Source: a virus (lineage: Duplodnaviria; Caudoviricetes). Taken from it: a DNA stretch of 27,843 bases. The position numbers and the translations under genes are program-made. The stretch covers positions 1 through 27,843 of the IMG/VR virus record IMGVR_UViG_3300049167_000039. One strand, written 5' to 3'. Of the stretch, positions 1 through 27,843 are shown piece by piece. Position 1 is the stretch's first letter; each line of letters starts with the position of its first letter. The notes under the pieces were generated by a model. It was not told the DNA's origin and searched no databases. It worked only from the letters and a program-made list of their open reading frames with translations.

Positions 1-1
1 A

Positions 2-1651
2 TATTGGAACAAGATAGACAGTGGTGAAGAAATTGTATCAAATAAAGTAAGACGTGTTTATAAAATGCTTACTGATAGCATGTATGATGATATGTGTGAA
101 TGGGAATATAGACCTTCCAAAGCTAATCATGCAATTGAGTTTATTGAAAACTTTTGTAAACATTCAAAAGGTAAATTAGGTGGTCAACCTTTCATTTTAG
201 AACTATGGCAAAAGGCAATGACTGCTGCTGTATTCGGATGCATACATAAAATTGATGATGTTCGATGGTGGCAAGAATTTATTCTACTTGTTGCTCGTAA
301 AAATGGTAAGTCAGCTTGGGCTAGTGCTGTAGGACTCTATATGTTAATTGCAGATGGAGAGCCAGGAGCAGAGGTAGTTAGTGCTGCAACTAAAAAAGAT
401 CAAGCTAAAATTGTTTGGCAAGAATCTAAACGTATGGTTAATAAATCACCAGCATTAAAGAAGCGTATTAGAACATTAGTAAGTGAATTAATCTCAGACG
501 CTACGGATTCAACATTTAAACCTCTATCAAGTGATTCAAATACACTGGATGGCTTGAACATCCATGCCAGCCTTATAGATGAATTGCACGCAATCGAAGA
601 TAAGAACCTTTATGATGTAATTGTCGATGGTATGTCAGCTCGTGAACAACCTTTATCAATTATCACATCTACAATGGGTACAGTTCGTGAAAATATCTTT
701 GATATTAAGTATGAAGAAATTGAATTGATTATCGGTGACTATGACCAAGCAGATGCAGAGCGTTCTCGTGTGCTTCCTATTGTCTATGAATTAGATAAGC
801 GTGATGAGTGGTTAAGTGATGATTACTCAGTATTCAAGAAAGCAAATCCTGGGCTTGGAACAATCAAAAAGCCTGACCAATTAATAGCTAAAGTTAAGAA
901 AGCGAAGAAGAATCCTTTACTAGTAAAGAACTTATTAACTAAAGACTTCAATATTCGTGAGACTTCAACTGAAGCATGGTTAACATATGAACAAGTTTTC
1001 AATGATAAGAAATTTGATATCGATGAACTGAAACCTCGTTATGGAATTGGAGGAACAGATTTATCAGAGACAACCGATCTGACATCAGCATCGGTTATTT
1101 TTATGCTTCCTGATGATGACAACGTTTATGCGGAACATATGTATTGGCTTCCAGAAGATTTACTTGAACAACGTGCAAGAGAGGATAAAATTCCTTATGA
1201 CGCTTGGAAAGACATGGAGTTATTACGTGTTACGCCTGGGCGAGAAATTCATCCTAAGTTTGTAACTCAATGGTTTTTAGAAATGCAAGAGAAACATGAT
1301 ATCTATTTAGCTTGGGTTGGTTATGATAGATGGTCTGCAAAGTACTGGGTAGAAGAAATGAAAGATAATTTTGGTGAACCTGCAATGATACCTATTGCAC
1401 AAGGTAAACAAACGTTATCACAACCTATGAAATCACTTGGAGCAGAATTAGAATCTAAGAAAATCATATATCAAAACAATCCTATAACTAGATGGTGTCT
1501 AAGTAATACTGCAATTGATATCGATAAGAACTTAGCAATTCAACCTAACAAAACGAAGAATCAACGTAGACGTATCGATGGAACAGCAGCATTATTGAAC
1601 GCTTATGTAGTGTTACAAGAAAAGAAAAATGAATACATGAACATGATTTAG
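2..1651 (+). CDS. terL: Phage terminase large subunit (5' end outside window)
   Basis: Walker A VARKNGKS, Walker B LIDELH, nuclease motifs GTDLSETTDLT and RIDGTAAL; frame is open from base 2 (YWNKIDSGEEIV...), so the ATG at 65 is internal. Confidence 0.96.
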   Translation, partial: YWNKIDSGEEIVSNKVRRVYKMLTDSMYDDMCEWEYRPSKANHAIEFIENFCKHSKGKLGGQPFILELWQKAMTAAVFGCIHKIDDVRWWQEFILLVARKNGKSAWASAVGLYMLIADGEPGAEVVSAATKKDQAKIVWQESKRMVNKSPALKKRIRTLVSELISDATDSTFKPLSSDSNTLDGLNIHASLIDELHAIEDKNLYDVIVDGMSAREQPLSIITSTMGTVRENIFDIKYEEIELIIGDYDQADAERSRVLPIVYELDKRDEWLSDDYSVFKKANPGLGTIKKPDQLIAKVKKAKKNPLLVKNLLTKDFNIRETSTEAWLTYEQVFNDKKFDIDELKPRYGIGGTDLSETTDLTSASVIFMLPDDDNVYAEHMYWLPEDLLEQRAREDKIPYDAWKDMELLRVTPGREIHPKFVTQWFLEMQEKHDIYLAWVGYDRWSAKYWVEEMKDNFGEPAMIPIAQGKQTLSQPMKSLGAELESKKIIYQNNPITRWCLSNTAIDIDKNLAIQPNKTKNQRRRIDGTAALLNAYVVLQEKKNEYMNMI

Positions 1652-1667
1652 AGAAGGAGGTGAGAAA

Positions 1668-2942
1668 TTGGGATTATTCGGCTGGATGTTTGGTAATAAA
1701 CAACCTGATACAAAAACATTGCAACGCTTTGAAATGATTAGTGATCAAAGTAATGGATTCTATGCATGGGGAGGTGACTTGTACGCTTCTGACATTGTTC
1801 GCTCATGTATTCGTCCTAAAGCAAGAGCAATAGGGAAGTTAATTGCTAAACATATTCGTGATAGTGTGGATGGCTTTAAAGAAAACCCTAATGTCACTAT
1901 TCGTTTTCTATTAGAAGAACCAAATCCAATGATGACAGGTCAAATGCTTCAAGAAAAAATGGCAACTCAACTAGAACTTAATCATAATGCATTTGCTTAC
2001 ATGAAGCGTGACCCATATACCAATGTGCCATATGAAATTTACCATCTAAACTGTGTTTCTGTTGAAGCATTAGAAGGTACTGAAGGTGACTTATTCTTAA
2101 AGTTTTATTTTGCTAATGGTAAATCTAAAACAATTCCATATGCAGACGTTATCCATTTACGAAAAGACTTTCATTCTAGTGATTTGTTTGGTGAATCACC
2201 TGCAAATGCATTAGCACCTTTAATGGAAATCGTAAACACAACAGATCAAGGTATTGTTCAAGCAATTAAGAATAGCGCAGTAATCAAATGGATTCTGAAG
2301 TTTACAGCAAACATTAGACCTGAAGATATGAAGAAACAAGTACAAGAATTTACTGACAGTTATCTTAATATCGAAAATACAGGTGGTGCTGCTGGTGTTG
2401 ATAGTAAGTTTGATGCCATTCAAGTTAAAGCAGATAACTTTGTACCAAATGCGGAGCAAATGGATAGAACTATTCAACGTATCTACTCATTCTTCAACAT
2501 TAATGAAAAGATTGTCCAATCTAAGTACAACGAAGATGAATGGAATGCTTTCTATGAATCTGAAATTGAACCTATTGCAAGACAATTAAGCGAAGAGTTT
2601 ACACGTAAGATATTCTCTAGAACTGAAAGGGGATATGGAAACAAAATTATCTTTGAAGCATCTTCATTACAATATGCATCAATGCAAACTAAACTTGCTC
2701 TTGTTCAAATGGTTGACAGACAAGCACTTGTACCTAATGAATGGCGTAGAATACTCAACCTTGCACCAATTGAAGGTGGAGACAAACCTTTACGTAGATT
2801 AGATACTGCTTTAGTTGACGATGGAAACACTACATCAAATGAACCATCGAAAGGTGGTGAAAATGTTGACAAAGGAGATGAGACAAAACAAGCAGATGAA
2901 CAACAAACAGAAGGAAATGCAGTTGGAGGAACGTCAGATTGA
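1668..2942 (+). CDS. HK97-family portal protein
   Basis: TTG start after strong SD AAGGAGGTGA; motifs LLEEPNPMMT, VIHLR, GESP, VPNEWRRILNLAPIEGGD; directly follows terL. Confidence 0.95.
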   Translation: MGLFGWMFGNKQPDTKTLQRFEMISDQSNGFYAWGGDLYASDIVRSCIRPKARAIGKLIAKHIRDSVDGFKENPNVTIRFLLEEPNPMMTGQMLQEKMATQLELNHNAFAYMKRDPYTNVPYEIYHLNCVSVEALEGTEGDLFLKFYFANGKSKTIPYADVIHLRKDFHSSDLFGESPANALAPLMEIVNTTDQGIVQAIKNSAVIKWILKFTANIRPEDMKKQVQEFTDSYLNIENTGGAAGVDSKFDAIQVKADNFVPNAEQMDRTIQRIYSFFNINEKIVQSKYNEDEWNAFYESEIEPIARQLSEEFTRKIFSRTERGYGNKIIFEASSLQYASMQTKLALVQMVDRQALVPNEWRRILNLAPIEGGDKPLRRLDTALVDDGNTTSNEPSKGGENVDKGDETKQADEQQTEGNAVGGTSD

Positions 2943-3504
2943 TGTAACAAGCCTTGAAGTTCGTGCAACTGGTAATGATGATTACATACTCGAAGGTTAC
3001 ATAAACAAATTTAATAATCGTTCATATTATCTTGGTGCTTTTTATGAGGAAGTACAGAAAGGTGCATTTGACCGAACATTAGCAGATGGACATAACATTT
3101 ACGCATTAAAAAATCATGATGATGAGCTTAGATTAGGCTCTACACATTCAGGATCGCTTCAATTACATGCAGATGATATTGGTTTGAAGTTCAGTTTAAA
3201 AATTAATCCTGAAATCTCATATGCTAAAGATGTTTACCACCTTGTAAAAGATGGATTGTTAGAAAACTGTTCATTCGGATTCTATTGTATTCAAGATGAA
3301 ATTGTTAGGCTGTCAGATGGAACAGATTTACGTTATCTCAAAGAGATTGAGCTAGTCGAAGTTACATTAACAAATAAACCTGCATATCAATCTAGTCAAG
3401 TTGCATGTAGAAGTTACGATGAATTCAAAGCAAAAGAATTAAAAACTAAGCAAGACGAATTAAAACGGAAAAAGCTATTACTAAAACTAAAATATTTCAA
3501 TTAA
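2863..3504 (+). CDS. HK97-family prohead protease
   Basis: Motifs LEGY, NHDDELRLG, CSFGF, EVTLTNKPAY; ATG 2863 chosen for SD AAGGTGGTGA (ORF track starts at 2815). Confidence 0.92.
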   Translation: MLTKEMRQNKQMNNKQKEMQLEERQIDVTSLEVRATGNDDYILEGYINKFNNRSYYLGAFYEEVQKGAFDRTLADGHNIYALKNHDDELRLGSTHSGSLQLHADDIGLKFSLKINPEISYAKDVYHLVKDGLLENCSFGFYCIQDEIVRLSDGTDLRYLKEIELVEVTLTNKPAYQSSQVACRSYDEFKAKELKTKQDELKRKKLLLKLKYFN

Positions 3505-3522
3505 AGGGAGTTAAATAAAATT

Positions 3523-4680
3523 ATGAAAACATTAAAAGAAATCGAAGTTCGTTCAGCAGAAATTAAAGCATTACTAGAAGGTGAAACAGAAGTTGATGTA
3601 GATGCATTAGAAAATGAAATGCGTGAATTAGCACAGGACAAAGCGAAGCATGAAAAACGTGCTCGACTATTAAAGGAAGCTGGTGAATTAAACGTGAAAG
3701 AAGAAGTTCGTACAATTGAATCATTCAATACACAAGAACATCAAGAAACTCGTGAGCAAGCAAACGTAGAACAACGTGCAAAAGACCTTAAAGAAGACCG
3801 TGCTATTACTGTAGCAAGTGGAGACTTAGTGTTACCTAAACACACTTCATCTTCTATCAATGGTACATTCAATCAAATCTCAACTTTACTTGATCGTGTA
3901 AAACTTACACCTATGAGTGGTGGAGAATCATTCCAACAACCATATGAAGTTTCTCATGGTGAAGGTGGATACACTGATGAGGCTGGTAACTACATCGATG
4001 TTGAAGTTGAAACTGACTATGCAACAATCGGTAAAACTAAAATTACTGCTTACAGTGAAGTAACTGAAGAAGTACAAAAATTACCTGCTGCAAACTATGA
4101 AGGCTTAGTTATCGGTGGAGTTGGTAAAGCTTTACGTCAAAAAATTACAAAAGAAATCTTAGTTGGTAATGGTGGAGTTAATCAATTAACAGGTATCTTC
4201 TCTAACCAAGCTAAAGCAATTGACCCTGCTACTGATTTAGCAATCTCTGCAATCACTGCTGACACTTTAGATGAAATTATCTTCTCTTATGGTAACAAAG
4301 AGGATGTTGAAGCTGTTGCAACACTTATCCTTTCTAAAGCAGACTTAAAAGCATTCGCTATGTTACGTGATGGTCAAGATAAGAAAGTCTATGAAGTTAA
4401 ATCTCAAGGTAATGTTGGTACAATCGATGGCGTTCCTTACATCATCAACTCTGTATGTGCTCCTGTTTCTGTTGCTGGTACTCCTGCTGGTGCTTACGCT
4501 ATGGCTTACGGTGTTCTACAAAACTATGAGCTTGTAACATTCTCTGGAACTGATATTCAACGTTCTACTGACTTCAAATTCAAACAAGGTATGATTGCTC
4601 ATAAAGGTTCTGTATTTGTTGGTGGTAACGTAGTTGCTCATAACGGTTTCTTACGTGTTAAGAAAGCTCCAACAGCTTAA
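3523..4680 (+). CDS. HK97-fold major capsid protein with N-terminal coiled-coil delta domain
   Basis: Charged helical N-terminus of about 90 aa, GDLVLP, ILVGNG..QLTGI, IDGVPYI; position after protease. Confidence 0.95.
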   Translation: MKTLKEIEVRSAEIKALLEGETEVDVDALENEMRELAQDKAKHEKRARLLKEAGELNVKEEVRTIESFNTQEHQETREQANVEQRAKDLKEDRAITVASGDLVLPKHTSSSINGTFNQISTLLDRVKLTPMSGGESFQQPYEVSHGEGGYTDEAGNYIDVEVETDYATIGKTKITAYSEVTEEVQKLPAANYEGLVIGGVGKALRQKITKEILVGNGGVNQLTGIFSNQAKAIDPATDLAISAITADTLDEIIFSYGNKEDVEAVATLILSKADLKAFAMLRDGQDKKVYEVKSQGNVGTIDGVPYIINSVCAPVSVAGTPAGAYAMAYGVLQNYELVTFSGTDIQRSTDFKFKQGMIAHKGSVFVGGNVVAHNGFLRVKKAPTA

Positions 4681-4711
4681 TAGTTAATAAATTATAAGGG
4701 ATTGATAGTTA

Positions 4712-5002
4712 ATGATTTATAAATCGACTGTATTGAAAGCTTTTAAATGTAAAGATACAGGTCGTCACTATGGAATTGGTGGCTTTTTCAGTTCTGAGGA
4801 TTCTGAAAGAGTCGCCTATTTAGGTGATTTAGGCTTTGTTAGTAAAGAAGTAAAAGAAATTGAACCTGTCGTTGAAACGAAGAAGAAAGAAACAGCAGAT
4901 AAACCACCATTTAAACATGTTGGTGGCGGTTGGTATGAACTAGCTAATGGTGAAAGAGTTAAAGGTAAACAAAAGGCATTAGAAGCTATTGAGAGTAGGT
5001 GA
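4712..5002 (+). CDS. Small head-associated protein (gpFI-position gene)
   Basis: Lies between capsid and connector; N-terminal VLKAFKCKDTG..Y..ERVAYL..GF segment and C-terminal HVGGGWYEL.NGERVKG segment; function inferred from synteny only. Confidence 0.6.
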   Translation: MIYKSTVLKAFKCKDTGRHYGIGGFFSSEDSERVAYLGDLGFVSKEVKEIEPVVETKKKETADKPPFKHVGGGWYELANGERVKGKQKALEAIESR

Positions 5003-5006
5003 TTAG

Positions 5007-5276
5007 ATGATTGAAAAGGTGAGAAAGAGTTTAAGAATTTCTCACACTGCATTAGACGATGATATCCAAGACTTAATTGAAGCAGCATTGATGGAACTAC
5101 AGTTGTCAGGTATTAAAAAATTAGATGAGAGTGATCCATTGATTATTCGTGCTGTAACAGTATATTGCAAAGCTGAATTTGGCTTTGATAATCCTGATGC
5201 AGAAAGATTTAGAAACTCATTTGAATCATTACGAAATCATCTAGCATTAGCAGGTGATTATAATGCTTCATCGTGA
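5007..5276 (+). CDS. Head-tail connector (HK97 gp6 / SPP1 gp15-like)
   Basis: VRKSLRI....DDDIQDLIEAA helical motif; synteny. Confidence 0.88.
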   Translation: MIEKVRKSLRISHTALDDDIQDLIEAALMELQLSGIKKLDESDPLIIRAVTVYCKAEFGFDNPDAERFRNSFESLRNHLALAGDYNASS

Positions 5277-5565
5277 TATCGCTCATCTATTAACAACTGA
5301 AATTAAGAAAACGAATGGTGTTCAAAACAAAGTAGTCACTAGTAAGCAAATGGTTTTCGTAAATAAGAAAAGTGTTGGTACTCAAGAATTTTATCTTGCT
5401 TCTCAAACAGGTTTTACACTTGAACTAATGTTGGAAATGCATACATTAGATTACGATTCACAAGAGTATGTTGAGTTTAATTCTAAAACGTACAGAATCA
5501 TACGAACGTATGAAAAAGGCGATACGATTGAATTAAAATGTCAAGCTCATAGTGGTAAATTGTAA
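5263..5565 (+). CDS. Head closure / head-tail adaptor (SPP1 gp16-like)
   Basis: SVGTQEFYLASQTG, VEFNSKTYRIIRTY, IELKC; ATG 5263 has SD AGGTGA. Confidence 0.85.
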   Translation: MLHRDIAHLLTTEIKKTNGVQNKVVTSKQMVFVNKKSVGTQEFYLASQTGFTLELMLEMHTLDYDSQEYVEFNSKTYRIIRTYEKGDTIELKCQAHSGKL

Positions 5566-5939
5566 TGCCTTTAGAAGTAACTGGACTAAAGGAAATGTTT
5601 GAGAAGATTAAAAAGATTGAAGCAGTAATGAAGAGTACTAGAATTAGTGAAATGGCTTTAGAAGCTGGTGCAGAAATCTTACGTGATGAAGTTAAACGTA
5701 GAGCACCACGTTCTAAAGGCGGTGGCAAACATGCTGCTGATCGTATAGTTATTTCAGCAGTAGTAGAAGGTAAAATTGCTATTGGTTTCATACCCGATGA
5801 TTGGTTCATGAAATACCATGAGTGGGGAACAAGCAAAATGAAAGCCAGACCATTCTTTGAACCAGCGTTTAATGCAAAGCAAAAAGAAATTGAGCAAGCT
5901 ATGTACAACGTTTATGTAAGAGAGTTGGCGAAAATATGA
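5565..5939 (+). CDS. HK97 gp10-family neck/tail-completion protein
   Basis: EVTGLKEM, ALEAGAE, RAPR, EWGTSKMKARPFFEPAF motif. Confidence 0.9.
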   Translation: MPLEVTGLKEMFEKIKKIEAVMKSTRISEMALEAGAEILRDEVKRRAPRSKGGGKHAADRIVISAVVEGKIAIGFIPDDWFMKYHEWGTSKMKARPFFEPAFNAKQKEIEQAMYNVYVRELAKI

Positions 5940-6262
5940 TTTACGATTTAATTGAAGAATTGTTAGCATCATTTGAAGTAACGACAGGTGTTATTAGAGT
6001 TATTGACCCACCTGATACGTACATAACCTATTTTCAATATGATGAAAGTGCTACACAGTTTATTAATGATGAAGAGTCTAGAACAACATATTACATTCAA
6101 GTAGATGTGTTTTCAAAATTTGATGCATTCTCACTTGGAAAAGAAGTACAAAAGAAATTAACCAAAAATGGATTTATTAGAAGAAGCGTATTCCACGACT
6201 ACGAAGAGGACACTGAGTTGTTCCGTCATGGGATGCGCTTTTACTATACACAAAACAATTAA
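5936..6262 (+). CDS. Tail terminator protein
   Basis: PDTYITY, IQVDVFSK, GFIR, YEEDTELFRHGMRF; immediately upstream of tail tube. Confidence 0.82.
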   Translation: MIYDLIEELLASFEVTTGVIRVIDPPDTYITYFQYDESATQFINDEESRTTYYIQVDVFSKFDAFSLGKEVQKKLTKNGFIRRSVFHDYEEDTELFRHGMRFYYTQNN

Positions 6263-6285
6263 ACTAAGGAAAGAAGGAATTATTA

Positions 6286-6885
6286 ATGTCAGCAGATAAA
6301 ATGACAGTCGGTTTTAAAAATATTCATTTCGCAGTAATGCAAGAAGATGTACGTAAAGGTACAACAACTTATGGAGCACCAAAATATTTCGCAGGAGCGA
6401 TGCAAGCAACATTAAATCCAAATGCTAGTTCACAAACTGTACACGTTGACGATGTTCCAGTAGCAACTGTAACAAGCACTGGTGTATTAGAAATGGAATT
6501 ACAAGTGGACAGTATTTCTAAAGAAGCAGCAGCAGAATTATTCGGATACCGTATCGATGCTAATGGTGTATTACTTGAAGCAACAAAAGATAAATCTCCA
6601 TATATCGCTTTAGGATTCGAGTCTGAGTCTATCGATGGCGGTAAATTAATGAACTGGATTCTTAAAGGTAAATTAACTGTACCTTCTCAAGAATTCCAAA
6701 CTAAAGGTGAATCTGTAGAGATCAAAAACCAATCAGTAACAGGTCAATTCGTTAACCGTTTATCTGATGGTGAGAAGAAATTCTCTGTACATAGTAATGA
6801 TGAAGGCATTAACGCTGAAGTTATTCTTGACTGGTTCGATAAAGTTTATGAGCCAGTAGCAGTAACAGAAACACCAACAGTTTAA
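6286..6885 (+). CDS. Major tail (tube) protein, phi13 family
   Basis: VGFKNIHFA, PYIALGFES, WILKGK, WFDKVY motifs. Confidence 0.92.
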   Translation: MSADKMTVGFKNIHFAVMQEDVRKGTTTYGAPKYFAGAMQATLNPNASSQTVHVDDVPVATVTSTGVLEMELQVDSISKEAAAELFGYRIDANGVLLEATKDKSPYIALGFESESIDGGKLMNWILKGKLTVPSQEFQTKGESVEIKNQSVTGQFVNRLSDGEKKFSVHSNDEGINAEVILDWFDKVYEPVAVTETPTV

Positions 6886-6901
6886 TCTTAATATACCATA
6901 T

Positions 6902-6933
6902 GGGAGTATCTATAATGGGTACTCCCTTTTTTT
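6902..6933 (+). terminator. Intrinsic terminator after tail tube gene
   Basis: GGGAGTATCT-ATAAT-GGGTACTCCC stem (two G.U pairs) followed by T7. Confidence 0.8.
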
Positions 6934-6972
6934 CATTAAACTAATCAAAAAATATTGGAGGACGTATAAAAA

Positions 6973-7338
6973 ATGATGGATTTAAAATTAAGAATTAATG
7001 GTGAATACAAGCAAATGCATGAACCTTTTATTTCAGGAATGACTTATAGAAAGTATCTACCTTTACAAGAAAAGCACGACTTCTTACATAACGAAGTACC
7101 ATTTCAAGCACTAGATGAATTGATTGTTCTTATTGTAGAAGCATTTGATAAACAATTTACAGTGGATGAGTTCTATTGTGGTCTAAGCTCTTATGATTTA
7201 CGTGTAAAGATCGCAGAGTTTTTAGCGATTGTAAAAGGATTCCCTTCACAAATGGAGTTGTCAGATAAAGAGTTAGCAGAATTGACTAAGGAAAATGACG
7301 ATGATGCCACACCCTCAGACAGAGGCGGAGAAGCTTGA
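6973..7338 (+). CDS. Tail assembly chaperone (gpG-like)
   Basis: SD GGAGG; FDKQFTVDEFYCGL motif; between tube and TMP. Confidence 0.85.
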   Translation: MMDLKLRINGEYKQMHEPFISGMTYRKYLPLQEKHDFLHNEVPFQALDELIVLIVEAFDKQFTVDEFYCGLSSYDLRVKIAEFLAIVKGFPSQMELSDKELAELTKENDDDATPSDRGGEA

Positions 7339-7540
7339 CGATTTCTACAACTACATGTTGAACACTCAAGGTTTAAAGCCAAATGAAATTGATCAAATGG
7401 ACATTCATCACCTGTTCAAATTAGTACGTAAACAAATTAAACAGAACAAAGAAAATGAGAAAAATAATTCAAAAACAAGTAAGAAACAAGAACCTAAACC
7501 ACGACAAGGTTTCTTAGATGAGATACCTGGATGGGCATAA
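7295..7540 (+). CDS. Second tail chaperone ORF (gpT-like; possibly expressed as a frameshift fusion)
   Basis: GLKPNEIDQMDIHHLF motif typical of pre-TMP ORFs; overlaps the upstream chaperone gene in the +1 frame; true start uncertain. Confidence 0.72.
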   Translation: MTMMPHPQTEAEKLDDFYNYMLNTQGLKPNEIDQMDIHHLFKLVRKQIKQNKENEKNNSKTSKKQEPKPRQGFLDEIPGWA

Positions 7541-7564
7541 AAAAGAGGGAGGTGAACACAGCAT

Positions 7565-10500
7565 ATGGATATGGGCAATATGGCTTCAATGAAGTTCAAG
7601 CTTGATTTAGAAGGACTTGGTTCAGCAACAACAGACTTCGCTAAATTAAGTCGTGTTACAAAAATTTATGATAGTGAAATTGCAAAAGCTAAAGCAGGCG
7701 TTAAAAAGTTTGAACAAAATTTAGATGCAATGAAAGAAGTTGCAGATGCTACAACTAAAAAATTAGAAGTACAAAAACTTACTGTTAAGCAAATGGAAGA
7801 AGAGTATGCTGATTTAGTTCGCACAAAAGGTGAAGACGATGTGGAGACTCAGAAATTATTAACTAGATATAATCGTCAAGTAGCCCAAATGAAGAAGACA
7901 GAGATGGGTTTACAAAACCTAAATGGAAAAATTAAAGAACAGAGTAGTGCTTATGTCGAAGTTTCAAAAGAAGCAGACAAAGCAATTAAGGGCATTGAGC
8001 AAGACTTAAAAGTTTTAAATAGTCAATATAGTAAAACAACCGATGGGATTAATGATTTAAAACAAGAATCAGAGAAATTAAATAAGACGTTAGACTTGCA
8101 AGGAAAAGTTTCTGATCAATTGAAAAGAAAATATGAAGCTTTGAAAAGTGAGAAAGGCGAAGACAATAAAGCAACGAAAGATGCTTTAATAGCTTATAAC
8201 GAATCCATTCAAACGATGAAAAAAACCGAAACAGCTTTAGATGGCGTTAAGGTTAAGATAAAGGAACAAGGAAGCGAGTTTAATAAAGCGTCTAAGGAAG
8301 CTAAAGATTCACTAGATAGTATTGAACAAGATTTAAAAGTCTTAGCTAGTGAATACGGTAAAACTTCAGCAAGTATGTCTAAAATGGGTGCTAATTCAGA
8401 AGACTTATTTCAACAGTCTATGCATATGGAAAAGCAATTAAGGCTTGAAGAGAAAGCAGTTCAAGCATTGCAACGTAAATATGAAGCATCAGCAAGAGAA
8501 AAAGGCGAAGACGCAAAGGAAACAAAAGAAGCGTACATTCAGTTAAATGAATATATCGCAAAGATGAACAAAACAAGTAACACCTTGAACAGTCTAAATC
8601 ACAAAATAGATGAATCGAAAGGATCATTTAGATTATTTGGACGTGAAGTTCATATTGCTGGTGGAAAATTAGACGAATTCAAAGAACGTGCAGGAGATAT
8701 CAATGCATCAATGAAAGCTGGTATGGTTGCTGGACTTGCTGCTGGTGGTGCTGCATCTGTTAAGGCTGCTGTTGATATTAACAGTTCTCAAAAACGTATC
8801 CAAGCACAACTAGGACTTACAGGTGAAAATGCAAAAGAATTAAATAATATCACTACAGATTTATGGAAAAAAGGTTTCGGTGAAAACATGGATGAAGTTC
8901 GTAATGGACTCATTCAAACGAGACAGAATATTCAAGGGTTGAATAATGGTGAATTAAAGAAAGTAACACAAGACGCTTTAGTGTTAGCCGATGTATTTGA
9001 AGCAGATGTAAATGAAGTAACTCGTGCTGGTGGAAACGTAATGAAAGGGTTTGGTGTAGACTCTGAAAAAGCGTTTGATTTAATGGCATGGGGAGCACAA
9101 AAAGGCTTAAACTTCTCCAATGAAATGTTCGATAATCTCTCAGAATATGCTCCACTTTATAAACGTATGGGCTTTAGCGCAGATGAATATTTTCAATTAT
9201 TAGCTCAAGGTGCTCAAAGTGGCGTTTACAATCTTGACTACATAAACGATGCAATGAAAGAGTTCCAAATTCGATTAACTGATGGCTCTAAAGGTACATC
9301 GGACTCATTCGCATTAATGTCTAAGAGTACTCAAAATCTATTTAAACAGTTTAAAGCAGGTAAAATCACTGTTAAAGACATGCACAATGCTGTATTAGAA
9401 GAGCTTCAAGGAATGGATAATCAAGTTCAAGCTAACATCATTGGGGTAGGTTTGTACGGTACTAAATGGGAAGATATGGAAAAAGATACCATGTACGCTT
9501 TAGGAAACATTGACGGAAAGATTAAAGGTGTAGATGGAAGTATGAAAAATGCTTCTGCTGTAACTGAATCTCTAGGACAACGTGCTAAAGCCGCATTCCG
9601 TGAATTTATGGCTGCAATCGCTCCATTGGGAACTAGATTATTAGATATCGCTGATCGTTGGATGCCTAAAATTGAAACTGGTATCAATAATGTTACTGGT
9701 GCATTTGATAAAATGTCTCCTTCTGCACAAGATGCTACACTCGCTGTTGCTGGATTTGTAGGTGCAGGCGTTGGTATCGCAGGTATGGTTGGAGGTATTG
9801 GTGGCATTGGTAGTGCATTTGCTTTATTATCTAATCCAATTGGCTTGACAGCATTGGCAATTGCTGGTGTTACAGCAGAAGGAGTACTAGTTTATAAGAA
9901 TTGGTATGCCTTAAAAGACTTGATGAAAGACCATCCATTGTTAGGATTAGCTATTAAGTTAACTCCTGTTCAGGGACAATTCATTGAGCTTGTAGGTAGC
10001 ATTCGAGAATTCCGTGACCAAATGAATAAATCAGCTATCGATACAGGATTAAATTCAGATAAGATTTCGGAAGGAACTAAGAAAGCCATCAATGCTTATA
10101 TGGATATGGACAACAAAGCGTATGCTTCAATGGTCAACTTGTCTGCAAGAGGTGGAATTGTTACGCAAGAATTCGCTGATAGTCAAATTGCTCAATATGA
10201 AGCAATGGCAAGTAAAATTCAAGCTTCAATGGACACTGACCATGCAAAACGTATTGAAAAGACTAAAGCTTTATTCGCAACAAATACTGCTTTATCTGAT
10301 GAAGAAAAAGAACTAGCTTTAAAGAAAATGGACGATGACCATGCAATTAAGAAAATGCGTCTTGAAGAATATGTGGCAAAGATATCTGAAATTGAAAACA
10401 GAGCATCAAAAGAAAAACGTGATTTAACTGAATCTGAGAAACGTACTATCAACGGTATTCGTGAAAATATGCGTGTTGAAGCAGTTAAAACTTTAAGTAA

Positions 10501-12712
10501 ATCTGAAGAAGAGCAAATTATGATTTTAGGACGTTTGAAAAATGACGCTTCTAAACTATCAGCTCAACAGGCAGCAGATGTTGTTAAATCATCTGCAACT
10601 CAACGTGATAAGACTGTTAAACAAGCAGATGAACAATATCAGAAACAAAAGAAAAAGTACGAATATCTACGTGATGTAACTGGTACTATCACAGCAGAAC
10701 AAGCAAGACGTTCTATTGCAAATGCTAAAGAACAACGTGATCAAACTGTTCGTAAAGCAGAACAAATGCACGAAGATGTTGTAGAAGAAGCTCAATTACA
10801 AGCTCAAGGACATATCGATGCAGTAAATTGGGAGTCAGGCGAAGTTAAAGATGGTTGGGATGAAATGTATGACAAAGTTCATGCGGTTTATAACAACATT
10901 TTAGAATTCTTTGGAAAAGACCCTAAGAAAAAGAAATCAACAGGTTCAACTAAATTCAAAAAGGACACTGGTAAACGTTCTGCTGGCACAGTAACTAAAG
11001 GTGGAGCAGTTGAGAAACAATATGCAATTGGTACACCAAACGGTTCACATCCAGGCGGATTAGCTAGAGTCGGTGAAGTCGGTGAAGAGCTTGCATATAT
11101 TCCTGGGCATGGAGTTGGACTATTAGGTGTAGGTGGAGAACAAGTTGTAGATTTACCTAAAGGTACGTCTGTATTACCTCACCATCACACTAAGAATCTA
11201 CTTAAACGTTATGGATTTGGTGGAAAGATGCCTGCTTATAAAGAGGGCACAAAGGATAGCGTATTTGATATGGCAATGAAAGGTGCAGACTATTTATGGG
11301 ACAATGGAATGAAGAAACTTGGAGTTACTGACAAGTTGATTCCTGATTGGTTTAATAACATTTCAGGTAGTCCATTAGGACTCATGAGAGACATTGCAGT
11401 AGATAGTGTCCAAGCATTAATTGATGATTTTCTTGGTGCATTCGGTGGCGGTGGAAGCAGTTCTGTAGCAAGTTACTACTTAGACAACTTCCGTGTTAGT
11501 ACACCATTTAGCCCTAACAAGGGATTGAATGATGGATGGCATAGTGGCGGTCATAAAGGTATTGACTTAGCTCGTAAAGGTCAAAAATCAATCATGGGTA
11601 TGGCAATCAAGTCTTTAACAGATGGCGTTGTATCTCAAGTGTTGGTTAATAATCCTACTGCTGGAAATGGTGTTCGCATTAAGAGTGGTAATCGTGTATT
11701 CAGTTACATTCATATGCAAGACCCACCACCTGTTAAAACAGGACAAAAGATTTCAATGGGACAATTGATTGGACGCATAGGCTCAACAGGACGTTCAAGT
11801 GGGGCGCATTTGGATTTGAAGGTGACTGAGAACGGGCGTTACATAGACCCCTTGAAAGTGTTAAGACAAATGGCTGAAGAAGGTGGAGAAGGTGGTTATT
11901 CTGGTGGAAACTACAAAGGACAATTCTCTTCTATCATCAACGCAGCAGGTAAAAAATATGGTGTTAGTCCTGCTTTAATCGCTGGTATCATTCAACAAGA
12001 ATCTAAGTTTAATCCTAATGCTCGTTCTCCTGTTGGAGCTACAGGTTTAATGCAATTAATGCCTGCAACAGCTCGTGGTATGGGTGTTAAAAATCCTCGT
12101 GACCCTTATCAAAACATCATGGGCGGTACACGTTACATTAAAGAAATGCTCAATATGTTTAATGGGAATTTAGACAAGGCTTTACGTGGTTATAATGCGG
12201 GACCAGGGAACGTACTTAACGGTAGAGCTTATAAATTAAAAGAAACAAATAACTACGTTCGTATTGTTAAAGCTAACTACAACAGATTCAAGAAATCAGG
12301 AATTGGAGCTTATGCAACAGGTGGTAAAATCACTGACCATCAAGTAGCTCAATTAGGTGAAAATGGATATGACGAGTATGTATTGACTACTGAGCCACGT
12401 TACAGAAATAAAAACTTAGCCTTACTTGCAGAAGTGTCAGAAAGGTTAGGTGCATACAGTCCTATTCCTAAAGTGCCTAAGACTTCAAATGTTTCTAATA
12501 ATATCATCAATAACAATACGACTAATAATTCATCTTCTGCACAGCAACAACCTACGATTAATTATAGTCCTACTATTAACTTCACATATACAGGTAGTCC
12601 CGATATGGAAAGTATGAAGTTGGCATATGAAAATCTAAGAAAATTAATGAAAGAGGAAATGGAAAAGGTTAATCGTCCTAAAGGCATCAAATTATCGGGA
12701 GGTTTATTTTAA
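7565..12712 (+). CDS. Tape measure protein with C-terminal M23 peptidase and SLT lytic transglycosylase domains
   Basis: 1715 aa, mostly coiled-coil, central hydrophobic Gly/Ala stretch; M23 motifs [24 protein letters not shown]; SLT motifs [21 protein letters not shown]. Confidence 0.95.
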
Positions 12713-14193
12713 TGGAAAGTAAGATTTTAAGTTTTGGGGGAGTTCCGACTCCCTCTTTTTTGATTGTTGAAAAAGTTGGTTTACCACCATTAGCACCATC
12801 AGTTGTAGCAAGTAAAGAAATCCCTATGAAAAGTGGAAAGTTATTTGCTAATCAAAAGTTTGATATTCGTACAATTCCAGTTGATTTAGCTTTAATTGCA
12901 CCAAGTAAGGAAGAATATCAGGATACATGTGCATTGATGGCTGAATGGCTTTATTCTAAGACACCTCAACCTATTGTCTTCTCAGAAAGACCTGACATTA
13001 CATATATGGCAATCCTTGAAGGTGGTACAGACTTCACTCAATTTAGAGAATTAGGAAGAGGAACAATCAACTTAATTTGTCATGATCCGCACGGTTTAGG
13101 AGTAACAAGAAATGTAGCTATGGATTTAACAAAAGAATCAACACCTATTATTAATATGGGAAATATGGAGACTTCACCTATTATTGATTTGACTATAAAT
13201 AAGAATGTGACAGACTTCTTTATTGCAACATCGGATAGATACTATTATTTTGGTGAACCTCTTGACCCAACAGAAAAAACACCAGTCGATTTATCACCAA
13301 CAATTATGAATGATGGTTGTAGTACGCTTCAAAATTGGTTACAAGTAACTGATTGGTCTGTAGATGGTGGCGTATTACGTGGTGCAGGAGTTTCAACTAA
13401 TGGTTACTCATTTGGTCAAGGTGCTACAGATGGAAAAACTGATTATGGTACAGCAAGTGGTTTATGGCATGGCTCTAGTGCAGTTTTCTCATTAGACCAT
13501 GAAATCCAAGACTTTGAGATTGAAGCAGAAGTACATTTTCAAGCAACTGACAAGAAACAGAAGGGCAGAATTGAACTATATTTTTTAGATAAGGACAATC
13601 GCAAACTTGGTAAGATGGCTATTCGTGACTATGATAGTGCAAGAGATAATCCTATTTTCGAATGTCGTTTAGGTGCAATGAATGAGTTTAATAAGCAAAT
13701 TCAGAACACTTATGGTGATAAGAAAGGCGTATTCTCTAACTTTCATGGAGTTATAAGAATAGGACGCAGAGGAAGACAATGGAGTACTTTTATTGCTAAA
13801 ACTGATGGAATCAATGATTACACAGCAAGAAGACATAAGACTATTACTGATACTTGGAATAAATTTTCAAGTTCAAAAGTAGCTAAAATTCAAATTCACT
13901 TCGCTGCATATGGTAATGATCCAGCAGTAGACCAAATGCGAATTGATAACATTAAAGTTGATGAGTTTCTACCTAAACCATCAGGTAAAGTTGATTACTT
14001 ATTCAAGAAAAATGACAAGTTACATATTGATTGTGAAAAAGGTGAAATCCTACGAAATGGAGTAGATGCAACGAATACGCTTTACATAGGCTCACAAGCT
14101 TTAAAATTCCCTAAAGGTGTAAGTGGATTAACTGTATCTGACCCTTCAATATTTAGTAGTGGTGTTGTGCGATTTACAGAGAGGTGGTTATAA
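12712..14193 (+). CDS. Distal tail protein (Dit) with central insertion (probable carbohydrate-binding module)
   Basis: N-terminal FSERPDITY..I..G and ICHDP motifs, C-terminal IDCEKGEI..NG and FTERWL; 493 aa with an aromatic beta-rich middle. Confidence 0.88.
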   Translation: MESKILSFGGVPTPSFLIVEKVGLPPLAPSVVASKEIPMKSGKLFANQKFDIRTIPVDLALIAPSKEEYQDTCALMAEWLYSKTPQPIVFSERPDITYMAILEGGTDFTQFRELGRGTINLICHDPHGLGVTRNVAMDLTKESTPIINMGNMETSPIIDLTINKNVTDFFIATSDRYYYFGEPLDPTEKTPVDLSPTIMNDGCSTLQNWLQVTDWSVDGGVLRGAGVSTNGYSFGQGATDGKTDYGTASGLWHGSSAVFSLDHEIQDFEIEAEVHFQATDKKQKGRIELYFLDKDNRKLGKMAIRDYDSARDNPIFECRLGAMNEFNKQIQNTYGDKKGVFSNFHGVIRIGRRGRQWSTFIAKTDGINDYTARRHKTITDTWNKFSSSKVAKIQIHFAAYGNDPAVDQMRIDNIKVDEFLPKPSGKVDYLFKKNDKLHIDCEKGEILRNGVDATNTLYIGSQALKFPKGVSGLTVSDPSIFSSGVVRFTERWL

Positions 14194-14199
14194 GTTTAA

Positions 14200-17100
14200 A
14201 TGTGGTACATATTAGATAGAAACTATAATACGATTGGTATTCTAGATAATGAGTTTCCTAATGGATGTCCGATTCTTCGAGATGTTATGAAAGCGACATT
14301 AGTAGACGGTGCTAAATATCTAGAATTTGATGTTCCATCTAACCATGAAAAAAGTTCCCTTTTAACTATTGGGAACTTTATTGTTTATGTGGATGCTAAA
14401 AAACAACGTGAACTATTCAGAATTACAACAGGCATTGAAGAAAATGGAGAAAATATGACTGCTACAATCAAATGTGAATTAGCAGCAATCGGTGACTTAT
14501 TCAGTAAAGTAATTGAAGACAAAGAGTTCACTGCAATTAGTTTAGACACAATCATTGATTTTTGTGCAACTGATACGACATGGAAGCTAGGCGAATGTTA
14601 TTACAGTGGGAGTATCACTAAATCATTTACAGATTTACCAAGAGCAAACGCAGCAATTCTTGACACAATTAGTGACTTTGATGCAGAAGTAGAATTTAAG
14701 ATTGAGTGGGATAATGTACGTCCAGAAAATAAGCTTATCAATATCAAAGATAAAATAGGACAAAACACAGGCGTATCTATTGAATATGAACGTAACTTAG
14801 AAGGGCTTACTAAAACTACAGAAGGTAATCCAATTGTTACAGCTTTAGTTGTAAGATGTTCAAATAAAAATGGTAATGGAAATGATATTTTACTTACAGA
14901 TGCACGAGTTGACCTTCCAGATGGTTTTGAAATCATTGGTAATAAATTAGTCGATAATAATGCATTAGAGGTTTATGGAAATGGAACAAAGCATATTGAA
15001 GATAGTTATATCGACAGTACCGCAACTAACCCAAATGAACTATATCAGAATGCCCTAACACAATTAAAGAAACTGAATAAGTCTGTTGTTACATATCAAG
15101 CTAGTGCAGTAATGCTTGAACAGTTTGATGGATATGACCATACATTCGTTGAAGTTGGTGATACGGTTTATGTAAAGGATATATCAGGAAGTGAACCTCA
15201 ATTCTTAGAAGCTCGTATTCTTGAAAAAGAAATTAGTCAAACTGATAACACTAGAGGTGGGATTGTACTAGGAGAATTTGTTGTACGTAGAGTCACAGCT
15301 ATTGAAGCAGTAGACAAAGCTCAAAAGACACTTCAACTCAAAGTAAATGAGTGGAGCGAAGCTTATGAAACTGGAAAAGAAACAGCAAAAGTACTTGATG
15401 AAGTAAAAAATAATATCGTACATAGTGCTAAATTATTTTCAACTAATGGAAGCACATTTAAAAATGGTATCGTTGATACTGATATTGTTGCAGTGGTTTA
15501 CAAGGGTGTAGATGATATTACAGCAACTTTAGAAGAATCTTCATTCATTTGGAAAAAGTTTAAAGCAGATGGAACACAAGATTTAACTTGGATTGCTACT
15601 GATATAGGAAGACAGGTATCAATTGATTCAACAGATGTTGAAAGTAAAGCAACGTTTCAAGTGGAAATTAAGATTGATGAAAAAGTAGTCGCTCTTGATC
15701 AGTTCACAGTTATCGATTTAAATGATGCAATTATAAATGGTGAAAAACCTGAGAATCCACAAACAGGAACATTATGGATTGATGGAACTTTTACCCCACC
15801 TGTTTTATACACTTATAATGGTACAACATGGGAAAAACAAACTTTGTCAGTTGGTGATTTAGACCCTGCATTATTGACGACAGTAAATGGAATTGTAGAA
15901 GAAGTAGATGCTATTGATACCCGTGTTACAACTTCGGAAAGTACAATTGAACAACTTAGTAGCTCAATCACATCTAAAGTTGAATCAACTACATTCGATG
16001 ACTTAAAGGAAAAAGTAGATACACAAGAATCAACTATTTCACAACAAGCAGGACAAATTAGTTCTAAAGTTGAGAAGAATAACGTTGTATCTGAAATCAA
16101 TCAAACATCCGAAACAATCAAAATTGATGCAAACAGAATAGATGTAACAGGTGTCGCCACATATATGCCAAAAGGTAGCCCGAATATGATTCCTGTAAGA
16201 TTCGATTCATTTGAACAATTCGACTTAGGGGAAATCCCTAGTACGCTTACATCTGGATACACTTCACTTAAACAAAAAAATGTCACTAACCTTTATTCAT
16301 TAGATGGTAGTAGATCGTTTGTACTTGAAACCAATACAGAAGGTGAAGGCTGGATTTATCTTGCTCCATCATCTACAACTTATAACATTCCTGTTCAAAT
16401 GGGAGCTACTTATATCTTCTCATTCTATGTGTACAATCCTGATGCAGTTAAGACAGCTAGGATAAATAGTGGAGTTAGAATGCCAAACATAGCAACAATA
16501 AGACCAAGTATTAAAACTTTAGCTAGTAGTGATGGATGGTATAGACATGAATTAAAGTTCACAGTTCCTACAGGAGTTACAGCCTGCAACGTAATACTCT
16601 ATAACTACACTGCAAATGTTCCAGTTTACTATGATTGTCTTCAATTTGAACGTGTTCATGTAAACGCAATGGAAGCAAGCTCATTTAAACCTATCTCAAC
16701 AACTATTATCAATGGTGGAAATATTACAACTCAATCATTAACAGCAGACCATATCAAATCGTTAAAAGGACTTAACGTTGGTAATGGTTCATTTGTCGTG
16801 GATGCAGTTACAGAAAAGGTATCTCTTGGTAATGGCACAGTTTTAAATGCTCCTAGCATTATTGCTGGAACGTTTGGAGCTATGCGTGGTAACACGATTT
16901 ACATTGGTGAAAACAACGCAAAGATTGACACATCACCAGCAGGCTCTCTTCAACGTTTTCGTTTAGGCGTTAATGACAATATCTATATAGCAATTGATAA
17001 TAACAATAATTTCAACTTTGTTATGGATGATGGTGCATTTAATCCTAAATTATGGAAAGATGAGAACGGACACAAGCTATTAAGTTTAGGTTCAGCTAAT

Positions 17101-17841
17101 ATTGCTGGATTAGCTAGTGGCGAAGCTGTACATATTCGAAATGTAAGTAACTCAGCTTATGCAAAATTAGCAGCATCAGATATCACAGCAACATCAAGTC
17201 TCGATGTATGGGGCGGTGGTGCATTCAAAGGTGACGTAAGTATCACTAGTAATGGTGGACTGTTAAAACTCAATGGTTCTACTCATGCATATATTGAGGT
17301 TTCATATGGTGGGGTTCGCAAAGGATTCATTGGTACTGAATCAGCAACAGGAAGTAATATGGTTATAGCTTCTGATAGAGATGAAATTATCTTTAAAACT
17401 GATGTATGTCGTGTAAAAGTAGATAACGGTACAGCAAGGGTAGACTTTAAGAATTCTCAAGATACTGCATATATTCCTATCTACGCTTCAAACATTACCT
17501 ATAACTCTGTTCGTGAGCGTAAAAAAGATATTGAACCTTTTGCTGGTACTGAATATCCTGATGGAACGATTAAAACAGCATTACAGCAAATTAACGAAAC
17601 ATCTATTCGTACATATCGATTTGTTGAAGAGTTAGAGAATGAAAGAAAACATGTAGGTTTGATTCTTGACGAAAGCCCAGTCGATGTTATCGATATTCGT
17701 GGAGAAGGTATTGATGCTTATGCTATGGGTACTTACTCTTGGTCAGCTATTCAAGAATTAAGTAAAGAGAATCAGGATTTACGTTCTAAGAATGCAGATT
17801 TAGAAGCGAGACTTGCAAAATTGGAGCAACTTATATCTTAA
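14200..17841 (+). CDS. Tal / tail endopeptidase-family hub fused to central fibre, with C-terminal intramolecular chaperone (Peptidase S74-like)
   Basis: MWYILD start, YERNL, VGDTV.V Tal motifs; coiled-coil SSITSKV / VSEINQT; CBM-like segment; C-terminal SVRERKKDI..HVGLI..WSAIQEL plus terminal coiled coil. Confidence 0.88.
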   Translation: MWYILDRNYNTIGILDNEFPNGCPILRDVMKATLVDGAKYLEFDVPSNHEKSSLLTIGNFIVYVDAKKQRELFRITTGIEENGENMTATIKCELAAIGDLFSKVIEDKEFTAISLDTIIDFCATDTTWKLGECYYSGSITKSFTDLPRANAAILDTISDFDAEVEFKIEWDNVRPENKLINIKDKIGQNTGVSIEYERNLEGLTKTTEGNPIVTALVVRCSNKNGNGNDILLTDARVDLPDGFEIIGNKLVDNNALEVYGNGTKHIEDSYIDSTATNPNELYQNALTQLKKLNKSVVTYQASAVMLEQFDGYDHTFVEVGDTVYVKDISGSEPQFLEARILEKEISQTDNTRGGIVLGEFVVRRVTAIEAVDKAQKTLQLKVNEWSEAYETGKETAKVLDEVKNNIVHSAKLFSTNGSTFKNGIVDTDIVAVVYKGVDDITATLEESSFIWKKFKADGTQDLTWIATDIGRQVSIDSTDVESKATFQVEIKIDEKVVALDQFTVIDLNDAIINGEKPENPQTGTLWIDGTFTPPVLYTYNGTTWEKQTLSVGDLDPALLTTVNGIVEEVDAIDTRVTTSESTIEQLSSSITSKVESTTFDDLKEKVDTQESTISQQAGQISSKVEKNNVVSEINQTSETIKIDANRIDVTGVATYMPKGSPNMIPVRFDSFEQFDLGEIPSTLTSGYTSLKQKNVTNLYSLDGSRSFVLETNTEGEGWIYLAPSSTTYNIPVQMGATYIFSFYVYNPDAVKTARINSGVRMPNIATIRPSIKTLASSDGWYRHELKFTVPTGVTACNVILYNYTANVPVYYDCLQFERVHVNAMEASSFKPISTTIINGGNITTQSLTADHIKSLKGLNVGNGSFVVDAVTEKVSLGNGTVLNAPSIIAGTFGAMRGNTIYIGENNAKIDTSPAGSLQRFRLGVNDNIYIAIDNNNNFNFVMDDGAFNPKLWKDENGHKLLSLGSANIAGLASGEAVHIRNVSNSAYAKLAASDITATSSLDVWGGGAFKGDVSITSNGGLLKLNGSTHAYIEVSYGGVRKGFIGTESATGSNMVIASDRDEIIFKTDVCRVKVDNGTARVDFKNSQDTAYIPIYASNITYNSVRERKKDIEPFAGTEYPDGTIKTALQQINETSIRTYRFVEELENERKHVGLILDESPVDVIDIRGEGIDAYAMGTYSWSAIQELSKENQDLRSKNADLEARLAKLEQLIS

Positions 17842-17850
17842 ATTACTTTA

Positions 17851-17872
17851 AACGCCTTGAGCGTTATTTTTT
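17851..17872 (+). terminator. Weak intrinsic terminator between tail and lysis genes
   Basis: AACGC-CTTGA-GCGTT followed by ATTTTTT. Confidence 0.45.
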
Positions 17873-17899
17873 ATGCCTAAATTGAAGGGGGTGATAGAT

Positions 17900-18118
17900 A
17901 TGGATCAGACAATCCTAGACATGTTAATCAAACAAGGTGGCTATGCCGCGTTGTTTATTTGGCTATTTTTTAAAACTATGAAAGATTCTAAGGACCGTGA
18001 AGAGAGGCTTATGAGTCACGTAGAACGTACAACCGATACATTAAAGCAAATTGAGCAAAGTGTTTCAAATATGCAGGATGAAATTAAAGATATTCATGAA
18101 AAAATGGAGGGAAAATAA
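17900..18118 (+). CDS. BhlA/UviB-family holin
   Basis: QGGYAALFIWLFF..MKDSKDREERL: single TM helix plus coiled coil; ATG 17900 after SD GGGGGTGA. Confidence 0.88.
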   Translation: MDQTILDMLIKQGGYAALFIWLFFKTMKDSKDREERLMSHVERTTDTLKQIEQSVSNMQDEIKDIHEKMEGK

Positions 18119-18120
18119 TT

Positions 18121-18834
18121 ATGTTAGATTATCTAATGAATCGAACTGAAAAAGAATTAGTTGGTGTACATAAAACAGTAGCAGATAAGGCTAGACAGTT
18201 AGTAAGGAAAGCTTATGATGAAGGTATTTATGTTGCTATTGTCCAAGGCTTCCGTTCATTCGCTGAACAAAATAAACTTTATGCTATCGGACGTACAGTT
18301 AAGGGAACTAAAGTTACCAATGCCAAGGGTGGACAGTCAATACATAACTATGGTTTAGCAGTGGATTTTTGTATTTTCGATGATAAGAAACAACCTTGTT
18401 GGACTGTAAATAAAGATTGGAAACGTGTTGTAGAAATCGCAGAAGGAATGGGCTTTGAGGCTGGCTTGCGGTGGTCTTTTTACGACCCACCCCACTTACA
18501 AATGACATTCGGTTTAACTCTTAAACAACTTCAAGCAGGTAAACGCCCACCAGCTTCTCCAAAAGTAGAAGTTAAACCTGTACAAAATGTAAGTAAAGCA
18601 CCTGAAGAAAGCTATGAAGACAGACCAATTGTTCCATATCCTAATAAGGTTATCAAGTTAGGTGCTAAAGGAATTGATGTAGAAAGAATCCAACGTGCAG
18701 TAGGCTTGACCGAAAAGCAAGTCGATGGAATTTTTGGCAAACAAACAGAACAAAAAGTGAAAGAATACCAAAAGACACATAAGTTAACAGTCGATGGAAA
18801 AGTCGGTTCTAATACGTGGAACATGATGTTCTAA
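18121..18834 (+). CDS. Endolysin: M15 L-Ala-D-Glu peptidase with C-terminal PG_binding_1 domain
   Basis: GFRSFAEQ, GQSIHNYGLAVDF, YDPPHLQ; C-terminal G.DVERIQ..DGIFG..T..V..YQ..L.VDG.VG.NTW. Confidence 0.94.
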   Translation: MLDYLMNRTEKELVGVHKTVADKARQLVRKAYDEGIYVAIVQGFRSFAEQNKLYAIGRTVKGTKVTNAKGGQSIHNYGLAVDFCIFDDKKQPCWTVNKDWKRVVEIAEGMGFEAGLRWSFYDPPHLQMTFGLTLKQLQAGKRPPASPKVEVKPVQNVSKAPEESYEDRPIVPYPNKVIKLGAKGIDVERIQRAVGLTEKQVDGIFGKQTEQKVKEYQKTHKLTVDGKVGSNTWNMMF

Positions 18835-18874
18835 ATTAAAGGAGCAATTTAAAAAGGGCAACGGAGTTTTAATT

Positions 18875-18883
18875 TGATATACT
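18875..18883 (+). promoter_or_regulatory. Extended -10 promoter element (TGaTATACT) upstream of the 82-aa gene
   Basis: TG-n-TATACT shortly upstream of SD AAGGTAGGTG; no clear -35. Confidence 0.45.
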
Positions 18884-18899
18884 TAAAAATAAAAGGTAG

Positions 18900-19148
18900 G
18901 TGATGTATCAAATGAATGAACTAATGAAGAAAACCCTTGTCATTGATGAATTAGGCTTTAAAGAGGAAGAAATGGATGCAATAGATAATTACTTCCTCTT
19001 TACCTTAACTTTTGAAGATTGGGATTCAATTGAGTTTGTTGATGAAGATGAAGAAGAGTGCGAACATTATTTTAAACTTCCCACTGGAAGAATGGTTTTT
19101 TTTCCAGCAGAGTTACTTTATAAAGAGGTATTAGCACAAATAGATTAA
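18900..19148 (+). CDS. Small highly acidic hypothetical protein
   Basis: SD present; 22 D/E versus 6 K/R in 82 aa. Confidence 0.75.
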   Translation: MMYQMNELMKKTLVIDELGFKEEEMDAIDNYFLFTLTFEDWDSIEFVDEDEEECEHYFKLPTGRMVFFPAELLYKEVLAQID

Positions 19149-19256
19149 TTCATAAGTGTGGGCAGTTGTACAATAATTATAAATGAATTGTTCTTTTTTA
19201 AGAAAGAGTTTGAAATAAGAGTACAATTTCAAATTGAATACATAGTTAAAGTTATT

Positions 19257-19281
19257 ACCCCACTCATCATTTGAGTGGGGT
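19257..19281. terminator. Probable bidirectional terminator between convergent genes
   Basis: Perfect 10-bp stem ACCCCACTCA-TCATT-TGAGTGGGGT with A/T-rich flanks. Confidence 0.75.
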
Positions 19282-19285
19282 TAAT

Positions 19286-19489
19286 TTATTCCTCAATTTC
19301 CTCATACAAATCATCCACTTTAACATTTAACACCTTGGCAAGTAAGAAGAGCTTATCTGCTGTCGGAAAATTATTCATTTTAATCCAATTTGATAGTTGC
19401 GCGGGCGTTATTCCAACTTCCTTAGCTATATGCTTTTTTAAATATCCCTTTTCTAAAATGATTGTCTCGATACAGGATTTTAACCTCAT
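19286..19489 (-). CDS. XRE/Cro-family HTH transcriptional regulator
   Basis: KKHIAKEVGITPAQLSNWIK...P......LAKVLNVKVDDLY; SD AGGTGA. Confidence 0.92.
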   Translation of the reverse strand: MRLKSCIETIILEKGYLKKHIAKEVGITPAQLSNWIKMNNFPTADKLFLLAKVLNVKVDDLYEEIEE

Positions 19490-19510
19490 GTTTTATCACC
19501 TATTATAAAT

Positions 19511-19537
19511 ATTCTTCGTGTTTTGTTTCATTCCTTT
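19511..19537 (-). promoter_or_regulatory. Sigma-H-like promoter for the XRE gene
   Basis: Minus strand AAAGGAATG-N11-GAAGAAT versus B. subtilis SigH consensus RNAGGAWWW-N11/12-RNNGAAT. Confidence 0.6.
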
Positions 19538-19624
19538 TAAAATAGATTTGAAAAATAATTATAGAAAATTATAAGTACAAGATATCTTAGACAATCAGAC
19601 CGACATATCATTTATCATAACTAA

Positions 19625-19663
19625 AAAGTTCGCTTCACAAGACGTTATGAAAGTTCGATTCAC
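19625..19663. repeat. 14-bp direct repeat AAAGTTCG(C/A)TTCAC x2
   Basis: Copies at 19625-19638 and 19650-19663, one mismatch. Confidence 0.7.
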
Positions 19664-19800
19664 TAGTTCTTTCCTCAGTACGCATGGTGAACTTTTAAAC
19701 GAATTTCAAAATGTTATTCTCTCAGCGCTTCAACTCTATTCCATCTAGTTCGTTTAATAAGGGACTATACTGCGTATAAAAAGCAGAAGGGTGTGGTGAT

Positions 19801-21153
19801 ATGCTTCTAGAATTGACTACAGGAATCACAGTAGCTTCAGTTTTTGGAATTGCTAAATTAAAGCAAGATGGACGGTCAAGGGACGATGCAAAAAAGATAA
19901 AACAAATTGCTGACAATAATGGATTAAAAAAAGATGGTCAATCAATCATCATCAAAAGACGAGATCCACTAAACCGAAAAAAGAATAAGCTCTATGCTGA
20001 GTACATTTATCAAATTCCATTAGGCTTGTCATTTGATGACTTCATGGATAAATTCGCTAAGTTTGAGGATGGCTTGAATAATAAGAAAACCTTGTACTCG
20101 ATTACCTTATCCGATATTAAGAATATTAACTTTAAAAAATTACGAACTATTAGAACTTGGAAAGGTAAGGCAGAGTATCTACAAAAAATCATCAAAGAAA
20201 AACATCTAATTAGAAAATCAATCGATATGTCCTATGATGGGATGCTAAGAGTAAAAGTTTATGAAAGTGACATGCCAAATAAGGTTGAATTTGATTCTGA
20301 GAAGTGGAAGAAGTGTAAAGGATGGAATATGCCACTTGGAGAGACGAGAGAAGGAACAGTATTCATTGATCTAGCTAAAGGACATTTTATCGTAGCTGGT
20401 GCAACTACGTTCGGTAAATCAGCTTTGCTAAAACTTCTTATAAGTACTCTGTTAAATAACAAACCAGATGAGACAATGTTAACCTTAATTGACTTAAAGG
20501 GTGGACTTGAGATGATGTACTTTGAGGACTGTAAACAAACAGTAAACTTCAAGGACGATTTAGAAGGTGCTGTAGAAGTTTTAAAACGGATTAAAGAGGA
20601 TGTTCAAGCAAGACAGCAACACTTGAGAGAAAAGAAATTTAATAATGTTCATAAAGCAGGCATAAAACAACGTCATTTCATTATTGTTGATGAAGCTAGT
20701 GAACTTGCACCTTCACAAGTCCCATCTCAATACAAGGAGCTTGCAAAAGAAGCACAGGCATACATGAGTTTTATCACTCGTATCGGTCACTCAATGGGGT
20801 ATACGCTAATCTACAGTACACAATATCCAGTCGGTGATGTAATGCCAAATCAGATAAAAGCCAATTCAGCAACTACACTTTGCTTTCGATTAGAAACAGA
20901 CACTCAATCTGAAACTGTACTTGATCAAACAGGAGCAGAGCTTATCCAATATCAAGGAAGATGTATCTATCGTACACCAGAAGGAAGAAAACTTGTTCAA
21001 ACTTACCTCATAAATGATGACACTATTAATGATGTTGTCACTCCAAACACTGTTATCAGACCTCGAAAGGATGAAGAGAATGCAGAAGTATGCGAAGAGA
21101 GAACAGAAGATAGATGCGATATTGCAATCTTTGAAGACACTGAACTATCTTAG
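19801..21153 (+). CDS. FtsK/SpoIIIE-family ATPase (coupling-protein-like)
   Basis: Walker A IVAGATTFGKS, LIDLKGGLE, Walker B IIVDEA, STQYP, QGRCIY; short hydrophobic N-terminus. Confidence 0.93.
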   Translation: MLLELTTGITVASVFGIAKLKQDGRSRDDAKKIKQIADNNGLKKDGQSIIIKRRDPLNRKKNKLYAEYIYQIPLGLSFDDFMDKFAKFEDGLNNKKTLYSITLSDIKNINFKKLRTIRTWKGKAEYLQKIIKEKHLIRKSIDMSYDGMLRVKVYESDMPNKVEFDSEKWKKCKGWNMPLGETREGTVFIDLAKGHFIVAGATTFGKSALLKLLISTLLNNKPDETMLTLIDLKGGLEMMYFEDCKQTVNFKDDLEGAVEVLKRIKEDVQARQQHLREKKFNNVHKAGIKQRHFIIVDEASELAPSQVPSQYKELAKEAQAYMSFITRIGHSMGYTLIYSTQYPVGDVMPNQIKANSATTLCFRLETDTQSETVLDQTGAELIQYQGRCIYRTPEGRKLVQTYLINDDTINDVVTPNTVIRPRKDEENAEVCEERTEDRCDIAIFEDTELS

Positions 21154-21670
21154 TCGTTCACAAATCCAGACGTTACATGATTTAAAAGGTGATAGAAATG
21201 CACAAAAGTTTTTGAAGTCGATGGATGAATATTTGAACTCATTTAGAGATGGAGAAACAATCTATTACTTATCCAAAGAGGGAAGGGAACGTGTTGATTG
21301 TCCAAGAGTTATTAAGAAAACAACTACAGCGCGCCACTATATCATGCGTAACGCTTTGTACATTGCATTCGGTGAACCTGAGACATGGAGAAATGAGCAA
21401 CGTGTAAGACATAAAGTGGCTACTATCATATGTGATGCAACGTTTGTGGATGGAGGTACACGTTATCTAATTGAAATTGATCATGAACAAAAAATGACTG
21501 CTAATAAAATTAAGATGGAAAAGTATCGGAAACTTATTGAAGCTAATGCTTTTGGTAATAACCCTGTTCAAATTGTTTGGATGACTACGACTGAGTATAG
21601 ACGTAAGCAGTTAGAAAAGCTTTGTGAAAGTTTGAATGCACAAATTTTTATTATTACGGATTTCCAATAA
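21080..21670 (+). CDS. Replication-relaxation (Replic_Relax, MOBC-like) protein
   Basis: N-terminal wHTH-like LSRSQIQTLH..YYLSKEG, HYIMRN, PD-(D/E)xK-like CDATF..YLIEID..K..KY; ATG 21080 after SD AAGGA; overlaps ftsK 3' end. Confidence 0.85.
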   Translation: MQKYAKREQKIDAILQSLKTLNYLSRSQIQTLHDLKGDRNAQKFLKSMDEYLNSFRDGETIYYLSKEGRERVDCPRVIKKTTTARHYIMRNALYIAFGEPETWRNEQRVRHKVATIICDATFVDGGTRYLIEIDHEQKMTANKIKMEKYRKLIEANAFGNNPVQIVWMTTTEYRRKQLEKLCESLNAQIFIITDFQ

Positions 21671-21682
21671 AATATTTAGGAG

Positions 21683-22108
21683 ATGGTTAATATGTTTACA
21701 TCTAAGAAGATTCAAACGGTTGGTACAGTAAAAGAGTTTTTAAATTCCTCAACACCTACTTCCTCTAAGAAAGATATCGTTCCAATGTTAGCTACAGGTT
21801 CAACACTTCCTCTAATCTTCAGTGCAATGCCTACATTCTCATTTGCTGAATCAATTACTGCTAGTGCATCAGTTAAAGCAGACGTATCACAAAAGATCAT
21901 TACAGCATTCCAGCCACTTACTGACCTGGTTCAAGGCTTGAGCTACCCTATTACATTCTTAGTTTTCAGTGCAGCAGGCATCTATTGGTTAATTGGGAAT
22001 CGTCCTAAAGCAGTTGAAATGCTTCAAGGTGCAACGATTGGTTACATCTTAGTACAACTATCTCCATTGCTTATGCGCTTATTAGTATCAGTTACAGCAG
22101 GATTTTAA
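21683..22108 (+). CDS. Membrane protein, TrbC/VirB2 pilin-like architecture
   Basis: Signal-peptide-like segment ending TFSFA, then two hydrophobic helices joined by basic loop GNRPKA; SD AGGAG. Confidence 0.65.
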   Translation: MVNMFTSKKIQTVGTVKEFLNSSTPTSSKKDIVPMLATGSTLPLIFSAMPTFSFAESITASASVKADVSQKIITAFQPLTDLVQGLSYPITFLVFSAAGIYWLIGNRPKAVEMLQGATIGYILVQLSPLLMRLLVSVTAGF

Positions 22109-22121
22109 GGGGGATTGCAGT

Positions 22122-22469
22122 ATGTGGGGCAAGGTTCAAACCGTTGGAGCAATTGGAGATTTCATGAATAAAGGGGATATGATAGGAACTGCTGCCCCTT
22201 TTGAATCTGTATTAGATTGGGCGTTACATCCAGTCGAACAGACTAAAGAAATGGGTACGAACGCTATGTATGAGCATGTCGAACCGTTCTTAGATATTTT
22301 ATGTGTCGTTTCTACACCAATTGCAAGTATCGTCATGAGCATCGCTGGATTACTGTATATTCTGAGTTTTAGAGAGAAAAGTATGTCATGGATAACCAAA
22401 ACAGGCTTAACTTACGTGATCATTCAACTGTTGCCAATGCTGATAAAATCAGTGTTACAAATGATGTAA
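22122..22469 (+). CDS. Membrane protein, paralogue of the upstream gene
   Basis: KVQTVGAIGDFMN versus KIQTVGTVKEFLN; YVIIQLLPMLI versus YILVQLSPLLM; two TM helices. Confidence 0.7.
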   Translation: MWGKVQTVGAIGDFMNKGDMIGTAAPFESVLDWALHPVEQTKEMGTNAMYEHVEPFLDILCVVSTPIASIVMSIAGLLYILSFREKSMSWITKTGLTYVIIQLLPMLIKSVLQMM

Positions 22470-22470
22470 A

Positions 22471-22497
22471 GCAGCTTAATTTTAAGCTGTTCTTTTT
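22471..22497 (+). terminator. Intrinsic terminator ending the ftsK operon
   Basis: GCAGCTT-AATTTT-AAGCTGT followed by TCTTTTT. Confidence 0.7.
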
Positions 22498-22501
22498 CAG
22501 T

Positions 22502-22667
22502 TAAAAGTAAATTAATTATAAAATCACATTTACATAGCCATTTCCCACAAAAAACACTCCATTTTCATGTAATTTCAACCAGTTTTGGAAGATAAAGTTA
22601 TTAAAAAGGGACTGTAAATGCTTTGAAAGGCTATTATGACGTTAGATAAAAGTAAATTAATTATAAA
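22502..22667. repeat. Exact 21-bp direct repeat TAAAAGTAAATTAATTATAAA x2
   Basis: Copies at 22502-22522 and 22647-22667. Confidence 0.85.
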
Positions 22668-22685
22668 TGATAAAAAAACCATCAT

Positions 22686-22714
22686 TTGACAAATATTTAG
22701 GTGCGATTTATTCT
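22686..22714 (+). promoter_or_regulatory. SigA promoter upstream of small ORF and serine recombinase
   Basis: TTGACA-N17-TATTCT. Confidence 0.7.
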
Positions 22715-22765
22715 TGATACTTGAATTCAATAACAGGATGAAGTACACCATAGAAAGGAGAAATA

Positions 22766-22933
22766 ATGGGAAAGATTAACCGTTTGAAGTCAGCAAATTT
22801 CAATTATGTTAAATCATCTGAAGAAAAAAAAGAAAAAATAACACAAATTATAGAGCTTATAATGAACGATTATATAAATAAAAATTATCCTAAAAAGAGT
22901 ACAATTGAAGAAGGAAGGAAAGGTTATGAATGA
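22766..22933 (+). CDS. 55-aa hypothetical protein (not in ORF track), candidate recombinase accessory factor
   Basis: SD AGAAAGGAG; MGKINRLKSANFNYVKSSEEKKEKITQIIELIMNDYINKNYPKKSTIEEGRKGYE; 3' end overlaps the recombinase ATG. Confidence 0.7.
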   Translation: MGKINRLKSANFNYVKSSEEKKEKITQIIELIMNDYINKNYPKKSTIEEGRKGYE

Positions 22934-24632
22934 ATATCAGAGCTTATTCAGTGATATGTCGAGTAGACCAAAGAGAAAAGGCAATGTAATTAATAAAGCT
23001 GAAAAGAAAAAAGAGAAGTGTGGCATCCTCGTTCGTGTATCTACAGATATGCAAGTGGAAGACGGAGATTCAATCCAAATGCAAAAAGAACTAGCTGGAG
23101 ATATTGTTACTAAGAATGAAGGGGTAATACATGATTGGTATATTGAAGAAGGTATCTCAGCATCAAAGAATAGAATCGCTCAACGTCCAGAGTTACAGAG
23201 ATTGTTAGATGACATTGAATCAGGAATAGTTACTAAATTAGTAGCTTATAAACGTGATAGGTTGACTCGTAACACAGGTGATTGGTTACAGATACTTGAG
23301 ATATGTGCGAAGAATCAATGTGACATTATTTTCTCAGCATCAGGTGAAGCACAATTATTTAATGATCCTGTATATGGAAAAGTATTTGAAACTATTCTAG
23401 GCTCAATATCTGAAATGGAATCAGCCAATACATCTATGCGTGTACGAGACACAATGAGTAGTTTAGCTAAAAGTGGAGAATGGACAGGTGGAACTTTACC
23501 TTATGGCTATGTAAAGAATGAATATGATCAAATTGAAATTGAAGAAGATAAAGTTGCTATAGTAGATGAGATTGTGGATTTATACTTAAGTGGATTAGGG
23601 CTTTATTCAATTGTTAAATGGCTAAATGGGGAACTTGTTAAAACTTTAGGTAGACGTGAAGGTGGAGCAGTTAAAAAAGAAGCTGCACATAAAGCACGAG
23701 TTGCACATTGGACTAAGTCATCTCTTGAATCAGTATTGTTTAATCCTTTCTATGCTGGAATTATAGAATATTCGAAAGAAGGACATAAAGCATATCAGAA
23801 AGACGAGGACAAATTTGTTCGTGCAAAGGGTAAACATCCTGCTATGCGTACACTTGAAAAGCAACGTGAAATTTACAAGGTGAGGGAAAAGAAATCATTA
23901 CGTCCTGCTAGATCATATAATACAACATTTTTATTTTCAGATTTATTATACTGTGGGTATTGTGGAGAAAAGTATCAACCTAGAAATACAACAAAAAACA
24001 ATAATCGATATAGTTACTATTGTTGTTCAAGTAGGCAAAATTCAAGTAAGACCGCAACCGGTCATCATTGTTTAAATAAGAATTATAAAAAGGAAATTCT
24101 TGAGGACTTTTTAATAAGTGAATTAAAAAAATTCTTCAAGAAAATTAAATTAGATTCGATGTCTAAATCTTTGCACAAGAATTTTGAAAAGCAAAAGAGT
24201 GTATTGAAAAATTCAATTTCTGCAAATGAATTAAATTTAAAACGTTTGATTCAAGATGAGTCAAAAATTGTACGATTAATATTAGATATAAATCCAAAAA
24301 ATCCTATGTATGCACTTTTGAAAGAAAAATATGAAATAAAGTATACGCATATTCTTGCGGAAATTGCTGAGAAAAAGAAAGTAATATCGGAATTGAATTC
24401 TCAATTAAATGAACACGTAAATAGACGGGATAGTAAAGAACTTAAGCTTACTCTGATAGCAGAAATCACTCATGACTTTTCAAAAGGAATAGATGTAACA
24501 TCAATGCAGAAAAAGAGAATTTTATTAACAGAGCTAATTAATAAAATAACTATCAATGTCAATGGAGATTGTGAAATAGAATTGTATGACCTTTCAGACA
24601 TAGGAACCAATTCAAAGGAAAAAAATAAATAA
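22926..24632 (+). CDS. Large serine recombinase (integrase)
   Basis: Catalytic RVSTDMQ, YKRDRLTRN, GGTLPYGY, NPFYAG, zinc ribbon CGYCG..YYCC..C and long coiled coil; ATG 22926 preferred over TTG 22905. Confidence 0.95.
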   Translation: MNEYQSLFSDMSSRPKRKGNVINKAEKKKEKCGILVRVSTDMQVEDGDSIQMQKELAGDIVTKNEGVIHDWYIEEGISASKNRIAQRPELQRLLDDIESGIVTKLVAYKRDRLTRNTGDWLQILEICAKNQCDIIFSASGEAQLFNDPVYGKVFETILGSISEMESANTSMRVRDTMSSLAKSGEWTGGTLPYGYVKNEYDQIEIEEDKVAIVDEIVDLYLSGLGLYSIVKWLNGELVKTLGRREGGAVKKEAAHKARVAHWTKSSLESVLFNPFYAGIIEYSKEGHKAYQKDEDKFVRAKGKHPAMRTLEKQREIYKVREKKSLRPARSYNTTFLFSDLLYCGYCGEKYQPRNTTKNNNRYSYYCCSSRQNSSKTATGHHCLNKNYKKEILEDFLISELKKFFKKIKLDSMSKSLHKNFEKQKSVLKNSISANELNLKRLIQDESKIVRLILDINPKNPMYALLKEKYEIKYTHILAEIAEKKKVISELNSQLNEHVNRRDSKELKLTLIAEITHDFSKGIDVTSMQKKRILLTELINKITINVNGDCEIELYDLSDIGTNSKEKNK

Positions 24633-24698
24633 TTGAAATAATAACAAAAATAACCTCTTTCATGTAGTATTATAGACATAATAAAGGGGCTGATTAAT

Positions 24699-25346
24699 AT
24701 GGGAGAAAATTCACTAAAAAAAGAAGAACTGAACGAGATATTGTCAGATAATAAGGCTACAAAAGAAGAACAGTTAATGCAACAACTTGAAGTAATATCT
24801 TCTCACCAGCTTTTGATAGAATTCTCAGGGGGAGCAGAACCACCAAAGGAAGACTTGAAAATGATTGAAGAAGTTATGGTTAATCAAAAACTTTCCCAAG
24901 GTGTGATAAATGTCTTAATCTATTATGTTATGTTGAGAACAGATATGAAACTGTCTAGAAGATATTTTGAAAAGATTGCTGGACATTGGGCTAGAAAAAA
25001 AGTTCACACAGTTCAAGAAGCAATGAATTTAGTAAAAACTGAAGATAAGCAGTATCAATACTGGCAAAAAACAAAAAACAATCATAATTCAAATAAGAAA
25101 ATAGATAATTCAATATATCAACGTGAGTTGTATAAAAGAAGCATCGAGCGTAGGTATGGCTTTGATAAAGCGATAATCAATTTAATTCTTGATTATACAG
25201 ATGATATTAACGATGGATTGTTTCCAAAGTGGTTTGTCATTAGCTTATCAGACTTCCTACAAAAGCATGATCTAAAAGAATTTATAGAAGCTGAACAACT
25301 AATTAGAGATTTCCATAAGAAATATGTATTAAATTTCGGAAAATAA
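24699..25346 (+). CDS. DnaD/DnaB_2 (DDBH2) domain protein resembling the C-terminus of Bacillus DnaB
   Basis: GVINVLIYYVMLRTDMKLSRRYFEKIAGHWARKKVHTVQEAM closely matches my recollection of the B. subtilis DnaB C-terminal domain; lacks the DnaB N-terminal half. Confidence 0.82.
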   Translation: MGENSLKKEELNEILSDNKATKEEQLMQQLEVISSHQLLIEFSGGAEPPKEDLKMIEEVMVNQKLSQGVINVLIYYVMLRTDMKLSRRYFEKIAGHWARKKVHTVQEAMNLVKTEDKQYQYWQKTKNNHNSNKKIDNSIYQRELYKRSIERRYGFDKAIINLILDYTDDINDGLFPKWFVISLSDFLQKHDLKEFIEAEQLIRDFHKKYVLNFGK

Positions 25347-25356
25347 GGTGACTGCT

Positions 25357-25914
25357 ATGTTAATACGTACTCATGCAAAAGAAAGATATGTTGAAAGGAT
25401 CTTAAAGATTACTAACAAAAAAGAAGTTAAAGAATATATTAAAAATAATGAGTTCGAGATATCCTTTCGAATAATGGAAATGTTAAATGATTCAGAGCTT
25501 TTACATAGTAGTTATGCTGTATCTAGAGGGAAGAATACCTACTCATATTATGTTTTAAATAACCTCCTAATTGTTGTGCATGCCAATGGTAAAGAGATAA
25601 TAACAATTTATGATTTAATATTAGATGCAAAAGAAGAATCGAATTTAAGATTGATTAAGCAACATATTAAAGAAATTAAGAAGAACATTCAAAGAATCAA
25701 TCTTAAGGAAAGTGAAAAGAGTCATCAAGATAAAGAGACTGATAACATTGAATATATGATTAAAAAAACTCGAGAACAACTTCAAAACCTTGAAAGCTTA
25801 AGAGAACAGTCCATTGAAAGATGTAAAAATCGAGTTCATGAAATTAAACAAATACGTTACGAAAATAGAGAGCTAATGGAAAACTTAATGTTTGGTTTTA
25901 GACAATTTAAATAA
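25357..25914 (+). CDS. Hypothetical protein: N-terminal THAKERY (DUF4258/RelE-like?) domain plus C-terminal coiled coil
   Basis: ATG 25357 after SD AAGGTG overlapping the upstream stop; IRTHAKERYVER ... LLIVV....IITIY pattern; heptad-rich C-terminus. Confidence 0.6.
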   Translation: MLIRTHAKERYVERILKITNKKEVKEYIKNNEFEISFRIMEMLNDSELLHSSYAVSRGKNTYSYYVLNNLLIVVHANGKEIITIYDLILDAKEESNLRLIKQHIKEIKKNIQRINLKESEKSHQDKETDNIEYMIKKTREQLQNLESLREQSIERCKNRVHEIKQIRYENRELMENLMFGFRQFK

Positions 25915-25922
25915 ACCTAACT

Positions 25923-26705
25923 TTAAGCAATTAGCATTTTCCATTCTGCATTTAAAAATTGTTCGCAAACTTTATAAAAATAGCCATAGATATTTCTGAT
26001 ATAGTAGCCTAATTTCATGTTTACGATACATTGTTTAAAAGTACGTATACCCAACCAACACTTATCTAATCCAGCGTAATAATCTACATAGTCTTCAATA
26101 AATTCATTGTAGTGTTGAGTCAGGTTACGGACGCATTTCCAGAGCTCTATAGTTTCTCTAGGAGTATATCCATAAGCCATTACTAAAGATGAAAATTCAA
26201 TAGGAATACCTTTGATTACATTGTCTTTACGTATATTAATATTAAGATTATTAGTTTTAAAAAGATTACTAGTTTCTGCTGGTCCAATTTGTTCCCGTTG
26301 CAGTGGTTCAATTAAGTCTTGTAAAGAATTTAAATTACTTTCTTTTGTTGACTGATAACAGTTAAACACATATACAGAATGACCTTGTTTACCATTATTG
26401 AACGTATGATGAATTGTAATAAGGCTCATTTCTTGCGCCTTTAATAACATACGCTTAAATGATGATCGTGAAATTCCAAAATTGTTATTATGAGTAGCAG
26501 AAACGATTGTGCCGATTTTAGCATTACATACACCAAATACACTTGCAGAAAAGCGCACAAGACGTTTTAAAGCAATTAATTCAGATTTAGTAAGTAATTT
26601 TTGTTGATGGATATCTAAATACCATTGCTCCATTGATGAGTTAAATCCTTTAAGACTTTTGAAGTTGGATAGATGCTGAAAGTTACTAATGTGTCCAGAT
26701 TTCAT
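25923..26705 (-). CDS. Winged-HTH protein, putative replication initiator of an integrative element
   Basis: LTKSELIAL..GVCNAKIGTI..GISRSSFKRML..LITI..VYVF wHTH, N/K-rich linker, C-terminal IRNIYGYF motif; ATG 26705 after SD GGAGG. Confidence 0.65.
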   Translation of the reverse strand: MKSGHISNFQHLSNFKSLKGFNSSMEQWYLDIHQQKLLTKSELIALKRLVRFSASVFGVCNAKIGTIVSATHNNNFGISRSSFKRMLLKAQEMSLITIHHTFNNGKQGHSVYVFNCYQSTKESNLNSLQDLIEPLQREQIGPAETSNLFKTNNLNINIRKDNVIKGIPIEFSSLVMAYGYTPRETIELWKCVRNLTQHYNEFIEDYVDYYAGLDKCWLGIRTFKQCIVNMKLGYYIRNIYGYFYKVCEQFLNAEWKMLIA

Positions 26706-26760
26706 TATTAAGCCCTCCATAAATATGGTTTTTGGGCATAATCAAATAAGCTTAAAATCA

Positions 26761-26789
26761 TTGATTTTTTTAAGCAAGTATTTTACACT
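26761..26789 (+). promoter_or_regulatory. SigA-like promoter oriented antisense to the int/HTH genes
   Basis: TTGATT-N17-TACACT. Confidence 0.55.
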
Positions 26790-26795
26790 AAATGT

Positions 26796-26862
26796 AGTGA
26801 AGTCAGTGTGTATTTGATTATGCACAACGGAGAGAGTGTGGGTGCAACCATACTCTCTTTTT
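26796..26862 (+). ncRNA. Putative ~65-nt antisense (counter-transcript) RNA
   Basis: Bounded by a plus-strand promoter and a plus-strand terminator, while both flanking genes are on the minus strand; 5' end estimated. Confidence 0.5.
26831..26862 (+). terminator. Plus-strand intrinsic terminator
   Basis: AGAGAGTGTGG-GTGCAA-CCATACTCTCT then TTTTGTTTG; the G.U pair and T-tract both specify plus-strand polarity. Confidence 0.7.
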
Positions 26863-26868
26863 GTTTGT

Positions 26869-27786
26869 TTAAATCTCTAAATTGTTAAGTGGATTATACC
26901 TATCATTTTGTTCCCTTAAGTCATTTCCCCACATGGCAGCATAACGTTCTGTTACACTGATATTGCTGTGACGCATTAGTTTTTGAATGGCAAAGGTACT
27001 CATTCCTGACTGAATACATCGCTGACAGAAGGTGTGTCGAAATGTGTGTGCAGAAAGGCGTACATCTCTAAAATTCATGATCTTTGATAGCCGCTTAAAG
27101 ATATTTTGTACAGCATTTTCTGTAAGGTATTGATTATCACGATTAGTAAATATGTACTCACTCAGTTGATTAAATCTCTGTTCACAATAAACTTTGTAGC
27201 CCGCTAACTCTTTTAATAATTTATCAGTAGCAGGGATTACGTCTGACTGTCGTGTTTTACTGGAATATACACTGATTGTTTTATGCTGAAAATCAATGTT
27301 TGACCATTTTAAAGAGCATAGTTCGCCTAAACGGACACCAGTTGATAGTAGGGTAACAATAATCGTGTAATCACGGTATGAATAAAACGCTTTATCACGT
27401 TGTTTAATCCTTCTATAATGGTTCAACATCTGTTTGATATGATAATCCGTAAAAACTTCAATGTGAATATCTTCTTTTACCCGTTTAATCTTCTTAGCAG
27501 GATTCTTCTCAATAACTTCAATTTCTACTAAATAATTTAACAAGGCATTTAGACGAGTTAACTTATGATTTAAGCTAGTTGGATTATTTCCCAGTTCATT
27601 CTTACAGTACACAAGATACTTCTTAATGGTGTTTTGAGTAATATCTTGTACGTTGATAATTTCATTCGCACTACAGTAATTAATAAACTGATTAAGAATA
27701 TCTTTGTAACCGATAATTGTCTTCTGTGAAATATTTTTAAATTCCCGATCATCGATAAAGTCTTGTACTGCAAATTTTAAAAGCAA
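26869..27786 (-). CDS. Tyrosine recombinase / integrase
   Basis: TGVRLGEL (R), SKT (K), HTFRH, MRHSNISVTERY (H, Y); SAM-like N-terminus; TTG 27786 after SD AGGAGG (ORF track starts at 27813). Confidence 0.95.
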   Translation of the reverse strand: MLLKFAVQDFIDDREFKNISQKTIIGYKDILNQFINYCSANEIINVQDITQNTIKKYLVYCKNELGNNPTSLNHKLTRLNALLNYLVEIEVIEKNPAKKIKRVKEDIHIEVFTDYHIKQMLNHYRRIKQRDKAFYSYRDYTIIVTLLSTGVRLGELCSLKWSNIDFQHKTISVYSSKTRQSDVIPATDKLLKELAGYKVYCEQRFNQLSEYIFTNRDNQYLTENAVQNIFKRLSKIMNFRDVRLSAHTFRHTFCQRCIQSGMSTFAIQKLMRHSNISVTERYAAMWGNDLREQNDRYNPLNNLEI

Positions 27787-27788
27787 AT

Positions 27789-27822
27789 AAAAAAACCTCC
27801 TCATGAAAACCATGAAGAGGTT
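27789..27822 (-). terminator. Minus-strand terminator-like hairpin containing the integrase SD
   Basis: AACCTCTTCATG-GTTTT-CATGAGGAGGTT followed by TTTTT. Confidence 0.65.
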
Positions 27823-27843
27823 GAGAGAAATAGTAGCAATTCT

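Follow-up and report, generated by a model that had tools for sequence, protein, structure and literature searches.

For years, an FtsK/SpoIIIE gene of unassigned role has appeared in published gene lists of Bacillus phages (e.g. PMC4559737). The stretch of DNA analysed here (the window), a 27.8-kb fragment of a Bacillus-type phage that encodes a serine integrase, carries such a gene in an operon between the lysis genes and the integrase, a common site for accessory genes. What would a tailed phage do with this operon? An earlier note on the window read it as a relaxase, a coupling ATPase and two pilins, and offered three routes for moving phage DNA without the virion: from cell to cell, through another element's T4SS, or across the sporulation septum into the forespore.

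The pairing of a relaxase with a translocase is already in print and is not new here. The relevant passages of Pathria et al. (2012) describe a 'DNA translocation operon' of 0305phi8-36, found in part in SPO1, GBSV1, Bacillus virus 1, Gamma, Cherry, Fah and Wbeta, in which HHpred linked a nuclease beside the translocase with CloDF13 MobC (at E 0.005 for Gamma's C-terminal domain) and which was read as conjugation-like; deletion of a related operon left plaque growth unaffected (PMC3357382). The 0305phi8-36 operon has the same nuclease family with an adjoining translocase, but according to these passages its ATPase is VirD4-like and it carries VirB6- and MreB-like genes, unlike the window. The same passages, section 15 included, are silent on a VirB2-like pilin, an oriT candidate and a promoter, and 'spor' has 0 matches in the main text (PMC3357382). 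Phage segregation genes have been put forward as a means of spore entrapment, with no mechanism attached (PMC10294663).

The locus contains the following features.

19286..19489, minus strand: divergent Xre-type HTH gene (PF01381, E 3e-8)
19579..19614, plus strand: promoter-like family motif with sigmaE-type boxes (-10 box at 19604-19611 good, -35 box degenerate, spacer 16 nt)
19625-19638 and 19650-19663, plus strand: two near-identical 14-nt direct repeats, from the window's sequence
19696-19703 and 19749-19756, no strand: arms of a long-range inverted repeat with a 45-nt spacer, from the sequence
19761..19778, minus strand: hairpin box, a conserved box with a perfect 5-bp hairpin (loop GCA on the minus strand), from conservation
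19789..19798, plus strand: GT-rich ribosome-binding tract containing GGGTG, from the family's GGTGG enrichment
19801-21153, plus strand: ftsK, 450-aa ORF
21080-21670, plus strand: Replic_Relax nuclease gene, 196 aa counted from the ATG at 21080
21683-22108, plus strand: pro-pilin-like gene A, 141-aa ORF
22122-22469, plus strand: pilin-like paralogue B gene, 115-aa ORF
22470-22491, plus strand: intrinsic terminator-like stem at the operon end, from a consensus match

A conserved unit of three genes

The earlier note's description of four tightly packed genes on one strand, closed by a single terminator, agrees with our coordinates. The 5' end of the nuclease gene shares 74 nt with the 3' end of ftsK, and the gaps that follow are 12 nt (nuclease/pilin A) and 13 nt (pilin A/pilin B). 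The terminator stem is a consensus match only, as there are 3 such sites compared with 1.9 in shuffles. A homologue of the Xre-type HTH gene lies divergent and upstream of ftsK in many of the genome loci that we surveyed (the best 80 of 186 matches), and this gene is likely to be the regulator of the module.

In these best 80 of 186 matches, ftsK adjoined the nuclease gene in all 80 loci, once as a fused ORF. The pilin gene lay directly 3' of the nuclease gene in 79, and the remaining locus ends at a contig edge. The linkage also held in 20 of 20 nuclease-anchored viral loci. Two pilin genes were found in only 2 of the 80 loci. Thus, the conserved unit consists of ftsK, the Replic_Relax nuclease gene and one pilin-like gene, and paralogue B is an accessory outside it. 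The co-conservation of the genes is therefore tight, but the four-gene unit put forward earlier has to be rejected.

The ATPase resembles coupling proteins

FtsK matched PF01580 in Pfam above the cut-off (E 1e-12). Its Walker A motif occupies residues 200-207 and its Walker B motif residues 294-299; G200, G205, K206, D297, E298, Q341 and R387 are invariant in 82 homologues. Both motifs are thus intact, as had been claimed. The protein is built of a single N-terminal hydrophobic segment (the N-terminus is hydrophobic in 78 of the 82 homologues), the motor domain and a conserved C-terminal tail (residues 438-450). The gamma (winged-helix) domain is absent from its C-terminus, which ends in this short tail 51 residues past Q400. 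FtsKs of nuclease loci extend 42-67 residues past Q400, and the four nuclease-less FtsKs stop after 17-25 residues, without the tail.

Compared with solved structures, the FtsK profile scored highest with 6O1W/6O1Z, 'DNA translocase coupling protein' (143 bits), which we take to be pCW3 TcpA; FtsK came next (122 bits). With the NCBIfam FtsK and TraB models, run on 12 window proteins, it scored far under the cut-off (TraB E 9e-4). These features support the view that the window ATPase is a coupling-protein-type FtsK, with the FtsK-like motor, N-terminal anchor and missing gamma domain of the TcpA proteins of Firmicute ICEs, IMEs and pCW3. Unlike in TcpA systems, there is no VirB4/TcpF, VirB6 or VirB8 nearby and the partner is a PF13814 nuclease, not MOBT or TcpM. 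SpoIIIE and Streptomyces TraB share with the window ATPase an FtsK-family motor and a proposed septum role, but the window ATPase differs from them in its one N-terminal hydrophobic segment, in lacking a gamma domain and in being paired almost always with a nuclease, a pairing that suggests processed rather than intact DNA as its substrate.

In a modelled complex, the FtsK C-terminal tail sits on the nuclease with a score of 0.64 (best control, 0.00), contact agreement of at least 41% and partner pLDDT of at least 84. This score was reached by 116 of 157 solved pairs and by 2 of 215 mismatched pairs, in a calibration on other alignments than those used here. The tail is therefore predicted to dock on the nuclease, by analogy with a coupling protein holding its relaxosome. 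As the tail is encoded where the ftsK and nuclease genes overlap, it could be constrained by the coding overlap itself.

A MOBC-like nuclease

The nuclease scored 43.9 bits in Pfam against PF13814 (Replic_Relax; cut-off 25.3), which CONJscan equates with MobC (PMC5357655). The D..ExD..K..Y motif noticed earlier proved to be real: D119, E132, D134, K145 and Y149 are invariant in alignments of 80 and of 82 homologues. The structure model (pLDDT 95.8) has a PD-(D/E)xK restriction-endonuclease-type fold, preceded by a helical N-terminal domain of DNA-binding type. Can2/Card1-type nucleases were the top Foldseek matches (E 3e-4 to 9e-4), and FokI and a repair endonuclease were also found; a search with the nuclease sequence against PDB sequences gave no match at E <= 1. 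The nuclease of Bacillus phage 1 is 46.7% identical to that of the window. In locus L128, ftsK and the nuclease gene form a single fused ORF, which may be a frameshift; a weak search for longer or fused nuclease forms found 0 among 7996 candidates.

These data support a MOBC-like nuclease, for which nicking activity is predicted. MOBC modules (CloDF13 MobB/MobC, pAD1 TraX, streptococcal IME class 8) likewise place a PF13814 restriction-endonuclease-fold nuclease, with an acidic triad and a tyrosine, beside a coupling ATPase; Y149 may correspond to TraX Y181. The window kit differs from these modules in being on a tailed phage and in having a pilin-like gene. Its partner ATPase also differs: MobC IMEs use VirD4, and TcpA never occurs with MobC in that set (PMC5357655), whereas the window has a PF01580 FtsK/TcpA-type protein.

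The pilin-like proteins and the fourth slot

Each of the two small proteins has two hydrophobic segments, those of A being borderline (KD 1.5-1.8), which bears out the earlier description of two-TM proteins. They are paralogues (23% identity, E 5e-10; profile match 98.9%). Protein A has a leader of about 55 aa up to an invariant Ala55, an amphipathic helix and then the two membrane segments. Among 35 relatives, the leader, which is presumably cleaved, is 49-78 aa long with an invariant Ala at its end, and the mature part is 80-104 aa long. PF18895 (T4SS_pilin) matched 26 of the 35 and PF04956 matched 9 (best E 4.3e-8).

The window's own A and B had no Pfam match at E <= 0.01, and atlas feature matches (0.80-0.84) are at lead level only. 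The pilin model (pLDDT 63.6) returned only generic helical hairpins in fold searches, which is uninformative, and the pilin profile found nothing among PDB sequences, a result that is uninformative rather than negative. The M23-linked membrane hairpin, Wbeta wp21 and holins were rejected as pilin kin (no alignment, probability under 2%). In sum, the part of the pilin claim that stands is a kinship with VirB2-like pilins, supported at the family level, and the long-leader anatomy of a pro-pilin; no match to VirB2, in Pfam or by fold, was obtained for the copies in the window itself. The long leader, the small two-segment core and the tandem paralogues are shared with VirB2/TrbC and Patescibacteria T4SS pilins, and relatives match PF18895/PF04956. 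Unlike those pilins, the window copies lie below detection, in a phage of a Gram-positive spore-former, with no VirB4 nearby.

VirB4 and VirB6/VirB8 had no match among 21 window proteins (Pfam) or 12 (NCBIfam) of the 27.8-kb fragment; the Pfam scan took in every ORF of at least 180 aa except the 1715-aa tail gene. The earlier statement that VirB4, VirB6 and a transfer hydrolase are missing from the window thus holds for the first two in these proteins, but the module as such is not hydrolase-less: among the best 80 of 186 matches, an M23 peptidase occupies the fourth slot in 15 of the 79 pilin loci, and the other 64 have no hydrolase.

DNA elements upstream of ftsK

Upstream of ftsK, the hairpin is present in 95 of the 101 loci with the nuclease (shuffle mean 17.7, max 28) and in none of the 4 without it. 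A G..A loop lies on the minus strand in 58 of the 95 and on the plus strand in 1. Its halves covary, both inner pairs being Watson-Crick in 68 of 74 compared with a mean of 10.4 when the halves were dealt anew. Neither the DNA nor the RNA fold of 19680-19803 had a significant z-score, so the case for the hairpin is one of conservation, not energy; an Rfam scan gave one match, at chance level. The 18-bp box is a candidate oriT/nic site or single-strand signal.

Stems of at least 6 bp with a 42-52-nt spacer were present in 20 of 93 anchored loci (shuffle mean 2.8, max 6). The 14-nt direct repeats are possibly operators or nuclease binding sites. GGTGG precedes ftsK starts in 70 of 101 cases, pilin starts in 2 of 100 and nuclease starts in 3 of 101; the window tract has GGGTG and lacks GGTGG. 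The GT-rich tract enriched before ftsK is similar to the nic core of CloDF13 given in PMC5935869.

The promoter-like motif of the window scored 24.3 with a phage-derived matrix, a score reached by 0 of 200 shuffles, but failed a host-derived sigmaE model (score 3.9, with 186 of 200 shuffles as high). The family motif is present in 48 of 101 loci, with a spacer that exceeds the host's by 1-2 nt. A phage-derived two-box model gave 10.0 for spoIID/spoIVA/spoIIIAA/spoIIM upstreams (n=19) versus 3.4 for gpr/spoIIR/rpsB/dnaA (n=20; p 1.7e-5); de novo models of gpr/spoIIR and rpsB/dnaA are weak controls because they did not clearly converge on true promoters. With a sigmaE model from host genes alone, 36 of 101 phage upstreams exceeded the null 95th percentile. 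We derived the sigmaE boxes from host genes, the consensus letters in PMC517825 and PMC7438776 being given as figures only. Consensus patterns for sigmaF, sigmaG, sigmaK and Spo0A were not enriched upstream of ftsK, and that for sigmaH occurred in 4 of 101 upstreams (shuffle max 4). Nor was there support for a divergent sigmaA promoter with the GGACAA spacer motif as its -35 box. At the family level, then, the motif matches host sigmaE promoters, and the window's copy is weak.

Distribution of the kit

The pilin was found in 20 of 272 spoIVA-positive and 0 of 129 spoIVA-negative Bacilli genomes (p 3.4e-4, uncorrected for genome size or phylogeny). Of 104 phage records with the nuclease, 2 carry a Staphylococcus label. 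The phage Andromeda has the kit and both upstream motifs with no annotated integrase or partition gene, and encodes its own polymerase, primase and helicase. In Wbeta-type loci the ATPase and nuclease are retained, but this pilin family and the promoter motif are missing. In other variants the nuclease is swapped for a small DNA-binding-type protein, or the ATPase is a different one, and in one locus (L057) the hairpin box and pilin alone remain. The module often adjoins an integrase and is also present on 50-300 kb plasmids.

A model for the function of the operon

We tentatively favour, at somewhat less than an even chance, the reading that the kit is a minimal relaxase/coupling-protein/pilin exporter that moves DNA without a virion, probably from the mother cell to the forespore. 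Following asymmetric division, the sigmaE-type promoter would activate the operon in the mother cell. The nuclease would bind and nick at or near the hairpin box just 5' of ftsK, and the membrane-anchored ATPase, without its gamma domain, would recruit the nuclease-DNA complex and pump the strand. Processed pilin(s) may line or bridge a short conduit through the two closely apposed septal membranes. As little wall is left between these membranes, we propose that VirB4, VirB6 and adhesins are dispensable and that the M23 peptidase is optional. The phage genome would then outlast the lysing mother cell inside the spore.

The relaxase, coupling ATPase and pilin reading of the earlier note thus survives in a MOBC-like nuclease, a coupling-type FtsK and a family-level pilin kinship, without its four-gene unit. 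Among its three routes, the septum/forespore route gains most, from the sigmaE-type motif, the spoIVA-positive restriction and a phage without an annotated integrase; hitch-hiking from cell to cell is still a candidate. Forespore export is favoured by the ftsK/nuclease/pilin linkage, the coupling-protein match, the docking of the tail, the covariation of the hairpin, the sigmaE-type motif, the spoIVA association, Andromeda and the dispensability of the operon for plaques. Against it, the window promoter fails the host sigmaE model and the family motif is found in under half of the loci, with its longer spacer; there are Staphylococcus-labelled records and Wbeta-type loci without pilin or motif; ftsK of Fah is transcribed as a delayed-early gene during lytic infection (PMC4113786); the window pilins have no Pfam match; and a pilin would have to assemble without VirB4/VirB6.

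A different role for the same parts is mobilisation in the manner of integrative mobilizable elements: nuclease, oriT and coupling protein would give the excised phage genome access to a mating channel supplied by a co-resident ICE or plasmid, and so to other cells, with the pilin as an adaptor to that channel. The relaxase, coupling-protein and cis-site evidence fits this equally, streptococcal IMEs have a coupling protein and relaxase beside an integrase (PMC5357655), and the module's own places beside integrases and on plasmids agree with it. However, two 2025 papers describe Gram-positive T4SS as lacking VirB2 (PMC12857230, PMC12102498), so a helper channel would need no pilin, and the sigmaE-type motif, the spoIVA restriction and the Andromeda kit are left unexplained; we consider this unlikely. 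If the kit formed a complete minimal channel of its own, comparable to Streptomyces TraB/Spd, and the phage spread autonomously from one vegetative or chained cell to the next, this would account for an FtsK-type pump with small membrane proteins, the optional M23 peptidase and the weak TraB similarity, far below the cut-off. Such spread is very improbable given the missing gamma domain, the sporulation-type motif and the many pilin loci without a hydrolase, which are hard to fit with the crossing of two walls.

The kit might also form no new pore, and instead act on phage DNA by tethering or positioning it at the membrane or the polar septum, or by starting its rolling-circle copying, so that host SpoIIIE or division captures the DNA. 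The label 'replication initiation protein' that PHROGs gives to the nuclease family, the variants with another DNA-binding-type protein or ATPase, and the failure to find a VirB6-type channel protein among the window proteins scanned are in keeping with this. The long-leader pro-pilin, the optional wall peptidase and the coupling-type ATPase point to envelope crossing instead. SigmaE acts after septum formation, and Andromeda has replication proteins of its own. We hold this reading to be slightly more doubtful than hitch-hiking. The least probable explanation is interference, in which the proteins move no phage DNA but keep conjugative elements or phages from entering, or upset sporulation of the host. 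PD-(D/E)xK folds are frequent among defence nucleases, the module sits in a usual accessory-gene place and L057 retains only the hairpin box and pilin, but both the cis hairpin and the tail of the ATPase occur together with the nuclease, as would be expected if the element processes its own DNA.

Returning to forespore export, its most specific form is that phages of spore-forming Bacillaceae, temperate and lytic, run a VirB4-free conjugation machine inside one cell, turned on by a mother-cell sigma factor, nicking at the hairpin and using a VirB2-type conduit into the forespore after septal closure. This we regard as possible but somewhat unlikely. For the question of FtsK and spore entrapment, the three-gene core, the catalytic residues, the predicted tail-nuclease interface, the 18-bp candidate origin and the promoter class provide handles. 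If the proposal is true, phages would enter the spore bank by a conjugation-derived pump, and a VirB2-like pilin, described as absent from Gram-positive systems (PMC12857230, PMC12102498), would work in a Gram-positive cell without VirB4. Spore entrapment would then have an active, phage-encoded path, and the parts of conjugation a new use.

Organization and conservation of the module

The 27.8-kb phage record encodes a terminase, portal, capsid and tail proteins, a holin, an endolysin and a serine integrase. The module lies between the lysis genes and the integrase, where a divergent Xre gene is accompanied by four co-oriented ORFs that end at a terminator-like stem.

19761-19778, minus strand: conserved hairpin box
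19801-21153, plus strand: ORF1, ftsK
21080-21670, plus strand: ORF2, MOBC-like nuclease gene
21683-22108, plus strand: ORF3, pilin-like gene A
22122-22469, plus strand: ORF4, pilin-like gene B

ORF1 matched PF01580 and its Walker motifs are intact, as the earlier note had stated; ORF2 matched PF13814 above the cut-off. ORF3 and ORF4 gave no Pfam match at E <= 0.01; they are paralogues with three PHROG families in common. Compared with the close relative L011, synonymous and non-synonymous codon changes number 81 and 25 in ORF1, 21 and 5 in ORF2, and 26 and 7 in ORF3. Unlike these, ORF4 (18 and 16) shows no synonymous excess. Elsewhere in the window, the 1715-aa tail gene (7565-12712) has an M23-like domain at residues 1325-1443. 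The stretch beyond the serine integrase (24699-27813), where GC drops to 0.28, is perhaps a second element; its genes encode a protein with a DnaB-like C-terminal domain, an unknown product, an HTH protein and a tyrosine recombinase.

The earlier note had proposed a four-gene conjugation-like operon with two pilin-like proteins. The best 80 of 186 genome loci all have ftsK beside the nuclease gene (fused into one ORF in one case), and a pilin-family gene comes next in 79; two pilins occur in 2. The ftsK-nuclease-pilin core holds and the second pilin is rare. The same gene order was seen in 20/20 nuclease-anchored viral loci. Among 50,697 phage records, in which a GenBank entry and its RefSeq copy count as two, the nuclease matched 104 (96 Bacillus, 6 Geobacillus, 2 labelled Staphylococcus); it also matched 100 plasmid records, every one from Bacillales genera; in a phylum-wide sample it was present in 4 of 401 genomes. 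A contig labelled Nocardioides (L119) and two phage records labelled Staphylococcus (OR670591, OR670592) carry the module, and are either mislabelled or real exceptions.

What follows the first pilin differs among 79 genome loci: 15 have an M23 peptidase bearing a C-terminal membrane hairpin, 6 that hairpin without the peptidase, 2 a second pilin and 54 nothing recognised; 2 were too short. The peptidase (L078:7048-7644 and 14 more loci) has a two-segment hairpin and lacks an obvious signal peptide. In B. cereus-group loci (L072:7180-7770, L074, L076, L079) a MerR-HTH/DUF3967 gene lies 3' of the pilin gene. In Cytobacillus solani (L128:4723-6564), FtsK and nuclease form a single 613-aa ORF, either a true fusion or a frameshift, and at L057:5060-5387 a lone pilin gene directly follows the hairpin box, with ftsK and nuclease missing.

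A nuclease-less variant, found at four loci (L049:3522-5507, L059, L060, L065; two near-identical), consists of a small upstream DNA-binding-type gene, a tail-less FtsK and a pilin; the hairpin box is absent (0/4). It may represent a version for double-stranded DNA. Wbeta-type loci encode the ATPase and nuclease but lack this pilin family. Elsewhere the pilin is paired with an unrelated 720-750-aa P-loop ATPase.

Loci with a pilin gene directly before the 720-750-aa ATPase gene
L001:4941-7552, L002:5055-7594, L005:3989-6544, L006:3827-6479: D6E, TP-84, 055SW001, PBC5

Members of this ATPase family are encoded in 144 phage records, SPP1 and SPO1 (gp27.4) among them; neighbours were examined in the four listed phages only. 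The annotated frame coordinates of TP-84 and D6E gave no Pfam match, and D6E has no annotation for its pilin gene.

Nuclease, ATPase and pilin-like proteins

The nuclease model (pLDDT 95.8) matches the fold of PD-(D/E)xK nucleases, and D119, E132, D134, K145 and Y149 are invariant. PMC6736028 and PMC12857230 describe MOBC relaxases as resembling restriction endonucleases and having an acidic metal site as well as an essential tyrosine.

The FtsK N-terminus is hydrophobic in 78/82 homologues, and the protein ends 42-67 residues past Q400, so there is no room for a gamma domain. Its profile best matched the structure of a 'DNA translocase coupling protein' (143 bits; FtsK, 122). In the modelled complex, FtsK tail residues 440-450 lie on nuclease residues 104-112 with a score of 0.64 (runs 0.43, 0.64 and 0.66; best control 0.00), a mark reached by 116/157 solved pairs and 2/215 mismatched pairs. 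Contact agreement did not fall below 41%, nor partner pLDDT below 84. These models support a predicted binding of the FtsK tail to the nuclease. The tail motif is conserved, although it is encoded within the ftsK-nuclease gene overlap, and the four nuclease-less FtsKs end 17-25 residues past Q400.

Conjugative pro-pilins have a long leader and a small mature part. Comparable anatomy was seen in our alignment of 35 of 52 pilin homologues (query included), where the leader runs 49-78 aa up to an invariant alanine and the mature part is 80-104 aa. PF18895 matched 26/35 and PF04956 9/35 (best E 4.3e-8). Fold searches with the pilin were uninformative, and Atlas matches were at lead level. Two 2025 papers (PMC12857230, PMC12102498) describe Gram-positive T4SSs as without VirB2 homologues.

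Elements upstream of ftsK

We compared the 300 nt before ftsK (heuristic start codons) at 142 loci, or 105 non-redundant, 101 with nuclease. A hairpin of at least 5 bp lies 14-62 nt before the ftsK start in 95/101 nuclease loci, compared with a mean of 17.7 (maximum 28) in shuffles and 28 in a control region further upstream. Both inner pairs are Watson-Crick in 68/74 loci chosen by outer letters only, with three pair types per position (dealt-anew mean 10.4, maximum 21, kinship ignored). The loop reads G..A on the minus strand in 58/95 and on the plus strand in 1. As G-N-A loops make very stable DNA hairpins, we read the hairpin as a minus-strand DNA structure. It is a candidate oriT, or a candidate priming signal on a transferred strand; it could alternatively be an RNA leader. 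A long-range repeat gave a weaker signal (20/93 loci versus 2.8). A GGTGG tract precedes ftsK in 70/101 loci, compared with 2/100 pilin starts and 3/101 nuclease starts; the window has GGGTG only. Its sequence is similar to the CloDF13 nic core quoted in PMC5935869, but the tract also serves as the ribosome-binding site.

Possible link to sporulation

By enumeration, ATA-N18-ATAC occurs in 35/101 upstreams versus 3.5 expected. As a matrix, the promoter-like motif was found in 48/101 (shuffles 0-1), including Andromeda and the window at 19579. The phage two-box model scored host sigmaE-regulon upstreams (19 regions, five genomes, one truncated locus dropped) at a mean of 10.0 versus 3.4 for 20 controls (p 1.7e-5); regulon membership we take to carry over from B. 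subtilis. With a model from host genes only, 36/101 phage upstreams exceeded the 95th percentile of the null, against 4 and 5 with control models. The copy in the window does not pass the host sigmaE model: 186/200 shuffles score as high. The accessible text of PMC517825 and PMC7438776 does not give the sigmaE consensus letters. GGACAA-N-CAG is conserved within the promoter spacer (window 19589-19598 and family); its reverse complement is likewise enriched upstream, and it is possibly an Xre operator.

The pilin is present in 20/272 spoIVA-positive and 0/129 spoIVA-negative Bacilli genomes (p 3.4e-4, uncorrected for phylogeny). Andromeda carries the kit, and none of its 79 features is annotated as an integrase or partition gene. 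Against a sporulation link, Fah ftsK is a delayed-early lytic gene according to PMC4113786.

Model and alternatives

Pathria 2012 (PMC3357382) ties the nuclease family to MobC, names Gamma, Wbeta, SPO1, GBSV1 and Bacillus virus 1, and reports no plaque phenotype on deletion. As far as their accessible text goes, PMC11526630 and PMC4559737 mention the ftsK-nuclease pair without function, PMC10294663 proposes spore entrapment in general terms and PMC5357655 covers IMEs. In literature on phage SpoIIIE/FtsK with entrapment, pilin or relaxase, mostly non-subscription papers, we found no description of the pilin, hairpin site or tail interface, and no spore-entry test.

The evidence that relaxase, coupling protein and pilin form one unit with a cis site of its own is good; for action in the mother cell it is moderate. 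The conduit is the weakest step of a model of delivery to the forespore because VirB4 and VirB6 were not found. It is unlikely, though conceivable, that phage DNA hitch-hikes on a helper T4SS, and slightly less likely that the kit tethers or replicates phage DNA without a new pore. Autonomous spread from cell to cell is improbable, and an interference function more improbable still. Of these readings we tentatively favour delivery of phage DNA by the kit from the mother cell to the forespore.
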